A stretch of 64,000 nucleotides of DNA from Nitrospinales bacterium (GTDB lineage Bacteria > Nitrospinota > Nitrospinia > Nitrospinales > VA-1): positions 1,696,001 to 1,760,000 of the forward strand of contig OZ253496.1 in the NCBI GenBank assembly GCA_965262115.1, in the 5' to 3' direction. This document shows, in pieces, positions 1 through 64,000 of the stretch. How positions within the stretch are numbered: the stretch's first letter is position 1; each line of letters opens with the position of its first letter. The position numbers and the translations under genes were made by a program. A model generated the notes under the pieces. That model was not told the DNA's origin and searched no databases. It was given only the letters and a program-made list of their open reading frames with translations.

Positions 1-1179
1 GTTGTCGTTCGCGACAAGAAAATCTGCATCGAAAATCAGGAGTTTGAAAAGGCTGTTGAATTGCGCGATAAGGAAGAAGAGTTACGCGAAAACCTGGAAG
101 TGGTGAAGGCAGACTGGGATAAAGGTCGCGATACCAGTGAACCCAGCATTACAGAAGATGATATTGCCGCTGTTGTTTCCAGCATGACCGGAATACCGCT
201 TTCTAGAATTGAGGAGAAAGAAAGTGCCCGCCTGATCAACATGGAAAAAGAACTGGCTGGTAAAGTGGTTGGGCAGGGTGAGGCCATCAAGGTGTTGACG
301 AAGGCGATTCGCCGGTCCCGCTCAGGCTTGAAAGATATGAAAAGGCCGATTGGCACATTTCTTTTTCTTGGCCCCACCGGTGTTGGTAAAACCGAGCTGG
401 CAAAAGTTCTGGCGGAATTTCTGTTTGGCAATGAGGACGCGCTCATCCGGTTGGATATGTCGGAGTATATGGAAAAATTCAACGTGTCCCGTTTGACAGG
501 AGCACCTCCAGGATATGTCGGCTATGAGGAAGGCGGCCAGTTGACAGAAAAGGTACGCCGTAAACCTTATTCGGTGGTCCTCTTTGACGAGATCGAAAAA
601 GCCAATCCGGATATCTACCATCTCCTGTTGCAGATCATGGACGATGGTCGGTTGACCGATAGCTATGGTCGGGTGATAGATTTCAAGAATACGGTTGTGA
701 TTCTTACCTCCAACATCAGTTCCCGGATGTTGGAAAAAGGAACCAGTCTTGGATTTCACAAGGATGACGATGAACTGAACTACGACAAGATGCAAAAGGA
801 ATTGAAGCAGGACTTGAAAAAGACCTTCAATCCCGAATTTCTCAACCGGTTGAGTGAGACGGTGGTCTTCCGTCCCCTGGAATTGGAAAATATTGTCGAG
901 ATTCTCGATGTTCAGTTGAACATTCTCAATGAGCAATTGATTCAGCAGGGATTGACCATTGATGTGACTCCCGATGCGAAAAAATGGCTGGCTGAAAAGG
1001 GCTTCGATGCTAATTTTGGTGCCCGGCCTTTGAAACGAGCAATTCAAAAACATTTGGAAGATGCCTTGTCCGATGAAATGCTCAAAGGTCGATTCAAAAA
1101 CGACGGACTCATTGAGATTAGCTTGCAGGATGACGCCCTGGTTTTTGTTGAAAAATCCGGGGCTCTCAATGTCGGTTGA
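1..1179 (+). CDS. clpC: ATP-dependent Clp protease ATP-binding subunit ClpC, 3' part (5' truncated by window edge)
   Basis: Frame open from base 1; UVR-like coiled coil, Walker A GPTGVGKT, RLDMSEY, GAPPGYVGY, FDEIEKA, GARPLKR of the second AAA+ module. Confidence 0.92.
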   Translation, partial: VVVRDKKICIENQEFEKAVELRDKEEELRENLEVVKADWDKGRDTSEPSITEDDIAAVVSSMTGIPLSRIEEKESARLINMEKELAGKVVGQGEAIKVLTKAIRRSRSGLKDMKRPIGTFLFLGPTGVGKTELAKVLAEFLFGNEDALIRLDMSEYMEKFNVSRLTGAPPGYVGYEEGGQLTEKVRRKPYSVVLFDEIEKANPDIYHLLLQIMDDGRLTDSYGRVIDFKNTVVILTSNISSRMLEKGTSLGFHKDDDELNYDKMQKELKQDLKKTFNPEFLNRLSETVVFRPLELENIVEILDVQLNILNEQLIQQGLTIDVTPDAKKWLAEKGFDANFGARPLKRAIQKHLEDALSDEMLKGRFKNDGLIEISLQDDALVFVEKSGALNVG

Positions 1180-1341
1180 TGGATTTTTCTTTGTTTAAAC
1201 GGAAGCAATGACGACAAAAAATATTTAAGGTATTAAGTTTCAGTGGGTCATACTGCTGAAACTTAGTACTTTTTTTTGCCTGGAAATGCAGGTGAGGTTT
1301 TACCTCTGATAACTCAAAAAAATTTAGATAGTTCTGGCCGA

Positions 1342-3621
1342 ATGTTGAAAAAAGCCCACATTTTTTTTGCGGCCCTGATTGGTTTTACTCTTCTTATCTC
1401 GGTCCCCTTTGTGTTTGCTCAAGAAGGTGAAAACATCCAGTCCGTGAAGGTGCAAGGGAACAAGAGGATTGACGAGTCAACGATCCTCTATTACATCAAA
1501 TCCAAGCCCGGCACCGTTTTCTCCAAAAAACAAATCCGTGAGGATATCGAGCAAATATACAGCCTGGGGCAATTCAAGGACATCCGTGTTGAAACGCGCG
1601 AGACCCTGAAGGGGCTGGAGGTTGAATTTTTTGTCGAAGAGATTCCTTCAATTGAGGATGTTGAAATCGTGGGGACTGACAGGGTTGACGCGAATGACAT
1701 CCGGGAAAAAATTAGGCTCAAGCGGGGAGCGACTTTTAGTGATCACCTGGTTCTGGAAAACAGTGAGGAAATCCTCAAGCTTTATCGTGAGAAAGGATAC
1801 TTTTTTGCCCAGGTAAATATCGATACCCAGTCCGGTCAGGAAAACATGGTTAACGTTACCATCAGGATCAAGGAAGGAGAAAAGGTAAAAATTGAAAAGA
1901 TCCGTTTTTCAGGAAACAGATCCTTTCCGGATAAAGAACTCCGTGAACAGATGGAAACTCAGGAAAGGACCTGGTATTCCTTTATAGATGATTCAGGAGT
2001 GTACCAAAAAGATATCTTGAAGCTGGATATGTTCCGGGTAGAAGGTTTTTACCACGATCACGGTTTTCTCAGGATCAAGGTATTGGAGCCTCGTATAGAG
2101 ATCAACAAAAAATCCAGGGAAGTTCATATTGCTATCCCGGTTGAGGAAGGTCCGCAGTTTCGCGTGAAGACTTTGGACTTGAGTGATGATGATGCGGTTT
2201 CTCCGGATGAAATTCAAAAAAGCATTCAGACGAAGGTTGGCGACATCTACAATGTGTCCCAGCTTCGTCAGGATATTTTAACGATCACTGATTTGTACTC
2301 CCAAAAAGGTTATGCCTATGCTGACGCGAACCCGATATCCAAGTTAAACGATGAAGATCGCACCGTTGATTTGTCCATTGAAGTCGATAAAGGCAAAAAG
2401 GTTTATGTTGGCAATATTGAAATTCTGGGAAATATTAAAACCCGGGACAATGTTATCCGCCGTGAATTCCGGCTGAAGGAAGGGGAGTTGTTTGACGGTT
2501 CCAAATTGAAGCGGAGTAAACAACGGGTCAACAACCTCAACTTTTTTGAAGATGTCAAGATTGATACCCATAGAGGCCAGGATCCTGACCTCATTGATAT
2601 CCTCACGACAGTGACAGAAAGGCCGACCGGGTCGTTTTCAGTAGGTGCTGGTTTTAGCTCGGTTGAGAATTTGATTTTTACTACCTCCATCACCCAGGAC
2701 AACCTGCTCGGAAATGGTCAGAGGCTGAGCTTGAATGCCCAGTTGTCCTCCATCCGTTCGGATTTTAATTTAAGCTTCACCGAGCCGCGTTTGTTTGATT
2801 CCGAAATACTATTTGGAGTCGATGCGTTTAATGAGGAGCAGGATTTTCTCAGCTTCGATTCCCAATCAATCGGAGGCGGTATTCGCCTGGGTAAAAATAT
2901 TTCTGAGTATGATTCAGTTAACCTCAGATACCGATTTGAGGATGTAGAGGTGACGGGGGTGGCCGCAGACGATGAAACGGAGTTTTTTAAGAATGAGACC
3001 CGCGTGACCAGCAGAATTGCTCCCACCTATGTTCATGATTCGCGGGATAATTTTTTAAATCCTTCCAGGGGATGGAGGCATGTGGTAGGATTTGAACTCG
3101 CCGGCCTGGGAGGCGCTAAATTCACCAAATCCTTTTATGAAGTGACGTACTACCACCCCCTGTGGGGGAAGCTTGTTGGTGCGGCGCACGCCCGGATTAA
3201 TTACGCGGCGGGGTATGGTGGAGAAAAGCTTCCAAGTTTTGAAAGGTACTTCATGGGAGGGCCGACTTCCCTCAGAGGCTTTACGATTGAAGATGTCGGG
3301 CCAAAAGATAGGGATGGCGATCCGGTAGGGGGTAACCAGGCACTTCTTTTGAATTTGGAATTACAGTACCCCTTTACCAAATCTTTTCGCGGGTTTGTGT
3401 TTTATGACCGTGGTAATGTTTATGGCAGTCGTCCTGACACTGGTACTGCATCTACTACATCCGATAATTTTGACTTGGGAAAAATGCGCAGCAGCGTAGG
3501 CGCGGGTATTCGTTTTATCAGTCCTTTTGGCCCACTGGGTTTTGCCTATGGCATCAAGCTGGACAAGGAAACTGGCGAAGAGGCGGCAGAATTTCATTTC
3601 TCGGCAGGAAGCGCATTTTAA
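1342..3621 (+). CDS. bamA: Outer membrane protein assembly factor BamA
   Basis: Signal peptide after ATG 1342, POTRA repeats, LRGF motif, SPFGPL, C-terminal Phe; upstream of skp-fabZ-lpxA. Confidence 0.95.
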   Translation: MLKKAHIFFAALIGFTLLISVPFVFAQEGENIQSVKVQGNKRIDESTILYYIKSKPGTVFSKKQIREDIEQIYSLGQFKDIRVETRETLKGLEVEFFVEEIPSIEDVEIVGTDRVDANDIREKIRLKRGATFSDHLVLENSEEILKLYREKGYFFAQVNIDTQSGQENMVNVTIRIKEGEKVKIEKIRFSGNRSFPDKELREQMETQERTWYSFIDDSGVYQKDILKLDMFRVEGFYHDHGFLRIKVLEPRIEINKKSREVHIAIPVEEGPQFRVKTLDLSDDDAVSPDEIQKSIQTKVGDIYNVSQLRQDILTITDLYSQKGYAYADANPISKLNDEDRTVDLSIEVDKGKKVYVGNIEILGNIKTRDNVIRREFRLKEGELFDGSKLKRSKQRVNNLNFFEDVKIDTHRGQDPDLIDILTTVTERPTGSFSVGAGFSSVENLIFTTSITQDNLLGNGQRLSLNAQLSSIRSDFNLSFTEPRLFDSEILFGVDAFNEEQDFLSFDSQSIGGGIRLGKNISEYDSVNLRYRFEDVEVTGVAADDETEFFKNETRVTSRIAPTYVHDSRDNFLNPSRGWRHVVGFELAGLGGAKFTKSFYEVTYYHPLWGKLVGAAHARINYAAGYGGEKLPSFERYFMGGPTSLRGFTIEDVGPKDRDGDPVGGNQALLLNLELQYPFTKSFRGFVFYDRGNVYGSRPDTGTASTTSDNFDLGKMRSSVGAGIRFISPFGPLGFAYGIKLDKETGEEAAEFHFSAGSAF

Positions 3622-3642
3622 ATTTTAAAAAGGATCAGATTT

Positions 3643-4185
3643 ATGCGATTGACAATTTTTCGGAAGTTCAGAATCATCTGCCCACTACTCATTTTGGGTT
3701 TTTTAGTTTGCGGACCTTTTGCAGTTTCGTCTTTTGCCGCAGATAGCCGGATAGGGTTTCTGAATATTCAAAAAGCGGTTTCCAGTACCAAGGAGTGGAA
3801 AACCAGGTTTAAAAAATTTAAAACGGATTTCACCAAAGAGAAGAAAAGAATCAAGGTTAAGGAACGGAAGATCAAAAAAATGTTGGAGGATTTGAATAAA
3901 CAAAGCTTTGTTCTGGATCCGAAGCTGAAAAAGAAAAAAGAAGACACATTTAGAAAAGAAAAAGTTGCTTTTGAAAGATATGTCCAGGACCAGAACGCGG
4001 AGTTCGGTAAAAAAGAAAAAGAAATGGCCCAAAAAATCCTGCTTAAAATGATGGGGATCATAAAAAAAATCGGCAAAGAAAAGAAATATACAATGATCCT
4101 GGAGCAGAAGTCGGTTCTATATCACGATAAAGGAAACGATTTGACGGGCATTGCGACCCGGGCCTATAACAGGGCTAATAAATAG
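3643..4185 (+). CDS. skp: Periplasmic chaperone Skp/OmpH, copy 1
   Basis: Signal peptide, IGFLNIQKAV start, Lys-rich coiled coil, DLT near C-terminus; synteny with bamA. Confidence 0.88.
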   Translation: MRLTIFRKFRIICPLLILGFLVCGPFAVSSFAADSRIGFLNIQKAVSSTKEWKTRFKKFKTDFTKEKKRIKVKERKIKKMLEDLNKQSFVLDPKLKKKKEDTFRKEKVAFERYVQDQNAEFGKKEKEMAQKILLKMMGIIKKIGKEKKYTMILEQKSVLYHDKGNDLTGIATRAYNRANK

Positions 4186-4275
4186 TTTCTGGTTATGCTC
4201 CAGCTAAAATAACCTGCTCGACTCCCGCGCTTGAACTCGCTGAAATTTCCAGAAAAGTCATAGGCATTCAACAGT

Positions 4276-4343
4276 GAGACCTTTGCATAACCTCGAAGGG
4301 GTAATCTCGCTTTTCTGTTTTTTTCGACTTATGCAAAGCTCTC
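4276..4343. mobile_element. 68-bp internally deleted MITE (GAGA[C/G]CTTTGCATAA TIR family)
   Basis: TIRs GAGACCTTTGCATAA / TTATGCAAAGCTCTC; flanks TTCAACAGT / TTTAACAGT (8/9 TSD). Confidence 0.85.
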
Positions 4344-4462
4344 TTTAACAGTAAGAATGGACTCCTGATATGATGGATATTAATGAAATCAAGAAAATCA
4401 TACCCCATAGATATCCTTTCTCGGCAGGAAGCGCATTTTAAATTTTAAAAAGGATCAGATTT

Positions 4463-5005
4463 ATGCGATTGACAATTTTTCGGAAGTTCAGAATCATCTG
4501 CCCACTACTCATTTTGGGTTTTTTAGTTTGCGGACCTTTTGCAGTTTCGTCTTTTGCCGCAGATAGCCGGATAGGGTTTCTGAATATTCAAAAAGCGGTT
4601 TCCAGTACCAAGGAGTGGAAAACCAGGTTTAAAAAATTTAAAACGGATTTCACCAAAGAGAAGAAAAGAATCAAGGTTAAGGAACGGAAGATCAAAAAAA
4701 TGTTGGAGGATTTGAATAAACAAAGCTTTGTTCTGGATCCGAAGCTGAAAAAGAAAAAAGAAGACACATTTAGAAAAGAAAAAGTTGCTTTTGAAAGATA
4801 TGTCCAGGACCAGAACGCGGAGTTCGGTAAAAAAGAAAAAGAAATGGCCCAAAAAATCCTGCTTAAAATGATGGGGATCATAAAAAAAATCGGCAAAGAA
4901 AAGAAATATACAATGATCCTGGAGCAGAAGTCGGTTCTATATCACGATAAAGGAAACGATTTGACGGGCATTGCGACCCGGGCCTATAACAGGGCTAATA
5001 AATAG
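4463..5005 (+). CDS. skp: Periplasmic chaperone Skp/OmpH, copy 2 (identical)
   Basis: Identical to 3643-4185. Confidence 0.85.
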   Translation: MRLTIFRKFRIICPLLILGFLVCGPFAVSSFAADSRIGFLNIQKAVSSTKEWKTRFKKFKTDFTKEKKRIKVKERKIKKMLEDLNKQSFVLDPKLKKKKEDTFRKEKVAFERYVQDQNAEFGKKEKEMAQKILLKMMGIIKKIGKEKKYTMILEQKSVLYHDKGNDLTGIATRAYNRANK

Positions 5006-5095
5006 TTTCTGGTTATGCTCCAGCTAAAATAACCTGCTCGACTCCCGCGCTTGAACTCGCTGAAATTTCCAGAAAAGTCATAGGCATTCAACAGT

Positions 5096-5163
5096 GAGAC
5101 CTTTGCATAACCTCGAAGGGGTAATCTCGCTTTTCTGTTTTTTTCGACTTATGCAAAGCTCTC
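5096..5163. mobile_element. 68-bp MITE, second copy created by the tandem duplication
   Basis: Identical to 4276-4343 with the same flanks. Confidence 0.85.
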
Positions 5164-5189
5164 TTTAACAGTAAGAATGGACTCCTGAT

Positions 5190-5621
5190 ATGATGGATAT
5201 TAATGAAATCAAGAAAATCATACCCCATAGATATCCTTTTCTGCTGGTTGATAAGATTATCGAATGTGATACGGACTCCCGAATTGTCGGCATCAAAAAT
5301 GTGACGATCAATGAACCTTTTTTTCAGGGTCATTTCCCGGAGTTCCCTGTCATGCCCGGTGTGCTGATTATCGAGGCTCTTGCGCAGGTCGCCTGCATCT
5401 TGGGAATTAAAATTATGAACAAGGAGGGTCAGGCTTCTGTGTTCTTCACTGGTATTGATAAGGCCAAATTCAGGAAGCCTGTGGTCCCGGGAGATCAATT
5501 GCGGCTGGAGTTGACTAAAATCAAGCAAAGGGGAACGCTTTTCCGGTTTGAAGGCAAAGCGTATGTAGGCGATGCTTTGGCTACTGAATGTACTATTCAG
5601 GCAATGCTCGGTAAAGACTGA
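5190..5621 (+). CDS. fabZ: 3-hydroxyacyl-ACP dehydratase FabZ
   Basis: PHRYPFLLVD, FFQGHFP, MPGVLIIEALAQ motifs. Confidence 0.97.
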   Translation: MMDINEIKKIIPHRYPFLLVDKIIECDTDSRIVGIKNVTINEPFFQGHFPEFPVMPGVLIIEALAQVACILGIKIMNKEGQASVFFTGIDKAKFRKPVVPGDQLRLELTKIKQRGTLFRFEGKAYVGDALATECTIQAMLGKD

Positions 5622-5701
5622 TATTGTAAAGGGTGGGCTTCACCATTTTTCATTTCACGTCTTTTTCCGGCTAATCATAAGATGACTATATCCTTGAGAA
5701 C

Positions 5702-6472
5702 GTGAACATTCATTCCAGCGCAATCATTCATCCAGATGCCGAATTGGCCCAAGGGGTTGGAGTGGGCCCTTTCACCACCATTGGCCCCAAGGCCCGGATC
5801 GGCGAGGGAACGGTTATAGGCCCCAACGTATTGATTGAAGCGGGGACGATCATTGGCAGGAACTGCAGGATTTTTCATGGTGCCTCGCTGGGCGGAGAAC
5901 CCCAGATTCTTAACTTTAAAAACGTTCCCGCCTCACTGGAAATTGGTGATGAAACTGTGGTGCGGGAATATGTCACCGTTCATCGATCAGGTTTCGAAAA
6001 TGGCGCTACCCGTGTCGGTAAGGGTTGCCTGCTCATGGCCTATTCGCATGTCGGCCATGACTGCGAAATAGGCGATGAGGTGGTGATTGTAAATAGCACG
6101 GCTTTATCTGGTCATGTTATGGTTGAAGACAAAGCCTTTATTTCGGGCCTGGTGGGCATCCATCAGTATGTCAGAATAGGTCGACATGCCATGGTTGGCG
6201 GGATGGCCCGTGTTGTTCAGGATGTCCTGCCTTTTTCCACTGTGGAGGGAAATCCGGGTCGGCTTTACAGCGCCAACGCGGCGGGACTCAAACGTGCAAA
6301 CTTCAAACCGGATGTCCGGGCTGCGATAAAAAAAGCCTTGAAATTCATTGCCCAACCGGAATTGAATACCAGGCAGGCTATGGAAAAGATCGCAGCTGAA
6401 ATTGAAATGTTTGATGAAATTAAGTACTTCATCGACTTTATAAATAATTCCTCCAGAGGAGTGACCAAATAG
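5702..6472 (+). CDS. lpxA: UDP-N-acetylglucosamine acyltransferase LpxA
   Basis: Hexapeptide repeats, REYVTVHR, AYSHVGHDC; GTG start; synteny. Confidence 0.95.
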   Translation: MNIHSSAIIHPDAELAQGVGVGPFTTIGPKARIGEGTVIGPNVLIEAGTIIGRNCRIFHGASLGGEPQILNFKNVPASLEIGDETVVREYVTVHRSGFENGATRVGKGCLLMAYSHVGHDCEIGDEVVIVNSTALSGHVMVEDKAFISGLVGIHQYVRIGRHAMVGGMARVVQDVLPFSTVEGNPGRLYSANAAGLKRANFKPDVRAAIKKALKFIAQPELNTRQAMEKIAAEIEMFDEIKYFIDFINNSSRGVTK

Positions 6473-7437
6473 TGGCAAAGGTAAGAGCTGGTGTGGTTGG
6501 AGTAGGTAGAATGGGTGAATATCATGTTGGAGTGCTATCCGAGATGCAGGGGGTAGATCTTGCCGGGGTGGTGGATGTTGATTCTCAGCGCCGAAAGACC
6601 ATCCAGGATACCTACCACATCCCCAACTATGCGGACCACAAGGATATTTTTGGCCAGATTGATATCGCAGTAGTCGCAGTACCGACAATGTTGCATTATC
6701 CTGTTACCAAAGACCTTCTTAATAATGGCATTCATGTTCTACTGGAAAAGCCCTGTTCCAATGATCTCAATCACGCCCACGAGCTTTTTCAGTTGGCTCA
6801 GGATAAGAGCCTGACTTTGCACATTGGTCACGTGGAACGTTTTAATGGGGCGGTGCAGGAACTCCACAAAATTGTTGAAGCTCCACTTTTTGTGGAGTGC
6901 AAGCGCATGGGGCCTTTCGCCGAAAGAATCATAGATGATGGAGTGGTCTTGGATATCATGATCCATGATATAGATATTATTCTTAACCTGATCAAATCCA
7001 GGGTGGTCACATGCCATGTTCTTGGGGCTTCGGTTTTTTCTGAAATAGATGACCTGGTGAGTGCCCAGCTCGAATTTGAAAATGGATGCATCGCCAATAT
7101 CGTTGCCAGCCGGGCTTCACAGAATAAGGTTCGAACTTTGTCGGTCACTCAGAAAGATTCTTTCGTGGTTTTGGATTACACCGATCAGGAAATTTATGTT
7201 CATCGCAAATCGTCTTCGGAGCATCAAGTGAGCAAGGGCTCACTGCGGTACAAGCAGGAATCGCTGGTCGAAAGAATTTTTGTCCACAAAGATAATCCCC
7301 TCAAGCTGGAGCTCCAGCATTTCATTGATTGCGTGAAAAATGGAAGCACTCGGAATGTTGCGGTGGATGATGAGCTTTATTCGCTGGAAATCGCCTTGGA
7401 TATTCTGGATCAGTTCAATAAAAAAAGAAAAAAATAG
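6472..7437 (+). CDS. Gfo/Idh/MocA-family NAD-dependent oxidoreductase (GnnA-like)
   Basis: GVGRMG Rossmann motif, LLEKP, GHVERFN, DIMIHDID; located between lpxA and lpxI/lpxB. Confidence 0.85.
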   Translation: MAKVRAGVVGVGRMGEYHVGVLSEMQGVDLAGVVDVDSQRRKTIQDTYHIPNYADHKDIFGQIDIAVVAVPTMLHYPVTKDLLNNGIHVLLEKPCSNDLNHAHELFQLAQDKSLTLHIGHVERFNGAVQELHKIVEAPLFVECKRMGPFAERIIDDGVVLDIMIHDIDIILNLIKSRVVTCHVLGASVFSEIDDLVSAQLEFENGCIANIVASRASQNKVRTLSVTQKDSFVVLDYTDQEIYVHRKSSSEHQVSKGSLRYKQESLVERIFVHKDNPLKLELQHFIDCVKNGSTRNVAVDDELYSLEIALDILDQFNKKRKK

Positions 7438-7539
7438 TTTCGCGGCCTGAACGAATAGCGCATCGCATGCCCATAAATTACTGCTAGCCTATAGCGACAA
7501 CGGCCGCACCTTCTGTAAATCTTCTTTTTGCCCTTCATT

Positions 7540-8346
7540 ATGGATGCCACCCATGAAAAAATAGGTCTTATCGCCGGAGCGGGAGAAGTTCCCGTATATT
7601 TTGCACGCAAAGCCAGCCAGCTGGGGATAAAAATTATCAGCGTGGGTTTCACAGAGGAAATCCAAAACGGTCTGGCTCCGTTTTCGGAAATGAGCTATTC
7701 GATTGGAGTCGGCCAGGCGGGGAAAATTCTTGAGACCTTTAAAAAGAACAATGTCAAAGATCTGTTGATTCTCGGCAAGGTTGAAAAAAGCGTCATTTTT
7801 AAATTGCAGAAATTTGATCTTAAGGCCCTTAAGTTCTTAAAAAATATTGTGACCCATGAAGATAAGGTATTGCTGTTAGGAATGATTGATGAACTTGCAA
7901 AGGAAGGATTCAGAGTTTTAAGTCAAAAAGAATTTTTGTCGGATATTTTTCCGTCCAAAGGAAACCTGACTAACCGGGTGCCCAGCAAACAGGAGTTGGC
8001 GGATATGGAATTTGGACTGCCTATTGCCCGAAAACTGGCGGATATGGAAATCGGTCAGACTCTCATCGTAAAAAACAAAACGGTGGTGGCCGTTGAAGCT
8101 CTGGAAGGAACAGATGAGGCCATTCAAAGAGGTTGTGAACTAGCCCAGGGGGAATGTGTGGTGATCAAGGTCAGCAGAACCAATCAGGATTACCGTTATG
8201 ACAGCCCCGGCATTGGACCGCAAACCATTCGTATGCTGAGCGAAGGATCGGTCCTGGCGCTGGAGGCAGAGCGAGTTATGGTGGTGGAACAGGAGAAAGT
8301 TCTTGAACTGGCTGATGCGGCAAAAATCGTCGTGACTTGTTACTAG
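7540..8346 (+). CDS. lpxI: UDP-2,3-diacylglucosamine pyrophosphatase LpxI (DUF1009)
   Basis: IGLIAGAG start, EIGQT, AVEALEGTD, QDYRYDSPGIG motifs; lipid A operon. Confidence 0.88.
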   Translation: MDATHEKIGLIAGAGEVPVYFARKASQLGIKIISVGFTEEIQNGLAPFSEMSYSIGVGQAGKILETFKKNNVKDLLILGKVEKSVIFKLQKFDLKALKFLKNIVTHEDKVLLLGMIDELAKEGFRVLSQKEFLSDIFPSKGNLTNRVPSKQELADMEFGLPIARKLADMEIGQTLIVKNKTVVAVEALEGTDEAIQRGCELAQGECVVIKVSRTNQDYRYDSPGIGPQTIRMLSEGSVLALEAERVMVVEQEKVLELADAAKIVVTCY

Positions 8347-8417
8347 GTCTGGCGAGCCGCCGGTGGCTGTGATACTCCCAACATTAGCTTCATGCCCCGA
8401 AGCAACTGTGTTAAATG

Positions 8418-9368
8418 TCAAGTGCTGGCAATGAGATTTTCATTCCAGAGTGTTTTTGTTTTGATCATGGTATTGATGATCGTTAATAACTTTCTCATGC
8501 ATGCGGTAATGGCAACTTTAAAGGGTTTGCCCTTTTCGATGAGGCGTGTGTAAAAGGTACGAATCACGGGATTATGCTGCATGGCAGTGACGGCGGCCAT
8601 GTATAAAGCGGCACGCACATTGGCGCGACCGCCCCAGATACACCGGCGGCCCCGGAACTTTCCGCTGTCCCGATTGAGGGGAGCGAGACCGATGAGGGCG
8701 GCGATTTGCTTCTGATTAAGAACTCCAAGTTCCGGAACCCCGGCCAAGAGGTTGACAGCCAGAACGGGACCGGCACCGGGAACACTTTGTATGATCTGGT
8801 CGTGCTCACGCCAGGCAGAACTGTTTTTGATGGTTCTGGAAAGGTCGCCATCGATTTTTCGCAAGCGTTTTTTAAGAGATTCGATATGCTCCTTAATGTC
8901 TTTACATATCCATTTTGGAGCTTGTTTTAGACGGGTTTTTTCTTTGGTCAGCATCTCGATCAACTGGCGACGGCGTGTCACTAGAGCTGAGAGTTCAAGA
9001 GATTCTTCGTCTTTGATTTTCCTGACCTCAGGACGTATGGCCTTGGCAAAATGGGCCAGCACAAGAGAATCAATGACATCGGTTTTTGCCAGTTTCCCGG
9101 TGGCTTTGGCAAAATCACGAACTTGCCGTGGGTTGACCACGGCTACTGGCAGTCGACCCGCAACCAGGGCCGAAGCCAACGGGATCTCTAAGCCGCCTGT
9201 GGCTTCCAAAACGATCAATGGAGGATTTAAGGCGGATAAACTCTCGACCAAACCAGCAATCCCTTCTTCATTGTTAGCGGTTTGCCAGGTTTCTTGAGTC
9301 ATGCTGTCAGCAACATCCAGATGGAGTTTAGAAATATCGATGCCAATAAAATGGGGTTTCTGATTCAT
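8418..9368 (-). CDS. IS110-family DEDD recombinase/transposase
   Basis: IGIDISK, LEATG, KTDVID (RuvC-like DEDD), SVPGAG, GLAP...DSGK (Tnp-domain Ser). Confidence 0.96.
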   Translation of the reverse strand: MNQKPHFIGIDISKLHLDVADSMTQETWQTANNEEGIAGLVESLSALNPPLIVLEATGGLEIPLASALVAGRLPVAVVNPRQVRDFAKATGKLAKTDVIDSLVLAHFAKAIRPEVRKIKDEESLELSALVTRRRQLIEMLTKEKTRLKQAPKWICKDIKEHIESLKKRLRKIDGDLSRTIKNSSAWREHDQIIQSVPGAGPVLAVNLLAGVPELGVLNQKQIAALIGLAPLNRDSGKFRGRRCIWGGRANVRAALYMAAVTAMQHNPVIRTFYTRLIEKGKPFKVAITACMRKLLTIINTMIKTKTLWNENLIAST

Positions 9369-9375
9369 AATTTGG

Positions 9376-9585
9376 TCTCCCAGCCTTGCCGATGCGGGCT
9401 CAGTGGCCCAGGCAACTGTTCGGGTTAATCAAAATAGGACACAACGATCTGCGCTTCGGGACGGGCTTAAAAGCCCAAGGGGTAAACGATCTATTGTGCC
9501 CTGAATCAAATCCTGGGAGCTTGTGGAAAACACAAAACCGGCTTCCCACAGGGCTCACAGGTACAACTACTACAAATTCCCCTTA
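9376..9585 (-). ncRNA. Predicted IS110 bridge RNA, copy 1 (ends approximate)
   Basis: Guides on minus strand: LTG 9478-9486, RTG 9454-9460, LDG 9412-9419, RDG 9385-9388, each pair flanking an internal hairpin. Confidence 0.8.
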
Positions 9586-9874
9586 TGAACAACATACAAG
9601 GGGTAAACTGGCAATATCTTTAACTTCTGGGCAAAAAGTTATCTCGGCTTGAGAAACTCCACTGGAACGTCATCGCGAGCTGCGGCGCGGCGATCCAGTT
9701 TTGTTTGCATCATGCCCAGAAGGGGTAAAATAAAGGCATTGTAATCTGCCACCGGCGGCTCGCCGGTTAACCCGAGATGCTGATCGAGAACAAAATGAAG
9801 ATAATGGAAATTACCAGCGGAGGTTCTCCGCCCACTAGCTGTGGAGGCAGGAGCAATGCCCATGGAGCGAGAGC

Positions 9875-11080
9875 ATGATTGATAGCAGTAACAAGACATT
9901 GCATCCTGAGTCCAGCGTCACGCTGGATTTTTTAATTATTGCTGGCGAGGCCTCCGGAGACTTGCATGGCTCGAATCTGGTATCGGCTTTAAAGGCTCTT
10001 TTGCCTCAGGTCCGTTTCAGCGGAATGGGTGGGTCGAGAATGCGGCAGGCTGGGGTGGAAACACTCTTTGGCATTGAGCGTATGGGCGCGGTCGGGGTGG
10101 TTGAGGTGCTGGGAGAATTTGGTCATTATTACAAGGTCTATCGGACATTGATGAAGGAAATCGCCTCGCGCCGTTATGATGCGGTGATTCTCATCGACTA
10201 TCCCACACTAAATCTTAGATTGGCAAAACAGGCACGACGTTTTGCTTGCCCGGTATTATTTTTCATCAGCCCGCAGATTTGGGCCTGGAGGAAGGGAAGA
10301 ATCCGGAATATCCGGGCGTCTGTGAGCAAGATGTTTGTCATTCTCCCGTTTGAAGAAAAACTGTATCTCGATGCCGGGGTAGACGCGGAATTTCTGGGGC
10401 ATCCGTTTGTGGACATGGTCCATCCCAGCCGGACTCGTGAAGAGAGCCGGGTAAAATATTCCTTAAATCCAGAGATCAGGACCATCGGGCTTTTGCCCGG
10501 AAGCAGGATGAATGAGGTAAACTCCCTTTTAGATGTGATGGTTCAGGCGGGAGAAAAAATTCGCGATGAACTGGGTTCCTGCCAGTTTCTTCTTCCCGTT
10601 GCCGACTCTATCGATCCCGATCTGATCCGCCAGCGTCTGGGTACCAACCCGCTGGGTATCCAATTGGTTGAGGGAGAACCCTATGATGTGATGAATAGTT
10701 GTGACATGTTGATCATTGCATCCGGTTCTGCCACGCTGGAAGCGGGAATTCTTGGATGCCCCATGGTCATCATCTACAAGTTGAATCCCTTGACCTACTT
10801 GCTGGCACAGTTGTTAGTTGATGCTCCATTGGTAGGTCTGGTGAATATTGTGGCGGAGGAAGAGGTGGTGCCCGAATTAATACAGGATAAAGTGACAGCA
10901 GAAAATATCTCTACCGAGGTGCTTGCAGTTTTGCGGGTTTCTGGAAAGGAACAGGCTGTTCGCGAGCGTCTTCTTGAAATCAGAAAAACTCTGGGAGAAC
11001 CCGGGGTCATGAAGGTTGTCGCGAAACGCATTGCCGATTTTATGGATAAATTGAGCGCCAATGAAAAAACTCCTGTTTAA
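9875..11080 (+). CDS. lpxB: Lipid-A-disaccharide synthase LpxB
   Basis: AGEASGDLHG, IDYP, SPQIWAWR, LLPGSR, ASGSATLE. Confidence 0.96.
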   Translation: MIDSSNKTLHPESSVTLDFLIIAGEASGDLHGSNLVSALKALLPQVRFSGMGGSRMRQAGVETLFGIERMGAVGVVEVLGEFGHYYKVYRTLMKEIASRRYDAVILIDYPTLNLRLAKQARRFACPVLFFISPQIWAWRKGRIRNIRASVSKMFVILPFEEKLYLDAGVDAEFLGHPFVDMVHPSRTREESRVKYSLNPEIRTIGLLPGSRMNEVNSLLDVMVQAGEKIRDELGSCQFLLPVADSIDPDLIRQRLGTNPLGIQLVEGEPYDVMNSCDMLIIASGSATLEAGILGCPMVIIYKLNPLTYLLAQLLVDAPLVGLVNIVAEEEVVPELIQDKVTAENISTEVLAVLRVSGKEQAVRERLLEIRKTLGEPGVMKVVAKRIADFMDKLSANEKTPV

Positions 11081-11705
11081 TTACGTATTCCCATATCTCC
11101 TTTTTGGATTGGTGTATCTCTGGTGCCTGACTCTTCGCTCAAAAAACCTGAACGAGGAAGAAGAAAACCATATTAAGAATCTTACCGGACCCTATATCAT
11201 CACCTTGTGGCATGGAAGAATCTTTTACCTGTTTTATTATCTTAGTCGACACCCGGATTATTTCCTGCTGATCAGCCCGAGTGAAGATGGCGATCTTCTG
11301 ACCCGGCTCGCGCAATTGATGGGTTATTCCGTGATTCGGGGGTCGACGTTTAAAAAAGCTGTTCCCGCAGCCCGATCCCTGATTAAAGTTTTGCGCAGGA
11401 ACCAGAGGATTATTATAATTGCTGATGGTTCCCGCGGACCGCGATGTGTGGCTCAATCGGGATCGGTGCAATTGGCGGGAATAACCGGAGCGCCCATTTT
11501 CCCCATGACCTTCGGAGCCAAAAATAAAATGGTCTTAAATAGCTGGGACCGGTTTGTCATCCCCTGGCCTTTTGCCCGTTGTGCCCTTAACTTCTCATCA
11601 CCCATTTCTTTGCCCCGCAAATCGTCTGAGCAAAGCATCGAGGAAAAGCGATTGGAGCTGGAAAGTGCCCTCAATCTTATAACCCAAGCCAGCGACGAAA
11701 GCTGA
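11061..11705 (+). CDS. DUF374 / lysophospholipid acyltransferase-like protein
   Basis: LWHGR, ISPSEDG, IRGS, DGSRGP, SWDRF motifs; overlaps lpxB end. Confidence 0.8.
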   Translation: MKKLLFNYVFPYLLFGLVYLWCLTLRSKNLNEEEENHIKNLTGPYIITLWHGRIFYLFYYLSRHPDYFLLISPSEDGDLLTRLAQLMGYSVIRGSTFKKAVPAARSLIKVLRRNQRIIIIADGSRGPRCVAQSGSVQLAGITGAPIFPMTFGAKNKMVLNSWDRFVIPWPFARCALNFSSPISLPRKSSEQSIEEKRLELESALNLITQASDES

Positions 11706-11741
11706 AAAACGCTTTAAAATTAAACATTTTTGGTCCCCAAT

Positions 11742-11758
11742 TGCCTTAAATTGGGGCA
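11742..11758. promoter_or_regulatory. Putative NtrC-type enhancer site
   Basis: TGCCTTAAATTGGGGCA: 17-bp TGC-N11-GCA palindrome ~115 bp upstream of a sigma54-like promoter before glnB. Confidence 0.55.
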
Positions 11759-11871
11759 TCTATCCGTGTTTGAATTTGCCTATTGGCTGTGGTATAGTTC
11801 GCCGGTATCGTAAACCCCTTTAAATTTATGGATTTTTAGCAGGGTTCGCCATAAGGATTTAGCAATCCTTA

Positions 11872-11888
11872 TTGGCATGAATATTGAA
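11872..11888 (+). promoter_or_regulatory. Putative sigma54 (-24/-12) promoter of glnB-glnA
   Basis: TTGGCATGAATATTGAA: GG-N10-GA (non-canonical -12). Confidence 0.55.
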
Positions 11889-12006
11889 GTAAGTTGAAGT
11901 AACCGGTTAGGGGGTTTACGAAAAAGAGTCGTTGTGGCTTGGCAAGGGTTCCGGCCATAAGGAGAATCGTTCACCAGCCCGGATCTTTTTTGAACAAACT
12001 GGCTAA

Positions 12007-12357
<351 letters not shown>

Positions 12358-12441
12358 TCCATGGATTCTTTGAATAACCGTCTTCTTTCTAAATAGAATT
12401 ATCATAGATTTCCCTGTCGGGGATTTCTGGAATTTATATAT

Positions 12442-12476
12442 AAAACGGACACCGTGGGACGGTACCCGTTTTTTTT
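12442..12476 (+). terminator. Intrinsic terminator-like hairpin between glnB and glnA
   Basis: AAAACGG-AC-ACCGT-GGG-ACGGT-AC-CCG followed by T8. Confidence 0.6.
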
Positions 12477-12530
12477 GCGTCTTTTTTTTATGCTTATAAT
12501 CTTTAACTATTTTTTGCAGGAGATACTTTA

Positions 12531-13943
12531 ATGACCCCCAAAGAGGCGGTAGATTTCGCAAAAAAGAATAATGCTCGGATTGTAGATATGAAGTTTACGG
12601 ATCTGCTCGGATCCTGGCAGCATTTTTCTGTGCCTGTGAGTGAATTGGAAGAAGCTTTGTTTGAAGAAGGCTTGGGGTTCGATGGCTCGAGCATCCGCGG
12701 ATGGCAGGCCATTAATAATAGCGACATGTTGGCCATTCCCGATCCAGCCACTACGGTCATGGATCCGTTTATGAAAGATGCGACGGTCAGTATGATTTGT
12801 AATATTGTGGACCCGATCACCAAAGAAAAATACAGCCGTGATCCTCGCAATATCGCCCAGAAAGCAGAAGCCTATCTCAAGTCCACCGGAATTGGTGATA
12901 CTGCCTGCTTTGGGCCGGAAGCGGAATTTTTTATTTTTGATAATATTCAATACGATTCCACCGCCAATGAATCGTTTTATTCGATCGATTCTTCTGAAGG
13001 AACCTGGAATACGGGTAGGGATGAAGAGCCTAACTTGGGCCACAAGCCGAGACATAAAGAAGGCTATTTTCCGGTTGCTCCTAACGATACGCTTCAGGAT
13101 ATTCGCTCTGAAATGATGTTGCTCATGGAGCAGGTTGGCATCAACATGGAGTGCCACCATCACGAAGTGGCAACGGGTGGTCAATGTGAAATCGATATGC
13201 GTTTTGCTCCGCTGGTTAATTGTGCTGATAACCTGATGTGGTACAAATACATTGTTAAAAACGTTGCCCGGGCGCATGGTAAGACCGCAACCTTCATGCC
13301 CAAACCCATGTATGGTGATAACGGAACTGGAATGCATGTTCATCAGAGTATCTGGAAGGATGGCAAATCTCTGATGGCCGGAAACAGTTATGCGGGTTTC
13401 AGCGAACTGGGCATGCACTGCATCGGCGGTATTTTGAAACACTCGCGGGCGATTTGTGCTTTTGCCGCACCGACCACCAACTCCTACAAACGGTTGGTTC
13501 CGGGTTTCGAAGCCCCGGTCAACCTAGCTTATTCCAGCCGGAACCGGAGCGCGGCCATCCGTATCCCCATGTACTCACCCAGTCCCAAAGCAAAACGATT
13601 GGAAATCCGCTACCCCGATCCTTCCTGTAATGGTTATCTGGCTTTCTCTGCAATGCTCATGGCGGGCCTGGATGGCATTGAAAATAAAATTGACCCCGGT
13701 GAGCCGCTGGATAAAAACATTTACTCCCTGAGGCCGGAAGAGTTGGCGGGTGTTACTACCCTGCCGCACTCTTTGGATCAGGCGCTTGAAGCTCTGGAGA
13801 ATGATCATGAATTTCTCCTTAAGGGCGATGTGTTCACTCAGGATTTGATTGAAACCTGGATCGGATATAAACGTGAAAATGAAATTGATCCTCTGCGTTT
13901 GCGACCACATCCTCTGGAGTTTCAAATGTATTACGATTGCTGA
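12531..13943 (+). CDS. glnA: Glutamine synthetase type I
   Basis: [35 protein letters not shown], adenylylation site KNIY. Confidence 0.98.
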
Positions 13944-14055
13944 TCAGGAGAGAACCCTGAACTTAAAACCCCCCGGGTTTTCCCATGGAGTTTTTTTATG
14001 TGCTAAATTGGGCCAATATTGAGGTTAAAACCCCAATGGCCATGAGAAAGCTTAC

Positions 14056-17000
14056 ATGACTTTTTCTGCAGAACTTATCCAGCGAATTCACCAACGTCAG
14101 CCTTGGGACGAAACCCTGTCCAAACCTTTACAGGATTTTGGTCTTCGTGGTCCTGAAACCGCCTGGAAAGACCTCGTTGGCCTGGCTGGCCATGCCCAAT
14201 TTGAAAAACTATACCCGGATTTTTTCAAAGTCTTGCTGGAACTGATTTCCAGTTCGTATAACGGGGATATGGCTCTGCACAACTTCGAGCGTTTTTCAGA
14301 AAAAATTTCGGATAAGGATTGTTTATACGCGCAACTGATCGAATCGTTTTCCCTGTTTGAAGCCCTGGTATTTTTGTTTTCCGGCAGTCAGGTGCTCACT
14401 GATGCTCTGCTCAAAGAACCGTCATACATAAACTGGTTAAGCCGACCGAAGACTCTGATCAACTCCAAATCAAAAGATATACTGATGCGGGACTTCTATG
14501 AAATGGCGGGGAAAGAATTTCAAAGTAAAAACCTTTTTTCTGCTCTGAGAAAATTTAAAAAAAGGGAATACATACGAATTGGATTGCGGGACCTGTTAGG
14601 GAAAGTCGATTTCCAGGAAACGGTTGAGGATATTTCCAACCTCGCTGATGTTTGCCTGCAAACCGCCTATGGGCACACCGACCGGGAGTTACGAAAAAAA
14701 TATGGCCGCCCTGTTTACCAGAATGCAGATGGTAGTTGGAAAGAATCAGAATTTACTGTCCTGGGCATGGGAAAACTGGGAGGCCGCGAACTCAATTACA
14801 GTTCCGATATTGACCTGATCTATATTTATACATCCAGTCAGGGAGAAACGCGCCCGGAAAATGAGAATGATCAACCCATTTTGAGTATCAGCAATCATGA
14901 GTACTTCACCAGGCTGGCGTTGGGAATCTCCAAATCTCTCAACGAAATAACTTCAGACGGCAATGTGTTCCGAGTGGACCTTGAACTTCGACCGGAAGGG
15001 AACAGTGGTGAGATTGTGAACTCTCTGGCCAGTTGCGAAATTTATTACCAGTCCTGGGGGAGAACCTGGGAAAGGCAGGCCCTCATCAAGGCCCGTGTTT
15101 CGGCGGGCAGTGAGAACCTGGGCAAGAAATTCTTTGAAATGATCGAGTCGTTTATTTACCGAAGAAGCCTGGACTTTGAGGCCATTAAAGAAATAAAGTC
15201 CATGAAGCATCAGATCAATAAAAGTCTCAAGGGAAAACACTTGAAGGGAAATATTAAACTTGGATTTGGTGGCATCCGAGAAGTGGAATTTATCATTCAG
15301 GCTTATCAGTTGCTGTTGGGTGGAAGGGATAAAAGCCTGCGTGTTCGCGATTCACTGGGAGCCATGAAAATACTTTGCGAAAAAAATATCCTTACAAAAG
15401 AAGACCACGATCGTCTCCGTGAGGCCTACATCTTTTTGCGCAATTTGGAAAATCGCGTGCAAATCACTTTTGGTTTGCAAACCCACCTTTTTCCGGATAA
15501 CGAAACCGACTTGGCTGTGCTGGCCAGAAAAATGAGGACCCCGGGTGACAGCCAGAAAAGTCTGGCCAATAACCTGATGAAAGAATATGAAAATCACACC
15601 CGGTTCGTGGGCGCAATGTTCGCTGAACAATTCGTCAAAAAAGAAAAACGGGATGCGGCAGAAACCCTCTCCGGTGAATGGGATCGATCCAGGGTGGGGG
15701 AGGACCAGTTTGTTGAAAGCAAATTGGCGGAGATCCCCCTTCTTTCCAATCCGAAAAGCGCATACCGGTTTCTCGAAGCTTTTCGTGATGGAGCCCAGTT
15801 TTCACATCCTTCCGTGCGCAGTATTCGGAAGTTTTACAGCATCATTCCTAAAATATTCCAGCAGTGCGAAAAGGTTCCCATGCCCGATTTGGCAATCGAA
15901 AACCTGTGCCGATTTGTGGAAGCGACCGGGGCCAGAGAGTCTTTCCTCAACCTGTTTCAGGAAAATGAAAAATTTCTTGAGTTATTGCTCATACTTTTTG
16001 GTAGCAGTGGAATGCTGTCACAAACCCTGATCAGGCAGCCTGGTTTGGTCGATGTGCTGACCGACATGGATAGTATTTACCGTTTCAAGCTAGCAGAAAA
16101 AATACAGGAAGATTTAAACCGGGCACTAAAAAATTCTCCAAATTTTGAGTCCAGGTCTATGGTGCTTCGGCGTATCAAGCAGGCCGAGGAACTTCGTATC
16201 GGAGTGCGCTACCTGATCAAGGAAGCTAACCTTTCCGGCACTCTGGAAGATCTTTCCAATCTCGCGGATGTTTTCCTGGAAACCGTTTACCAAATCGCCT
16301 GTGACGAGCTCGAAAAAAAATCCAGGCATGGCAACTTTCGTGATTTTTGCATCATTGGAATGGGCAAGTTGGGAGGGCGTGAATTGAATTTTAGATCGGA
16401 CCTCGATGTGCTGCTGGTCTACGATGAAGGCGAAAGCGATCCTCCGCCGGAAGGGTTTGCGGATTATTACTCAGCCCTGTCGCAGATGATCTATAAACTG
16501 ACTTCTGAAGTGACTCCGGCTGGTTATGCCTACAAAATTGATACCGAACTCCGGCCAGAGGGAGATGCGGGAGTGCTGGTTCTTTCTGTCCATGGCTACG
16601 AAAAATATTTTCAATCTCGAGCCAGAATCTGGGAGCAACAGGCCCTGGTGCGGGCACGATTTGTGGCTGGCAACGCTGAGGTGGGAAAAAAGTTCATCGA
16701 GTCCGCCCACAATTTTGCCTACCATGATAAGTTTGAATATGTTTTTCTCATAGAAATATCGCGTCTTAGAGAAAGAATGGAACAGGAGCTGGCAAAGGAA
16801 GCCACCAAGGGAAAAAATGTGAAGCTGGGATTTGGGGGTCTGGCCGATATCGAGTTTGCGATGCAGATTCTCCAGTTGAAGCACGGCAAAAAGTTTGAGC
16901 GTCTTCGACAAACCAACACCCTTTCAGCTCTGCTAAGTTTCGTCGCCCTCGGGTTGGTCGATCAGGATATGGCCGAAGAACTTCGGGACAGCTATCTTTT

Positions 17001-17223
17001 TCTAAGAAATCTGGAATGCGCCCTGCGAATCATTCGACAGACTCCCACCAACACGCTTCCCAAAGATAATAAGGAGTTGGCACCCGTGGCCCGGCTACTC
17101 GGATACGAGGGTAAGGACCCTGAAACCCTGACAAGCAGCTTGCTCACCGATTATGATCGCCATACGCGACAGGTCCGCAAATATTATCGTAAAACCATCG
17201 GCCACCTCCTCAACGTTCCTTAG
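14056..17223 (+). CDS. glnE: Bifunctional glutamine synthetase adenylyltransferase/adenylyl-removing enzyme
   Basis: Two nucleotidyltransferase modules (MGKLGGRELN..SDxD, LRPEG, WExQALxxAR, KLGFGG). Confidence 0.95.
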   Translation: MTFSAELIQRIHQRQPWDETLSKPLQDFGLRGPETAWKDLVGLAGHAQFEKLYPDFFKVLLELISSSYNGDMALHNFERFSEKISDKDCLYAQLIESFSLFEALVFLFSGSQVLTDALLKEPSYINWLSRPKTLINSKSKDILMRDFYEMAGKEFQSKNLFSALRKFKKREYIRIGLRDLLGKVDFQETVEDISNLADVCLQTAYGHTDRELRKKYGRPVYQNADGSWKESEFTVLGMGKLGGRELNYSSDIDLIYIYTSSQGETRPENENDQPILSISNHEYFTRLALGISKSLNEITSDGNVFRVDLELRPEGNSGEIVNSLASCEIYYQSWGRTWERQALIKARVSAGSENLGKKFFEMIESFIYRRSLDFEAIKEIKSMKHQINKSLKGKHLKGNIKLGFGGIREVEFIIQAYQLLLGGRDKSLRVRDSLGAMKILCEKNILTKEDHDRLREAYIFLRNLENRVQITFGLQTHLFPDNETDLAVLARKMRTPGDSQKSLANNLMKEYENHTRFVGAMFAEQFVKKEKRDAAETLSGEWDRSRVGEDQFVESKLAEIPLLSNPKSAYRFLEAFRDGAQFSHPSVRSIRKFYSIIPKIFQQCEKVPMPDLAIENLCRFVEATGARESFLNLFQENEKFLELLLILFGSSGMLSQTLIRQPGLVDVLTDMDSIYRFKLAEKIQEDLNRALKNSPNFESRSMVLRRIKQAEELRIGVRYLIKEANLSGTLEDLSNLADVFLETVYQIACDELEKKSRHGNFRDFCIIGMGKLGGRELNFRSDLDVLLVYDEGESDPPPEGFADYYSALSQMIYKLTSEVTPAGYAYKIDTELRPEGDAGVLVLSVHGYEKYFQSRARIWEQQALVRARFVAGNAEVGKKFIESAHNFAYHDKFEYVFLIEISRLRERMEQELAKEATKGKNVKLGFGGLADIEFAMQILQLKHGKKFERLRQTNTLSALLSFVALGLVDQDMAEELRDSYLFLRNLECALRIIRQTPTNTLPKDNKELAPVARLLGYEGKDPETLTSSLLTDYDRHTRQVRKYYRKTIGHLLNVP

Positions 17224-17508
17224 CCCCCGGCTGCTGGCCGGAGAGAACAGGGCCTTCGCGGCGTGCGCGTGGTAATCCCCATCAACAAATTCAATATTTG
17301 ACATATGAATAGGAAGAATAAGAAAATTTTTCTATTTGAAATAATTGACTTTAAAATGCGGGGGGGGTGAGGCGGATAAGAAGATAGATATTTGGACCGA
17401 TCAAAAAACGGTATATCAACAGCTTTCCGCTGTTTTAAATGCTAACTTGGAGGGTAAATATTTGCAGTCCGATTTGAACCGGCATCTATCTGGAAACTCT
17501 TAGGGCGG

Positions 17509-19077
17509 CTAGCCACCGCCCTGATTGAGTTTGTAGTCGATGCTGTCGATCAAGGCCTGCCAACTGGCTTCGATGATATTTTCTGAGACCCCAACGGTTC
17601 CCCATTTGGATTGATGGTCGCCGGATTCCACCAGCACCCGGGTTTTGGCACGGGTGCCTTTTTGTTCATCCAGAATGCGAACCTTGTAATCGTAGAGGTT
17701 GACATCCTCGAGTTCCGGGTAGAATTTCACCAGGGCTTTTTTGATGGCCTTATCCAGGGCGTCGACCGGACCCGCGCCTTCGGCAGCTGAAACCTCTTGT
17801 ACGCCGTTGACCCGCAGTTTGACCGTGGCCTCGGAGATGGGTTCTTCATCTTCCTTGCGTTTTTCAACGATGACCCGGAAGCCGATAAAATCGAAAAAGA
17901 CTTCTTTTTCGCCCAAGGCGTCACGCATCATCAGTTCAAAGGAAGCTTCGGCCCCTTCATACTGGAAGCCGAGGTTCTCGGACTCTTTAAGGGAGTTCAG
18001 GATTTTTGCCACCTTGGGGTCTTTATCGTCAATGTTGATGCCATATTCCTTGGCTTTGTGGAGCACATTACTTTTTCCTGAAAGGTCGGAAACCAGAATG
18101 CGCTGGTGGTTGCCCACTTTTTCGGGTTCGATGTGTTCATAGGTCAGCGCATTTTTGTGCACCGCGCTGACATGCACACCGCCTTTATGGGCAAACGCGC
18201 TTTTTCCCACAAACGGTTGCTGGTTCCAGTGCGCCCGGTTGGCCAGCTCATCCACAAAAGCGGAAGCGTCTTTCAGGGATTGCAGTTGTTCATCGGTGAC
18301 GCAGTCGATGCCCATTTTAATTTTCAGGTTAGCGATGATAGAAACCAGGTTGGCGTTGCCGCAGCGCTCTCCATAACCGTTGATGGTGCCCTGCACCTGT
18401 TCGGCACCGGCCTGAACGGCGGTGAGAGAATTGGCGACCGCCACTTCTGCATCGTTGTGGGCATGGATGCCCATTTTAACGGAAATGGATTTTTTAACTT
18501 CTTCGAAGATAGAACGCACCTCGTGCGGCAGTGAGCCACCGTTGGTGTCGCACAGGATGATCCAGTCGGCTCCGGCGGATTCGGCTTCTTTGATCGTCTT
18601 GAGGGCGTAGTCCGGATTATTTTTGTAGCCATCGAAAAAATGTTCGCAATCAAACAGGACCTCCTCGCGGTGCTTTTTCAAATAAGCGACGCTCTCAAAG
18701 ATCATGCGCAGGTTCTCGTCGAGGCTGGTGCCCAAGGCATCTTTCACGTGCAGGTCCCAGGTTTTTCCGAACAGGGTCACCACCTGGGTCTCGGTTTTCA
18801 GTAGAGCCTGCATGACGATATCGTCTTCCACCTTTTTTTCTGGATAACGGGTACTGCCGAAGGCCGTGATCCGGGTCTGAGAAAATTTGGCGCGGTTCGC
18901 CTTTTCAAAAAAATCGATGTCCCTCGGATTTGATCCCGGCCAGCCGCCTTCGACATAATGCGCTCCCAACTCGTCGAGTTTGTGGGCGATGCGGATTTTG
19001 TCCTCGACGGTGAAGGAGATGCCTTCGGCCTGGGATCCGTCTCTAAGGGTAGTGTCATAAATTTTTACGGAACTCAT
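17509..19077 (-). CDS. cimA: Citramalate synthase (LeuA/CimA family)
   Basis: [38 protein letters not shown], LeuA-type regulatory domain. Confidence 0.9.
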
Positions 19078-19079
19078 TT

Positions 19080-20357
19080 TTAAACAGCGCTCACTTTTTT
19101 TGCGGTTTTCTTTTTAGCGTTCTTTTTAACTGGTTTGTTCTCCAACTTAAAGATATCGTGCAGAGCGGTAACGGCAAGTTTAGAATTTTTTTGTTCAATG
19201 ATGCAGGACACTTTGATCTCTGAGGTGCTGATCATCAATATATTAATTTTATGTGCAGACAAGGTTTTAAAAATTTGTGCCGCGACTCCTGAATGACTGC
19301 GCATGCCTGCTCCGACAATGGAAAGTTTAGCAATTTTTGCATCGGAGCTGACATGGGTGGCGTGGATTTTTTTTGCAACTTTCTTCATAATAACCATGGC
19401 TTCATTCAGTTCTTCCCGTTCCAGCGTGAACGACAGGTCGGTATGCCCTTGTTCGCTGACATTCTGAATGATCATGTCCACAGAAATGGACGCAGACGCC
19501 AAAGGCTCAAAAATATTAGCGGCGATACCCGGCTGATCGGGAACTTCCTTCAGGGTGATTTTTGCCTGGTTTTTGTCGCACATGATTCCGGAAACTACCG
19601 GTTGTTCCATTTTTGGATCCTCCTCGCAGATCAAAGTTCCCTTGTCCTTCTCTTTGAAAGACGATTTAACAAGCAGGGGCATCTTGTATTTATGGGCAAA
19701 CTCCACACAACGGATTTGCAGGACTTTGGCTCCCAGACTGGCCATTTCCAGCATCTCATCATACGATACCACATCCAGCCTTCTGGCCTGTGGCACGAGT
19801 CTGGGGTCGGCGGTATAAACCCCATCGACATCGGTATAGATTTCACATTGCCGGGCGTCGAGCGCAACCGCCAGAGCCACCGCCGAGGTGTCCGACCCGC
19901 CTCTGCCTAAAGTGGTCACATCGCCTTCCGGGTTGATGCCCTGGAATCCGGCGACCACGATCACATGATTTTCCTTCAGCATTTTACGAGCCCGCTGGGC
20001 ATCAATACTCTTGATGCGAGCCCGGGTATGGGTGCTGTCGGTCTGCAGGCCAATCTGTCTTCCCGTCATGGAAAGTGCAGGAATACCTCTGGATTGCAGG
20101 GCGAGGGTCAACAGAGCGGACGAGATGCGTTCGCCGGATGACAGGAGCATGTCGATTTCCCGTCTCGCCGGATTTTTAGAAAGGCTATGTGCCATTTTCA
20201 GCAATTTGTCGGTTTCCCCTGCCATAGCCGAAACCACGGCAACGATATCGATGCCGGTTTTTCGGGTTTTCGCGATGCGGTCGGCCACACATTGGATACG
20301 CTCCAGAGTTCCTACAGAGGTGCCGCCATATTTTTGTACAATTAAAGATTTGTTCAT
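19080..20357 (-). CDS. lysC: Aspartate kinase
   Basis: [29 protein letters not shown], two ACT domains. Confidence 0.96.
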
Positions 20358-21541
20358 AACTGGTCTGTCAAAAAAGCCGTCAATAGATCGGGAGCGTTAT
20401 CGAATAATTTCCCTGCTTCTAAAATTTGTTCATCATATTGGTGGGTGCCTCCCGATTGGGTGGGATACACCAGATAAGGAACCGGAGAACGTTCGTATTT
20501 CATCGACATGGCGGAACTGACATGGTTGACCACCAACAACATTTTTATATTTTCATTTGTCTCCATCGCTTGGGCCAGAGGCCTGATGACCTCTGTATCG
20601 AAATCTTCGATCATTAAAATCTTATCGTCAACATTGCCTTTGAGTGAAACTTCTTCTCCCGCTGAAATGTGGAGGAAAACCACATCTTTGCTTTCCAGTT
20701 CCTTGAGCGTCGCAGAAACTTTGGCCGAATAATTGGTGTCGGAAAACCCGGTCGCGCCTTCCACATCTACAATATCCATACCGGTGAGTTTGCCGATGCC
20801 CTTGACCATCAAAGACGCGGTGATTAAAGATGCACTTTTATCATACCGTTCTCTGAAGGAAGGCAGATTGGGCAGTTCACCGTTGCCCCAAAACCAGATG
20901 CTGTTTACCGGGTCTTCGTTATCGGCAACACGTTTTCTGTTGTAGGCATGGTTATGCAAAATAATTTGCGCCTGATTCATCACGAAGATCAGTTCGCGGT
21001 TTTCCTCGGGCATGAACTGGCGGATGCCTTCGCCGATCAGTTCGTTGGGCGGAGACAACTTTTCCGCAATCGGCGGACTTTTGATAAACATCAAGTTATG
21101 ATAACCACCGCCCGGATAGAACGTGACCGGAGCATCGACCACTTGCTCCTTAAGGGTGTCCATGAGAAGGCCGGAGTCACTACGGGAAAGATGCCCGGCG
21201 GTATAATCTTTCATGACCATATCGTCATGAGTGGGCTGCAGCGTTATTAAATCGCAACAGAGTGCGACTTCATCTTGCGCTGGTCTTATTCCCAATCCCA
21301 TCGCAGAGAGTGGAGCATGACCTGCAGAATATTTTTTTGGATCAAGGCCCAGAAGTCCCAGGCAGGAGATTTCATTCCCCGGATGTAAATCATCCGGAAT
21401 AGTTTGGACCGGCCCGCAGCTGGCATTTTTAGTCAGGGCATCCAGGTTAGGGGTGTCGGCCAACTGCAACGGGGTTTTATTATCTTTTTCCGCGAAAGGC
21501 TTGTCGGTCAGGCCCGCCACGATAACAACCAGGTACTTCAT
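20354..21541 (-). CDS. ApgM-like (cofactor-independent phosphoglycerate mutase fold) protein with degenerate active site
   Basis: KTPLQLADTPNLD, NSIWFWG, VEGATG ApgM-type segments; metal ligands and catalytic Ser appear substituted; ATGA overlap with lysC. Confidence 0.75.
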   Translation of the reverse strand: MKYLVVIVAGLTDKPFAEKDNKTPLQLADTPNLDALTKNASCGPVQTIPDDLHPGNEISCLGLLGLDPKKYSAGHAPLSAMGLGIRPAQDEVALCCDLITLQPTHDDMVMKDYTAGHLSRSDSGLLMDTLKEQVVDAPVTFYPGGGYHNLMFIKSPPIAEKLSPPNELIGEGIRQFMPEENRELIFVMNQAQIILHNHAYNRKRVADNEDPVNSIWFWGNGELPNLPSFRERYDKSASLITASLMVKGIGKLTGMDIVDVEGATGFSDTNYSAKVSATLKELESKDVVFLHISAGEEVSLKGNVDDKILMIEDFDTEVIRPLAQAMETNENIKMLLVVNHVSSAMSMKYERSPVPYLVYPTQSGGTHQYDEQILEAGKLFDNAPDLLTAFLTDQL

Positions 21542-21644
21542 TTCTTTAGGGATAAAAGGATTGAGACGTCAAACATAATCAGGAAGTTATGATTATAACT
21601 TAATTTTTGCCATTTCCCCAACTTATTGAGAAACAAAGGGTCGA

Positions 21645-21757
21645 CGGTGTAGCCACCGCTGGCAAATTGCAATGTCTTTAACTTGCCCTCAATCGGCTAC
21701 TCGGCCCAACGAGTTATTGCTATCTGCATCCACGGCTAGTGGGCGCTGGCTACACCG
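21645..21757. repeat. REPIN-like dispersed element (type copy): TAGC-loop hairpins flanking a ~52-bp GCAAT...ATTGC core
   Basis: CGGTGTAGCCA ... TGGCTACACCG inverted ends; core similar to 8 or more other intergenic copies. Confidence 0.7.
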
Positions 21758-21880
21758 CGACCGGATAGAGTTTATACAATCGTGACTTTGATGGCGGTTG
21801 CCTTGATGTAACCTGTTCGTGTCTGACCATGGTTGCAAAAACCCATGGTTGGAAATAGTGCGAGACTTGGCCTTAAGAAC

Positions 21881-22048
21881 GAGACCTTTGCATAACCCAA
21901 GATTCTTCGTTGCAATAGCTCCTCAGAATGACAAAATAGCCTTTTATTGTCATGCTGAGCTAGTGATATTTGACCTTTGAATTCTTGCCCCGTAGGGGTA
22001 TCTCGAAGCATCTCGCTTTTCTGCTTTATAGACTTACGCAAAGGTCTC
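21881..22048. mobile_element. 168-bp MITE carrying an inserted ~39-nt mini-element
   Basis: TIR GAGACCTTTGCATAA / TTACGCAAAGGTCTC; perfect 9-bp TSD CTTAAGAAC. Confidence 0.92.
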
Positions 22049-22173
22049 CTTAAGAACCCGGCAAGGGGCGAGTTTAATTTAAAAATCAGACTGTTATGGA
22101 CGTAAAAAGGCTTTTATGGTAGCGTTTTACGGACAAAAGCTGAGCGACCTATAAAATAAGATGAGTCTCTTTC

Positions 22174-23531
22174 ATGAGTTACCAAATTACATTAAACACC
22201 TGGTCGGGATCGAGTAAGGCCGAGGCGGCCGAAAAGCTTGCCAGCGTGTTTCGGCTGGGTAGCGACAAGGCCATGGCTGTTGTGGATAATTTATGCCAGG
22301 GGATGCCCTGGCGTTTCGACCGGCCTATTCCCGATAGTCAGGCGGATGGTGCATCGACCTATCTTCGGAGCCTGGGGTTTGCCGTGGACATTCAATCTGT
22401 CGAAGGCGAGATCGAGCCTCTGCCTGATGCCGTTGCTGTGGAAGCGGCTCCCCAAAAAAGGAGAGCTTTGCATAACCCAAGATTCTTCGTCACCTTGCTC
22501 CTCAGAATGACAAAATGGCCCAGTATTGTCATGCTGAGCTTGTCGAAGCATCTCGGTTCTCCGATTTTTCGACTTATGCAAAGGTCTCCCAAAAAAGAGG
22601 AGGCGGGTGTCTCCACACCCGAAGACAGCTATCGGTTCAAGTTCCAGGGGGATGGTCGCATCCTTTTGAATATCAGTTTTGTCAACCTGATCAAGACAGT
22701 GTTCACTCTTGGTATTTACCGGTTCTGGGCCAAAACCAATGTCCGCCAATATATCTGGAGCCAAACTTTATTTTCAGGGGACCGTTTTTCCTACCATGGT
22801 ACTGGCAAGGAGCTAATGAAGGGGGCCATCCGGTTTGGCTCAATCTTAATACTGCTGATTTTGGCAACGGTATATGTAACCTTCAACATTGGGCCTGAGG
22901 CAGGCGAACTGGCTTCCGACTTGCTCGGTTTCATTATTCTTATTATGATTCCGGCGCTCATGGTGGGGGCCTGGAGATACCGGCTTTCTCGAACTGCCTG
23001 GCGCAATATCCGTTTTTCCTTCCGGGGGAAAAGAATGGGGGGATTTTATTAGTATTGACTTTAGGTCTTTACTGGCCGTTCTTCAAAATGAAAACTGAAA
23101 AGTTCTGGCGAGAAAATTCCTGGTTTGGGGATGTGCAGTTTCGTTTTTCCGGGACAGGAAAAGATTTTTTTGGAAAATTTATTCTCTCCATTATTCTCAC
23201 TCCGCTCACGCTGGGGGTTTATCTGTTCTGGTTCACCGCTGATTTAAAGCAGTATCTATGGTCCCATACCCATGTTGGCGGGGCGACCTTCCATTTCCCG
23301 ATAAAGGGAAAAGATTATATGAGCTTAAAGGTGGCTAATTTTTTCATTATCCTGTTTACCTTAGGGTTGGGTTTCCCCTGGGTGGTGGTCCGCAATCAGA
23401 AGTTTGTGACGGACAACCTGACTCTTGCCGGGAATATCGAATTAAACCGGATAGTCCAGGAAATGAAAGACAGTGGAGCATTTGGAGAAGAAGCTCTGGA
23501 TGCCATGGATGTTCCCATTGATATGGGTTAA
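22174..23531 (+). pseudogene. DUF898 (YjgN-family) membrane protein, split by frameshift near 23040-23055 and carrying a MITE
   Basis: ORFs 22174-23052 and 23055-23531 both carry YjgN-type repeats (TLGIY.FW, F.Y.GTG); upstream of an M48 peptidase, the usual partner. Confidence 0.78.
22461..22588. mobile_element. 128-bp MITE inside the DUF898 reading frame
   Basis: TIR GAGAGCTTTGCATAA / TTATGCAAAGGTCTC; perfect TSD CCAAAAAAG; identical to 49756-49883. Confidence 0.95.
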
Positions 23532-23822
23532 GAGCACCCCATAAAAATTACTATATTTTTCGGAGTGGTAGAGGGAGTAAAAAAGCAAGGCCTTATTCAG
23601 CCGAGCCACCGGGGGCAACTGGCAAAGACTTGCTAAGCCGAGACAACTCTTTGCACGCCAGAAAAAGCCATTGCTCATTGGCCCCACGCCTAGCCCGGAT
23701 ATTGCATGAGTATTGCTGTGCGCAGGGAGAAGGTTAGGATGAGGGGGATAATAAAGATCAAGCCTGCTTTTTTACTTGTTTACTCATGCAATATGCGGGC
23801 TAGTGGACGGCTAGGAGGCGGC

Positions 23823-24983
23823 ATGACTGCCCGAAAATTGCAATTTGCAGGTGCTTTGTTTGATGGTAAAAGCGCCGGAAAACATCCTGTCGATGTTGAA
23901 CTCACCCCACGGGAAATAATTCTCAAAAAGCCCGGCCAGAAACCGGTCCACTGGTCCTATTCCAACCTTCGATGGGCCGCAATCACGGTCAGCCCTTTTC
24001 ATATTGAACATGGCGATAACAATGACGAAAACATGGAAACCCTGGTGGTGGAAGATCCCGGTTTTTATGAAAGTGTTTTAAAGATTGCACCGGACAGTTT
24101 TTCTGCCACCGGAAAGCAAACGGATATTAACTGGAAACTTTATGCTGCGGGAATACTGTTTCTAATTTTTTCTGGGTATGGTTTTATTAAAATCATCCCT
24201 CCGTTTCTGGCCGACCGAATGGTTGATAAAATTCCTGTTGAATGGGAAATGAGCATGGGCCAGTCCATATTAAAAATGCTTCCGGTGAAGCAAGAACCCG
24301 ATCCAAAAGTCCTCAAGGTTTTGCAGGACACGGTCGACTTACTGGAACAGTCTGTCGCGGACAATCAGCCTTATGACCTGAAGATTTATATTTGGCCAAC
24401 AGAACAGGTCAATGCGTTGGCTTTGCCAGGGGGGCCGATCGTGGTCTTTGAAGGTTTGCTCAATCAGGCCGAGTCTCCCGAGGAATTAGCCGGAGTCATT
24501 GCCCATGAAATCCAGCATATCCTGCTCAGGCATTCCACCCGAGGAATTATCCGCAGCATGGCCAAAAGTATGTTGTTGAGTCTTTTCATTGGGGATGTGA
24601 ATGCTGTCATGGAAGGGATGGCCGCTCTAGTGGGAGAACTTGAAACGCTGGGATTTAGCCGGGAAATGGAAGCAGAAGCCGACCAGAAAGGCATGGAATT
24701 GATCCTTTCCGCCAATATTGATCCGCATGGAATGATTCGAATTTTTGAAAAGCTGATGCAAGAGGAGTCCGAGGATTTGCCGAAGGAAAAAACCGCTTCC
24801 AAAAAAAACGATATGGAACTTTCTTCTTATTTTTCCACCCATCCCTCCGGCCAGAACCGGCTGGCCCGGTTGGAGAAGCAGATGAAGCCTCATGAAGACA
24901 GAACATGGACGCCTCTTTTTCCAAACCTGGACTGGAACGAAATAAAGCCTGGAAATAGAACCCTTCAGCAACCCGGCCCTTGA
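23823..24983 (+). CDS. M48-family zinc metallopeptidase
   Basis: AGGAGG RBS before ATG 23823; NALALPGG, HEIQH, FSREMEAEAD, STHP. Confidence 0.9.
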   Translation: MTARKLQFAGALFDGKSAGKHPVDVELTPREIILKKPGQKPVHWSYSNLRWAAITVSPFHIEHGDNNDENMETLVVEDPGFYESVLKIAPDSFSATGKQTDINWKLYAAGILFLIFSGYGFIKIIPPFLADRMVDKIPVEWEMSMGQSILKMLPVKQEPDPKVLKVLQDTVDLLEQSVADNQPYDLKIYIWPTEQVNALALPGGPIVVFEGLLNQAESPEELAGVIAHEIQHILLRHSTRGIIRSMAKSMLLSLFIGDVNAVMEGMAALVGELETLGFSREMEAEADQKGMELILSANIDPHGMIRIFEKLMQEESEDLPKEKTASKKNDMELSSYFSTHPSGQNRLARLEKQMKPHEDRTWTPLFPNLDWNEIKPGNRTLQQPGP

Positions 24984-25079
24984 TCAGGTTTAAAGATTCC
25001 TTTACGGTGACCATAGAATGCAGTCTTGTTGGGAGGAGTTTTTTGAGCTATAAAATTGATGAACCAGAGGTGGAAAAAA

Positions 25080-26048
25080 ATGATCGTCGTTACGGGAGGC
25101 GCAGGATTCATAGGCAGTGCTTTGGTGCACGGGCTTAATCAGAAAGAGGTTGAGGATATCTGGGTGGTGGATGATGTGGACCACCCTGAAAAACAGAAGA
25201 ACCTTGATGCTCTTACCTGTTCGCGATGGATGGGTAAGGATGAATTTTTGCGGGAAGTCGCAGGGTTAAGGCTTCCGGCGTGTTCAGCGATCCTGCATAT
25301 GGGGGCCTGTTCATCCACGACGGAGACCAATGAAGCCTATCTGCGGGAAAATAATTTTGAGTACACGCAATCCCTTGCTCAATTCTGCCTGAAAAAGGAT
25401 GTGCGTTTTATCTATGCTTCCAGTGCCGCAACTTATGGGGCGGGAGAGAACGGGTACTCCGATGACGAATCCCATCTGGAAACATTGGTTCCTCTCAATC
25501 TTTATGGGGCCAGCAAGCAATGGTTCGACCTGTGGGCCAAAGAGGTGGGCGCGTTGAAGACCATCGTGGGGCTGAAATATTTTAACGTATTCGGTCCGAA
25601 TGAATACCATAAAGGGGATATGCAAAGCATGGTCCGAAAGGGATTTTTGCAGGCGCGCGATGCGGGCGCTCTGAATCTTTTTAAATCCTGCAAGCCCGAA
25701 TATGGCGATGGGGGGCAGGAAAGGGATTTCTTATATGTGCACGATGCGGTGGCAATGACCTTATTTTTTCTGGAGCATAAGGGAATTGGGGGAATCTTTA
25801 ATATCGGGTCGGGCAGGGCGAGAAACTGGAATGATCTGGCTTCCGCTGTCTTCCAGGCGATGAATAAAAAAGTGAATATTAAATATATAGAGATGCCCGA
25901 ATCTATCCGAAACCAATATCAGTATCACACCTGTGCTGAAATGGAGAAAATTCGCTCAGCGGGATATGCTGAAACGATCATTTCTTTAGAAGAAGGAATT
26001 TCAGATTACGTCAAAAACTACCTGATTCCTGACAAGCACCTTGAGTAA
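25080..26048 (+). CDS. hldD: ADP-L-glycero-D-manno-heptose-6-epimerase
   Basis: MIVVTGGAGFIGS, HMGACSSTTE, YASSAATYG, YFNVFGPNEYHKG. Confidence 0.93.
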   Translation: MIVVTGGAGFIGSALVHGLNQKEVEDIWVVDDVDHPEKQKNLDALTCSRWMGKDEFLREVAGLRLPACSAILHMGACSSTTETNEAYLRENNFEYTQSLAQFCLKKDVRFIYASSAATYGAGENGYSDDESHLETLVPLNLYGASKQWFDLWAKEVGALKTIVGLKYFNVFGPNEYHKGDMQSMVRKGFLQARDAGALNLFKSCKPEYGDGGQERDFLYVHDAVAMTLFFLEHKGIGGIFNIGSGRARNWNDLASAVFQAMNKKVNIKYIEMPESIRNQYQYHTCAEMEKIRSAGYAETIISLEEGISDYVKNYLIPDKHLE

Positions 26049-26075
26049 TCCCGATTTTGCGGAGACTGTGGGGGG

Positions 26076-27545
26076 TCAACTGGCTTTGTGTTTTTCCAGG
26101 ATTTTTTCCAGGGTTTGTGTGGTGGAATGGCCCTGGACAATGGGAATGATCTCAACTTTTGCCCCGTAGCCTTCAACGATTTCCCGGCCGACAACGTCAT
26201 CGATTTTATAGTCGTCTCCTTTTACCAGAATATCAGGCCTTATTTCTCGGATGAGTTTTTCGGGAGTGGTTTCATCAAACAGGGTGATGTAGTCGATATA
26301 TTTTAAAGCCGAAAGAATATTGGCGCGTTCTTTTTCAGATTTAATGGGCCGGTTTTCCCCTTTTAATTTTTTAACGGACTGATCAGTATTGAGTCCGACT
26401 ACAAGAATATCCCCAAAGGCTTTTGCTTTTTGCAGGAACTCGATATGTCCCCCGTGGATAATGTCGAAACAACCATTGGTGAACACCACCTTTTTTTCCG
26501 TGCTCTTTGCAAGGCCGATGATTTTTTTCAGCTCTTCGAGCCCAAGAACGGTATGAGAGGTGCGTAGCATCTCTTCGTGCAGAAATTCGTTAATTTCTTC
26601 CAGGGTCACGACAGCGGTTCCCACTTTTCCGACAACAACACTGGCGGCCATATTTGAAAGCCATGCGGCTTCCTCAAAATTGAAACCCACAAACACTGCC
26701 ATACCAAAGACACTGATGACCGTGTCTCCGGCACCGGTAACATCAAAGACTTCTTTGGCTACGGTGGGGATGGATATGAGTTTCTCCTTGTTTTGATAGA
26801 GCGACATGCCGTCTTTCCCCTGTGTGATCAGGATGGCCTGTGCCTTCGTCAGGTTCAAAATGTATTCGGCGGCCCGGCCCAGGTCTTCTTTATCCTTGAT
26901 TTTGATGGGAACTGAGAGAGCGACCTCCCTTAAATTGGGGGTGATGACGGTGGCGCCTTTGTATAAGGAGAAATCTGAGCTTTTAGGGTCGACGATGACA
27001 GGTTTTTTAGATTTCTGAGCCCGGTGCATAATCGCCTTAATGACTTTTTCAGTCAGAATGCCTTTATGGTAATCGGAGCAGATAATCCCATCTATTCCGG
27101 GAATAGTCTGATTGATATACTGAATCAACTTTTTTTCAGTTCCTTCGGTGATGGGACGGTTGTCTTCCTTGTCGACTCGCAAAATCTGCTGGTTATGGGC
27201 GATGATCCTCATTTTGGAAGTCGTGGGACGATGGACGAACCGGAAAATTCCTTCCGTTTGAATAGAACGGTCATGGATGGTTTGTAAAAGTTTATCGCCC
27301 TTTTCATCCTGTCCGATGGCGCCGCAAAGATGGACTTCGCATCCGAGACCCACAAGGTTATTGGAGACATTGGCGGCCCCGCCCAAAGCCAGGTTTTCGG
27401 AGCGCGTTTCCAGGATGGGAACGGGAGCCTCGGGAGAGATGCGATGCACTCCTCCCCAGATGTATTCATCCAGTATCAAATCGCCGACAACGAGAATTTT
27501 TGGCCGCTCATTGCTGTTGAAAAAAAATTTAAACTTTTCTTTCAT
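26076..27545 (-). CDS. hldE: Bifunctional heptose 7-phosphate kinase / heptose 1-phosphate adenylyltransferase
   Basis: RISPEAPVP, DVTGAGDT (PfkB) plus FTNGCFDIIHGGH (nucleotidyltransferase). Confidence 0.95.
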   Translation of the reverse strand: MKEKFKFFFNSNERPKILVVGDLILDEYIWGGVHRISPEAPVPILETRSENLALGGAANVSNNLVGLGCEVHLCGAIGQDEKGDKLLQTIHDRSIQTEGIFRFVHRPTTSKMRIIAHNQQILRVDKEDNRPITEGTEKKLIQYINQTIPGIDGIICSDYHKGILTEKVIKAIMHRAQKSKKPVIVDPKSSDFSLYKGATVITPNLREVALSVPIKIKDKEDLGRAAEYILNLTKAQAILITQGKDGMSLYQNKEKLISIPTVAKEVFDVTGAGDTVISVFGMAVFVGFNFEEAAWLSNMAASVVVGKVGTAVVTLEEINEFLHEEMLRTSHTVLGLEELKKIIGLAKSTEKKVVFTNGCFDIIHGGHIEFLQKAKAFGDILVVGLNTDQSVKKLKGENRPIKSEKERANILSALKYIDYITLFDETTPEKLIREIRPDILVKGDDYKIDDVVGREIVEGYGAKVEIIPIVQGHSTTQTLEKILEKHKAS

Positions 27546-28106
27546 TTACAAATCTTCTTCAATAAGTTCACAAATGATATGCCCGATGGTTATATGCACT
27601 TCCTGAATTCTCGCCGTATCGTTGGAAGGAACGACGATAGATAAATTCGCGATCTCTTTTATTTTACCCCCATTGTTGCCCACCAGTCCAATGGTCTCTG
27701 CACCGAGGGCATTGGCCTTTTTCAAGGCTCTCACAACATTTTCCGAGTTGCCGCTGGTGCTGATTCCCACCACTGCGTCGTTTTCATGGGCCAGGGCTTC
27801 GAGTTGTCTTTCAAAAATTGTGTCAAAACCATAATCATTTCCCAGAGCAGTTAATGAAGAGGTGTCGACCGTGAGGGCGATTGCGGACATGGCCCGGCGT
27901 TCTTTTTTGAATCTCCCGACCAGTTCCGCAGCGATATGCTGGCAGTCGGCCGCGCTTCCGCCGTTGCCCATTAATATCAGTTTCCCTCCTTTATCAAGGC
28001 AGGACTTGATACGATTTGCCGCCTCCAGAATATCGCCTGAAAGGGTATCGGCGACCTTTTTTTTCAATTCGGCGCTGGAATAAAGAAAATCTTTAACGCG
28101 TTGCAT
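27546..28106 (-). CDS. gmhA: Phosphoheptose isomerase
   Basis: GNGGSAADCQH, GNDYG, ISTSGNS, RIQEVH. Confidence 0.95.
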   Translation of the reverse strand: MQRVKDFLYSSAELKKKVADTLSGDILEAANRIKSCLDKGGKLILMGNGGSAADCQHIAAELVGRFKKERRAMSAIALTVDTSSLTALGNDYGFDTIFERQLEALAHENDAVVGISTSGNSENVVRALKKANALGAETIGLVGNNGGKIKEIANLSIVVPSNDTARIQEVHITIGHIICELIEEDL

Positions 28107-28240
28107 AGGTCTCCGTGGTGCTAAAAAATTAAATGTACAACCCCGCCGCAAGCGGACCGGGAATCCTAACGAAAGTGTTATTTTAAAAAACGTGGCAAGC
28201 CACAGGGAATAAAACCCGATTGTGGGATTCGTAAAACATC

Positions 28241-28960
28241 TTACATTATACAGGTACTATTATACAGCAAGCCTTCATCGGCAAAACTAAAAAACCCATT
28301 GCCTCCGATAATAATGTGGTCAACCATAGGAATTCCGACAATTTTTCCGGTTTGGTTGAGCCGGTGGGTGATTTCAAAGTCTTTCTGGCTGGGAGTGGGG
28401 TCCCCGCTTGGGTGGTTATGGATTAAGGCGAAGGATGCCGCAGATTCCCGGATCGCCGGGATCATGACCTCCCTGGGGTGGACAATGCTGGCATTCAAAC
28501 TTCCTTCCGATATAGTCAGGTCTTTAATAAATTGCAGCTTGGGGTCCAGGAGTACGATCTTTACAATTTCCTTTTTCAGATTTTTCAAAAAAGAGGAGAA
28601 CTGTTCCACAAAATCCTGGCTGGACTTTAATTTTATTTTCATGCCTGTTGGTTTTGCAGCCATGCGCTTTCCCACTTCCAACGCGGCTTTGATTTGTGCC
28701 GCTTTGGCGGCACCGATGCCTTTTACCTGACACATTTCGGTGACCGTTGCCTGATCCAGATTTTCCAGGGTGCCGAACACGCTAAGCAAATCCCGGCTCA
28801 AGTCCACCGCGTTTTTTTTGGCGCGTCGATCCCCGGACCCGATGAGGATTCCCAACAGATGTGCGTCCGACAAGGTACTGCTACCATATTTGATCAATCT
28901 TTCACGCGGACGCTCATCTTCCGGCCAGTACTTTATCGCAGACTTGTTTTTTCCTGGCAT
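28241..28960 (-). CDS. radC: RadC / UPF0758 JAB-domain protein
   Basis: ERPRERL, HhH motif GIGAAKA, VHPRE, HNHPSGDPTPS, DHIIIG. Confidence 0.93.
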   Translation of the reverse strand: MPGKNKSAIKYWPEDERPRERLIKYGSSTLSDAHLLGILIGSGDRRAKKNAVDLSRDLLSVFGTLENLDQATVTEMCQVKGIGAAKAAQIKAALEVGKRMAAKPTGMKIKLKSSQDFVEQFSSFLKNLKKEIVKIVLLDPKLQFIKDLTISEGSLNASIVHPREVMIPAIRESAASFALIHNHPSGDPTPSQKDFEITHRLNQTGKIVGIPMVDHIIIGGNGFFSFADEGLLYNSTCIM

Positions 28961-28985
28961 GTCAACATCCCGGATTTCAGATTTT

Positions 28986-29921
28986 TCAGCTAAGCAGATG
29001 TTCTTTGAAATATTTCAGAGTCGATTGCAAACCCTCGTCCAGACTGACTACAGGTTCCCAGTTTAAATGTTTTCTGGCGCGGGTGATATCGGGCTGCCGG
29101 ATTTTTGGATCATCTTCCGGTAAGGGAACGTAAATTATCTTACTCTCGCTGTGAGTCGCTTGCAAAATTTTATCGGCCATTTCTTTAACCGTCATTTCAT
29201 TTGGGTTGCCAATATTAATGGGATAATTCTGGTCTGACATCAGCAGGCGATAGAGGCCTTCAACGAGATCCGACACGAAACAGAAACTTCGTGTCTGTGA
29301 GCCTTCCCCGTAGACCGTTAAATCTTTTCCCGTGAGAGCCTGTTTCAAAAAATTAGGAATGGCCCGACCGTCATTGACCCGCATGCGTGGTCCATAGGTA
29401 TTAAAAATACGGACGATCTTGGTGTTGACCCCATGTGTCCTGTGGTAAGCCATGGTGATGGCTTCGGCAAATCGTTTGGCTTCGTCATAGACACCGCGTG
29501 GGCCAACGGGGTTCACGTTTCCCCAATACTCTTCAGGTTGCGGGTGGATCAAGGGGTCGCCATAACCTTCAGAGGTGGAAGCAAGAAGAAAAGTGGCCTT
29601 TTTGGCTTTTGCCAGACCGAGGGCATTATGCGTACCCAGCGCGCCAACTTTGAGAGTTTGAATGGGAAGCTCCAAATAGTCAATAGGACTGGCAGGGGAT
29701 GCGAAATGAAGAATATAATCCAACTTGCCTTCCAGGTTGATATATTCGGAGACATTGTGTTCCACAAATTGAAACTTCTCGCTTTTTAAACCGGATATAT
29801 TATCTCTGGAACCAGTGATAAGATTATCCATGCAGACCACCTCATGGCCTTTATCGAGAAAGTATTCGCATAAATGCGAACCCAGAAAACCTGCGCCGCC
29901 TGTGACCAATGTTCTTGGCAT
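28986..29921 (-). CDS. UDP-glucuronate decarboxylase-like SDR epimerase/dehydratase
   Basis: [40 protein letters not shown]. Confidence 0.88.
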
Positions 29922-29928
29922 ATTCACC

Positions 29929-30876
29929 TCATGATTGATTTGGAACCGGATCAAACAGAGTTCCCCGTTCAACTTTATTGCCAGCTAGAAAACTTTTAGC
30001 CGACATACTTTTTTTACCTTCTGGTTGCAGTTCGGTGATGACCAGTCGTCCTTGCCCGGTGCCCACCTCAATGCCCATATCGGAAACTCGGGCAACCTTT
30101 CCCGGCATGTCATCGGAAACTCCCTCAGCGATCTGAACTTTTAATATTCGTAACCGTTTCTTGTTTAGCAAAGTGAAGGTTCCCGGCCATGGGGTCAGGC
30201 CCCGAACCTGATTCGAAAGAGTGGTGGCAGACTGCTCCCATTTGATCAGGCCTTCTTCTTTTTTCAGTTTGGCCGCATATGTGGCTTGGTTGTGATCCTG
30301 TGGGACAGGCAGCAGCGTATTTTCTTCAAGCCTCTTGAGGGTCTCCATTACCAGAGTCCCCCCAATTTCAGACAAGGTGTCGTGCAGGGTTTGTGCGTTA
30401 TCGGTTACATGGATAGGAGTTTCTTGCCTGAGCAGAATGTCTCCGGTATCCATGCCTTTATCCATAATCATGGTGGTGACTCCCGATTTGGTATCGCCGT
30501 TAAGAATGGACCGATGAATGGGAGCCGCCCCTCGGTATTTAGGTAAAAGCGAGGAATGGAGGTTAATGCAGAACTGCTTGGGAATTTCAAGAAAGGTCTC
30601 ACTCAATATTTGTCCGAAAGCGACCACGATAATTATGTCCGGCCGATTTTTTTTAAATGACTCGATAAACTCTGGGTCATTCACCGTTTCAGGTTGCAGT
30701 ATGGGAAGGTTAGAGTCCAACGCATACTGTTTGATTGGGGAAACAAGAAGTTTCTGTCCCCGGCCCTTCGGCTTGTCGGGCTGGGTGATGACGGTCAGTA
30801 CGGAATGTGAAGAATGGTGCAGGACCTTAAGGGTTGGAAGCGCAAATTCCGGCGTTCCCATAAACACAATATTCAT
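29929..30876 (-). CDS. fmt: Methionyl-tRNA formyltransferase
   Basis: [28 protein letters not shown] overlap with def. Confidence 0.96.
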
Positions 30877-31385
30877 GCATCCTGCTCTTTGATTTTCTTT
30901 TTGAATTTTCGTTTTAGAATATCCCGTTTTACTTTTCCCAAGTTGTCCCAAAAAAGAACGCCGTTTAAATGATCCATTTCATGTTGAAAGGCTCGCGCCA
31001 GGTACCCTTCGGCTTCATAGCGGACTTCGTTTCCATCGAGATCGTAGCCCTTGATTTCAATCTGGCTGGCCCGGGTCACTTCTGCCATCACATCAGGAAT
31101 ACTCAGGCAACCTTCCTCCCCGAGTTCACTGCCCTCCATAGACGTTATTTCCGGATTGATCACGGTCACCAGGTTTTCTTTATCGGTTTCGACACCGATG
31201 TTTATCACAAACAAGCGCCAGGGCAACCCGATCTGGTTGGCAGCAAGCCCGACTCCCGGAGCGGCGAGGGTGGTTTCCACCATATTTCCCGCAAGGGTGA
31301 CCAGCTCGCCATCAATATCATCAATGGGCAGGCACATTTTCCTTAAAACAGGGTCGAGGCAGTTTTTTATTTCCAGCAAAGCCAT
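30873..31385 (-). CDS. def: Peptide deformylase
   Basis: GVGLAANQ, EGCLS, QHEMDH. Confidence 0.97.
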   Translation of the reverse strand: MALLEIKNCLDPVLRKMCLPIDDIDGELVTLAGNMVETTLAAPGVGLAANQIGLPWRLFVINIGVETDKENLVTVINPEITSMEGSELGEEGCLSIPDVMAEVTRASQIEIKGYDLDGNEVRYEAEGYLARAFQHEMDHLNGVLFWDNLGKVKRDILKRKFKKKIKEQDA

Positions 31386-31466
31386 GTTTATAAACCTTAT
31401 CGGTCATCCACCGAGATATCAGTAATCACTGGTCAATTTTAATACAGAATGGAACCCGTATCCAGC

Positions 31467-31719
31467 CCCACTCGGCGTGGCCAGCGTGACGCTGGACCCA
31501 ATGAGCAAGAAGTGATCTTGATTTTTTCTGGCTCCGCGCCGAGCGGTCAGCGACCGAGGGCAGATAGTAAGAGCGTATAAGGCCGAGACATCTCTTTTTT
31601 TGCCAGCAGAGTCATGCTCATTGTACCCCTCCTACCCCTTTGGGGCATGAGACAAGTGAAGAAATATCACAGGCTCATGAAAACTAATGAGGGGGTATCA
31701 CAGCCCCACGCCGAGTGGG
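31467..31719. repeat. Composite repeat block bounded by 14-bp inverted repeats, containing a REPIN-like core and two nested mini-elements
   Basis: CCCACTCGGCGTGG ... CCACGCCGAGTGGG; core 31567-31617; mini-elements 31624-31701 and 31633-31670. Confidence 0.7.
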
Positions 31720-32934
31720 TTAGGTGGTGTATTCCGCATTGATTTTAACGTAATCATACGACAAGTCGCAGGTCAAAACTTCTTCCCATTCTTTTCCGCC
31801 ATGCAGATCGATGGTTATATTGATTTCATGTTGCCGCATTGCTTTGACCAGTTTTTGGGAAGGTAAATTTGTAGGGGTGCCATTTTTCAGCAGCAGATTT
31901 TTATTTAACAATATATCAACTTTGTCAGGGTTAAAGGGTGCACCGGCATTGCCCACTGCGCAATAAATTCGTCCCCAGTTCGGGTCTTCCCCAAACAACG
32001 CAGTTTTGACTAATGATGAGGTGGCAACAGAGTTTGCTATGAGGTATGCCTGTTTGCGTGTTTTTCCTCCCTGAACGCGAACGGTGACGAACTTGGTTGC
32101 TCCTTCTCCATCCAGAACAATTTTGGATGCCAAGTTTTTGCTTATTGTGGTCAACGCTTTCACAAATTCCCGGTAGCCTGAGGTGTTGGCTTTTATCGTC
32201 GGATTTTTTGCCTCTCCATTGGCGAGGACGATGACACAATCATTGGTGCTGTTGTCTCCATCCACGGTAATGCGATTGAAAGAGCGATCGGTAGCTTCTT
32301 TTAGAGCTTTTTTAAGTGTCTTAGAATCGATGATGGCATTGGTCCATAAAAAACCTAGCATGGTTGCCATATTAGGATGGATCATTCCGGATCCCTTACA
32401 TATTCCTCCAATGTCGATGCGGTGTCCTTTAAAGTTGTAACTCACCTTGTCTGATTTAGATATCAGGTCGGTGGTCATGATGGCTTCTGAAGCATCGATC
32501 CAGTTTTTTACAGTCCGCCCCAGTTTTTGCACCAATTGGGGAGCGGCCTTTAAAATTTTATGGGAGGGAAGCGGAACCCCTATCACTCCGGTGGAAGCGA
32601 TGAGAACTTCCTTTTGTGGAATAGACAATTCCTCTGCCACTTTTTTTGTGATCGCGTCGCAGTCTTCCATGCCTTTGGGTCCGACTACCGCGTTGGCGTT
32701 GCCACTGTTGACAACAATGGCACGGCAACTACCACCGGATGAGGATAAGGCGCGACGGCTCCAGGTCACACCGGGAGACACAATCCGGTTTTTGGTGAAG
32801 ACGCCTGCTGCGATGGCCGGAACATCGGACACGATCAATGCCAGATCTTTAATATTTTTTTCTTTGATTCCGCAACTCAGTCCCGCCGCTTTAAATCCGG
32901 GAACTGCCGGGTTGCGATTTTTTGAGAGTTTCAT
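31720..32934 (-). CDS. argJ: Bifunctional ornithine acetyltransferase / N-acetylglutamate synthase
   Basis: NSGNANA, STGVIG, KGSGMIHPNMATML, DGEGATK, DPNWGRI. Confidence 0.97.
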   Translation of the reverse strand: MKLSKNRNPAVPGFKAAGLSCGIKEKNIKDLALIVSDVPAIAAGVFTKNRIVSPGVTWSRRALSSSGGSCRAIVVNSGNANAVVGPKGMEDCDAITKKVAEELSIPQKEVLIASTGVIGVPLPSHKILKAAPQLVQKLGRTVKNWIDASEAIMTTDLISKSDKVSYNFKGHRIDIGGICKGSGMIHPNMATMLGFLWTNAIIDSKTLKKALKEATDRSFNRITVDGDNSTNDCVIVLANGEAKNPTIKANTSGYREFVKALTTISKNLASKIVLDGEGATKFVTVRVQGGKTRKQAYLIANSVATSSLVKTALFGEDPNWGRIYCAVGNAGAPFNPDKVDILLNKNLLLKNGTPTNLPSQKLVKAMRQHEINITIDLHGGKEWEEVLTCDLSYDYVKINAEYTT

Positions 32935-33078
32935 GATTTGTGAGGGCCTTTATTTATTCGGTAATTTTCTCTGTGGCAACTCGCAGGCCCTTATTTCATA
33001 AGGTCTGCTCGTGGCTGTTATATTCTTCATCAGCTTTCATGCCCCATAGGGGTACAAAAACAACTTTTAGAGGTACTC

Positions 33079-34116
33079 TTAAGGAAAAACTGCCGGGGCC
33101 ATGAGACCGGTTTTTTCATCCAGGCCCAGCATGATGTTCATATTCTGGACGGCCTGCCCTGAGGCGCCTTTGATTAAATTATCTAATGCGCTGGTGATGA
33201 TCAGGCGCTGGTTTCGCGCATCGACCTTGAGGCCAATATCGCAAAAATTAGAAGAAAGCACATGATGACTGCTGGCGAATTTGCCCGGATTCAATACGCG
33301 AATAAATTTTTCGCCTTTATAAAAATCGCGGTAATGCTCGACCAGTTTTTCATCGCTGAGGGTTTCGTTCAGGTTGATATAAACCGTGCTCAACATTCCC
33401 CGGGTCATGGGAACCAGGTGCGGGGAAAACGTAAGGCGCACGGGTTTACCCGCCAGAGTGGAAAGCTCCTGCTCCATTTCAGGCGTGTGCCGGTGGGCGG
33501 CAAGGCCATAGGGGTTTATGCCTTCGTTGACCTCACTGTAATTTGTGGTCAGGGAAGGTTTGCGTCCGGCACCGGAAACACCGGACTTGCTGTCGGAAAT
33601 TATAGAATCGAGGTCCACCCAATCGGTCTTAAGAAGCGGAGCCAGAGCCAGAATCACACTGGTCGGATAGCAACCCGGGTTGGCAATGAAGCGTGCGGTT
33701 TGAATGGCCTGGCGATGCAGTTCCGGCAAACCATACACAGCCTGCTCAAGAAGCTCTGGGTGGGTATGGGTGACGGAGTACCAGTCCGAGTAGGCTTCTG
33801 GGTCTTTTAGCCGATAGTCTGCGCTCAGGTCGATGATTTTGCAGTCGGACTGCAAATAAACGGGAAGCTTGTCCATGGCCGTTATGTGAGGCAAGGCCAG
33901 AAACAAAACGGAACAATCTTTGGCGATGTTGTCATCCAGAGGCCGAAGCTTGAGATCAACGATTCCATTCAAAGATGGGAAAACCTCGGCGATGTTTTGA
34001 CCCTGAAAAGTCTCGGAGGTCAAAGCCGTAAGTTCCACATCCGGATGCCCGGCAAGAAGACGAATCAATTCCAGTCCGGTGTATCCACTGGCTCCAGCTA
34101 TAGCTATTTTAAACAT
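33079..34116 (-). CDS. argC: N-acetyl-gamma-glutamyl-phosphate reductase
   Basis: GASGYTG, ANPGCYPT, SGVSGAG, DNLIKGASGQA. Confidence 0.97.
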   Translation of the reverse strand: MFKIAIAGASGYTGLELIRLLAGHPDVELTALTSETFQGQNIAEVFPSLNGIVDLKLRPLDDNIAKDCSVLFLALPHITAMDKLPVYLQSDCKIIDLSADYRLKDPEAYSDWYSVTHTHPELLEQAVYGLPELHRQAIQTARFIANPGCYPTSVILALAPLLKTDWVDLDSIISDSKSGVSGAGRKPSLTTNYSEVNEGINPYGLAAHRHTPEMEQELSTLAGKPVRLTFSPHLVPMTRGMLSTVYINLNETLSDEKLVEHYRDFYKGEKFIRVLNPGKFASSHHVLSSNFCDIGLKVDARNQRLIITSALDNLIKGASGQAVQNMNIMLGLDEKTGLMAPAVFP

Positions 34117-34390
34117 AGTAAAACGCGCCGGTTTAAGTGGGGGTTTTTCTGCCCCTAATATTGATTGAAAGATATAATCCCAGGGATGTGGCGGAGTACC
34201 TCCGCTGGTAGCTTGCAATATCTTTGTCTTGTGGACAAGCTCTATCGCGGCCCGACAAGTTATTGCCCATTTTGCACCGGGCGAGGCCCGGCCAGCGCCA
34301 CCATACCATAACGGATGGTTGAAACTCTGTTTTATGCTTGAATAATTTTGGTGGCGGTTGCCCCAGTTTCCCTCGGGCGCTGCCCGGGGC

Positions 34391-34789
34391 TTAACGTTTG
34401 GAGAACTGGAATTTTTTGCGTGCCCCGGGCTGTCCGTATTTTTTTCTTTCTACGGTTCTTGAGTCCCGAGTGAGGAATCCAGCTTTTTTAAGGGGTGCCC
34501 GTAAACCTGGGTCGGTCAAAATGAGAGCCCGGGAAATACCCAGACGCAGTGCTCCGGACTGGCCGGAAAGACCTCCACCCTGAACGGTGGCCTGGATGTC
34601 TATAGACTCTAGTGTGTCAGTCGTGATCAACGGGTGCTTGATGATGCATTCGAGGCTTTCCCGGCAAAAATATTCCTTAATGGATTTGTTATTAACTACG
34701 ATTTTGCCGTCGCCTTTTTGAATCCATACTTTGGCGATAGATTCTTTGCGTTTTCCCGTTGCGTAAAATTTTTCGATGGTGCCTTCCAT
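34391..34789 (-). CDS. rpsI: 30S ribosomal protein S9
   Basis: TGKRK, GGGLSGQ, ERKKYG...QFSKR. Confidence 0.98.
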   Translation of the reverse strand: MEGTIEKFYATGKRKESIAKVWIQKGDGKIVVNNKSIKEYFCRESLECIIKHPLITTDTLESIDIQATVQGGGLSGQSGALRLGISRALILTDPGLRAPLKKAGFLTRDSRTVERKKYGQPGARKKFQFSKR

Positions 34790-34971
34790 AATCGTGTCTG
34801 CTCTCTTTTTTAAATTTTGCTTAATTGATTATTTTGTTATACCGGCGTTATCACCGGCGGCCGTGATATTCTTCCTAAATCTTCGTGCCCCGGAGGGGTA
34901 AAATTGCAATGTCTTTATTATGCGGACAAATGTTCTCTCGGCTTATAAGCTATTGCCCATTGCTTCTCTCG

Positions 34972-35400
34972 CTAGAGAGCGATCGCTTCCGGGTTTTGAC
35001 TCGTATGCGGGTGCTGGTCGTTATTGTAGATTCTGAAATTGTTGTGCAGGGTTCTGCCTAATCTCGTTTTTGGCAACATTCCCTGGATCGCTTTTTTCAG
35101 CAGATCAGAAGGCTGTTTCTCAAGAACCTGTTTTGCCGTGACGGATTTGATTCCTCCCGGCCAACCGGTATGATGGTAATAAATTTTGTCGTCCCATTTC
35201 TTACCGGTCAGCTTAACCTTTGCGGCGTTGATGATGATGACATTATCCCCTGTATCAACGTGGGGAGTATAAATGGGTTTGGTTTTGCCACGAATGATTG
35301 AGGCGGCTGTGCTGGCCACACGCCCCAACGGTTTGTCGGCAGCATCAATCAGCACCCATTTTTTAACAACGTCGCTCTGTTTAGCAAAAAAGGTTTTCAT
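34972..35400 (-). CDS. rplM: 50S ribosomal protein L13
   Basis: LGRVAS, YTPHVDTGD, HTGWPGG, GMLPK. Confidence 0.98.
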   Translation of the reverse strand: MKTFFAKQSDVVKKWVLIDAADKPLGRVASTAASIIRGKTKPIYTPHVDTGDNVIIINAAKVKLTGKKWDDKIYYHHTGWPGGIKSVTAKQVLEKQPSDLLKKAIQGMLPKTRLGRTLHNNFRIYNNDQHPHTSQNPEAIAL

Positions 35401-35590
35401 TATATTCCGGTTTCAGTCAATATTATTTTTAATGTCGTAAACCGGCTATAATAAAAGAGATATCTGGCCCTGTCAACTAGAAAGCATCCTTTAATAACGG
35501 ATTTGCCAGAAAGTTTCTTTACTTTATTTTTTGGAGAAAATAGACTAAATTTGTCTATTTTAAATCCTTCTGGGTCTGTAAGCTAACTAT

Positions 35591-37555
35591 ATGGAAAATA
35601 TGGCTCAATCTGAAGGTTTGGCATCTGCACGAGCCAGCGGGGATGTCAATGGAGAGGCTCTGTACCGGTCCATTGAGCGCTCCCGGGACTTTTTGCTCTC
35701 CTGCCAGAACGCCGAGGGTTATTGGGTGGACGAATTGGAGGCCAATGTCACCATTTCGGCCGAATTTATTTTCTTCATGCATTTCACTGACCGGCTGGAC
35801 CCGGTCAAACAAGACCGGATCGTAAAATATTTACTGCATCTTCAAAGGGAGGACGGCAGTTGGCCGCTTTTTTATGGCGGCTTGTGCGACATTAACTCGA
35901 CGGTTGAGTCCTATATGGCTCTCAAAATGGCCGGCCTGCCCGCCGACCGGGAAGAGATGGTGCGGGCCCGTCAGGCGATTTTTGCCAACGGGGGTATCAA
36001 AAAAACCCGGGTCTTCACAAAAATGTTCCTCGCCATGTTCGGTCAGGTTTCCTGGAGCGACTGCCCGGCGGTGCCGGTAGAGATTATTTTGTTGCCCGAC
36101 TGGTTTCCTTTCAATATCTATGAGATTTCGAGCTGGTCGAGAGGTACCGTGGTTCCACTTTCTGTCGTGCGTTCCTTCGAACCGGTGCATGAGCTTCCGG
36201 AAGGGCGGGACGTTCAGGAATTGTTCACCAAAAAGGATGTGGATCTGGATTTCAAACCCAATGGCCTGCCTTTCACCAGCTGGAGAAACACGTTCATATA
36301 TCTCGATCACTTTATCAAGGCTATCGGCCAGTTCCCCTTTAAACCTCTGCGCAAAAAAGCGCTTAAAAAAGTCGAGCAATGGACGCTGGAGCACCAGGAA
36401 GACGAGGGCGACTTTGGCGGCATTCAACCGGCCATGTTCAATGCTCTTTTAGCGTTGTACCTTTTAGGCTACGCCGAAGACCATCCCGCGTGTGTGAAAG
36501 GAATGGAAGCGGTGGACCGCTTCATGCTGGAAAAAGACGGGCGGCTCTGGATGCAGCCCTGCGTCTCGCCTTTGTGGGACACGGCCATCTGCGCCAACGC
36601 CTTGTTGGATTCGGGACTGCCATCCGACCACCCGGCCCTGGTGAAAGCCGGTGAGTGGATCATTGGCAAACAGGTGATCAAGCGTGGCGACTGGCAGGTG
36701 AAGAATCCGACAGCGGAGCCGGGAGGCTGGGCGTTTGAGTTTTATAATGAACTGTATCCGGACACCGATGACACGGCAGAGATTTTGCTTTTCCTCGATC
36801 GGATCGAGGTCGCCGACAACCGCTGGAAGTTGAGCGAATGCCAGCGGGCGATGGACTGGTTGTTGAGCATGCAAAGTAAAAGCGGTGGATGGGGAGCCTT
36901 CGATGTGGATAACGATAGGGAGGTTCTCAACGAAGTTCCTTTTGCCGACCATAAGGCGTTGCTGGATCCTGCAACGGTGGATGTGACGAGCCGGATTCTT
37001 TGGATGCTGGCAAAATGGGGATTTAAAAAACAGCACCCACAGGTTCAACGGGCCATTGCGTTTATCAAAGATCGTCAGGAAGTGGATGGTTGCTGGTATG
37101 GCCGATGGGGAGTGAATTATATTTATGGAACGTTTTTAGCCTTGAACGGTTTGTGTGCCATCGGTGAGGACATGAAGGACAGGTTCAGCCGGCAAGCTGT
37201 CCTCTGGTTAGAAACTCACCAAAATGAAGATGGAGGTTGGGGTGAAACCTGCCAAAGTTATATAGAGTCGAGCTTGCGGGGTCGGGGTCAAAGCACTGCC
37301 TCACAAACTGCCTGGGCCTTACTGGGGCTCATCGCTGCCGGTGAGGAAAAAAATTCGGTTGTAGAACGCGGCGTGTGCTTTTTAATCGAAACGCAAAAAG
37401 AGTCGGGGGAGTTTTCAGGAAGCTGGTGGGAGGATGAGTTCACCGGTACCGGGTTTCCCATCCATTTCTTCATCAAATACCATATGTATCAGCATTTCTT
37501 CCCGCTGATGGCTTTGTCCCGCTACCGGCGAGCCGCCGGTGGCAAATTGCAATAG
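35591..37555 (+). CDS. shc: Squalene-hopene cyclase
   Basis: DTDDTA protonation motif, QW repeats (QREDGSW, QSKSGGW, QNEDGGW), GRWGVNY, TGTGFP. Confidence 0.96.
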   Translation: MENMAQSEGLASARASGDVNGEALYRSIERSRDFLLSCQNAEGYWVDELEANVTISAEFIFFMHFTDRLDPVKQDRIVKYLLHLQREDGSWPLFYGGLCDINSTVESYMALKMAGLPADREEMVRARQAIFANGGIKKTRVFTKMFLAMFGQVSWSDCPAVPVEIILLPDWFPFNIYEISSWSRGTVVPLSVVRSFEPVHELPEGRDVQELFTKKDVDLDFKPNGLPFTSWRNTFIYLDHFIKAIGQFPFKPLRKKALKKVEQWTLEHQEDEGDFGGIQPAMFNALLALYLLGYAEDHPACVKGMEAVDRFMLEKDGRLWMQPCVSPLWDTAICANALLDSGLPSDHPALVKAGEWIIGKQVIKRGDWQVKNPTAEPGGWAFEFYNELYPDTDDTAEILLFLDRIEVADNRWKLSECQRAMDWLLSMQSKSGGWGAFDVDNDREVLNEVPFADHKALLDPATVDVTSRILWMLAKWGFKKQHPQVQRAIAFIKDRQEVDGCWYGRWGVNYIYGTFLALNGLCAIGEDMKDRFSRQAVLWLETHQNEDGGWGETCQSYIESSLRGRGQSTASQTAWALLGLIAAGEEKNSVVERGVCFLIETQKESGEFSGSWWEDEFTGTGFPIHFFIKYHMYQHFFPLMALSRYRRAAGGKLQ

Positions 37556-37789
37556 TTTCTTTACCCCCTACGGGGCACGAAAACTGAGGAAGAATATCAC
37601 GTGCTCACTGGCCTCACGCCCGGTGGCCCCTGCAAAGGTCTCTTCCGCAAGGGGGCCAGGGGGATTTGACGGGCCGTATGTAATTTGCCAGTGGTGGCTA
37701 CACCGCCTTAATTCACTGCAAGCAAAGGCGATTTAGTGTATAAATGTAACTTCATTTAAAACTCCATAAAATTCGAGGTGCAGGAAGGC

Positions 37790-38635
37790 ATGCAATACAA
37801 GCGGTGGGTGGTTTTTATATTGGCGGGGTTCCTGCTTTCAGGTTGTGGGGGTGGGATGGATGATGAAGATGTGGTCGAAAAGTCCAACTTCCAGATGCCA
37901 ATGAAGGAAAATACCTGGGTGCGCAAGGAAACAGTGCGTAAAACCACAGATGACTTGTTTGCCAACGCTGGCAAAAAGAGCGCTGAAGTTCCTGTTGATT
38001 CGGCCCTGGCAGCCAAACTGAAAAAACCGGCAACCCTTCCTATCAATTCGCAAGAGGAATGTTTAGAACAGGCTAATGCCCTCGATCAACAACGCACCGA
38101 AGTGCAAAAGCGTGGTGGGGTCTGGCACGCTTATGAAAAAGTTGCCAAAGCCAAACCTTATTCCAATTATGGTATGCAGTTGGACAGCCAGACCAACCGG
38201 TTGGTGTTTTCCCTCCAGCATATTTGCAAGAACGCTCAGGAAATCCATTTAAGCGCGTGGGGTGTGCAGACGGTGCAAAGGTTCAAAAAGATGGGCGAAG
38301 AGGGTTATAGAAATTACTTTATTGGATTAGGCGAAGTCATGGGGGATGTCGATAAATGGGTCGAGTTTGCCAAGTTTGCCATTGAAAGCAAGAACCGGCA
38401 AGTCCCCTATCCCAAAATCGGCGAGTCCATTGCCCAGGCCAAACTGCTTGTAGATTTGTATGATGAGCTTTCGGAACGAAAAATAAGTGATGACACCGCT
38501 CTGCAAACGTTTCTCACCGAAGGGGCTACCCTCCTGAGTGTTGTCAACGAAAGTTTCAGCACTGATCCCCGATTGGTGCTCGCCCTCCAGGACGAAAACG
38601 TGTTCCCCTTCGAGGATATCAAAGGCGAAATGTAG
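37790..38635 (+). CDS. Hypothetical lipoprotein
   Basis: Long ORF; signal peptide with lipobox LSGC after ATG 37790. Confidence 0.75.
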   Translation: MQYKRWVVFILAGFLLSGCGGGMDDEDVVEKSNFQMPMKENTWVRKETVRKTTDDLFANAGKKSAEVPVDSALAAKLKKPATLPINSQEECLEQANALDQQRTEVQKRGGVWHAYEKVAKAKPYSNYGMQLDSQTNRLVFSLQHICKNAQEIHLSAWGVQTVQRFKKMGEEGYRNYFIGLGEVMGDVDKWVEFAKFAIESKNRQVPYPKIGESIAQAKLLVDLYDELSERKISDDTALQTFLTEGATLLSVVNESFSTDPRLVLALQDENVFPFEDIKGEM

Positions 38636-39167
38636 CCGACCAACGGCCGGTGGCAACCACTGGCGTGAGGCCAGTATAAATGCTCCTCCCCTGACAAGGG
38701 GAGGCTGGGAGGGGTTGCTTTAGTCGTCATTGCGAACCGAAACGGCGTGACCGTGATAATTCACCTTAGCCTTTGTGAGCTTGTGATGTCCTTTTCCTCA
38801 AACTTCATGCCCCGCAAAGGCAAAATGAAGGCATGATAATTTTCCTTTCCTGCCAAGGGGTCCGGCTCGACAAGTCTTTGCCTGACTCGTCGCAGGGGAA
38901 AATAGCAATGACCCATTGTTCGCCTGCAGACGAATCGTTTACCGATGAAAAATCCGTCCATATCCCTGTTTTTATTTTTTGCCTTGTTGTTAAGGCAGTT
39001 GTTATAATGAAGCGCTCCGTAGAGTCGGATAAAACGGTTCAGATGTTGTGGACGTAAAGTAAGTCCTCGCCTATTGAGGTTGAGGCCGCTTCTGAGTAAG
39101 TCGGATTGTTAGACGGATTGTGCCCTTCTTGGCGTGAAACTATTATTTACAATGTTATGGGGTAGCC

Positions 39168-41942
39168 ATGCTTCAAAGCTTTTGTCTCAAAAAAAAGAGT
39201 AGCGGGTCCCTGATTATCGGGATGGTCGTTTTTTTTAGTCTGATGATCGCAGCCGGTTTTGTGGATGAGGCGGTTGCGGAATCGAATGACAATCCCGATG
39301 AGAATATTGTTGGTGTAAATGGCAGCAGTCCCGTGCGTAGTGTCCTTGACCTGCTGACTCCTATCCACAGTGTCAGTGCCGAAGAGGTACACGATAATAG
39401 CCAGATTGAGGAAGGCCGCGTTTCGCAACTCTTGTTGCCTGCCTTTAATTTTTCCAGTTCCAGCACTAGTGTCAACGCTGAAGCAGAAATCTCGCGTCCT
39501 ATCGAGTTAGAAAGTATTTATGTCGTAGGCAGCCGCGCCCCTGAGCGCAGTGTTCTTGACCTGCCGGTTCCTGTTGACATCGTTACTGCCGAAGATATGC
39601 GTGACACGGGTCAGACCGAAGTGGGCCGGATGTTACAACGCCTGATACCCTCCTTTAATTTTTCCAGTTCCAGTATAAGTGACGGGACCGATGCCCTGCG
39701 CCCTGCAACGTTGCGTGGCTTGAGCCCCGATCAGGTATTGGTCCTTATCAACGGTAAACGCCGTCACAACAGTGCCTTGATACACGTCAATACATCGGTC
39801 GGGCGTGGTACGGCGGGGGTGGACATGAACGCCATTCCTGCGTCCGCCATTAAGCGTATCGAGATTTTGCGCGATGGCGCCGCCGCCCAGTATGGATCGG
39901 ACGCTATAGCCGGCGTGATCAACATCGTGCTGAAGGACGGCGTGCAAGAAGGTTTTGCCAGCGGTTCCTACGGTCAATATTTGGAAGGTGATGGTGAAAA
40001 TATCTTGTTCAATGCAGGCCAGGGGTTCCGGCTCAATGGTGGGAAGGGTTTTATCCACGCCAGCTTGGAATACCGTAACCGGAAAAGCACTAATCGCGCT
40101 GGTTTGACCGGCGAATGCCAGTACACTTGCACGCCTGCGGGTACTAACTCAAATGGAGCAATCCAGCAGACCACAGATCAGCGGGAAATCAATTTTAATC
40201 GGAAGAACTTCCGCATCGGCGATGCGGAGTCTGAGCAGTTTTCCGGCGTGTTGAATGCTGAGCTTGAGCTAGGCGGCGGGGAGCTTTATGGTTTTTTAAC
40301 CCGGTCGGGCCGTGAAAATACGTCCGCCGGGTTCTTTCGCAGAGCCAATCAGACAGAGAGCAATCCGGTCCTTGGTGATGGAGAAGCATTCTTCCCCAAC
40401 GGTTTTTTGCCCTTGATCAACACGGATGTCGAAGATTTTTCCATCAACGCGGGGTTCCGCCGTAAGCTTGACTGGGGGATTGATGCCGATTTTTCTATCA
40501 CCCACGGTCTCAATGATTTTGCCTTTAATATAAGTAACTCCGTAAATGCCTCGCAGGCGCGGAAAGCGGTAACTGACAGCATCCTCACTTCGGACGAGAT
40601 ACGCGCCAGCCTGCCAACCTCTGCCGATGCCGGTGAACTGGGCATTGGGCTGACCACCGCCAACATCGACTTGGTCAAACGCCTTGGCGACCTTACGCTC
40701 ACCGGCGGTGCCGAATACCGGCACGATACTTATACCATAAAAGCTGGAGATGAGGTCTCCTTCGCCGACTTCGATATCAATGACAATACCGCTGTTGCTG
40801 GCATCCAGGTATTTCCTGGATTTCAACCCAGTAACGAAGTGGATGAATCACGCAATATCGCCTCTCTTTACGCCGATGTCGGATATGACGTTAACTCCGA
40901 CTGGCAGGTAAACAGCGCGTTGCGTTTCGATCACTACAGCGATTTTGGCGGTACCCTTAATTTTAAACTGGCCACCCGCTACGCGTTCACCGACTGGCTG
41001 ATACTTCGAGCTTCTGGCGGCAGCGGGTTTCGCGCCCCTTCCATGCAACAACAGTTCTTTAATAATGTCAGCACCCAGTTCAACGATATCAATGGGGTCG
41101 TAACGGCCGAGCAGGTCGGAACCTTCCGCAACGACTCGGCCTTGGCCAGGGCCATCGGGATTCCCGAACTGAAGGAAGAAACATCCTATAATCTTGGGGT
41201 TGGCGTGGTTTTTCAGCCCTTTAAAAACTTCACCCTGACGGCTGACTATTACCGCATCACTATCGATGACCGTATCGTCCTCAGCGGACGCCTTGAGAGC
41301 GGCGCGAACGCGGCATTGGATGCCGCGCTTACGGCCAATGGCGTTCAGAGCGCACAGTTTTTCCTTAATGCCGTTGATACGGAAACCAACGGGATTGATA
41401 TTGTCGCAACATGGAAGATACGCCCCCCGAAGGGGCAGCTTGAACTTTCACTGGGTGCCAGTTATACAGATACCGAAATCACCGGGATATTTTCTCCTGA
41501 TAGTCTCCAAGGCGTTGCGCTTGACACGGTGTTCAGTGCCCAGGACAGCTCTATTATTGAGTCATGGCAACCCAAATCCCGTCTCAATCTATCGGCGGAT
41601 TATGCCTTGGGCGATTTCAGCATGACTCTGGCGCTCAATCGTTTTGGTGAATACACGGTGCTTGACGGTGATAAAAGCCAGACCTATGGCGCGAAAGTGC
41701 TGACCGATCTGTTGTTGCGGTACAACTTTCCTCGTAATATCACCCTCAGTCTGGGCGCAAACAACCTGTTTGACGTTGTTCCGGAGAAAAACCGAATCGG
41801 ACAATCCAGGAATGGCACCATCATCGATGGGGACGGCAACACGATTGTCAGTTCCAGCGGGGTATTCGAATTTTCCCGGCGTTCCGCCCCCTTCGGATTC
41901 AATGGTGGCTACTATTTTGCCAGATTGACGCACCGCTTCTAA
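39168..41942 (+). CDS. TonB-dependent outer membrane receptor
   Basis: TonB-box-like IYVVGSR, plug motifs LRGL/LINGKRRH/IEILRDGAAAQYGSDAIAGVINI, FRAPS, NLFD, C-terminal Phe. Confidence 0.94.
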   Translation: MLQSFCLKKKSSGSLIIGMVVFFSLMIAAGFVDEAVAESNDNPDENIVGVNGSSPVRSVLDLLTPIHSVSAEEVHDNSQIEEGRVSQLLLPAFNFSSSSTSVNAEAEISRPIELESIYVVGSRAPERSVLDLPVPVDIVTAEDMRDTGQTEVGRMLQRLIPSFNFSSSSISDGTDALRPATLRGLSPDQVLVLINGKRRHNSALIHVNTSVGRGTAGVDMNAIPASAIKRIEILRDGAAAQYGSDAIAGVINIVLKDGVQEGFASGSYGQYLEGDGENILFNAGQGFRLNGGKGFIHASLEYRNRKSTNRAGLTGECQYTCTPAGTNSNGAIQQTTDQREINFNRKNFRIGDAESEQFSGVLNAELELGGGELYGFLTRSGRENTSAGFFRRANQTESNPVLGDGEAFFPNGFLPLINTDVEDFSINAGFRRKLDWGIDADFSITHGLNDFAFNISNSVNASQARKAVTDSILTSDEIRASLPTSADAGELGIGLTTANIDLVKRLGDLTLTGGAEYRHDTYTIKAGDEVSFADFDINDNTAVAGIQVFPGFQPSNEVDESRNIASLYADVGYDVNSDWQVNSALRFDHYSDFGGTLNFKLATRYAFTDWLILRASGGSGFRAPSMQQQFFNNVSTQFNDINGVVTAEQVGTFRNDSALARAIGIPELKEETSYNLGVGVVFQPFKNFTLTADYYRITIDDRIVLSGRLESGANAALDAALTANGVQSAQFFLNAVDTETNGIDIVATWKIRPPKGQLELSLGASYTDTEITGIFSPDSLQGVALDTVFSAQDSSIIESWQPKSRLNLSADYALGDFSMTLALNRFGEYTVLDGDKSQTYGAKVLTDLLLRYNFPRNITLSLGANNLFDVVPEKNRIGQSRNGTIIDGDGNTIVSSSGVFEFSRRSAPFGFNGGYYFARLTHRF

Positions 41943-41945
41943 CAG

Positions 41946-42406
41946 GAGAGCTTTGCATAATCTGGGATTACCCCTTCTACCCGTTCCGGGCATGAAAGCT
42001 TGGGTGAAATATCCTCAACATTAGTCTTCATGCCCGGAACGGGTAGAAGGGGTAATCCCAGATTATGCAAAGCGAGATTCTTCGTCACCTTGTTCCTCAG
42101 AATGACAAAAGTACTTCTTCTTGTCATTCTGAACGCAGTGAAGCAATCCAGGGTTTGATTTAGTAATACTTCCTCTCCCTTCATAGGGAGAGGATTGAGG
42201 TGAGGGTTTGATTTCCGCCTACAGCCTTCTCCAGAGCTTTTCCTCAAACCAGAACCTGGATCGCCACGCTCATTTTAGTTGCTCGCGATGACGGGAGCGG
42301 GTAATTGTCATTCTGAACGAAGTGAATACGTGATGTTTCACCCAAGCTTTCATGCCCCGAAGGGGTAATCTCGCTTTTCAGGTTTTTCGACTTATGCAAA
42401 GGTCTC
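41946..42406. mobile_element. Composite MITE with nested repeats, including a perfect 47-bp inverted repeat
   Basis: Same TIRs as the other MITEs at both ends, no TSD visible; arms 41950-41996 / 42027-42073; mini-element 42330-42367. Confidence 0.8.
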
Positions 42407-42504
42407 ATGAAGGGAGGGAATCAAATAGTAAAACCTATCTCAAGCCGAGCTAAGCTGTTGTTAGCCTATGAATGCTATTGCAGTCGGCTGTCGGGCCGTC
42501 CCGA

Positions 42505-44910
42505 CTAGTTGAGGCGGAGGCCGGGTTGTTTGCTGGACGTTTTTGGAACTGTTTTGGTTTTTTTCGGGGCGGGTTTTTTCTTGAGTTTGATTTTTTTGTC
42601 GAACGAGTGTTTGATCACATCATCCATGGTGGCGGCGGGATAAAACTGTAACCCCTTTCGGACATTTTCAGGGATATCGGGAATATCTTTTTCGTTTTCC
42701 ACAGGGATAATGAGATGGGTGATGCGGAACCTGTGAGCCGCTAGAACTTTTTCTTTGAGCCCACCGATGGGCAGGACTTTTCCGGTCAGGGTCAGTTCCC
42801 CGGTCATGGCAAGGCCAGGACGCAGGGGAGTTTTAGTCAGTGCCGAGACCAGGGCTACGGCCATGGTGATTCCGGCTGAGGGGCCGTCTTTAGGAACGGC
42901 ACCTTCTGGAATATGAATGTGGAAATCGTTTTTCTGGTAGAAGTTTTTTGGCAGTCCTAAATCCCCGGCGCGTGAGCGCACATAGGTCATGGCCGCTTGC
43001 GCCGATTCTTTCATCACATCCCCGAGTTGCCCGGTGGGCACAAGTTTACCGGTACCGGGAAGCACGGTGACTTCTATGGTGAGGGTTTCGCCGCCAAACT
43101 CTGTCCATGCCAGGCCGGTGGCGCTACCTATTTCCAGCGGGCCTTCGAATTCAGCTTTTTTGAATTTTGGGATGCCGAGATACTTTTCCAAAACAGCCGG
43201 GGTGATTTTGATGCTGGTTTTCTTACCTTTTTCTACGACGGTTTTAACCACCTTTCTACAGAGTGTGGCGATTTCCCGTTCCAGGTTTCGCACTCCTGCT
43301 TCGCGAGTGAAGTCGTGGATGATCCTGTCGAGAGCCTTGTCGGTGATTTCTATATTCTTTTTGGTCAGGCCGTGTTCGGGTATTTTTTTAGGTACGAGAA
43401 AACTTTTGGCGATGCCCATTTTTTCCTGATCGGTATAACCGGGCAGGCGGAGCACTTCCATCCGATCAAGCAATGGTTGTGGAATAGAGTGCAGGACATT
43501 GGCGGTACAGATAAAAAGGACATTGGAAAGGTCGTAATCGACTTCCAGATAATGGTCGTTGAAATTGGAGTTTTGTTCCGGATCGAGAACTTCCAGCAAA
43601 GCGGAGGAGGGGTCGCCCCTGAAATAGGCGTTCATTTTGTCGACCTCATCGAGCATGAAAACAGGGTTATGGACACCGGATTTTTTAATGCCTTGAATAA
43701 TTTTCCCCGGCAGAGCGCCAATATAAGTTCTGCGGTGCCCGCGGATTTCTGCTTCATCCCGTATGCCGCCCAGGGAGACGCGGACAAATTTCCGGCCCAT
43801 GGCTTTGCCGATGGATTGCCCTAATGAAGTTTTGCCGACACCCGGTGGACCGACCAGACAGAGGATGGGGCCTCTAATTTTTTTGACCAGCTTCATCACC
43901 GCAAGGTGTTCGGTGATGCGTTCTTTGACTTTCTCTAGCCCGTAATGGTCTCTATCGAGAATTTTCTGGGCTTCGGGGATTTTTATTTTTTCGGCTCCGG
44001 CGCCTTTTTTCCAAGGCAGGTCGGTGAGCCATTCGATATAAGTTCTGGCAACCGTGGCTTCTGCGGACATGGGTTGCATGAGTTCCAGCCTTTTTAATTC
44101 TTTGACGGCTTTTTCATGGATATCCTTGGGCATTTTGGCTTTCTTGATTTTTTGCTTGAGTTCATCCATATCGGTTTTGGACTCATCGCGTTTGCCCAAC
44201 TCTTTCTGGATAGCTTTGATCTGCTCGTTGAGATAAAACTCTTTCTGACTGCGTTCCATTGATTTTCGCACTCTGCCATGAACGCGTTTTTCAATTTTAA
44301 GGACTTCCATCTCCGATTTGAGAATGCCGAGAAGCTTGTTCAATCGGTCTGACGGATTCAGGGTTTCGAGCAACTCCTGTTTTTCCTGGGTTTGAAAAAC
44401 CATATAGGCGGCAATGGTGTCGGCATAGCGGTGTGGCTCCAGGATATTGGAACTGGCGGCCACGGCTTCCAGAGGAATTTTTTGATTCAGTTTTACATAT
44501 TGTTCGAACATCGTTCCCACACTGCGCATCAGCGCTTTGACATCTGCTGTGAGTTGGTCGTTTTCATGGATGCGGCTGACTTCTACCTCAAAATAGTCGG
44601 GGTTTTTGACGAACTTTTCAATGCGCCCTCTTTGCAAGCCTTCGACCAGAACTTTCATGGTTCCATCGGTCAGCTTGAGAATCTGCAGAATATTTGCCAC
44701 CGTTCCCGTCTCGTAGATATCTGCGGGTTTCGGGTCGTTGTTGTTGGGATTGCGCTGGGCGGAAAGGAAGATGCTTTTTTGCTCGTCCATGGATTTTTCC
44801 AGGGCCAGAATGGATTTCTCCCTGCCTACAAACAAAGGAAGCACCATGAACGGGAAGACAATGATATCCCGTAAGGGGAGGAGCGGTAACGCGATTTTTT
44901 CTGAACCCAT
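42505..44910 (-). CDS. lon: Lon protease
   Basis: [39 protein letters not shown]. Confidence 0.98.
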
Positions 44911-44914
44911 GACT

Positions 44915-46159
44915 TTAGCTTGCCTGTTTTTTGTTTTCGTAAACCAACATGGGTTTTTCGCCTTTGAGGACTACTTCTTCATTAATGACCACTTCTTCCA
45001 CATCTGGCTTGGAAGGGAGGTCAAACATGATTTCCAGCATGGTCTCTTCCAGAACGGCGCGGAGCCCTCTTGCCCCGGTTTTGCGTTCGGTCGCTTTTTC
45101 GGCGATGGTGCGGATAGCCGCATCGGTGAATTTAAGTTTTGTATTTTCAAACTCAAACAATTTTTTATATTGTTTAATCAGAGCGTTCTTAGGCTCGATC
45201 AAAACTTGCACCATCGCTTCAACGGTCAACTCTTTCAACGTGGCGACGGCTGAAAAACGCCCGACAAATTCCGGAATGAGACCATATTTGAGCAGGTCTT
45301 CCGGCTGTATTTTTTCAAAAATATCCTCCTCATCAATTTCTTTTTTGGAGACGATGTCATGTCCGAAACCGAGGCTTTTTTTGCCGATACGGCCGCGAAT
45401 CAATGAGCCCAGTCCGACGAATGCCCCGCCGCAGATGAAAAGAATATTGGTGGTGTTGACCTGAAGAAATTCCTGATGCGGGTGCTTTCGGCCTCCCTGC
45501 TGGGGAACGCTGGCTGTCGTGCCCTCAATGATTTTCAAAAGCGCCTGCTGCACCCCTTCACCGGAAACATCACGGGTGATTGAGGGATTTTCTGATTTCC
45601 TGGAAATCTTATCGATTTCATCGATATAGATGATTCCGCGCTCGGCTTTTTCAACATCGTAGTCGGCGTTTTGCAGGAGTTTTAAAATGATGTTTTCAAC
45701 ATCTTCGCCGACATAACCGGCCTCGGTCAGAGTGGTCGCATCCACAATGGTGAAAGGAACATCAAGGATTCGCGCCAGAGTCTGTGCCATGAGGGTTTTC
45801 CCGGACCCGGTGGGGCCTATCAACAGCACATTACTCTTTTGCAGTTCCACATCGTCCATGTCCAAATTAGAGTCGACTCTTTTGAAATGGTTGTGGACGG
45901 CAACAGAAAGGATTTTCTTGCAGCGGTCCTGCCCGATGATATATTGGTCGAGGTGCTTGTATAAATCATGGGGTTTGAGAAGACGCTGGAAGTCTTCGCC
46001 CTTTTCCTGGGCCCACTCTTCCACCATGATTTCATTGCAAAGCTCAATACACTCGTCACAAATGTAGACGCTGGGTCCGGCAATCAGTTTTTTGACTTCT
46101 TCCTGACTTTTCCCGCAGAAAGAACAGCGGTAATTTCCGGTGGTACTCTTCTTTGCCAT
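44915..46159 (-). CDS. clpX: ATP-dependent Clp protease ATP-binding subunit ClpX
   Basis: CSFCGK...CDEC zinc finger, [26 protein letters not shown]. Confidence 0.98.
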
Positions 46160-46207
46160 AAAGCCCTCTCCAAAAGGGGTTGGAATAGAATGCTTATTCG
46201 ATTCTAA

Positions 46208-46843
46208 TCAGCTTTTCTTTTTGCTCTTGTCGTCCTTCTTGACTTCTTTCCGCTCGCTGATCACGTTGTCGATGAGGCCATAAGCCTTGGCCTCGTCGCT
46301 CGTCATGTAGTGATCCCTTTCGGTATCCTTATTGACTTGGGAAACACTTTTCCCTGAGTGCTTGGCCATGATGCTATCGAGGATGGCCCGGATTCTGGTG
46401 ATTTCTTTAGCCTGAATTTCAATATCGGTGGATTGCCCCTGAAATCCTCCGCTCGGCTGGTGGATCATGATGCGTGCATGCGGCAGAGCAAACCGTTTTT
46501 TTGGAGCGCCAGCCGTAAGAAGCAGGGCTCCCATGCTAGCCGCCTGGCCGATGCAGATGGTTTGTACATCCGGCTTGATATATTGCATGGTGTCATAGAT
46601 GGCCATTCCGGAACTGACCTGGCCGCCCGGACTATTGATATAGAGATAGATATCCTGTTCGGGTTCATCCGACTCCAAAAACAGCAGCTGGGCGATGATC
46701 AAGTTAGCCAAATGATCATCAACGGCGCTTCCTATGAAAATGATTCGGTCTTTGAGAAGGCGTGAATAAATGTCATAAGACCTCTCGCCCCGACTGGTTT
46801 GTTCAACTACGATTGGTACCAACTGGCTGTAAGTTTCTGTCAT
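46208..46843 (-). CDS. clpP: ATP-dependent Clp protease proteolytic subunit
   Basis: [26 protein letters not shown]. Confidence 0.98.
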
Positions 46844-46967
46844 TGTTTTCTCGAGATTAGAAATTCGGCAAGGAAAAACTTCTTTCTGAATCCGGTTGCA
46901 ATTCCGAAAGGGTTTTTTGCGTGTAAGTTATTAAAAAATAATTGGATATCTTTATAATGGTTGAGTA

Positions 46968-48329
46968 TTAATTATCAGCAATTAAATCTTTTCTGTCAAC
47001 TATTTCTTCTGTTATGGTTATTTTTTCCAGCGCGGCGTCAAGGGTTTTATCCCGTTTCATGCGACTGTGAAGGCGGGCCAGGACCCCATTTTTTTCCCAT
47101 TCCCGTTTTATCTGTTGCAGGTTGCCCCCGCCCAGCAATTGGGACATGTTTTTGACCTCCTGCTCCAACTCCTCTTCGCTGACTTGTGCATCCAGGTCGC
47201 GAGACAACTGGTCGAGAATCAATTCTTCCTGCAAGGCTTTCATGGCCGGTTCGCGATACTGATCGAGCAACTCAGGAGTCACCTCGACACCGTGTTCGTG
47301 GTCATGATCGTGGCCATGATCGTGATCGTGGCTATGGTCATGTTGGCTTTCTCTACCCTGTTTTTTTCTGGCCTGTTCGACCATGAACTTGACCTGCTCT
47401 TTCAACAGCCCTTCCGGAACATCAAACTGGTTCTGTTCGGTGATTTTTTCTGTCAGTTTCTTTTTCACCGATTTGCGGACTTCCTTACGTTCGAAATCTT
47501 CCAGTTCGGAGCGAACTTTTTGTTTCATATCATCCAGGCTCGCAAAATTCTTGTCCTCCACACTTTTGGCAAACGCATCGTCCAGGCCCGGCAGTTGTTG
47601 CTCTTGAATACTTTTCAGCACAATTTGGAAATCGACATCCTTGCCGGCGATCTCCTTATTGTGGTAATCCTCGGGAATCGGCACCGTAATGTCGCGGGTT
47701 TCGCCGATTTCCATGCCGATCAGGCCCTTGTCCAGCCCTTCAATCAATTGCCCTCCCCCTGCCTGGATGATCTGGTTCGTGGCAGACCCTCCTTCAAAGG
47801 GCTCATCGCCGAGCTTGCTGGTAAAATCTATCTTTAGTAAGTCTTTATCTCGCGCGGTGCGGTCGGTCACATCGACGTTTTTTGTTTTACGCTGGCGCAT
47901 CACTTCGATAGTTTGGTTGACATCGTCATCCGTGATGCGCGGTGTTTTCATATTCAGTTCAATGCTGGAGTAGCCCTTGAGTTCTACAGTGGGGAGCACT
48001 TCGATAGATGCGGAAACAGAGATATCGGTTCCTTCTTCGGCATTGACCTCTAAAAGATGGGGTTGGCCGACCGCTCTCAGGTCTTTTTCCACAATGGTGT
48101 TATTGAGTTCATCGCTGATCAGGTTGCTCAGGACTTCTTTTTTAACAGCCGGACCAAACTGTTTTTCCAGCAGGGCGATGGGCACTTTTCCTTTGCGGAA
48201 TCCGGGAACCTTAACCTCTCGCCCAAGTTTCTGATAATACTGCTTCAGCTTTTTGTCGTATTCCTGGTGAGGGATTTCAAACTTGATTTTTTTGTTACAG
48301 GAATCAACGTCTTCGATTTCGATTTTCAT
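46968..48329 (-). CDS. tig: Trigger factor with His-rich insertion
   Basis: VPGFRKGKVP ribosome-binding motif, FKBP domain, synteny tig-clpP-clpX-lon. Confidence 0.95.
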   Translation of the reverse strand: MKIEIEDVDSCNKKIKFEIPHQEYDKKLKQYYQKLGREVKVPGFRKGKVPIALLEKQFGPAVKKEVLSNLISDELNNTIVEKDLRAVGQPHLLEVNAEEGTDISVSASIEVLPTVELKGYSSIELNMKTPRITDDDVNQTIEVMRQRKTKNVDVTDRTARDKDLLKIDFTSKLGDEPFEGGSATNQIIQAGGGQLIEGLDKGLIGMEIGETRDITVPIPEDYHNKEIAGKDVDFQIVLKSIQEQQLPGLDDAFAKSVEDKNFASLDDMKQKVRSELEDFERKEVRKSVKKKLTEKITEQNQFDVPEGLLKEQVKFMVEQARKKQGRESQHDHSHDHDHGHDHDHEHGVEVTPELLDQYREPAMKALQEELILDQLSRDLDAQVSEEELEQEVKNMSQLLGGGNLQQIKREWEKNGVLARLHSRMKRDKTLDAALEKITITEEIVDRKDLIADN

Positions 48330-48415
48330 AACTTTCCAAATATTTAAAGATTAGCGCGGAGTACCTCCGCAGGTAATTTGCAATATCTTTATCTTACCCC
48401 TTGTATGTTGTTCAT

Positions 48416-48625
48416 AAGGGGAATTTGTAGTAGTTGTACCTGTGAGCCCTGTGGGAAGCCGGTTTTGTGTTTTCCACAAGGCTCACAGGGTTTGATTCAG
48501 GGCACAATAGATCGTTTACCCCTTGGGCTTTTAAGCCCGTCCCGAAGCGCAGATCGTTGTGTCCTATTTTGATTAACCCGAACAGTTGCCTGGGCCACTG
48601 AGCCCGCATCGGCAAGGCTGGGAGA
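48416..48625 (+). ncRNA. Predicted IS110 bridge RNA, copy 2 (ends approximate)
   Basis: 5' stem-loop; LTG TTTACCCCT 48515-48523; RTG CCCGAAG 48541-48547; LDG ACAGTTGC 48582-48589; RDG CAAG 48613-48616. Confidence 0.82.
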
Positions 48626-48632
48626 CCAAATT

Positions 48633-49583
48633 ATGAATCAGAAACCCCATTTTATTGGCATCGATATTTCTAAACTCCATCTGGATGTTGCTGACAGCAT
48701 GACTCAAGAAACCTGGCAAACCGCTAACAATGAAGAAGGGATTGCTGGTTTGGTCGAGAGTTTATCCGCCTTAAATCCTCCATTGATCGTTTTGGAAGCC
48801 ACAGGCGGCTTAGAGATCCCGTTGGCTTCGGCCCTGGTTGCGGGTCGACTGCCAGTAGCCGTGGTCAACCCACGGCAAGTTCGTGATTTTGCCAAAGCCA
48901 CCGGGAAACTGGCAAAAACCGATGTCATTGATTCTCTTGTGCTGGCCCATTTTGCCAGGGCCGTACGTCCTGAGGTCAGGAAAATCAAAGACGAAGAATC
49001 TCTTGAACTCTCAGCTCTAGTGACACGCCGTCGCCAGTTGATCGAGATGCTGACCAAAGAAAAAACCCGTCTAAAACAAGCTCCAAAATGGATATGTAAA
49101 GACATTAAGGAGCATATCGAATCTCTTAAAAAACGCTTGCGAAAAATCGATGGCGACCTTTCCAGAACCATCAAAAACAGTTCTGCCTGGCGTGAGCACG
49201 ACCAGATTATACAAAGTGTTCCCGGTGCCGGTCCCGTTCTGGCTGTCAACCTCTTGGCCGGGGTTCCGGAACTTGGAGTTCTTAATCAGAAGCAAATCGC
49301 CGCCCTCATCGGTCTCGCTCCCCTCAATCGGGACAGCGGAAAGTTCCGGGGCCGCCGGTGTATCTGGGGCGGCCGCGCCAATGTGCGTGCCGCTTTATAC
49401 ATGGCCGCCGTCACTGCCATGCAGCATAATCCCGTGATTCGTACCTTTTACACACGCCTCATCGAAAAGGGCAAACCCTTTAAAGTTGCCATTACCGCAT
49501 GCATGAGAAAGTTATTAACGATCATCAATACCATGATCAAAACAAAAACACTCTGGAATGAAAATCTCATTGCCAGCACTTGA
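48633..49583 (+). CDS. IS110-family DEDD recombinase/transposase
   Basis: 316 aa; differs from copy 1 at AHFARAV versus AHFAKAI; DEDD and DSG motifs intact. Confidence 0.96.
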   Translation: MNQKPHFIGIDISKLHLDVADSMTQETWQTANNEEGIAGLVESLSALNPPLIVLEATGGLEIPLASALVAGRLPVAVVNPRQVRDFAKATGKLAKTDVIDSLVLAHFARAVRPEVRKIKDEESLELSALVTRRRQLIEMLTKEKTRLKQAPKWICKDIKEHIESLKKRLRKIDGDLSRTIKNSSAWREHDQIIQSVPGAGPVLAVNLLAGVPELGVLNQKQIAALIGLAPLNRDSGKFRGRRCIWGGRANVRAALYMAAVTAMQHNPVIRTFYTRLIEKGKPFKVAITACMRKLLTIINTMIKTKTLWNENLIAST

Positions 49584-49755
49584 CATTTAACACAGTTGCT
49601 TCGGGGCATGAAGTACCCGTGCCGGGCATAAAGATTAATGAAGAGGCCATCACAACCGATGAGGGGTCATAACATGCTGCCAATGTGCTTTTGGTGAGCC
49701 GAGAGTATCGTTGCTAGCGGTAAAAAGCTATTGCCCACTGCCTGCCCCTGCCAAG

Positions 49756-49883
49756 GAGAGCTTTGCATAACCCAAGATTCTTCGTCACCTTGCTCCTCAG
49801 AATGACAAAATGGCCCAGTATTGTCATGCTGAGCTTGTCGAAGCATCTCGGTTCTCCGATTTTTCGACTTATGCAAAGGTCTC
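49756..49883. mobile_element. 128-bp MITE
   Basis: TIRs as above; perfect 9-bp TSD CCTGCCAAG; identical to 22461-22588. Confidence 0.95.
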
Positions 49884-49896
49884 CCTGCCAAGGGGC

Positions 49897-50166
49897 TTAA
49901 ATTTCCTTGCACTCCATTTTTTCAAGCGGCTGGGCCTGGCATTCTAAAGATTCTGTCATGCCGTTCGCCACTTTAGCGCAGGCTGTGCTCATGCCCGTCA
50001 TGATTGTGTCGTCCTTGGCCATGCCTTTTACCTCCTGACACACGATCTGGTCTTTGTATTTGATACAGACTTCGCATTGATATTTATTGCCGGTCCACAG
50101 AAGGTCAATGGAAACGCTGGCAACGAAAGCCAGAAATACCAGGGTGATGATTGCGCCTTTATTCAT
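49897..50166 (-). CDS. Small exported or membrane-anchored Cys-rich hypothetical protein
   Basis: Hydrophobic N-terminus, six Cys including CEVC; co-oriented directly after orn. Confidence 0.65.
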   Translation of the reverse strand: MNKGAIITLVFLAFVASVSIDLLWTGNKYQCEVCIKYKDQIVCQEVKGMAKDDTIMTGMSTACAKVANGMTESLECQAQPLEKMECKEI

Positions 50167-50187
50167 AGCTAATAGGGTTGTTGGTCT

Positions 50188-50766
50188 TCAGGTTACAGGC
50201 TGGACTATGTTGGCTTCTTTGCCGATAAAATAATGTTGTCGATAAAAGACAAGTTCTTTAAGAGATTCCCGGATATCCGTGAGGGCCATATGCTCGTTGC
50301 TTTTTTTGGGGAATTTGGGACCGTCCGGGTACCAGCGGTTCACCAGTTCTTTGACGGAGGTCACATCAATACTTCTATAATGTAAAAAATCATGCAAATC
50401 ACTCATATATTTTGTGAGGAATTTTCTGTCCTGATTGATGGAGTTTCCACATAAAGGAGATGTGCCTTTGGGGCAGTATTTCTTGATAAACTCCAAAGTT
50501 CTTTTCTCGGCCTCCTCTTGATCTATCAAGGATTCGCGCACCCGTTTGACCAGCCCCGATGCATTATGGTGTTTGGTGTTCCACTCATCCATTTGATCCA
50601 AAATCTCGTCTCGTTGATGAATGGCGATGCAAGGCCCTTCCTCAAGAATATTCAATTCGCTGTCAGTAATCAGGGTGGCGATTTCAATGACGACTTCTTT
50701 TTTCGCGTCCAAACCAGTCATTTCCAGATCTATCCACACCAGATTGTATTTAGATTTTCGAGCCAT
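50188..50766 (-). CDS. orn: Oligoribonuclease
   Basis: WIDLEMTGLD, LCGNSI..DR.FL, HYRSIDV, H.ALTDIRES. Confidence 0.96.
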   Translation of the reverse strand: MARKSKYNLVWIDLEMTGLDAKKEVVIEIATLITDSELNILEEGPCIAIHQRDEILDQMDEWNTKHHNASGLVKRVRESLIDQEEAEKRTLEFIKKYCPKGTSPLCGNSINQDRKFLTKYMSDLHDFLHYRSIDVTSVKELVNRWYPDGPKFPKKSNEHMALTDIRESLKELVFYRQHYFIGKEANIVQPVT

Positions 50767-51013
50767 AATATTCAGTTCTGTTTTTTCCTGGAAGTTTTGC
50801 CGGGGTGGAAAAACTTTCTGGTTTAAATCAATGTGAGGCCTGTTTTGGGCAAAATAATTTTGCTATGGTGCAGAAATTGCGGCTCCCATCTTTTGAGAAG
50901 GTCTCTTCCGCTCTAATTATGCGAATTTAGAACGCATTGTATCTTAAATTCATGAAAATATGAACCCTTCAATAGGCAAATGTATGAATATATTGGACTT
51001 TGTTGAGTTTATT

Positions 51014-51826
51014 TTAATTGCTGGTTAAAGAGAGCGCGAGGCATTTATTGCCACCTCCGGCTTTTAAAAATTCACCCACGGGTTTGAGGATAACCCTATA
51101 TCCCAATGATTGCAGTCTGTCTATCAGGGTGGGGCTGGCATGATTCAAAATCAGGTTGTTTCCTATTGTGATGGCATTGCATGCGAAATGAATGGCATCC
51201 TCTTTGCTTATTTCGATTCGGCTTTGGGCGGGAATATTTGCTTTAATAGATTGGAGGGAGTCGTCGCTGAATGCTTTTGGATAATACATGACCCGGCCTC
51301 CTGAAAGCGGACAAAAGCAGGTGTCCAAATGATAAAACCGTGGATCAACAAGTTGTAATGTTATGATACGCAGGGAAAATAATTTTTTGAGTAGGTCCTG
51401 TGACCGCGGATCGGTTCGAAACCCATATCCCATCCACAACAGGTTACTCCCGGGTTGAAACAGGGCATCTCCCTCTCCTTCAAAACGGACAGAGTCAGCC
51501 AAATCTTTTAGACGGTAACCCATCCTGAGAAACCATTTTCTGAAATGAGTTTCCTCCTGGCGCCGTTCCAAATGTTGAAAATGGCTGGGAATGAATATTT
51601 CTTTTCTAACCAGACCGGCATTGGCGGTAAAAACCATGTCGGGGATATGCGGCCGGGGTTTCAGCAATTCAATGTTGGCGAATTTTGACAGGGTTTCAAA
51701 TAGACTGTGCCACTGTTGTTTGGCCTTATCAGTGTCAACGCATCCCAAATTATGGGTCATCCAGGGATTGATACTGTACTCCACCCCAAAATAATCCGGG
51801 GGGCACATGAGAAATTGGGAGTTCAT
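51014..51826 (-). CDS. Amidinotransferase / DDAH-family pentein enzyme
   Basis: MCPPDYF.V.Y.INPWM, PDMVFTANAG, FEGEGD, FYHLDTCF, GGGNKC. Confidence 0.88.
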   Translation of the reverse strand: MNSQFLMCPPDYFGVEYSINPWMTHNLGCVDTDKAKQQWHSLFETLSKFANIELLKPRPHIPDMVFTANAGLVRKEIFIPSHFQHLERRQEETHFRKWFLRMGYRLKDLADSVRFEGEGDALFQPGSNLLWMGYGFRTDPRSQDLLKKLFSLRIITLQLVDPRFYHLDTCFCPLSGGRVMYYPKAFSDDSLQSIKANIPAQSRIEISKEDAIHFACNAITIGNNLILNHASPTLIDRLQSLGYRVILKPVGEFLKAGGGNKCLALSLTSN

Positions 51827-51890
51827 TGCTCACCTCCGAACAAGAATACCTTGTATCTATTTAGATGCTTTTCCTGTCAGCTTGGGTTTC

Positions 51891-51945
51891 AAAAAAAACA
51901 TGAGGGGAACAGGCGGACTTGGAAAACCGCCTGTTCCCCTCATGT
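51891..51945 (-). terminator. Strong intrinsic terminator (19-bp perfect stem plus U-tract)
   Basis: Arms 51898-51916 / 51927-51945 perfectly complementary; T-run on the minus strand. Confidence 0.8.
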
Positions 51946-52152
51946 GGAGGAGACGGGAAAGACTTGGTCATGGAACCTAATCCGTTCCCCCCCCCGAAAG
52001 GAGGAGAAAAGTACTGTCTGTATTCTATAAAATTAGCATTAAAAAAGTATTAATCCGGTATTAAAAATTTTTAATGTTATAGGAATGGGTTATATAGAAG
52101 GTTTGGCGTGGGAAGGATAGAAAATTAGTGGGTGGTTCGATAATGGCGGACA

Positions 52153-52815
52153 CTAGTTTAGCAGGCTGTCCAGATCGAGAACTGCGTTCATATAAGTGTC
52201 CTGAACTCTTTTGAGGTTTTTTCCCAGCCAGAGGTCGGCAAATTTGGGAGGGAAGCGGGCAAACCCTTTTATTTGATTGATGGCGAGACGGCAGTCCCGA
52301 TACCAGGAAATATTTCTATTAGCCTTGAAAATTTTCATGGCTTTTTTTAACTCTTCGATGGCGGAATCCGGTTTCTGGTCCCCAAAATATGCAAAGGCCA
52401 ATCCCACCATGCCCAGTCCTTCTTCGGGTTTTAATGTGGTTGTTTTCTTGAAGGCTTCGGCGGCCGGGGAATATTGTTTTATGGCTGCAAGGGAATTGGC
52501 AAAATGAAACCAGGAGTCGTAGTGACCGGGATTGGACTTTGTAAGCGATCTGGATGTCTCGACGGCCTTGTCCAATTGCCCCAGACGTGAATAGGTGTTG
52601 GTGAGTTTGAGCTTGGAATAAAGGATGATGTTTGGGGGAGGATTTTCTTCAAGGGTTTTTTGCCAGTATCTGGCGGCATCTTCAAAAAACTCTTCTTTAT
52701 CCAGACTCCGCGCTTTTTCCAGGGAGCCTTTGTAGGGTTCCCCAGCTAAAGCCAGGGAAGGCAACAGGAAGAGACACAGGGCGATTTTTATAAACCGAAG
52801 AGAATGAGACATCAT
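52153..52815 (-). CDS. Exported TPR-repeat protein
   Basis: Signal peptide (ALA), TPR-like helices. Confidence 0.75.
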   Translation of the reverse strand: MMSHSLRFIKIALCLFLLPSLALAGEPYKGSLEKARSLDKEEFFEDAARYWQKTLEENPPPNIILYSKLKLTNTYSRLGQLDKAVETSRSLTKSNPGHYDSWFHFANSLAAIKQYSPAAEAFKKTTTLKPEEGLGMVGLAFAYFGDQKPDSAIEELKKAMKIFKANRNISWYRDCRLAINQIKGFARFPPKFADLWLGKNLKRVQDTYMNAVLDLDSLLN

Positions 52816-52824
52816 GGCGGATAT

Positions 52825-55542
52825 TTATGATCTGGGTGTCAACCCTTCCTGCAAAAATAACGGTTCTCCGGTAACCAGAGGCCGTAGGGATTTTTTTAGG
52901 GTTTGAATAAAGTGTTCTTCATGGTTCATGATTTTTTCCACATCTTCGGGGCGCAGGTAAAAAACATTGGAAGCAGAACCCTGATTGGTGTGGAGGATGG
53001 CTTTCTGACATTCCATGTGGGCGTCTGAGAATGTTTTGGTTTCCATCATGAATGTTCCCGGCAGGTTGTGAGTCGATAATTTAACGGATCGCCCAATGGT
53101 TTTCATTTTTAATTTTACTTCCTGGAAATGCGGTTTCTCTGAAACATTAGCCACCGACCGTCCTTTGAATACAGATGCCAGCGGCTCCTGGTCAATAAAA
53201 ATTCGGTGCAGGTCGTCCTGGATACGTTGTTGGATGAAAAAGAAATCACCGTAGTCAATGGGTTTGCCGGTAGAATCGATAATTTTGAAGACATCAAAAA
53301 CCTTATTGCGTAAGGTCTGGATATTGGCTTCGACAATATCCATCTGGTTAAACGCCAGTACTGCGGAAATTTTGTGAAGAAATCCACGGGCATCCTGAGT
53401 GCAGACGATCAATTCAAAAGGTTGTCCCGGTTTAAAAAGCATTTCTGCCAAAAAAGGTTCCTGTGACCCGGTAAATTTATAATAGATTTCCAGTTGTGAC
53501 TGCAGTTCCATGGGCAGGCGGACCATCTTCAGGAACTCCAGTTTAATATGATTGGGGACACTTTTTCTTTTCTTATGGTGAAGGGTGTATTGGTAAAAAA
53601 GTTTTAATTGATCGATCTGCGAAGTGGACATATTCATTTTGGTTCCGCCACGGTCTGAGTGGGTGAGCAGGATCAGCATCTTGAGCCTTTCCTTGTCATG
53701 ATTGACGAGGTCGAGCACCATATCGTAGGTATCGTCGGCTTCTGGATCGAGAAGCATCAGGTCATACATGGTCAAATGTTTCTCTACTAAAAAAGAAACA
53801 TTGTCCACCCTTTTGGGCTTGTCGTTGTAACCCAGGTTTTTTAAAATCTGCGGAATCATTCTTGCGCCGACCAACTCTTCGTTCTGATCGCCAACTTTTG
53901 CGCCTTTGCCAATGTCATGCAGTAAAACGGCCAACTTAAGAGCTGTTTTATCCCTTTGTGAGTGATAAAGTTCTGAAAGGAAGGGGTCGGCCGTATCACG
54001 AAACTCCAGCCCGTTTAAAACATCCAGAGCGGAAAGAATATGGATGTCTGTTGGAAATTTATGTACATAAATATCTTGTAGCATGCCTTTAAGGTTGTTA
54101 AATGCGGGAATGAAATAATCCCCTAATATTCCGAACTCGTGCAACAGGCGGATGGCTTTTGAAAAATATTTCCCCCGGATATAGCGTTTGAAGCAGTTCT
54201 GGATTTCCAGTTTGGATTCTTCATCCATGCAAATGGGATCGGCCTGATCAATATGTTGTTCAATGGCACGGGTCACTTCGTAGGACAAATAATAATTCCT
54301 TTCAGCGACCCAGATGAAAACCTTGAAGAACCATAAAGGCTCCTGGAGGTACAGGCTCTTGGGGTTTTTCTCAAAGTAAATTTGATTCTGCGTATTGAGG
54401 GAGAAGAACTCTGAAAGGCCTTTCTTCTTTTTGGTGTCTACCGCCATGCTCTCCCAGTAAAGGTTCCGGCTGAACCGCTTAAGGGGATAAACAGCATCGA
54501 AAAAATATTTTTGGAAAAAGGTCCTAACATCAAATCCCATAGACTGGGCAATCTTTTCCCGGACTTCATAGCTCATGGTATCCCGGTGGGTCCCTTTCTG
54601 GAAAGCGTGCAGGAATAAACGGACCCGGGATAAAAGGTGAAGCCCGTTTTGCATGCTTTTATAAGCCAGTGGGCTCAACAAGTTCTTGGAAAACAATTCG
54701 TTGAGCAGTTCAAACTGGTTGGTGGTTTTCAGGTTTCGCAGGAAACGTACAGAAACCAATGCCCAGTAGAGGCGGCGCATTTCTTCCTTAATGTTCGGTT
54801 CCTGTTGAAAGACAGTATTCTGGACTTGATAGCATCCTTCATGGCTCAGGCAGTGCTTTTGAATTTCGTCGTGATAAAGCAGGCTGACCGTTTTAATGGA
54901 ACTTTTAAATTCGTTATAAACCAGAGAGTTTCCGGCTACAAAGCGATGTTCCAAAAGTGCTAAAAACTCGGGAACCCTGGAAGGGTCAAGATCCCGCTCA
55001 AACGTTTCGTTTTCGGTGTAGCAGGCATTGCTGGAATAAGGGAAAATATCCTGAAAAACAAACAGGTACTCGAAATGCCGGATGATTTCCTCAGCGGTTT
55101 TTTTGTTGTTCTCGCTAAGAGATGATTGTGAAACGATTTGGATATCCACGTCCGACTGGAAATACATTTCCTCTCTACTATAACCACCCCGGGCCACTAT
55201 GGCTATGGGGACGGACTGTGTGGTCCACTTCCGGTTATTCTGGTGATTGAAATACCAGACTGCCGAATAAAAGCTGGCTTGAACGAGCGTGTCCACCAAC
55301 GCGGTTTGCTTGAGCAATAGCAGGTGGCAGTTGTCGGATTTGGTGCACTCTTTCTGAAGCAGGTCGGTTTCTTTATGGACCAGATCAATAGCTCGGTCTT
55401 TAAAGTCTAAATAAAATTTCTGCGAATCGATTTCACCGTTGTCGGACGATTGTCTTGCTTGATGGAGAGAAACTACTTTTTGTTGAAGTTGGTGCCGGTA
55501 TGTTTCTGCATGCTTGCGGTTTGATTGATATAGATCACTCAT
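52825..55542 (-). CDS. glnD: GlnD-like PII uridylyltransferase/uridylyl-removing enzyme (divergent)
   Basis: ARGGYSR...SDVD nucleotidyltransferase motif, LLHDIGKG HD domain, ACT-like C-terminal region. Confidence 0.78.
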   Translation of the reverse strand: MSDLYQSNRKHAETYRHQLQQKVVSLHQARQSSDNGEIDSQKFYLDFKDRAIDLVHKETDLLQKECTKSDNCHLLLLKQTALVDTLVQASFYSAVWYFNHQNNRKWTTQSVPIAIVARGGYSREEMYFQSDVDIQIVSQSSLSENNKKTAEEIIRHFEYLFVFQDIFPYSSNACYTENETFERDLDPSRVPEFLALLEHRFVAGNSLVYNEFKSSIKTVSLLYHDEIQKHCLSHEGCYQVQNTVFQQEPNIKEEMRRLYWALVSVRFLRNLKTTNQFELLNELFSKNLLSPLAYKSMQNGLHLLSRVRLFLHAFQKGTHRDTMSYEVREKIAQSMGFDVRTFFQKYFFDAVYPLKRFSRNLYWESMAVDTKKKKGLSEFFSLNTQNQIYFEKNPKSLYLQEPLWFFKVFIWVAERNYYLSYEVTRAIEQHIDQADPICMDEESKLEIQNCFKRYIRGKYFSKAIRLLHEFGILGDYFIPAFNNLKGMLQDIYVHKFPTDIHILSALDVLNGLEFRDTADPFLSELYHSQRDKTALKLAVLLHDIGKGAKVGDQNEELVGARMIPQILKNLGYNDKPKRVDNVSFLVEKHLTMYDLMLLDPEADDTYDMVLDLVNHDKERLKMLILLTHSDRGGTKMNMSTSQIDQLKLFYQYTLHHKKRKSVPNHIKLEFLKMVRLPMELQSQLEIYYKFTGSQEPFLAEMLFKPGQPFELIVCTQDARGFLHKISAVLAFNQMDIVEANIQTLRNKVFDVFKIIDSTGKPIDYGDFFFIQQRIQDDLHRIFIDQEPLASVFKGRSVANVSEKPHFQEVKLKMKTIGRSVKLSTHNLPGTFMMETKTFSDAHMECQKAILHTNQGSASNVFYLRPEDVEKIMNHEEHFIQTLKKSLRPLVTGEPLFLQEGLTPRS

Positions 55543-55860
55543 TATGGAGCACCAAACTAAAAAGTCATTGAGCCTGATCAAGAGATCATGAACAGGTTAT
55601 TCATAGCCATAAAAGCCGTTTCAGGATAAACCTAAAATCCTGGGAATTCAAGAGTTTACTGGCCAGAGGCTCCTCGGCGGAGGGCCAATGAGCAATAACT
55701 TTATCTGGCGAGCAAAGAGTTGTCTCGGCTTGAGAAGCCCTTGCCATTTGCCACCGGCCGCTGGCCGCCGGGCCCCGCCCGGTTGGAACAAGGCAATGTC
55801 TTTATCAAGTGCTCTAACTGTGTGACGGCCCAACGGACTTTTGTCTAATTGCCTCTCTCG

Positions 55861-56877
55861 CTAGAGAGTGCGACCCATTAATTCGGCGAAGGGCCGCAGG
55901 TTTTCCATGAGCCTGGCAAATTTTGCAGGTTTCAGGGACTGGGGTCCGTCTGAGAAGGCTTTGACAGGATCGGGGTGAACCTCAATGATCAGGCCATCGG
56001 CACCGGCAGCAATGGACGCGCGCGACATGGATTCAACCATATCCCAATGTCCGGTTGCATGGCTGGGGTCAATAATGATGGGAAGGTGGGTTTCCTTTTT
56101 CAGGACCGGTATACAACTTATATCAAGAGTGTTTCGGGTTGCGGTTTCGAAAGTGCGGATGCCTCGCTCACAAAGAATCACCTGGTGGTTGCCTTCGGAA
56201 AGAATATATTCGGCGGACATCAAGAACTCTTTAATGGTGTTCATCATGCCTCGTTTCAAAAGAATGGGTTTGTCGATCTTTCCCAGTTCCTTCAGCAATG
56301 AAAAATTCTGCATGTTCCGGGCTCCGACTTGAACAACGTCGGCATATTTTGCGACCAGATCAATCTCGCGCGGATTCATCACTTCGGTGACAATGGGCAA
56401 GCCGGAAGCCTCTTTGGCAGAGGCCAGCAGTTTGAGTCCCTCCTCTTCCAATCCCTGAAAACTGTAGGGAGAAGTTCGGGGTTTGTATGCGCCTCCTCGA
56501 AGAAAATTAGCCCCGGCATCTTTAACCAGATTCGCGGTGGTGCATATCTGTTCTTCGCTTTCCACCGAACAGGGTCCCGCGATAATGGCGATTGTGGGCC
56601 CGCCGATACCAACCTCCCCAACCCGAATTACAGATGGAGTGGATTTCACTTCCCGGCTGGCAAGCTTGTAGGGTTTGAGAATGGGGAATACGCTTTCGAC
56701 TCCACCCATGGTTTCTATAGACTGCAGGCGGTCTTTGCCGCGCTCATCACCCACGGCCCCTATCACTTTATGTTCCACACCGACAATTTCATGCGGGGTG
56801 TAACCGAGTTCCCGGATGGTGTCTTCTACCTTTTCTACCTGCTCCGGGGTTGCATCCGGAGCCATGACGATGATCAT
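55861..56877 (-). CDS. aroF: DAHP synthase type I-beta with N-terminal regulatory domain
   Basis: [38 protein letters not shown]. Confidence 0.93.
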
Positions 56878-56937
56878 TGCACACCTTTCTTAAGATGTTA
56901 TGAAAAACCAGTATATCAAAAAAATTCATGAACTGCT

Positions 56938-57558
56938 CTATCCCATCAAACCGGGGCCATCCAGCGTGTTTATTTTGGCCACTTCCTCGATGGGCCGGCG
57001 ATAATCCCTGGGCCGGGGCTCCTCTTTCTTAAATCCCACGGCCATTAACATGACTGGGATATAATTAGGCTTGAGGTTTACCAGTTTAGAAACCGCTTCA
57101 GGATCAAAGCCGATCATCGGCGCGGTGGCCCAGCCCCGGTTGTGAGCCGCCAGCATTAACACCATGGCGGCCAGCGAGGCACTGCGGAGGGCTTCATCCC
57201 TTTGCAACTGGTCCTTGCCGTCGTAGAAATTTTTTATCATAGGAAGAACCTTGTCCTGTATTCCCTGGGCGACACCCTGGTAAATTTCGGGAGCGTCCTC
57301 ATGGGCATTCAATTTGCCGCAAATGACCAGCAGTACCGAGCAGGTTTCCACCTGCTCCTGGCCCCAGGCGGCGCCCTTGATTTTTTCTTTAAGGGTAGTG
57401 TCCCTAGCGGCGATAAAGGTCCAGTGTTGCAGGTTGAAGGAACTCGGACTCAACACCACTTCCTGCATTAACTCTTTTAACTCCGCATCGCTGATTTCTC
57501 TGCCGGGCTGGTAGGACTTAATAGACCGGCGTTGTTGAACAGTTTCTGAAAATTCCAT
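56938..57558 (-). CDS. Nitroreductase-family protein
   Basis: RRSIKSY, SPSSFNLQHW, MIGFD. Confidence 0.9.
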   Translation of the reverse strand: MEFSETVQQRRSIKSYQPGREISDAELKELMQEVVLSPSSFNLQHWTFIAARDTTLKEKIKGAAWGQEQVETCSVLLVICGKLNAHEDAPEIYQGVAQGIQDKVLPMIKNFYDGKDQLQRDEALRSASLAAMVLMLAAHNRGWATAPMIGFDPEAVSKLVNLKPNYIPVMLMAVGFKKEEPRPRDYRRPIEEVAKINTLDGPGLMG

Positions 57559-57588
57559 GATGAATCCTTAAAGAAATTATTTTTTAAT

Positions 57589-58056
57589 TTATAGCTCTCC
57601 CGCCTGGTAAAAGGAAAAGCGTTTTACAATAAAGCCATCAGCAGAGAACAGGCCTCCGCCACTGATCAGAAGTGGAAGACATAAGGCAATGGCCAGAAGG
57701 TGATATTCAAAACCTTCTCCACCCTGCTTGCCAGACCAGTTCATAAAAAAGCCATTGGTTGCATGCGACATGACGATGGCACCCGTCATGATGATGAGAA
57801 TCCCTGCCGCGCAAAAACGGGTCAGGAACCCGGTGATCAACCCCAATGCCCCTAGAGATTCACCCAGTATCACCAACATGGCAACGACCATTGGAATTCC
57901 CAATTGGTTGGTAAAAAATCCCAGAGTACCTTCAAGCCCATATCCCCCGAACCACCCCAGAAGTTTCTGGGCACCGTGGGGGAACATGACGACTCCCAGC
58001 ATCACGCGAATGATAAGATTGTTTATACTTCCATCTGTTTGAAAAAAAGCTTTCAT
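57589..58056 (-). CDS. DoxX-family membrane protein
   Basis: HGAQKLLGWFGG, GFFMNW, GFEYHLL. Confidence 0.9.
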   Translation of the reverse strand: MKAFFQTDGSINNLIIRVMLGVVMFPHGAQKLLGWFGGYGLEGTLGFFTNQLGIPMVVAMLVILGESLGALGLITGFLTRFCAAGILIIMTGAIVMSHATNGFFMNWSGKQGGEGFEYHLLAIALCLPLLISGGGLFSADGFIVKRFSFYQAGEL

Positions 58057-58069
58057 TGGATATTCCTTT

Positions 58070-58864
58070 CTATCGATTTCGATACAGGGGATAGTCCACC
58101 TGCGCTGGAACTTCAATCGTTGCTACGCGCAAAGGAGAACCGGAGTCAGCATGCATTGAAAACTCTCCGCGCTCTTGCGCATGAATCAAAACGAAGTCCT
58201 GCCTGTTGACATGGTGCTTCGTCCCGGTCTGCATGTCAAACAATAACCCTTTGCCGGAAATAACCACCAGTGCCAGGGTTTTCCCTTGGCCGAGCAGGTA
58301 TTGAAATTGCCGGTCTTTTTCGATGGAGACATCTTTCATGATCACATCCGCAACCAGAGTGACCGGTGAGCCCTTTCCAATGACAGTTTTGAAGGTAACG
58401 CCGTCCTTCGATTCGCTGGGGAAGTCCTCATTCGTATACTCATTATAGGTGGGTTCATTATGGATTGTTTTCTTGATATTGGGATCAAACCAGATTTGAA
58501 AAAAATCGGTATGGTCGCCCACCGTCTCTTCTTCATGGGAAACTCCTGAACCCGTTTGCATCACCTGTGCGCCGCCCGACTGGACACGACTGCGGTTTCC
58601 TAAAGTGTCGTAATGTCCAATTTCTCCTTCCAAGGCGTAACTCATGATCTCAAATGCCTGGTGAGGGTGCAGGGCGATTTTGCCATACCCTTTTGCCGTG
58701 GCCCAGGCCCAGTAAAACAGTGGGCCGAGGTTTTTTATCTCTGGGCCTTCACGGGGAAACCCGATGGGCTTGATTTCGGTGATACGGCCGCCGTCAAACT
58801 GGCCCACCCCCTGTGATTCCGGAGGATAAATTTTAATATCCAATTCGGTTTTATTTTTAATCAT
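58070..58864 (-). CDS. Pirin-family bicupin protein
   Basis: HPHQAFEIMSY, HYDTLG, MQTGSGVSHEE, FQIW. Confidence 0.88.
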   Translation of the reverse strand: MIKNKTELDIKIYPPESQGVGQFDGGRITEIKPIGFPREGPEIKNLGPLFYWAWATAKGYGKIALHPHQAFEIMSYALEGEIGHYDTLGNRSRVQSGGAQVMQTGSGVSHEEETVGDHTDFFQIWFDPNIKKTIHNEPTYNEYTNEDFPSESKDGVTFKTVIGKGSPVTLVADVIMKDVSIEKDRQFQYLLGQGKTLALVVISGKGLLFDMQTGTKHHVNRQDFVLIHAQERGEFSMHADSGSPLRVATIEVPAQVDYPLYRNR

Positions 58865-58943
58865 GATTTTTTACCTTGAAAGAATTCAGGTTTAATCTAG
58901 AAAATGAACTCCCAGCTTCTTTGAAAGAAATCTCAACGCAACC

Positions 58944-59816
58944 TTAATTACCGATTACCTTCCAATCCTGTCGCCTGGCCCATTTCTCGTAATTCTCCCA
59001 TTCAACCTCTGGAAAATCCCGGTGTAATCCTGATATGTCCACCGAATATCCGACACGGTCAAACCACACGAACATCTCGGCGAAATCGGGATTGTCCGCG
59101 CGCATGAATTCTGGATCGAAACTTTCATAACCGATGCCACGGCCGCTGGCTTGTGAAACGATCTTCATGGCTTCGGCACCGGTTAATTCGTCCCCGGCGA
59201 TATCAAAACGTTTGCCAAACACGCTTTCCCGCCGTTCGATGAGGGCGGCTCCGAAGGCCCCGATGTTGTCTGTCGAAATCTGTTGCAGAACGCGGTCTGT
59301 CGGCATCCCGAATTTCAACGTCCCTTCTTTCACCGAAGGCAGAAACCAGGGCGTAAACAGGTTATCCATGAAGTAAGCCGGCGCACTGATCGAGTATGGC
59401 ATACCAAGTTTCACAAGGTATTCCTCGACCTTGTACTTGCTATCAAAATGAGGGATGTTTGTGCCTTTATCGGCGCTCGCCACCGAGCTGAAAACAAAAT
59501 GTCCCACTCCGGCTTGCTTGGCCGCATCGGCCAGAGTGATTCCCTGTTGGGTCTCCGCCTCGACCCCTGCCTCGAACGGCGTGGTCATGGCAAACACGGT
59601 GTCCATACCCTGCATGGCTTGGGCCAGGGTACCAGGATCGGTGAAATCACCTTTCACCACTTCTACTCCCTTTTCTTTAAGTTGCTTTGCTTTGGCGGAA
59701 TCGACGTTGCGTGTGAATGTGCGAATACGATGCCCCTTGGGCAAAAGGTGCCGGACGACGGCACCACCCTGGTTTCCCGTCGCTCCCATGATGAGTACGG
59801 ATAGTTTACTGGACAT
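58944..59816 (-). CDS. NmrA-family NAD(P)-binding protein
   Basis: GATGNQGG, FVFSSV, PHFDSK, FMDN. Confidence 0.9.
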   Translation of the reverse strand: MSSKLSVLIMGATGNQGGAVVRHLLPKGHRIRTFTRNVDSAKAKQLKEKGVEVVKGDFTDPGTLAQAMQGMDTVFAMTTPFEAGVEAETQQGITLADAAKQAGVGHFVFSSVASADKGTNIPHFDSKYKVEEYLVKLGMPYSISAPAYFMDNLFTPWFLPSVKEGTLKFGMPTDRVLQQISTDNIGAFGAALIERRESVFGKRFDIAGDELTGAEAMKIVSQASGRGIGYESFDPEFMRADNPDFAEMFVWFDRVGYSVDISGLHRDFPEVEWENYEKWARRQDWKVIGN

Positions 59817-59958
59817 GATAAAAACCTTTCTGTTGATTGTTTGATTTTAGTTTGAAAAATGAATTGAATAGTTGAGTTTGTCATTTAGAAAGTTCCTTGT
59901 ATGTGTTTGTTAGATTGACTCCTGAATGGACCTCTAAATTTGTTAATACCCAATAGAT

Positions 59959-59974
59959 AGCAGGGATCGTGCCA
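59959..59974 (-). promoter_or_regulatory. Sigma54 (-24/-12) promoter for the nmrA-pirin-doxX-nitroreductase operon
   Basis: Minus strand TGGCACGATCCCTGCT, GG-N10-GC; divergent enhancer-binding protein gene adjacent. Confidence 0.8.
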
Positions 59975-60121
59975 TTTCTGAATTTCAGAAAACCTTTTAT
60001 TTTTAAAGGGTTTATGTGTTATCTAAAAACTACTTGATTTCGTTTTATATGAATTATGGTAGTATAAAGACGATATTAAGTAGTATTGGGTGAGGTTCGC
60101 AATCAAAGGAGCAGGGGCGTT

Positions 60122-61576
60122 ATGCAAAAAAAAATGGATATCGAAACGGACCAGGAATTGGCGCAATTTACCATCGAACGGTCTGCGGATTCGATCATCT
60201 GGCACGATTGTGCGGCAAATATCAAACGGGTCAATGGGGCAGCCTGTAAACTTCTAGGATATTCCAGGGACGAGTTACTGGAACGGACCATTCAGGATAT
60301 CAACCCGGATTCCAATAAAAAATCATGGGCAAAGTTCTGGAAGCAATTGCGAAAAGAAAAAGTTCTGCAATTTGAGGATTCCCATACGAAAAAAGATGGC
60401 ACGGCTATTCTCACAGAGGTCACTGCCAACTTTATTGAATTCAAGGGTCAGGAATTTGCTGTAGGCATTTCGAGGGATATCTCAGAAAGAAAGCGAAACG
60501 AAGAGGAAAGAGCCTGTGCTCTTCGTGAAATCGAAAAACTGAAGAGAGAGTTGGAACTGCAAAATGAATATTTGCAGGAAGAAGTGGTTGAGCTTCAGGC
60601 TTTCGGAGATATTGTAGGAAAGAGTCCTGCTTTGCAGGCGATTCTGAGTCAAATTGAAATGGTCGCTCCAACGGATGCAAGCTCCCTCATTGCAGGGGAG
60701 TCTGGAACCGGAAAAGAGTTGATTGCGCATGAGATTCATAGCCGGAGTTCTCGAAACAAGTATGCAATGGTTCGGGTCAATTGCGCGTCCATTCCCCGGG
60801 AGCTTTATGAAAGCGAGTTCTTTGGTCATATACGAGGAGCTTTTACCGGCGCGGTTCGGGACAGGATAGGTCGGTTTGAACTGGCTAATCAGGGGACCTT
60901 GTTCCTCGATGAAATTGGTGAAATTCCACTGGACTTGCAAAGCAAACTGCTCAGGGTCCTGCAGGAAGGCACTTTTGAGAGGGTGGGGGATGAAAAAACC
61001 CGTAACGTGGATGTGCGAATTATTGCTGCCAGTAATTGCGATTTAAAGGTTGAGGTGGAACGGGGAAATTTTCGGGAAGATCTTTTTTACCGTTTAAATG
61101 TTTTTCCCATCGAGGTGCCACCGCTCAGGAAAAGAAAAGACGACATCCCCTTGTTGGCCGCACATTTTTTAGAGCTTGCTGCAAAAAAGTTCAAAAAAAG
61201 CGAACCCCAGTTGACTCAAGCCAATGTGCTCCAGTTGATAAACTATGACTGGCCGGGAAACGTGAGAGAGTTGCAAAATGTGATCGAGCGTTCCGTGATT
61301 ATTTCTCAAAAAGGTAAATTAAAATTTGATTTGCCAAGAAGCGTAGCCGATAAAAAAATGACTGTTGATACGGATTGGGATAAAAAGGAAGATCAAGAGA
61401 TTTTAACTTTTGCGGAAATCAAAATGCTGGATCAGGAAAATATTTTAAAAGCACTTGCAGAAACCGGATGGAAAATATTCGGCAAGGACGGTGCCGCGCA
61501 ATTATTGGGTGCCCCCCCCACAACCCTGCTGTCCAGAATGAAGAAGTTACAGTTGAGAAAGCCTCATTATCCCTGA
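60122..61576 (+). CDS. PAS-domain sigma54-dependent transcriptional activator
   Basis: [32 protein letters not shown]-terminal HTH; start uncertain (60086-60134). Confidence 0.93.
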
Positions 61577-61932
61577 TTTTTCTGCAAAAGCTTGTTCAAG
61601 ACAGGAGCCCCGAGAATTTCCGGATTACCTTTGGCCAGCTTTTTGGCCTTGCGAAAATTTTTGATGGCTTTTTCTTTGTTTCCTTCCTGAAGATAAGCCA
61701 GGCCAAGGTTGAAATGGATTTCACCCGAGGTCGGGTCGGCAAAGTTGGCCTGATTGAATTGCAGTAAAGCCTCTAAATATCTTCCGGCCTTATAATGTTC
61801 GATGCCAAGATCGTTGCGTGATTTTGCCGAAGGTTCCGCTCCCGGCAGTAAAGTCAGGGGAGATTCTTCCAGGTTTTGGGTGCAACCGGGGAATCCCACA
61901 ATTATTGTTAATAAAAAAATCCGGGTTTTCAT
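61567..61932 (-). CDS. Small TPR lipoprotein
   Basis: Lipobox-like FPGC; TPR HFNLGLAY. Confidence 0.72.
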   Translation of the reverse strand: MKTRIFLLTIIVGFPGCTQNLEESPLTLLPGAEPSAKSRNDLGIEHYKAGRYLEALLQFNQANFADPTSGEIHFNLGLAYLQEGNKEKAIKNFRKAKKLAKGNPEILGAPVLNKLLQKNQG

Positions 61933-62124
61933 GGGTATTTGTCAGCAGGATTAATTAAATCAGTATTCCAGGTGACAGAAAGGTTACCACTGCGGGTTAA
62001 AATATTAAATCATTTAAATGGTCTAAATCTATAATCCGGCATGGTAGGTCTGTATAATGATCTTTCAGCATTCCAGGATTTGGAATAATTACGGACGATT
62101 GATTTTAAATTAACGAAGAGGCTC

Positions 62125-63447
62125 ATGTCTAACTCTATCCGAGTAATAACTCTGGTTATCCTGATGACTGTGGGGGGCGTAAACCTTGTCTTGGCCCAGG
62201 AAAATCCCGGTTCCATGGCAGATGGGGAAAAGGCATTTTTTCTGGGGGAGTACGATAAAGCCGAAAATATTTTCAGCGTCCTTCTGGAAAAAGAACCGAA
62301 TAATTTTATTTTGCTGAGAGCCCAGGCCAACACCAAGATAAAGCTGAAAAAATTTGCCGAAGCGGAAAAACTGCTGGATAAAATTCTCGCCATGCCAGTA
62401 TCTACTGGGCGGGACGTTCTGGTACATACCGGAGAGGGCGCTCTTGAGGCCGAACTGGTGGATGAAACTGTGATGGCCGTGGATGAGTCCGGAGAAAGTG
62501 ACGATGCGTTCAGCCAGTTTCTGAAAAAAGATCATGAGGGACCCGTCCCGCATTACCGGGTGTTTCTCAAAAAAACCGGGAAAATGAAACTCTTTCGAAA
62601 AAGTCGAACCCGAATCCAGTATTCCGGAATTCCTGCAGCCACCCGTGAAAAGATTGAGGTTCTGAAGACCTATGTGATGAAAGAGTCTATTTCGGCCAGC
62701 CATGCGAAACCGGAGTTGGAACTGGTTGATATCCCCGGCGGATGTTTTCAAATGGGGAGCCGGGTGGGTGACCCGGATGAACAACCTGTCCATAAGGTTT
62801 GTATCTCTGCTTTTAAGGTGGCGAAATATGAAGTGAGGCAAAAATTTTTCCAAACTGTTATGGGCTATAACCCTTCCCAGTACGTGGGCGGAGATCTTCC
62901 GGTCGACACGGTGTCTTGGGAAGGGTCCAGAGACTATTGCAAAAAACTGGGCCTGCGACTGCCGACAGAAGCGGAATGGGAGTATGCGGCCCGAGCAGGA
63001 ACGCAGGGAGAATTTTATTGGGGGGAAACTATTACCGGTAAGGAAGCGAACTTCTGTGATAGCAACTGCGATCTCAATAACCGGATTCCCGATTTGACGG
63101 ATGGTTTTAAAAATTCTGCTCCGGTGGGGTCTTTTCCTCCCAACGCTTTTGGTCTTTTTGATATGTCAGGAAATGTCAGCGAGTGGGTGCAGGACTGGAT
63201 GCCTGTCGATGTGAACTATTATAAGATGAGTCCGGAGCAAGACCCGCCTGGATCACGACCAGAACTAAACGCTTGTAGCGGGGCGAATTGCGTCGGGTCA
63301 ATTTCCATCACCTATAAGATTTATAGAGGTGGGGCCTGGAACCAGGGTATTGCAGCCATGCGATCGGCCAACCGCAAGGCTACGCACTTCCAGCTTAAGG
63401 CAGATGGAAATGGATTCAGGTGTGCCGGGGATATAATAAAGCCCTGA
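62125..63447 (+). CDS. Exported TPR plus formylglycine-generating-enzyme (SUMF1) domain protein
   Basis: Signal peptide; RLPTEAEWEYAAR, PNAFGLFDMSGNVSEW, GFRC. Confidence 0.88.
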   Translation: MSNSIRVITLVILMTVGGVNLVLAQENPGSMADGEKAFFLGEYDKAENIFSVLLEKEPNNFILLRAQANTKIKLKKFAEAEKLLDKILAMPVSTGRDVLVHTGEGALEAELVDETVMAVDESGESDDAFSQFLKKDHEGPVPHYRVFLKKTGKMKLFRKSRTRIQYSGIPAATREKIEVLKTYVMKESISASHAKPELELVDIPGGCFQMGSRVGDPDEQPVHKVCISAFKVAKYEVRQKFFQTVMGYNPSQYVGGDLPVDTVSWEGSRDYCKKLGLRLPTEAEWEYAARAGTQGEFYWGETITGKEANFCDSNCDLNNRIPDLTDGFKNSAPVGSFPPNAFGLFDMSGNVSEWVQDWMPVDVNYYKMSPEQDPPGSRPELNACSGANCVGSISITYKIYRGGAWNQGIAAMRSANRKATHFQLKADGNGFRCAGDIIKP

Positions 63448-64000
63448 TTATTTTGCGCAACGAAAACCGGCAAAGTTTAATCGTTTGCCAGGTTTGGCGT
63501 CGGTACGGTCTGCAGGCCGCGTTCCGACGGCGTAATTGATCCACGAGCCTCCACGCATGACCTTGCGCTGACCTTTCAAAGGGCCTTTGGGGTTTTTTGT
63601 CGGCGAGTTTCCGTAATATTCTTTTCCATACCAATCGGACACCCATTCATAAACATTGCCGCCCATGTCATGCAAACCATATCCATTCGGGGGGAAGCTC
63701 CCTACCGGAGCGGTGGTTTCAAATCCATCCTTGAACTGTTTTGCTTTCCATCTTTTGTCACAATGAAGGTCGCAAAAATTAGCTTTGCCTGACTGAACTT
63801 CATTTCCCCAGAAATAAATATTTTCTTCTCCTCCTTTGGCGGCGATTTCCCACTCCGCTTCTGTCGGCAGGCGTTTGTCCTCTGACTTGCAATATTGCCG
63901 GGCTTCCCCCCAGGTCACTTTTTCCACAGGCAAACTCTTGCCTTTGAACCCGGATGGGTTGTTCCCCATTTTTCCGGCGAACTCTTCCTGGGTGATTTCA
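63448..64000 (-). CDS. SUMF1/FGE-domain protein, 3' part (5' truncated by window edge)
   Basis: Frame open to window end; RLPTEAEWE, GLHDMGGNVYEW, RGGSW, GFRC. Confidence 0.88.
   Translation of the reverse strand, partial: EITQEEFAGKMGNNPSGFKGKSLPVEKVTWGEARQYCKSEDKRLPTEAEWEIAAKGGEENIYFWGNEVQSGKANFCDLHCDKRWKAKQFKDGFETTAPVGSFPPNGYGLHDMGGNVYEWVSDWYGKEYYGNSPTKNPKGPLKGQRKVMRGGSWINYAVGTRPADRTDAKPGKRLNFAGFRCAK

Follow-up and report, generated by a model that had tools for sequence, protein, structure and literature searches.

An IS110 element with a predicted IS621-type bridge RNA occupies the hairpin of a mobile 40-nt repeat in a Nitrospinales genome

The two IS110 copies in the 64,000-nt window analysed here (positions 1,696,001 to 1,760,000 of contig OZ253496.1, Nitrospinales bacterium) are best explained as a bridge-RNA-guided, IS621-type element that inserts in the 12-base hairpin TACCC-CT-TCGGG of a mobile repeat, a reading to which we give a probability of about 0.85. 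Because the predicted guides spell this hairpin and 22 of the 23 full-length copies in the host genome (G000, a single 2.68-Mb contig) sit in it, the spread of the repeat likely supplies the IS with intergenic landing sites. The window carries bamA-skp-fabZ-lpxA-lpxI-lpxB, lon, clp and tig, some of these names being given by gene order. One IS copy lies between lpxI and lpxB and the other 65 nt upstream of tig (about 70 bp in the original prediction). As had been proposed, both interrupt a GAA-loop hairpin, the CT core corresponding to the last loop base and the first 3'-arm base of CTTCATGCCCC-GAA-GGGGTA. The predicted repeat length of ~38-40 nt agrees with the 40 nt obtained by rejoining the flanks, but the first base of the repeat is 8368, not 8369 as given earlier. 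The features are collected in Table 1.

Table 1. Coordinates of the IS110 copies, their predicted RNA and guide segments, and the 40-nt repeat (mini-element) in the window.
Feature	Position	Strand	Remarks
IS110 copy 1	8401..9600	-	1200 nt including both CT cores
DEDD/Tnp20 recombinase, 316 aa	8418..9368	-	
Left non-coding end, predicted bridge RNA	9369..9560	-	5' stem-loop, target-binding loop, donor-binding loop
Left target guide TTTACCCCT	9478..9486	-	First two bases independent of the target
Right target guide CCCGAAG	9454..9460	-	Complement of CTTCGGG; fifth base pairs with the variable loop base of the repeat
Left donor guide ACAGTTGCC	9411..9419	-	8/9 match to IS right end ACAGTTGCT
Core-proximal right donor guide CAAG	9385..9388	-	Complement of IS left end CTTG
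TTGACA near IS right end	8416..8421	-	Sequence
Mini-element 5' part	8368..8400	+	GNA-hairpin strand TGTGAT...TTCATGCCCCGA, up to the IS core
Mini-element 3' end GGGTA	9601..9605	+	Beyond the IS core
Mini-element start TACCC, upstream of tig	48395..48399	+	
IS110 copy 2	48400..49600	+	Recombinase 48633-49583; flanks from two different original sites
Remaining mini-element with nested second 41-nt copy (49614-49654)	49601..49674	+	
Vacant full mini-element	42329..42367	-	Perfect 12-mer target, T loop base
Vacant 39-nt mini-element	34862..34900	-	C loop base; absent at the orthologous site of G019
Mini-element head	9710..9727	-	Right-target mismatch, tail missing
11-nt hairpin relic in MITE	4293..4303	-	Second at 5113-5123 via 820-bp duplication
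Further nested mini-element	31633..31671	+	
Other mini-element	begins at 22000	-	
Other mini-element	begins at 33054	-	
Other mini-element	begins at 37563	+	
Other mini-element	begins at 41978	+	
Other mini-element	begins at 42045	-	

Comparison of the 23 full-length copies set the ends of the IS, together with an orthologous pad that is vacant in the 95%-identical relative G013 (site 2114483); there the vacant target has one core restored, and the IS junctions show no duplication longer than the core. The CT cores fall at 8401-8402 and 9599-9600 in copy 1 and at 48400-48401 and 49599-49600 in copy 2. The recombinase matches the Pfam domains DEDD_Tnp_IS110 (PF01548, E 1.6e-24) and Transposase_20 (PF02371, E 1.9e-20), and its residues D11, E55, D97, D100 and S235 line up with the IS621-type catalytic positions. 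Its sole PDB matches are the ISCro4 and IS621 recombinases, and its closest named transposase homologues are Nitrospinaceae records, which points to a Nitrospina-type host.

The predicted bridge RNA has a fold with a z score of -2.5 that was equalled by 2 of 200 shuffles, and its scaffold is retained in homologues though the guides differ. The placement of the guides in its loops is the layout of IS621, as the available text of PMC11208160 describes it. The target-loop guides TTTACCCCT and CCCGAAG predict the target TTTACCC-CT-TCGGG, and the donor-loop guides ACAGTTGCC and CAAG match the joined IS ends ACAGTTG-CT-TG. Closure of a circle would put TTGACA 17 nt before TATGTT (9591-9596), making a predicted circle-junction promoter by analogy with the role such a pair is said to have in IS621. 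Taken together, domains, RNA layout, guides and cores place the element, on sequence grounds, in the IS110 group with an IS621-type bridge recombinase. A single Rfam match was obtained: a sub-threshold one to the Xanthomonas sRNA sX15 at window 9359-9515 (+), antisense to the bridge RNA (36 bits against a cut-off of 55, E 7e-4). It is possible that sX15 derives from an IS110 end.

We mapped the element across the host genome, where 26 left and 26 right ends gave 24 pairs; one of these (2519438) was dropped as two unrelated fragments joined, leaving the 23 full-length copies. Twenty passed a strict repeat-head test, and two more (2013360, with one extra C, and 2144617/2144780, with a duplicated left end) were assigned to the repeat by their G013 orthologs. 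The remaining copy, at 1212812, lies outside the repeat at a site with four left-side mismatches. The pattern that would have spoken against the original prediction, copies at sites unrelated to the repeat, thus did not appear. Likewise, 18 of the 19 right IS junctions of the relative G015, whose guide sequence is unassembled, are in the repeat. The repeat is nevertheless not strictly required, given the copy at 1212812 and the off-repeat location of three of the five right junctions in another relative, G016. At 2144617-2144780, the 163-nt duplication of the IS left end includes a second target-binding loop and on its inner side joins at a CT within the RNA gene.

Not all of these copies are independent, as a 1290-nt IS3-family element forms the common left flank of nine full IS110 copies and one fragment. 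With the IS3-borne left junctions counted once, the main guide is found in the repeat in 12 independent left contexts. All 17 copies of the IS3-family element carry the 41-nt repeat, ten with IS110, four vacant and three with a changed target. Within the IS3 element (L201, genome 695240-696530 and 16 more), the repeat lies just behind the orfA/orfB slippery site and closes the -1 frame. A 10-bp frameshifting deletion is common to six IS110 copies (1418001, 1463653, 1635422, 1896475, 1935080, 2013360), and since all six touch the IS3 element, this suggests passive spread or conversion.

The target is shorter than the 14 bases that were initially assumed. Positions 1-2 lie outside the repeat and are free to vary among occupied sites and among homologues alike; we therefore take the 12-mer TACCC-CT-TCGGG as the working target and reject one of 14 bases, only 12 of which matter. 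All 28 vacant perfect 12-mers (TACCCCTTCGGG) in the host genome are repeat heads, as are 145 of 151 in the 72% of the G013 genome covered by our comparison. Searches with the 14-mer and an intact core returned 5, 37 and 100 sites at 0, 1 and 2 mismatches, the last class including guide copies inside the IS, against 0, 0-2 and 9-20 in five shuffles. The five unoccupied near-targets listed in the original prediction exist with the mismatch counts it gave, but only 42356-42369, mismatched at position 1 alone, is a perfect vacancy. Most of the listed sites have mismatches at positions never seen occupied. The mismatches are at position 12 for 9716-9729, position 10 for 34889-34902, and positions 1 and 13 for 4292-4305 and 5112-5125, the last two being a single 820-bp duplication that holds just an 11-nt relic.

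The duplication concerns skp, which it repeats in tandem (window 3591-5230), and a MITE has inserted behind it; in five relatives skp is single and the MITE is lacking. The intergenic regions 9606-9930, 21640-22060 and 41940-42500 of the window are mosaics of several other short hairpin modules, and such mosaics differ almost completely between genomes that are 95% identical in their genes. Elsewhere in the genome, at about 3,000-39,000, near the contig start, there are long simple-sequence repeats of a kind unusual in it, possibly assembly junk.

Of special interest is the agreement between guide and loop base. The 21 full-length copies with the right guide CCCGAAG all sit on a T after the core, whereas the vacant heads of the host genome that are perfect except for the loop base carry A (42), C (30), G (37) or T (28); this preference is strong (Fisher p 3.5e-8, 12 independent left contexts). 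The other two copies, diverged to 88% identity, have the guide CCCGCAG and both occupy G-loops, as this guide predicts. These two have 227 nt of right flank in common and may represent one event, so the covariation rests on few events. No occupied copy of the C-loop class exists in the host genome. A third allele, with G at the loop-reading position, is found in G016, G019 and G013; junctions of the G016 guide CCCGGAG show T, T, C, T and G, a loose fit. Guide and loop base thus covary, the guide reading the freely varying loop base of the hairpin, and a one-base guide change matches a one-base change of the landing pad. With a recombinase of 316 aa and a target of 12 bases, the element lends itself to tests of specificity.

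The repeat itself is present in the host genome as 127 simple copies of 39-43 nt, and hairpin heads at no more than two mismatches number 328 against 1-4 in three shuffles. On one strand its consensus is YGTGAT...TTCRTGCCCS-GNA-SGGGTA. The closing stem pair covaries (C-G in 174 and G-C in 82 of 273 heads) and the loop base is free; G-C variants lose the CT core and are never occupied. GNA loops are stable in DNA, and a free middle base is expected of them. In addition, the first base of the repeat covaries with the R that precedes the stem (81 of 93 distinct matches in the host genome, 21 of 21 in loci of relatives), a pairing that is possible only when both ends of the repeat are brought together. 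Joined tail and head fold at -6.9 kcal/mol, compared with -3.1 for the monomer. The G-T pair and the GNA loop suggest a single-stranded intermediate of the repeat.

As a class, the repeat is REP-like in that it is a short, multicopy and mostly extragenic imperfect palindrome; ORFs of at least 150 aa cover 76% of the genome but are overlapped by only 39 of 273 heads. No GTAG or CGTC tag was found at the foot of the hairpin, which reads TTCR on the GNA strand, and the moving unit is not an inverted doublet, single modules of 39-41 nt being precisely present or absent. We rejected a MITE, as the ends YGTGAT and GGGTA are not inverted repeats and there is no duplication; direct repeats of at least 3 nt flank the repeat in 1 of 152 contexts. 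Self-nesting and tandem arrays were observed, and the repeat shows the traits of SDR elements, namely precise insertion without duplication, self-nesting and a narrow taxonomic range. An exact head occurs in 20 of 22 other genomes of the genus (0-354 copies; 354 in G013, 85 in G007, 74 in G022, 43 in G004 and 4 in G016) and in none of 18 genomes outside it.

The mobility of the repeat, claimed in the original prediction, is borne out by orthologous sites of close relatives that have no repeat, several of them precisely and with no duplication. At lpxI-lpxB in G013 the whole 40 nt and the IS are missing without duplication, the rpsI-rplM copy is missing in the same manner from G019, and conversely the pgm site has the repeat in G019 and none in the host genome, again without duplication. 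The more distant G006, G015 and G016 have no repeat at the sites viewed. Among 177 host copies compared with G013, 116 have no assignable ortholog, 18 are shared, seven are precisely absent, and 36 are absent or otherwise changed; for 244 G013 copies in the converse comparison these figures are 112, 26, 3 and 103.

The proposal that this spread seeds sites for the IS was also upheld. When 17 IS copies were compared with G013, the orthologous flanks lay side by side for six; the 2013360 site brings the number of assessable pads to seven. In G013, six of the seven are missing (four precisely, two with a changed surrounding repeat cluster) and one is present and vacant. The six pads, which the IS occupies in the host genome, arose after its divergence from G013, and new repeat copies therefore do become IS sites.

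A change from GG to CT, two bases into the flank beyond the ...ACA end of the repeat, often accompanies insertion (for example at window 31672-31678 and 49675-49681). When the host is the repeat's own loop, CT was found in none of the unfilled sites of the host genome, and the filled ones had CT in 16 cases and were unchanged in seven. For a second, unrelated host, CT was present in one unfilled site and lacking in 163, against 15 and 10 of the filled ones. G013 follows the same trend and three orthologous pairs show the change, which is possibly a mechanistic signature.

What moves the 40-nt repeat is the weightier question. No Y1 transposase (PF01797) was found in the host genome or G013; seven of 23 genus genomes are positive, including the repeat-free G009, and none of eight Y1 loci contains a repeat head. 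For reverse transcriptase there are broken pieces only in the host genome, one match in G013, and none in G019, G007 or G009, and the tyrosine recombinases (2-4 per genome) are not in excess in repeat-rich genomes. Small GIY-YIG genes and DUF559 genes were rejected as candidates, since mainly other repeats flank them, and G007 and G004, with 85 and 43 heads, gave no DUF559 match. The search covered these five enzyme types. The small GIY-YIG genes are flanked by CGTC-type repeats, and DUF559 nuclease genes with inverted CCCTCCC...GGGAGGG hairpin flanks occur at 377367, 660912, 735408, 1582279, 1589960 and 2140497.

We propose that a bridge RNA, transcribed from the circle-junction promoter as expected from IS621, likely guides recombination of the excised IS circle into the hairpin at the CT core, with a chemistry that would also be that of IS621. 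The repeat would spread on its own through intergenic DNA, and our best guess, held at somewhat less than even odds, is that it moves through a single-stranded hairpin intermediate. Each new T-loop copy would serve as a new landing pad, so the IS would spare genes while pads are abundant; each insertion splits the hairpin and probably ends the mobility of that copy.

Whether such pads are safe sites, as originally suggested, can be judged from G016, a 90-contig draft in which repeats may be undercounted, with four exact heads and no exact T-loop head. Besides the right junctions mentioned above, all three of its left junctions are off-repeat. One insertion splits a conserved gene that is orthologous to that of a 522-aa membrane protein, with a left and a right junction at residues 103 and 105; the part of this gene scanned gave no Pfam match. 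This sequence comparison agrees with the idea that abundant pads steer the IS away from genes, and the contrast between an intergenic IS where the repeat is abundant and an IS in a gene where it is scarce provides comparative evidence for the long-assumed idea of a safe landing pad. Genes are thus comparatively spared, but the pads are not inert, as the IS next to tig marks a rearrangement. After tig, G006 and G016 have a tRNA gene and DNA that in the host genome is located at 1,812,600, beyond a further IS copy. The block that begins at window 49,900 lies next to the left flank of copy 2013360 in all five relatives (0.1-2.1 kb apart). Either a ~66-kb block was translocated between directly oriented IS110 copies, with the tig copy as a junction, or three repeats were misassembled (window 48400-49600, genome 1811279 and 2013360). 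With IS copies marking a ~66-kb rearrangement, "safe" holds for gene integrity only. Other IS110 copies too have unmatched flanks. Because several copies share right flanks, we considered that IS and repeat move together as one unit; this was rejected, as mosaic IS haplotypes and synteny point to recombination between IS copies or misassembly. A promoter scan of lpxI-lpxB gave three sites against 1.5 in shuffles, an uninformative difference.

Several other readings of the same data deserve consideration. We think it rather unlikely that a folded hairpin is needed besides the guide match, as in ISPpu10, for which the available text of 10.64898/2026.03.19.712850 names a target stem-loop as second determinant. 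The compensatory stem pair shows that the stem is kept, yet the guide-paired bases are the stem itself, making any guide match palindromic, and genomics cannot separate the two. The off-repeat sites of G016 have weak 4-bp stems only, and the ISPpu10 stem, according to the same text, lies 5' of the core and not around it. Two further possibilities concern the nature of the repeat. It is very improbable that the repeat is a by-product of IS110 (a footprint or a mini-element moved by the recombinase), the match reflecting common origin: IS and repeat are both abundant in the host genome, and neither duplicates more of its target than the core when it moves, but the repeat is also abundant where the IS is absent or broken (G013, G007 and G022), its ends are unlike the donor guides, there is no duplicated CT core, and sister IS elements target unrelated repeats. 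We give even less credence to a static, host-maintained regulatory hairpin whose differences among genomes are deletions; the mostly intergenic location agrees with it, whereas the precise presence and absence in both directions, the nesting, the arrays, the copy in every IS3 element and a range from 0 to 354 copies within one genus with none outside do not.

An arms race, with the repeat evading the IS through diversification of its loop base and stem pair and the guide alleles (A, C, G) in pursuit, is doubtful. Among vacant exact C-stem heads the T-loop share is low in the IS-abundant host genome (28/93) and G015 (4/20) and high in G013 (216/307) and G007 (77/82). Three guide alleles exist, a right-target change affects three of seven vacant IS3-borne pads, and the G-C stem variants destroy the core. 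However, when occupied copies are added back the T-loop share becomes 38-42% in the host genome and 49% in G015, within the 38-61% of eight genomes without an IS match; the deficit thus vanishes, and plain consumption explains it. Furthermore, the share is low in G019 (30/109) with just one IS remnant, the genomes are few and related, and GNA loops leave the middle base free anyway. Escape by evolution of the loop base is thus unsupported. The same low degree of belief applies to a fuller guide-versus-target chase, taken as a whole: an enzyme-orphan 40-nt single-stranded DNA element, its hairpin completed only when the two ends meet, would be killed copy by copy by IS110 and escape through loop base and stem pair, and the IS would follow by single-base guide changes and later hop repeat families by rewriting its guides.

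Returning to bridge-RNA-guided insertion in the repeat hairpin, homologues give a view of its history. In a tree of 25 rows chosen from the available loci, eight transposases from this order form one clade (100/99). Guides of G040 and L037 match an AATCCCCCT-ACCCCC repeat, of which G040 has six vacant near-copies, and those of four copies from another family match GTCATCCTGAGC-type repeats. As read from these sequences, the IS lineage changes repeats by changing guides. It was likely reprogrammed onto the present repeat from other small palindromic repeats, the targets of its closest relatives. One IS110 clade with one scaffold and guides for three repeat families is a natural series of bridge-RNA reprogramming.

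A very small, lineage-restricted element with precise insertion and nesting in its own copies and in other repeats is reportedly also found in Nostoc, as the SDR elements of Elhai and colleagues (2008). The repeat described here resembles these in such traits; it is longer, at 40 nt against 21-27 nt, and belongs to a different phylum.

Insertion of IS110-family elements into REPs is known from the accessible text of several reports (PMC1525189, PMC12288879, PMC11208160, 10.64898/2026.03.19.712850), and REPs and REPINs have been described as mobile DNA (Bertels and Rainey, 2011, PMC3116915, as far as its available text goes). The notion of a parasite on a mobile mini-element therefore applies here but does not define a new kind, REPs being both mobile (PMC3116915) and IS110 targets (PMC1525189). 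Since IS110 elements are already known from mobile REPs and from portions of other mobile elements, the surprise is moderate. In the accessible portions of other sources, Tn21 inverted repeats and attC are targeted by IS4321/IS5075 and IS1111-attC (PMC11187229), CGTC repeats without a transposase are known (PMC3733652), and SDR5 of the SDR elements is mentioned (PMC4390886). Our literature search, which reached few subscription papers, found no report on a Nitrospina IS110 in repeats; guide tables in supplements may hold the element.

Compared with these systems, as their available texts present them, there is a close likeness to IS621 (Durrant et al., 2024, PMC11208160) and ISCro4, which also have a DEDD/Tnp20 recombinase, a left-end RNA with target- and donor-binding loops, a CT core at both junctions and insertion in a small intergenic palindromic repeat. 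The differences are that the target here, in place of a GTAG REP, is a 40-nt element restricted to one genus and ending flush with its GNA hairpin on one side, that the core is positioned at the loop of the hairpin, and that two guide alleles in one genome divide the repeat by loop base. ISPpu9, ISPpu10 and ISPa11 of Pseudomonas REPs are likewise IS110/IS1111 elements, REP-confined, intergenic and involved in large IS-cargo-IS rearrangements (PMC1525189, PMC12288879, 10.64898/2026.03.19.712850, in the parts accessible), whereas here no RAYT was found with the repeat and the stem-loop is the guide-paired sequence itself. REPs and REPINs with RAYT share the nature of a miniature, non-autonomous, extragenic mobile hairpin DNA (PMC3116915, available text), and differ from the single 39-41-nt module without GTAG tag or, in the host genome and G013, Y1 transposase. 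Finally, IS4321/IS5075 and IS1111-attC also target part of another mobile element from within the IS110 superfamily, but by the accessible text of PMC11187229 they belong to the IS1111 group, having subterminal inverted repeats and their RNA downstream, whereas the element described here has its RNA upstream.

Follow-up and report, generated by a model that had tools for sequence, protein, structure and literature searches.

The small dispersed repeats SDR1-8 of the Nostocaceae are described as very small (about 20 bp), restricted to a lineage and precisely inserted, with an unknown enzyme (PMC5861425, PMC4390886, PMC2884548). REPs are defined in one account by a GTAG or GTGG tag (PMC6006769), and in another the unit that moves is their inverted doublet, the REPIN (PMC3116915); RAYT is reported to cut between C and T where the two final GTAG bases direct it (PMC8266576). 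For IS608, four guide bases 5′ of each hairpin foot are said to choose the cleavage sites, the left site lying 19 nt upstream (PMC3201880). The element considered here was noticed in a window of 64,000 nt from a Nitrospinales bacterium, and its mobile unit is 39-41 nt long with a small hairpin at one (3′) end. Elhai et al. reportedly described the Nostocaceae repeats SDR1-8 in 2008 (Genome Res 18:1484). SDRs nest in themselves and in other repeats. In its behaviour the element appears closest to these cyanobacterial repeats: like them it is very small, lineage-restricted, precisely inserted and nested in repeats and in itself. Unlike them it measures 39-41 nt rather than about 20 bp, belongs to a different phylum and has no fixed target such as HIP1, and the two are likened by description only.

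The unit reads N-GTGAT, a G-poor spacer (503/7164 bases) and then TTC-N′-TG-CCCS-GNA-SGGG-TA, where the foot of the hairpin is (T/C)TC-N′ and the first base, N, precedes GTGAT and belongs to the unit. Each unit has a single hairpin and no second subterminal one. The hairpin covariation reported in the original prediction holds, with the stem-top pair Watson-Crick in 89% of 197 unique copies. Besides the stem, the strongest covariation is that of N with N′, the base just 5′ of the stem: the two are complementary in 88.6% of 455 unique copies drawn from all genomes and loci (T:A in 249, C:G in 140 and A:T in 13), against a shuffle mean of 48.8% and maximum of 56.0%. Because the shuffles ignore relatedness, the weight of the N:N′ pairing rests on the result for spacer clusters (89% over 228 clusters vs 52%) and on three identical spacers, each seen with two different pair types. 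The G after N faces a near-invariant C at the foot (428/455 unique copies); N and G being complementary to C-N′, joining of the ends would lengthen the stem by 2 bp. In DNA folding, the extended stem formed in 8/8 of the commonest copies when these were treated as circles (at weak energies of -1.8 to +0.1 kcal/mol) and in none treated as linear strands.

The triloop, read without constraint, is G in 95%, any base, and A in 99% (n=178), that is, GNA, which has been described as a very stable DNA loop (PMC3201870). This bears on the alternative that the element moves via a small RNA and a reverse transcriptase (RT). The spacers are diverse (378 types among 466 unique copies) and RT genes occur in three of the five genomes tested, as such a route might have it, but the loop is of the DNA type, substitutions are mostly ordinary transitions (123/179) and orientation to transcription is unbiased (80 sense vs 84 antisense). 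RT is moreover broken in the source genome and was not found in the relatives G007 and G019; its presence does not track the element, and it was rejected as the mover. Movement through RNA is thus very unlikely.

All the copies first listed in the window are present (Table 1), far above chance: the hairpin pattern gives 327 matches genome-wide vs 7 in a Markov-3 control. Their locations were right, while the 5′ starts had been placed one base short (the true limits are 21962-22000, 34862-34900 and 33016-33054) and the end-to-end pairing had been missed. Three sites entered as single copies, at 31624-31702(-), 38752-38822 and 48395-49674(-), are nested pairs, and the fused pair at 41978-42045 had gone unlisted. 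At 9690-9727 a copy does exist, but its apparent GTGAT-like start (GCGAT) probably belongs to the neighbouring repeat, so that the copy itself looks 5′-truncated. The 168-bp MITE around the focal copy had been equated with the 128-bp MITE plus the module; it contains the 39-nt unit and, in addition, an unrelated 1-nt indel (empty 128-bp forms lie at 22461-22588 and near 49756). Elsewhere in the window, 3591-5168 holds an 820-bp near-identical tandem duplication with a 180-aa ORF (3643-4185 and 4463-5005) and a MITE remnant, which is either a recent duplication or an assembly artefact. The first 100,000 positions of the source chromosome (G000:C1:1-100000) look unlike the rest of it: their GC content is lower (0.38-0.44), the initial 40 kb contain CA microsatellites, and position 50216 has a broken RT. 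They are possibly foreign DNA in the assembly.

Table 1. Copies of the element and their hosts in the 64-kb window.
Feature	Position	Strand	Remarks
Focal copy	21962..22000	+	A-type, 39 nt, with N=A paired to the foot base T; lies within the 168-bp MITE
Host MITE, filled form	21881..22048		terminal inverted repeats, CGTC-type hairpins inside
Copy, C-type	34862..34900	+	between rpsI and rplM
Copy, T-type	33016..33054	+	between argJ and argC
Nested copy	31633..31671	-	just before the loop of another copy's hairpin
Host copy split by nested copy	31624..31702	-	AG not CC at -4,-3 from the insertion point
Copy, C-type	37562..37601	-	one extra G in the 3′ arm
Copy with decayed 3′ arm	38782..38822	+	nested behind host half-copy 38752-38781
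Copy with C.A mismatch at end pair	42329..42367	+	in a CGTC-type repeat
Two 5′-truncated copies, head-to-head fusion	41978..42045		inverted pair
Copy split by IS110	8368..9605	+	IS at 8403-9598, AG core duplicated
Host copy	48395..49674	-	nested copy 49614-49654 in spacer, IS110 48402-49598 in hairpin
Degenerate copy, probably 5′-truncated	9690..9727	+	apparent start part of the neighbouring repeat

The genome as a whole carries about 350 copies. A profile count, as first suggested, returned 348 nhmmer hits at E<=0.1 and 0 at E<=1 in the reversed genome. The copies are mostly intergenic (55/348 overlap naive ORFs) and show no bias of replication strand (175 vs 173). Across the phylum, a strict pattern was positive in 36/120 genomes with silent controls: the source genome and 34/69 others of its family, 1/21 of a second family and 0/29 of the rest. 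A GTDB scan found at least 80 loci, and among the matches listed 78/80 bore Nitrospinota titles; of the two outliers, one seems to be a chance hit within a gene and the other a genuine copy in a bin that bears a different label. Phage and plasmid collections gave no real match, and three copies were found in viral contigs. Rfam gave 0 matches in the window at the gathering score (and one chance match inside argJ), and a full-text literature search, with most subscription papers outside its reach, gave no description of the element or of any Nitrospina repeat. The element is lineage-restricted, real and mobile.

Mobility is seen most directly in empty sites. When 49 boundary pairs were tested against empty junctions elsewhere in the genome, over 209 flank pairs, the best boundary ran from N through GGGTA: its removal restored 73/209 flank pairs vs 5 when N was left behind, and 29 exact junctions vs 0. 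Neighbouring diagonal values of 48 and 45 arise because the first base equals the next target base at those sites. In relatives, the clean insertion that had been claimed at 34862 is confirmed: the site of 34862-34900 is empty in G013 and G019, and contigs of runs X8 and X11, from two other studies, skip exactly 39. The site of 33016-33054 is empty in G013, G007, G003, G015 and run X8, and here the relatives lack 40 nt, the unit plus one extra C (at 33055). A third site, in the coding sequence of an IS3, is filled in the source genome and empty in G016, with exact ends. The presence/absence polymorphism that had been anticipated therefore exists at two window sites and the IS3 site, and the claim that insertion makes no target duplication stands at two of these three precise orthologous empties, the one at 33016 having its extra base. 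A systematic orthologue comparison, limited to 855 kb of G013, scored 164 G013 copies as 3 empty, 7 shared, 79 rearranged and 75 without orthologue, and 260 copies of the source genome as 7 empty, 9 shared, 49 rearranged, 194 without orthologue and one not scored. Two of the ten scored empties are tandem-unit differences; the totals stay as low as 10 empties and 16 shared copies since rearrangement, or the lack of a matching region, affects most of the intergenic DNA.

The targets fall into at least 70 families (109 with looser data), and 88 pairs of near-identical copies sit at unrelated targets. Over the 109 families the target logo is weak, with G at -5 in 57%, A at -2 in 4%, A/T at +2 in 76% and no enrichment at -4; no fixed position within target hairpins was seen. 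The spacer was rejected as a target guide in both fixed and sliding register, and the foot TTC might conceivably act as a guide for -5..-3 (G at -5 in 186/261 copies with C at that foot position vs 5/14 without). Another repeat is touched by 152/246 intergenic copies vs 9% of random points. A C-rich hairpin repeat, which we take to be associated with DUF559, is a frequent target. This enrichment comes in part from co-amplification, many copies having been amplified inside CGTC arrays and an IS3, and both observations would suit an element without mobility of its own that spreads only within larger repeats and by gene conversion. Hardly any weight can be given to such passive spread, given the number of target families, the conserved ends with their compensated end pair and above all the precise single-copy orthologous empties, which largely refute it.

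Copies that host a second copy immediately ahead of their own hairpin loop mostly read AG instead of CC at -4,-3 upstream of it. AG occurs in 16/23 distinct filled host-insert pairs vs 0/744 empty occurrences (the latter a redundant count in which loci overlap), and the change spans different host spacers and end types, with the junction-adjacent base following the host. Over the sites with identifiable empties, the paired change of C>A at -4 and C>G at -3 is found in 13/115, in two target families. This recurrent change at two bases is a target scar, and in the window it is carried by 31672-31702(-) and likewise by the host half-copy 38752-38781. A native GAGCC|GAAGG target is present in the CGTC repeat, so carry-over of flank is possible, and the AG hosts may descend from a few reshuffled composites.

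The scar is better explained by nick-primed copying, in which a nuclease nicks the target and the end so freed takes a resident copy as its new template, is extended over the 39-41 nt bounded by the fold and returns, sometimes with a few flank bases copied along. The native target in the CGTC repeat could be the donor of that flank, and these genomes commonly carry small nuclease genes of the GIY-YIG and DUF559 kinds (GIY-YIG in 5/5 tested). The ends are however exact in dissimilar targets, including the unique IS3 coding site, and spacer and flanks show no similarity or complementarity (|z| up to 1.1 over 274 pairs). DUF559 was not found in the element-rich G007, G004 and G078, and the GIY-YIG genes have CGTC repeats, and not the element, at their flanks; both were rejected as movers for want of a link to the element. 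Nick-primed copying is possible, then, but on balance rather doubtful.

In the loci examined, small stand-alone GIY-YIG genes (about 95-116 aa; for example L095-L104 and positions 662742, 2573218 and 2378957 of the source genome) are tightly flanked by inverted CGTC-type repeats. CGTC repeats have been described as lacking a dedicated transposase in a paper whose main text never mentions GIY-YIG (PMC3733652). DUF559 has nine matches in the source genome, for example at 377385, 660936 and 735444. Copies of the element themselves form head-to-tail arrays of up to 15 units. Within arrays (814859-815015 of the source genome; L105-L135), units before a neighbour with a different first base have a foot that matches the neighbour in 12/45 cases, for which the comparison is 41 mismatches in 557 lone units; slippage may account for this, or else a repair of the stem where two units meet.

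The IS that splits copies belongs to the IS110 family (316 aa; window 8403-9598 and 48402-49598). In the source genome, the left half of the element's hairpin precedes the IS at 26/26 left ends and the right half comes after it at 24/26 right ends, with the 2-nt AG core duplicated. This target is shared by IS110 relatives in G013 and G019; a 65%-identical one in G027 uses a different repeat. Since the recombinase occurs in only 5/70 genomes, it is a parasite of the element rather than its mover. The IS3 (411149-411899 of the source chromosome, G000:C1, with other copies and L019) carries the element in 20/20 site matches, drawn from the source genome and its fetched loci and some of them counted twice. 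The insert directly follows the slippery run located between orfA and orfB; the relative in G016 is empty, and the IS3 has multiplied with this frame-shifting insert aboard.

The short GC-rich intergenic hairpin, the hundreds of copies and the use as an IS110 target are shared with the REP/BIME/REPIN and RAYT systems as these are described (PMC8266576, PMC3116915, PMC3733652, PMC6006769), and the pairs N:N′ and G:C, between the 5′ foot and a dinucleotide close by, fit the geometry of the RAYT system, though N itself is inserted. The element might be a REP once served by a RAYT-type Y1 that was lost or only visits, with TTCN′ as the guide, the cut between N and G, and N re-made opposite N′ at each insertion. 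The two pairs match the reported geometry of a cut between C and T chosen by A3G4 of a guide at the 5′ foot (PMC8266576), the spacing resembles that given for the IS608 left end, with its site 19 nt from the foot (PMC3201880), and IS110 targets the element as IS621 is reported to target REPs (PMC3184786). Yet there is no GTAG or GTGG at the hairpin's 5′ foot, the polymorphic mobile unit is a singlet and not an inverted doublet, and none of the 21 Y1 loci examined in the family has the element at its flanks. If the cut fell after N, that base would stay behind in the donor, whereas N, the paired base, travels with the element and is missing from empty targets, and the 3′ end has no N-G site. 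An origin as a RAYT-served REP is therefore unlikely.

IS608, as described, likewise has a hairpin about 20 nt from the paired end site, no target duplication and a presumed single-stranded circle. Unlike in IS200/IS605, one hairpin here serves both ends and is flush with the 3′ end, and there is no fixed target tetranucleotide, no TnpA/TnpB found and no strand bias; unlike in IS608, the guide-paired base N is absent from empty targets. The geometry is thus copied, but because N travels, there is one hairpin and there is no tag, doublet or cognate gene, the element somewhat resembles IS608 and RAYT systems and does not appear to be a member of them. In integrons, the circular cassette rebuilds the cut-stem hairpin of attC, its first bases pairing with the far end. 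Such cassettes share with the proposed circle of the element the rebuilt hairpin, and with the element itself the insertion behind a resident unit that builds arrays; the element is far shorter than attC and has no core motifs and no ORF. With IS91 and Helitrons it shares a 3′-terminal hairpin, tandem arrays and the lack of duplication, but Y2 was not found in 4/5 genomes tested, there is no fixed target and the ends are exact rather than one-ended. Unlike a DDE MITE, the unit has neither terminal inverted repeats nor target duplication. The membership in IS200/IS605, RAYT or IS91 that was at first considered finds no support, and the REP-tag, doublet and flanked-Y1 tests were all negative, as was the Rfam search. 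The element is of an SDR/REP-like kind; what is newly defined is the end clamp and the target scar.

In the search for an enzyme, the source genome yielded no gene for a Y1, a Y2, a relaxase or a Rep protein. Y1 (PF01797) is present in 16/70 family genomes, including some without copies of the element, and was not found in G000 (the source), G013 or G007. It had been suggested that copies flanking a Y1 gene be sought, and none of 21 family Y1 loci examined is flanked, the nearest copies lying about 850 nt off, beyond another ORF. The Y1 proteins inspected, of roughly 330 aa, were rejected as mover; their terminal repeats are unrelated and of the TIRYT kind. Y2, TnpB, Rep_trans and relaxase were not found in G000, G013, G007 or G019; Rep_1 gave no match either, in a search whose controls were silent as well. 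Over the five genomes tested, TnpB was found in one, Rep_trans and relaxase in none, and Y2 (PF04986, a family for which the controls gave no signal) in G078, about 2 kb from a copy. Tyrosine recombinases, present in some genomes, were rejected as not linked to the element, and the element-richest genome, G013, has only two, of XerC/D size. Cas1 was rejected too: it occurs in 9/70 genomes without tracking the element, and cas-like genes or arrays surround the five loci inspected. The source genome has three cas1 loci (768805, 2126375 and 2643996; L323-L325), one with 12 repeats at 60-bp spacing and no cas5/6/7-sized genes after cas3, and another that adjoins a fragmented large gene, with no array detected. 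Nothing convincing came from a HUH-motif scan of the source genome and of 855 kb of G013, from clusters of paralogous small ORFs, from ORFs flanked by copies (source genome and retrieved loci) or from orphan 3′ ends, which could have betrayed a long autonomous form. Many of the genomes being incomplete, these enzyme genes count as not found rather than as absent.

The ends of the element are exact, insertion makes no regular duplication, the targets are loose and on either strand, the end pairs with the foot and the loop is of the DNA type, all of which is directly observed. The reading preferred here, to which we give about an even chance, is that this gene-less element of 39-41 nt travels as a folded single strand, probably a minicircle, cut and rejoined by a putative trans-acting strand-transfer enzyme. 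Pairing of N-G with C-N′ would clamp both ends together, and in a circle or tandem junction the stem would be continuous and 2 bp longer. The enzyme would open the circle between the last A and N, and the opened strand would be joined to a nicked single-stranded target that is loosely chosen (G at -5, rarely A at -2, A/T at +2). Less firmly, the chemistry might be tyrosine/HUH-like, and the enzyme might visit the lineage or be an unrecognised host protein. Of the single-stranded HUH transposition first envisaged, the single-stranded DNA hairpin is supported by the GNA loop, and HUH-like chemistry keeps the standing of a suggestion. Much of the copy number comes from secondary amplification in MITEs, CGTC repeats and an IS3 and by slippage. 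Pure cut-and-join leaves the CC-to-AG host change and the extra C at 33055 unaccounted for. The fruitless enzyme search, the even use of both replication strands and the weak energies of the folded circles also count against this reading. Tentatively, and with well under an even chance, the element could represent an undescribed class of minimal transposon, in which one hairpin and a 2-bp clamp would let a single-stranded circle of 39-41 nt serve by itself as the whole donor, to be inserted duplication-free by an unrecognised enzyme that also rewrites two target bases upstream of the junction.

How very small bacterial repeats such as REPs, SDRs and CGTC elements spread is a long-open question. 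The exact ends, the natural compensatory variants of the end pair and the two-base scar offer a defined 40-nt substrate with clear predictions for finding the enzyme, and an integrase that inserts DNA this short precisely and with no duplication would attract interest both for its mechanism and as a tool. In the nitrite-oxidiser lineage itself, the element reshapes intergenic DNA and serves as the landing pad of an IS110.

Follow-up and report, generated by a model that had tools for sequence, protein, structure and literature searches.

The bridge-RNA systems described for IS621 and ISCro4/IS622 (PMC11208160, PMC11208158, 10.1101/2025.05.14.653916) carry guides in the order left target (LTG), right target (RTG), left donor (LDG) and right donor (RDG), with a common strand logic, a CT core, a junction promoter and four A-N4-G motifs. 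Their LDG has 8 nt, their 9-nt discontiguous RDG has a G-T wobble at donor T12, handshake bases are present, and the recombinase has the DEDD residues and the serine. The IS110 element of a Nitrospinales bacterium that we describe here is similar to them in all these features. With IS621 it also shares the right donor half TGTAT, going by the residue names of the structure paper, and a palindromic repeat as the target, which is the REP in the case of IS621 (PMC11208160, PMC11208158). However, the protein is distant (ISCro4, 2.4e-33, and IS621, 1.5e-30, are its only two PDB matches), and donor positions 6-7 and the target differ. Compared with IS621 proper, the LTG probably has 8 nt rather than 9 and the RTG 7 nt rather than 4, which places the element outside the narrow IS621 type.

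ISPpu10 of Pseudomonas putida comes closest in described behaviour (10.64898/2026.03.19.712850). As reported there, it has the same guide geometry, with six LTG positions beside the CT, of which the distal ones are loose, and five strict RTG positions, as well as a REP-type target and a junction promoter. In that report integration was higher with the target stem-loop than in its absence (43.85%), and four of five RTG exchanges abolished activity. The likeness, which is one of guides and target, ends at the hairpin, since the ISPpu10 stem-loop is located on the 5′ side and pairs with the left target half, whereas the hairpin of our element spans the core and the guide reads its loop base.

The seekRNAs of ISEc21/ISEc11 (PMC11187229) are similar in that the target is chosen by an RNA derived from the non-coding end. 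The same paper describes natural retargeting between relatives (ISEc11/ISXne4 and ISEc21/ISMch6) and IS110 elements landing inside IS3. Unlike our element, the ISEc21 type has proteins of 345–385 aa and inserts without duplicated bases, and the IS1111 group has subterminal inverted repeats (7–17 bp) and a downstream RNA in a long right end (PMC11187229). The IS1111-group layout is absent here, with a right end of 15 nt and the guides in the left end. Among 85 plasmid rows listed, the closest named element is an IS110 of enterobacterial plasmids labelled ISEc32, by annotation only, with 43.7% identity over 97% of the protein. Bridge RNAs have been predicted for thousands of IS110 elements, with 5,511 target pairs (Durrant 2024), and in one ortholog screen in human cells product was obtained from 18 of 72 and measurable activity from one. 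We found no published description of a Nitrospina IS110; ISfinder and supplementary ortholog tables, which lay beyond this search, may list the element or a near relative.

The window, that is the whole analysed stretch of 64,000 nt, contains the element on the plus strand at 48402–49598 (1197 bp). We are highly confident that this is an intact IS110 with a predicted bridge RNA in its left end, and that this RNA likely guides the recombinase into the TTC-loop variant of a hairpin repeat. Its ends, the duplicated CT core, the intact catalytic residues, the many near-identical copies, the guide-site matches and the covariation across relatives are observed directly. The element starts with the right donor half TGTAT and ends with the left donor half ACAGTTG, and a CT core is present at the left (48400–48401) and at the right junction (49599–49600). 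The left target half TACCC (48395–48399; CTTACCC when read as 7 nt, 48393–48399) forms the head of a hairpin repeat of ~40 bp. The right target half TCGGG follows the element together with the remainder of the interrupted repeat, inside which a second repeat head is nested (49601–49654); all of these features are on the plus strand.

The ends are fixed by empty and filled IS3 pairs and by end counts over the genome. IS3 copies of the same genome measure 1290 bp when empty and 2489 bp when filled with the intact IS110, hence the insertion comprises 1197 bp and one extra CT with no other duplication. The stretch TCGGGGCATGAA was considered as a piece of the right end and was ruled out, since it occurs in empty sites. 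The left end of 231 nt (48402–48632) and the right end of 15 nt past the stop give the long-left/short-right layout of the IS110 group. A second copy in the window (8403–9598, minus strand, 1196 bp) has its 316-aa ORF intact, and its guides and junctions are identical, in line with the initial annotation. In contigs of two other runs a unique left flank is joined to the element and the guides are unchanged.

In the 2.68-Mb genome there are 24 element matches longer than 1100 bp, 26 left ends and 26 right ends. The guide stem is found in 24 places: 15 have the intact 316-aa frame, six have a 10-bp deletion (264 aa), two belong to a broken paralog of 88% identity and one is a left-end fragment. 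At G000:C1 2144619–2145993 a 163-bp left-end fragment is joined to a full copy at its own TTGTGTC-CT (equivalent to window 48557–48565). This junction matches only the core and the right donor half and resembles the half-match products of IS621, an assembly error being possible. At G000:C1 2518280–2519443 two short left-end pieces face each other with a right-end piece alongside. The element in the window lies a short way upstream of a gene run that, judged by its translations, is tig, clpP, clpX and lon (window 42505–48329, minus strand; 49667–49912; 52825–55581, minus strand). Other short intergenic repeat families (D2–D7) flank the element.

The recombinase (48633–49583, plus strand) has 316 aa. 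Its residues D11, E55, D97 and D100, S235-G236 and the wedge Y256/M257/V260 correspond to the named catalytic and wedge residues of IS621. PF01548 and PF02371 are matched above cut-off, and NCBIfam NF033542 scores 226.8 bits against a cut-off of 140. Among 90 homologues D11, E55, D97, S235 and G236 are invariant, D100 is present in at least 90%, and the wedge residues Y256 and M257 are conserved with V260 as the exception. Judged by its sequence, the protein is a member of the IS110 group, with the DEDD RuvC domain and the Tnp domain with the catalytic serine. Similarity to it reaches E <= 1e-50 in 7,992 of 8,000 scored candidates, and the nearest named ones are Nitrospinota IS110s. The initial annotation called the protein compact. 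However, 316 aa is an ordinary size, within the 315–330 aa given for the IS492/IS621/Piv branch.

The predicted bridge RNA begins with a 5′ stem-loop (48439–48489, −35.7 kcal/mol). The target-binding loop module follows (48500–48564), with outer stem arms at 48500–48507 and 48557–48564, an inner hairpin at 48525–48538 and the A-N4-G motifs A48509/G48514 and A48534/G48539. The donor side contains the hairpin GGGC/GCCC (48592–48605). All these features lie on the plus strand. The four A-N4-G motifs given for IS621 (A43/G48, A67/G72, A116/G121 and A150/G155), which mark the flipped A and the syn G of the internal loops, are all present in the left end. The likely ribosome-binding site GGGAGA (48620–48625) shares bases with the 3′ side of the donor-loop stem and could be masked by RNA folding.

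The motifs first read by eye are all in place: TTTACCCCT at 48515–48523, the hairpin at 48525–48538, CCCGAAG at 48541–48547, ACAGTTGC at 48582–48589 and CAAG at 48613–48616. The reading built on them, an intact IS110 with guides in the IS621 order, a CT core and a target of its own, is borne out by the motifs, the conserved residues and the guide-site covariation. When the left end of 231 nt was resampled 200,000 times under a Markov model, no sequence had all four guides in order, and single guides occurred in 0.7% and 2.0%. The extent of the guides has to be revised. The left target guide was proposed to have 9 nt, but in the A-N4-G register T48515 takes the linker position of U49 in IS621, thus leaving TTACCC-CT (48516–48523). 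Over 22 families, the base found there agrees with target position 1 at a rate of 0.10, where 0.25 is expected. Hence the left target guide probably has 8 nt, with position 1 unguided and position 2 loose. We also considered the 9-nt form in the flanks and rejected it: T is found at position 1 in 7 of 13 filled flanks that are in register, versus 7 of 28 empty sites (p 0.09). Position 2 shows no selection (6 of 13 versus 13 of 28, p 1.0).

The right target guide CCCGAAG (48541–48547) has 7 nt, and its A48545 stands opposite target position 10, the variable loop base. It is followed by the target-loop handshake guide CG (48548–48549), whose C is predicted to pair with G7 of the donor once the strands are exchanged; the C-G form occurs in 18 of 19 families. 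On the donor side, the left guide ACAGTTGC (48582–48589) precedes the right guide, which is not the 4-nt CAAG initially read but the 9-nt ATCGGCAAG (48608–48616). It pairs discontiguously with CT-TGTAT with one G-T wobble, which is the IS621 form. G48612A gives its Watson-Crick form and is found in the paralog and in the X7/X8 contigs. The donor-loop handshake guide GC (48617–48618) has a G that would pair with target C7, and among 19 families this pair is G-C in 12, T-A in 6 and G-T in 1. All guides are on the plus strand. The length of the right target guide is also less special than thought, since all five positions beyond the core match in 12 of 17 families and naturally longer RTGs are already reported by Durrant 2024. 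In the relatives with parsed guides, 8 nt on the left and 7 nt on the right is the clade norm. That the recombinase would be programmable we infer from knowledge of the family.

The fold of the left end was examined together with relatives. The 80 related loci form 41 families by DNA identity, and the alignment consists of the element and 20 relatives, one per family. On these 21 sequences RNAalifold returns both internal loops unprompted. In the named two-loop structure 95.4% of the cells are paired and 16 of 25 pairs have two-sided changes; none of 500 shuffles scores as high, and slid controls give 38–47%. The single sequence taken alone partly closes both loops (MFE −45.7 versus −33.7 kcal/mol with the guides forced open), with half of each donor guide paired. 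The two-loop fold is supported by covariation in the alignment, and the lone sequence departs from it in part. Rfam returns nothing at gathering score on the left end. A weak sX15 match is antisense to the predicted bridge RNA (window 48486–48642, minus strand, 35.4 bits against a gathering score of 55). According to the source paper, sX15 is complementary to asX7, the two lying on a plasmid, with 10 homologues in Stenotrophomonas; this pair may represent a bridge RNA that went unrecognised together with an antisense partner. The cyanobacterial relatives L017, L020 and L025 have an extra piece of ~25 bp within the left donor guide region.

Agreement between guides and sites was followed over the same loci. 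Guides and flanks were parsed by a regular expression, by which the core and the stems are fixed and the tested bases are free. The left test covers 50 of the 80 loci (22 families; 30 left out for no parse or flank) and the right test 42 of 80 (17 families; 38 left out for the same reason). Related families in these tests are not phylogenetically independent, and L022 parses better in another register. Identity at left positions 1–7 is 0.10, 0.47, 0.75, 0.89, 0.93, 0.84 and 0.98, and at right positions 10–14 it is 0.85, 0.93, 0.85, 0.79 and 0.83. None of 5000 family permutations reaches the observed value for positions 3–7 and 10–14, compared with 136 for position 2 and 4914 for position 1. 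The proposed covariation of guide and target is thus found at 0.75–0.98 on the left (positions 3–7) and 0.79–0.93 on the right. In 19 of 19 families the donor-loop handshake base can pair with the base at target position 7, and two Watson-Crick forms of this pair occur; the target-loop handshake is pairable in 18 of 19. The LDG and the left donor change together among relatives, as read by eye from the aligned rows.

The target is the head of a degenerate repeat of ~40 bp, TACCCC-TNC-GGGGCA...ATCAC, with 269 heads in the genome under a broad pattern. We found no Y1/RAYT transposase able to move it in a Pfam search of the genome, which is 93.9% complete. The target (T/C)TTACCC-CT-TCGGG, read from the two window copies, is correct for both of them. 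Over the genome, however, only 4 of 17 non-redundant left flanks have the full 7 nt, and the shared part is TACCC-CT-TCGGG. TACCC-CT is in register in 13 of the 17 distinct left flanks and slipped by one base in three, and one flank is without a left match; selection at positions 1-2 is not significant.

Empty repeat sites are spread over all loop bases (A 42, G 39, C 30, T 28). The main-type copies with readable guide and right end all place CCCGAAG at CT-TCGGG (21 of 21). Among non-redundant main-type right flanks the T-loop is found in 15 of 15, versus 38 of 119 in the pool (p 4e-9). The p value is 4e-8 when a single ambiguous fragment, a truncated copy whose right flank is one base shorter, is scored as a miss. 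The element occupies the TTC-loop variant of the hairpin repeat and likely chooses it via the RNA guide. The effective specificity would be about 12 bp, and the deciding base in this genome appears to be target position 10.

In an IS3-family element of the same genome the orfA/orfB junction contains the ~40-bp repeat in 17 of 17 copies having the left half, 10 of which hold IS110 (e.g. G000:C1 L082 is empty and L083 is filled). When the repeat is present, the −1 frame past the A6G run reaches a stop ahead of orfB. In total 10 IS110 left ends and 8 right ends lie inside IS3, and 7 IS3 copies are empty. Three of these 7 have the changed target TTCGTGG for TTCGGGG (right halves at G000:C1 411143, 603574 and 1658755), which mismatches the right guide; in these small numbers it is possibly an escape from IS110 insertion. 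Contact with IS3 is seen in 6 of 6 copies that have the 10-bp deletion and whose left end is readable, compared with 4 of 15 intact copies (p 0.004), which suggests that a dead IS110 allele spreads as an IS3 passenger. Flanks are swapped between IS110 copies and between IS3 copies, and most IS3 copies are without target duplications. The swapped flanks point to recombination or rearrangement between copies or to mis-assembly, so flank counts only approximate insertion events.

Close relatives differ in the guide base opposite the loop: it is A in the main type, C in the paralog, G in G016, G019, G013, L160 and L169, and T in L186. Both copies of the 88%-identical paralog have the guide CCCGCAG at the site CT-GCGGG. 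They share one right flank and thus represent one insertion event. L160 matches fully, with the guide CCCGGAG at CT-CCGGG. The fit in L169 and G013 needs wobbles or leaves a mismatch, and L186, with CCCGTAG at CT-TCGGG, is a mismatch. G016 has the guide CCCGGAG and ends at TCGGG and GCGGG. G015, whose guide is unassembled, has 17 ends, among them TTGGG three times, CCGGG twice and TAGGG once. All four guide bases occur and would hint at a strict partition of the loop variants, but the position-10 rule is not kept cleanly among these relatives. A metagenome pattern scan with 30 matches gave three whole bridge RNAs that parsed and 24 matches with no parse; L167, L175 and L180 start like the guide region of the element and then are cut or diverge. 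The more distant L087, L089, L090, L091, L093 and L095, of the same family or order, occupy other palindromic repeats (ATCCCC-CT-CACCC; GTCATT/C-CT-GAG or GAA). Repeat targeting looks general in the clade.

Pairing with the guide may be only part of the recognition. The guide could give the address while the target hairpin or protein contacts are needed as well, which would supplement the explanation above and make the element less reprogrammable than IS621; we regard this as possible, if rather unlikely. All 26 right ends in the genome fall within the hairpin repeat, as do 20 of 20 in G013, G015 and G016 (where five free bases followed by G and next by G/C were a condition of the search pattern). 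Palindromic repeats are also the sites of many relatives, and the effects of the stem-loop and of RTG exchanges in ISPpu10, cited above, point the same way. However, the 28 of 28 empty TACCCCTTCGGG sites continue with GC like the repeat, so that the effects of sequence and of structure are not separable in this genome. Base pairing within the hairpin joins the two target halves over the core and should therefore compete with guide pairing, unlike the 5′ stem of ISPpu10, and the right guide varies freely in the clade, with 19 distinct sequences.

The T-loop bias itself might be mostly inherited, with few insertions multiplied by IS3 carriage, copy recombination or gene conversion and with weak discrimination at position 10. 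The 10 left ends on one IS3 half, the 8 right ends on the other and the swapped flanks would fit such a history, as would the IS3 contacts of the deletion copies and the mismatch of L186 and of one G016 end with their own guides. We consider it improbable, since 17 distinct left and 17 distinct right flanks remain after collapsing, position 10 matches in 0.85 of 17 families versus 0.26 by permutation, and the guide change of the paralog is matched by its own site. Finally, the guide-like matches could be relics or coincidence and the protein alone could select the target, the bridge RNA being a prediction from sequence. The chance of this is negligible given the guide-site covariation over 24 left and 19 right distinct guides, the structural and handshake covariation and the conserved junction promoter.

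With guide-directed insertion as the preferred reading, the following cycle is proposed. By analogy with IS621 and ISPpu10, the element would exit as a circle, either cut out or copied out, a point which is debated for IS110 in the literature. The joining of the ends would then bring TTGACA and TATGTT together at 17 nt. The predicted −35 box TTGACA (49580–49585, plus strand) overlaps the TGA stop codon and has at least five of six matches in 28 of 33 families. The predicted −10 box TATGTT (48404–48409, plus strand) has the form TAnnnT in 33 of 33, its first three letters being forced by the search motif. When the ends are joined in silico, TTGACA-17-TATGTT is a predicted sigma70-like promoter, and the boxes are paired in the circular form only. 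A promoter scan of the linear left end gave no site, as expected if the promoter needs the junction. No end-to-end joint of a circle is present in 8 contig sets, from which rare forms are dropped, and one run, guessed to be RNA, covers 49201–49418 only. An RNA of ~215 nt would be transcribed from about 48416. Its donor loop would pair with ACAGTTG-CT-TGTAT and its target loop with (T)TACCC-CT-TCGGG. As in IS621 and ISPpu10, a recombinase tetramer would then exchange strands at the CT via Ser235, aided by the handshake bases C48548 and G48617.

The element is a clean new example of a described bridge-RNA system, and its 7-nt right guide and small size are ordinary for the clade. It adds little as a discovery but makes a useful specimen, with ends fixed by empty and filled pairs, 15 intact copies and a paralog with a compensatory guide change. 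The clade is broad, about 50–85% identical, its 6+CT+5 guide geometry is readable by eye, and it is a candidate for ortholog screens. It also gives an example of an insertion sequence landing in a host mini-repeat and riding inside IS3. What is of further interest is a guide that naturally varies by one base against a hairpin loop, and a target centred on the apex. We suggest tentatively, at somewhat less than an even chance, that the Nitrospina-type IS110 lineage diversified at one guide base, dividing among its members the loop variants of a mobile hairpin mini-repeat, with the core at the hairpin apex in a geometry unlike the 5′ stem-loop of ISPpu10. If true, nature would here provide a retargeting series with steps of a single base, in which one could ask directly whether bridge recombination is gated or hindered by a hairpin over the core.

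Follow-up and report, generated by a model that had tools for sequence, protein, structure and literature searches.

A compact IS110-group element whose joined ends very probably form a sigma70 promoter

The window, the entire 64,000-nucleotide stretch of Nitrospinales DNA analysed here, carries two copies of a small insertion sequence. We consider it very probable that this is an intact IS110-group element in which joining of the ends at a CT core brings a right-end -35 box and a left-end -10 box together as a sigma70 promoter, likely boosting the bridge RNA and the recombinase as in IS621. At the level of sequence, the arrangement of the split promoter is confirmed. Its reading as a junction promoter is well supported by the conservation of a fixed spacing among relatives, by the preference of this genome for a 17-bp sigma70 spacing and by the geometry of IS621.

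Element anatomy and the predicted split promoter

The recombinase gene occupies 48633-49583 on the plus strand and encodes 316 amino acids, including D11, E55, D97, D100 and S235. The protein scores above the curated cut-offs of both PF01548, the N-terminal DEDD domain, and PF02371, the C-terminal domain with the conserved serine, as expected of the IS110 family, and its active-site residues are intact and line up with those of IS621. Counting one core, the element is 1,199 bp long, with a left end of 231 bp (48402-48632) and a right end of 15 bp from stop to core, or 17 bp with the core. The first-pass annotation had given the right end about 18 bp, which is correct as to its shortness and incorrect as to its exact length. 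A long left end and a short right end are typical of the IS110 group (IS621-like). The CT core lies at 48400-48401 and again at 49599-49600, where it is the crossover dinucleotide and element terminus, and it is present once in the empty target. The arms of a 3-bp subterminal inverted repeat, AAC on the left (49589-49591) and GTT on the right (48407-48409, inside the -10 box), lie around the 14-bp donor, as had been proposed. The left donor (7 bp, 49592-49598) is paired by the left donor guide, and the host mini-repeat provides the left half of the target at 48393-48399 and the right half at 49601-49607. Membership of the IS1111 group was considered and rejected: that group has 7-17-bp subterminal inverted repeats and carries its RNA in a long right end, according to PMC11208160, as opposed to the 3-bp repeat and 15-bp right end found here.

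Genome-wide, the element has 26 left and 26 right ends. Left and right ends are clearly paired in 23 copies; of these, 15 code for all 316 amino acids, 6 have a common 10-bp deletion (264 amino acids) and 2 are divergent and frame-broken. The other copy in the window, copy 1, lies on the minus strand and extends from core to core over 8401-9600, with cores at 9599-9600 and 8401-8402 and its coding sequence at 8418-9368.

The -35 box, TTGACA at 49580-49585 on the plus strand, matches the sigma70 consensus at six of six positions and, as first noticed in the initial reading, holds the recombinase stop codon (TGA, 49581-49583). The -10 box, TATGTT at 48404-48409 on the same strand, matches at four of six positions, including the conserved T, the A and the last T, and shares sequence with both the right donor and the inverted repeat's right arm. 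When a single core connects the two ends, the product does read TTGACA, 17 nt and TATGTT. The same holds for copy 1, where the -35 box again sits on the stop codon (8416-8421) and the -10 box lies at 9591-9596, both on the minus strand. When the genome was joined to itself at random 200,000 times, a promoter scoring 10/12 or better was split across the joint in 362 cases, and a perfect -35 at the 17-bp spacing arose in 28. Masking the element leaves 157 distinct TTGAC/TA...T pairs at a spacing of 17 bp in the genome, compared with 32-78 at spacings of 12-23, and the genome encodes a canonical RpoD.

The crossover core had been annotated as CTT, and this was not borne out. The core is CT: three of the 26 right ends in the genome lack the following T, and among 80 distinct flanks from relatives CT is followed by T in 35, C in 22, G in 16 and A in 7. 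The third T is common to donor and target by coincidence. Sequence conservation among relatives stops right after CT. The 21-bp right end occurs exactly in 101 metagenome stretches, with recombinases that, where present, are 38-88% identical, and in these stretches the sequence is free to vary before the -35 box and directly after CT. The modelled junction is identical whether the core is read as CT or CTT.

No circle junction was detected in the genome, beside any of the 101 metagenome right ends or the 26 right ends in three congeners, in 228 loci (four matches with two mismatches were ordinary flanks), or in the Logan contigs of 8 of the 22 listed runs; the right end had no match in viral contigs. 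Run X20, whose nature as RNA is a guess, had coverage in 6 of 30 bins and at neither terminus of the element. The absence of junctions is weak counter-evidence, since assembled contigs drop rare forms.

Conservation in relatives and the integrated state

Relatives were chosen by protein and not by motif, and 80 of 149 confirmed loci were kept. Both gene ends were available at 74 of these, of which 17 lacked a matching right end and one a left end; the remaining 56 collapse to 32 distinct junctions (roughly 49-73% amino-acid identity) that share ancestry, so that junction counts are not independent events. In one alignment, rows L071 and L033 covered the wrong region and were disregarded. TTGAC is present at exactly 17 bp in 25 of the 32 distinct relatives and absent from the register in seven, and three spacer columns reach 0.2-0.3 bits among the 32 junctions. 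The -10 variants are TATCTT (17), TATGTT (9), TATATT (3) and TATGGT, TATGCT and TATAAT (one each); the last T is kept in 32/32, and the perfect TATAAT occurs in one relative. Part of the -10 conservation is circular: TAT was itself a left-end search term, which leaves positions four to six as the unbiased comparison, and the box shares bases with the donor and, through its final T, with the inverted repeat. Variation in the -10 box moves in the direction of TATAAT or TATGAT, including cases in which this destroys the inverted repeat. In six of the eight relatives whose stop lies upstream of TTGAC, this motif is kept, and therefore coding does not explain it. Selection clearly acts on the predicted promoter. 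The inverted repeat is perfect in 21/32 relatives, consistent with the 2-3-bp repeats that PMC11208160 describes for IS110-group donors, and its C/G pair covaries, with well-supported branches requiring at least four label changes.

The overlap of stop codon and -35 box has two possible explanations. The stop is the TGA of the -35 box in 21/32 protein-selected and 29/45 motif-selected distinct relatives; it lies upstream of the box in 8/32 and 11/45, and a spacer TAA is used in 5/45. The 21-bp right end offers a stop in two of three frames. As the overlap is usual in the clade yet not required, it fits compaction better than a dedicated function, and most likely a variable C-terminal tail runs on until the -35 box supplies a stop. 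It is unlikely, if compatible with this explanation, that the overlap is a control device, in which polymerase on the circle would, for want of room for a terminator, cross its own promoter, limiting re-initiation and yielding multimeric RNA. The short right end (15 bp, whereas IS621 has 105 bp), the frequency of the shared TGA and the lack of any plus-strand terminator match in the linear element are in keeping with such a device, whereas the relatives with an upstream stop or a spacer TAA suggest that the frame simply takes the first stop. We regard as similarly doubtful the wider proposal that a broad IS110 clade cut its right end down to -35 box and donor and thereby gained "lap" control, with self-limiting transcription and multimeric bridge RNA on the circle, unlike IS621 with its 105-bp right end. 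Were the overlap to control circle transcription, it would represent a new layer of IS110 regulation. We found no description of a -35 box overlapping a recombinase stop in a narrow search of openly available full texts.

In the integrated state, the linear copy has no plus-strand promoter match and a single weak minus-strand match at chance level. The flanks of 25 of the 26 left ends supply a -35 of at most 3/6. The outward -10 of the right ends reaches at most 2/6 in 26/26, the target placing a G-rich hexamer at this position, and no outward -10 was found beside the right end in 80 distinct flanks of relatives. Both window copies stand head-to-head with a divergent host gene, which lies 72 bp away in one case and 276 bp in the other, and neither has a co-directional gene immediately upstream; given the divergent neighbours, other copies would probably have to supply their RNA. 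Genome-wide, a co-directional gene lies upstream of 14 of the 26 left ends, by a crude ORF call. The copy at genome position 2013362 (plus strand) differs in that a -35 matching at 5/6 lies in its flank, with a spacing of exactly 17 bp to the left-end -10. The recombinase gene of this copy is among those with the 10-bp deletion, and the 5/6 match is compatible with chance; this copy is a possible constitutive source of bridge RNA in trans.

The first-pass annotation held that excision turns expression on. A switch is too strong a term: in IS621, excision itself needs low-level read-through RNA from the integrated form, and the junction raises expression afterwards (PMC13626964). A strict on/off switch, with a silent integrated element and all expression after excision, would agree with the lack of a plus-strand promoter match in the linear copy and with the divergent neighbours of the window copies. 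We nevertheless think it quite improbable: IS621 requires bridge RNA for excision and an upstream terminator abolishes it (PMC13626964), and the 14 co-directional upstream genes together with the flank -35 of the copy at 2013362 indicate that bridge RNA could come in trans.

The preferred reading, a junction promoter that boosts an already present low level of RNA, would work as follows, by analogy with IS621. Rare excision would become possible through a low level of RNA, produced by read-through or supplied in trans by another copy. The double-stranded circle would then be transcribed from about 48416, re-insert into the host mini-repeat named by the guides and thereby split the promoter again. 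Single-stranded circles and copy-out have been reported (bioRxiv 10.64898/2026.08.31.748434), and such circles would need a second strand before the junction promoter works. It is very improbable that the right-end motif has been conserved chiefly because the recombinase contacts it, its promoter likeness being incidental: the -10 box does overlap the right donor and an inverted repeat with a covarying C/G pair, and a fixed distance to the core would suit a protein site too, but the -35 box lies outside both the 14-bp donor and the repeat, a 22-bp IS621 donor lacking the -35 still recombines if RNA is provided in trans (PMC11208160), and the -10 variants move toward TATAAT or TATGAT even at the cost of the repeat.

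Predicted bridge RNA, targets and rearranged copies

The predicted bridge RNA, or leader, spans 48416-48632 on the plus strand, with its start taken from the IS621 register, and folds with a z-score of -3.5 (0/200 shuffles as stable). Computationally, four guides in the left end match target and donor, as in the IS110 group. The left target guide (48516-48523) has an 8-nt match to the left target and core (49/20,000 shuffles), and the right target guide (48541-48547) is altered together with the target in two divergent copies. The left donor guide lies at 48582-48589 and the 4-nt part of the right donor guide at 48613-48616, all on the plus strand. Among 50 relatives, 15 have both target guides agreeing, in order, with the flanks of the element itself, against a permuted mean of 0.27 and maximum of 3. 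The left donor is found in the element's own left end in 52 of 57 elements and the match tracks donor variants; likewise, the right-donor variant TG/AG tracks CAAG/CTAG. The two divergent copies, at 1834461 and 1931072 (plus strand, about 88% identical), have one base changed in both target guides and match G-loop targets. Judging by guides and targets, this is natural retargeting within one genome, possibly as one event, because 244 bp of right flank are common to both copies. The T-loop form of the target occurs in 13/15 right-flank clusters compared with 28/134 empty repeats.

The target is the hairpin end of a dispersed 39-41-bp host mini-insert, found in the window (48394-48401 with 49601-49640) and genome-wide. 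The genome contains 28 exact empty 13-bp targets. At one mismatch there are 210 units of the mini-insert; for 42 of them the genome also contains an exact empty site at another place, which was the case for none of 210 random controls. No Y1 (RAYT-type) transposase that might mobilise the mini-insert was matched in the genome, which is 94% complete. The mini-insert also lies at the end of orfA in an IS3-family element that is present in at least 17 copies (696100-696700), and 10 IS110 left ends sit in this IS3-borne mini-insert, giving three nested layers; these 10 copies are probably not independent insertions.

Several copies are associated with rearranged DNA. In all six congeners tested, the DNA upstream of the trigger-factor gene (window 48330-48401) maps to a tRNA-Leu region (1812477-1812696) beside which a different IS110 copy, at a distance of 67 kb, has its right end. 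As copy flanks appear to be swapped, IS110 copies are likely rearrangement points, mis-assembly being also possible. At genome positions 2144619-2144782 a duplication comprises the initial 163 bp of the left end and stops at an internal CT, and similar left-end duplications of 40 bp and 13 bp occur at loci L054 and L144; these could reflect insertion at internal CT sites followed by recombination. Two left-end starts lie back to back at 2519312-2519436, joined through the inverted repeat of the first hairpin. This 125-bp palindrome-like remnant looks like a rearrangement at the first left-end hairpin. The only Rfam match of the left end is to sX15, on the minus strand at 48486-48642 and antisense to the bridge-RNA region. 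At 35 bits (E 0.001) it falls below the cut-off of 55 and was rejected as a family assignment; sX15 might itself derive from an IS110 left end.

Comparison with known systems

IS621 of E. coli (PDB 8wt6) shares most features with the element described here. The recombinases are related (phmmer E 1.5e-30) and have the DEDD motif and the serine, the core is CT, the long left end contains target- and donor-binding loops, and the targets are a dispersed palindromic repeat. The first five bases of the right donor are identical and a 3-bp inverted repeat surrounds the donor. In the sequences of Supplementary Table 1 of PMC11208160, by our own labelling of the boxes, -35-like and -10-like hexamers stand in the same register at 17 bp. 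That paper reports that the IS621 circle remakes a sigma70 promoter across the core and that deletion of the -35 abolishes activity in cis until bridge RNA is given in trans. By our reading of its IS621 end sequences, the RNA starts at left-end position 15. This corresponds to 48416 here, the start that the first-pass annotation had predicted. According to PMC13626964, read-through RNA from the integrated IS621 is required for excision and the junction then boosts expression. There are also differences: the IS621 right end measures 105 bp rather than 15 bp, its -35 matches at three of six positions by our own reading as opposed to six of six here, where the box lies on the stop codon, its inverted repeat is ATA/TAT instead of AAC/GTT, its protein is distant and its target is another one, the target here being a 39-41-bp host mini-insert. 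The closest recombinase with a solved structure is that of ISCro4/IS622 (PDB 9t56; E 2.4e-33).

The searchable supplements of PMC11208160 contain no exact copy of the 21-bp right end. The 9-bp donor part of it occurs at least 490 and at least 985 times in two of these files, and the clade is thus probably included in the alignments of that study.

Other IS110-family elements provide further parallels. In ISEc21 (IS110 group) and ISEc11 (IS1111 group), abutted circle ends create a -35/-10 promoter, a 16-bp right end is enough in a mini-IS, and natural guide redirection is described for ISEc21/ISMch6 (PMC11187229). In contrast to the present element, that study reports no target duplication, ISEc11 has its RNA downstream and long inverted repeats, and ISEc21 targets IS3 catalytic codons, whereas the copies here enter IS3 only via the mini-repeat at the orfA/orfB boundary. 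For Pseudomonas putida, PMC12288879 reports that circles of ISPpu10 form a strong hybrid promoter from a right-end -35 and a left-end -10, as would be the case here. ISPpu9 of the same species also inserts in palindromic repeats, but its junction is no promoter and a native one is used, so an IS110 junction need not be a promoter; in this respect our element resembles ISPpu10.

As the initial reading had stated, promoter formation at the joint of IS110 circles is already established, being published for IS621, ISEc21, ISEc11 and ISPpu10, and the junction promoter itself thus adds little. The modest addition is a compact, 1,199-bp bridge system that is apparently recently active, belongs to a distant branch and has all its guides readable; its 15-bp right end is a likely minimal donor/promoter unit for engineering. 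The junction promoter is the published norm for the IS110 family, and here a known mechanism is met in a new, compact member.
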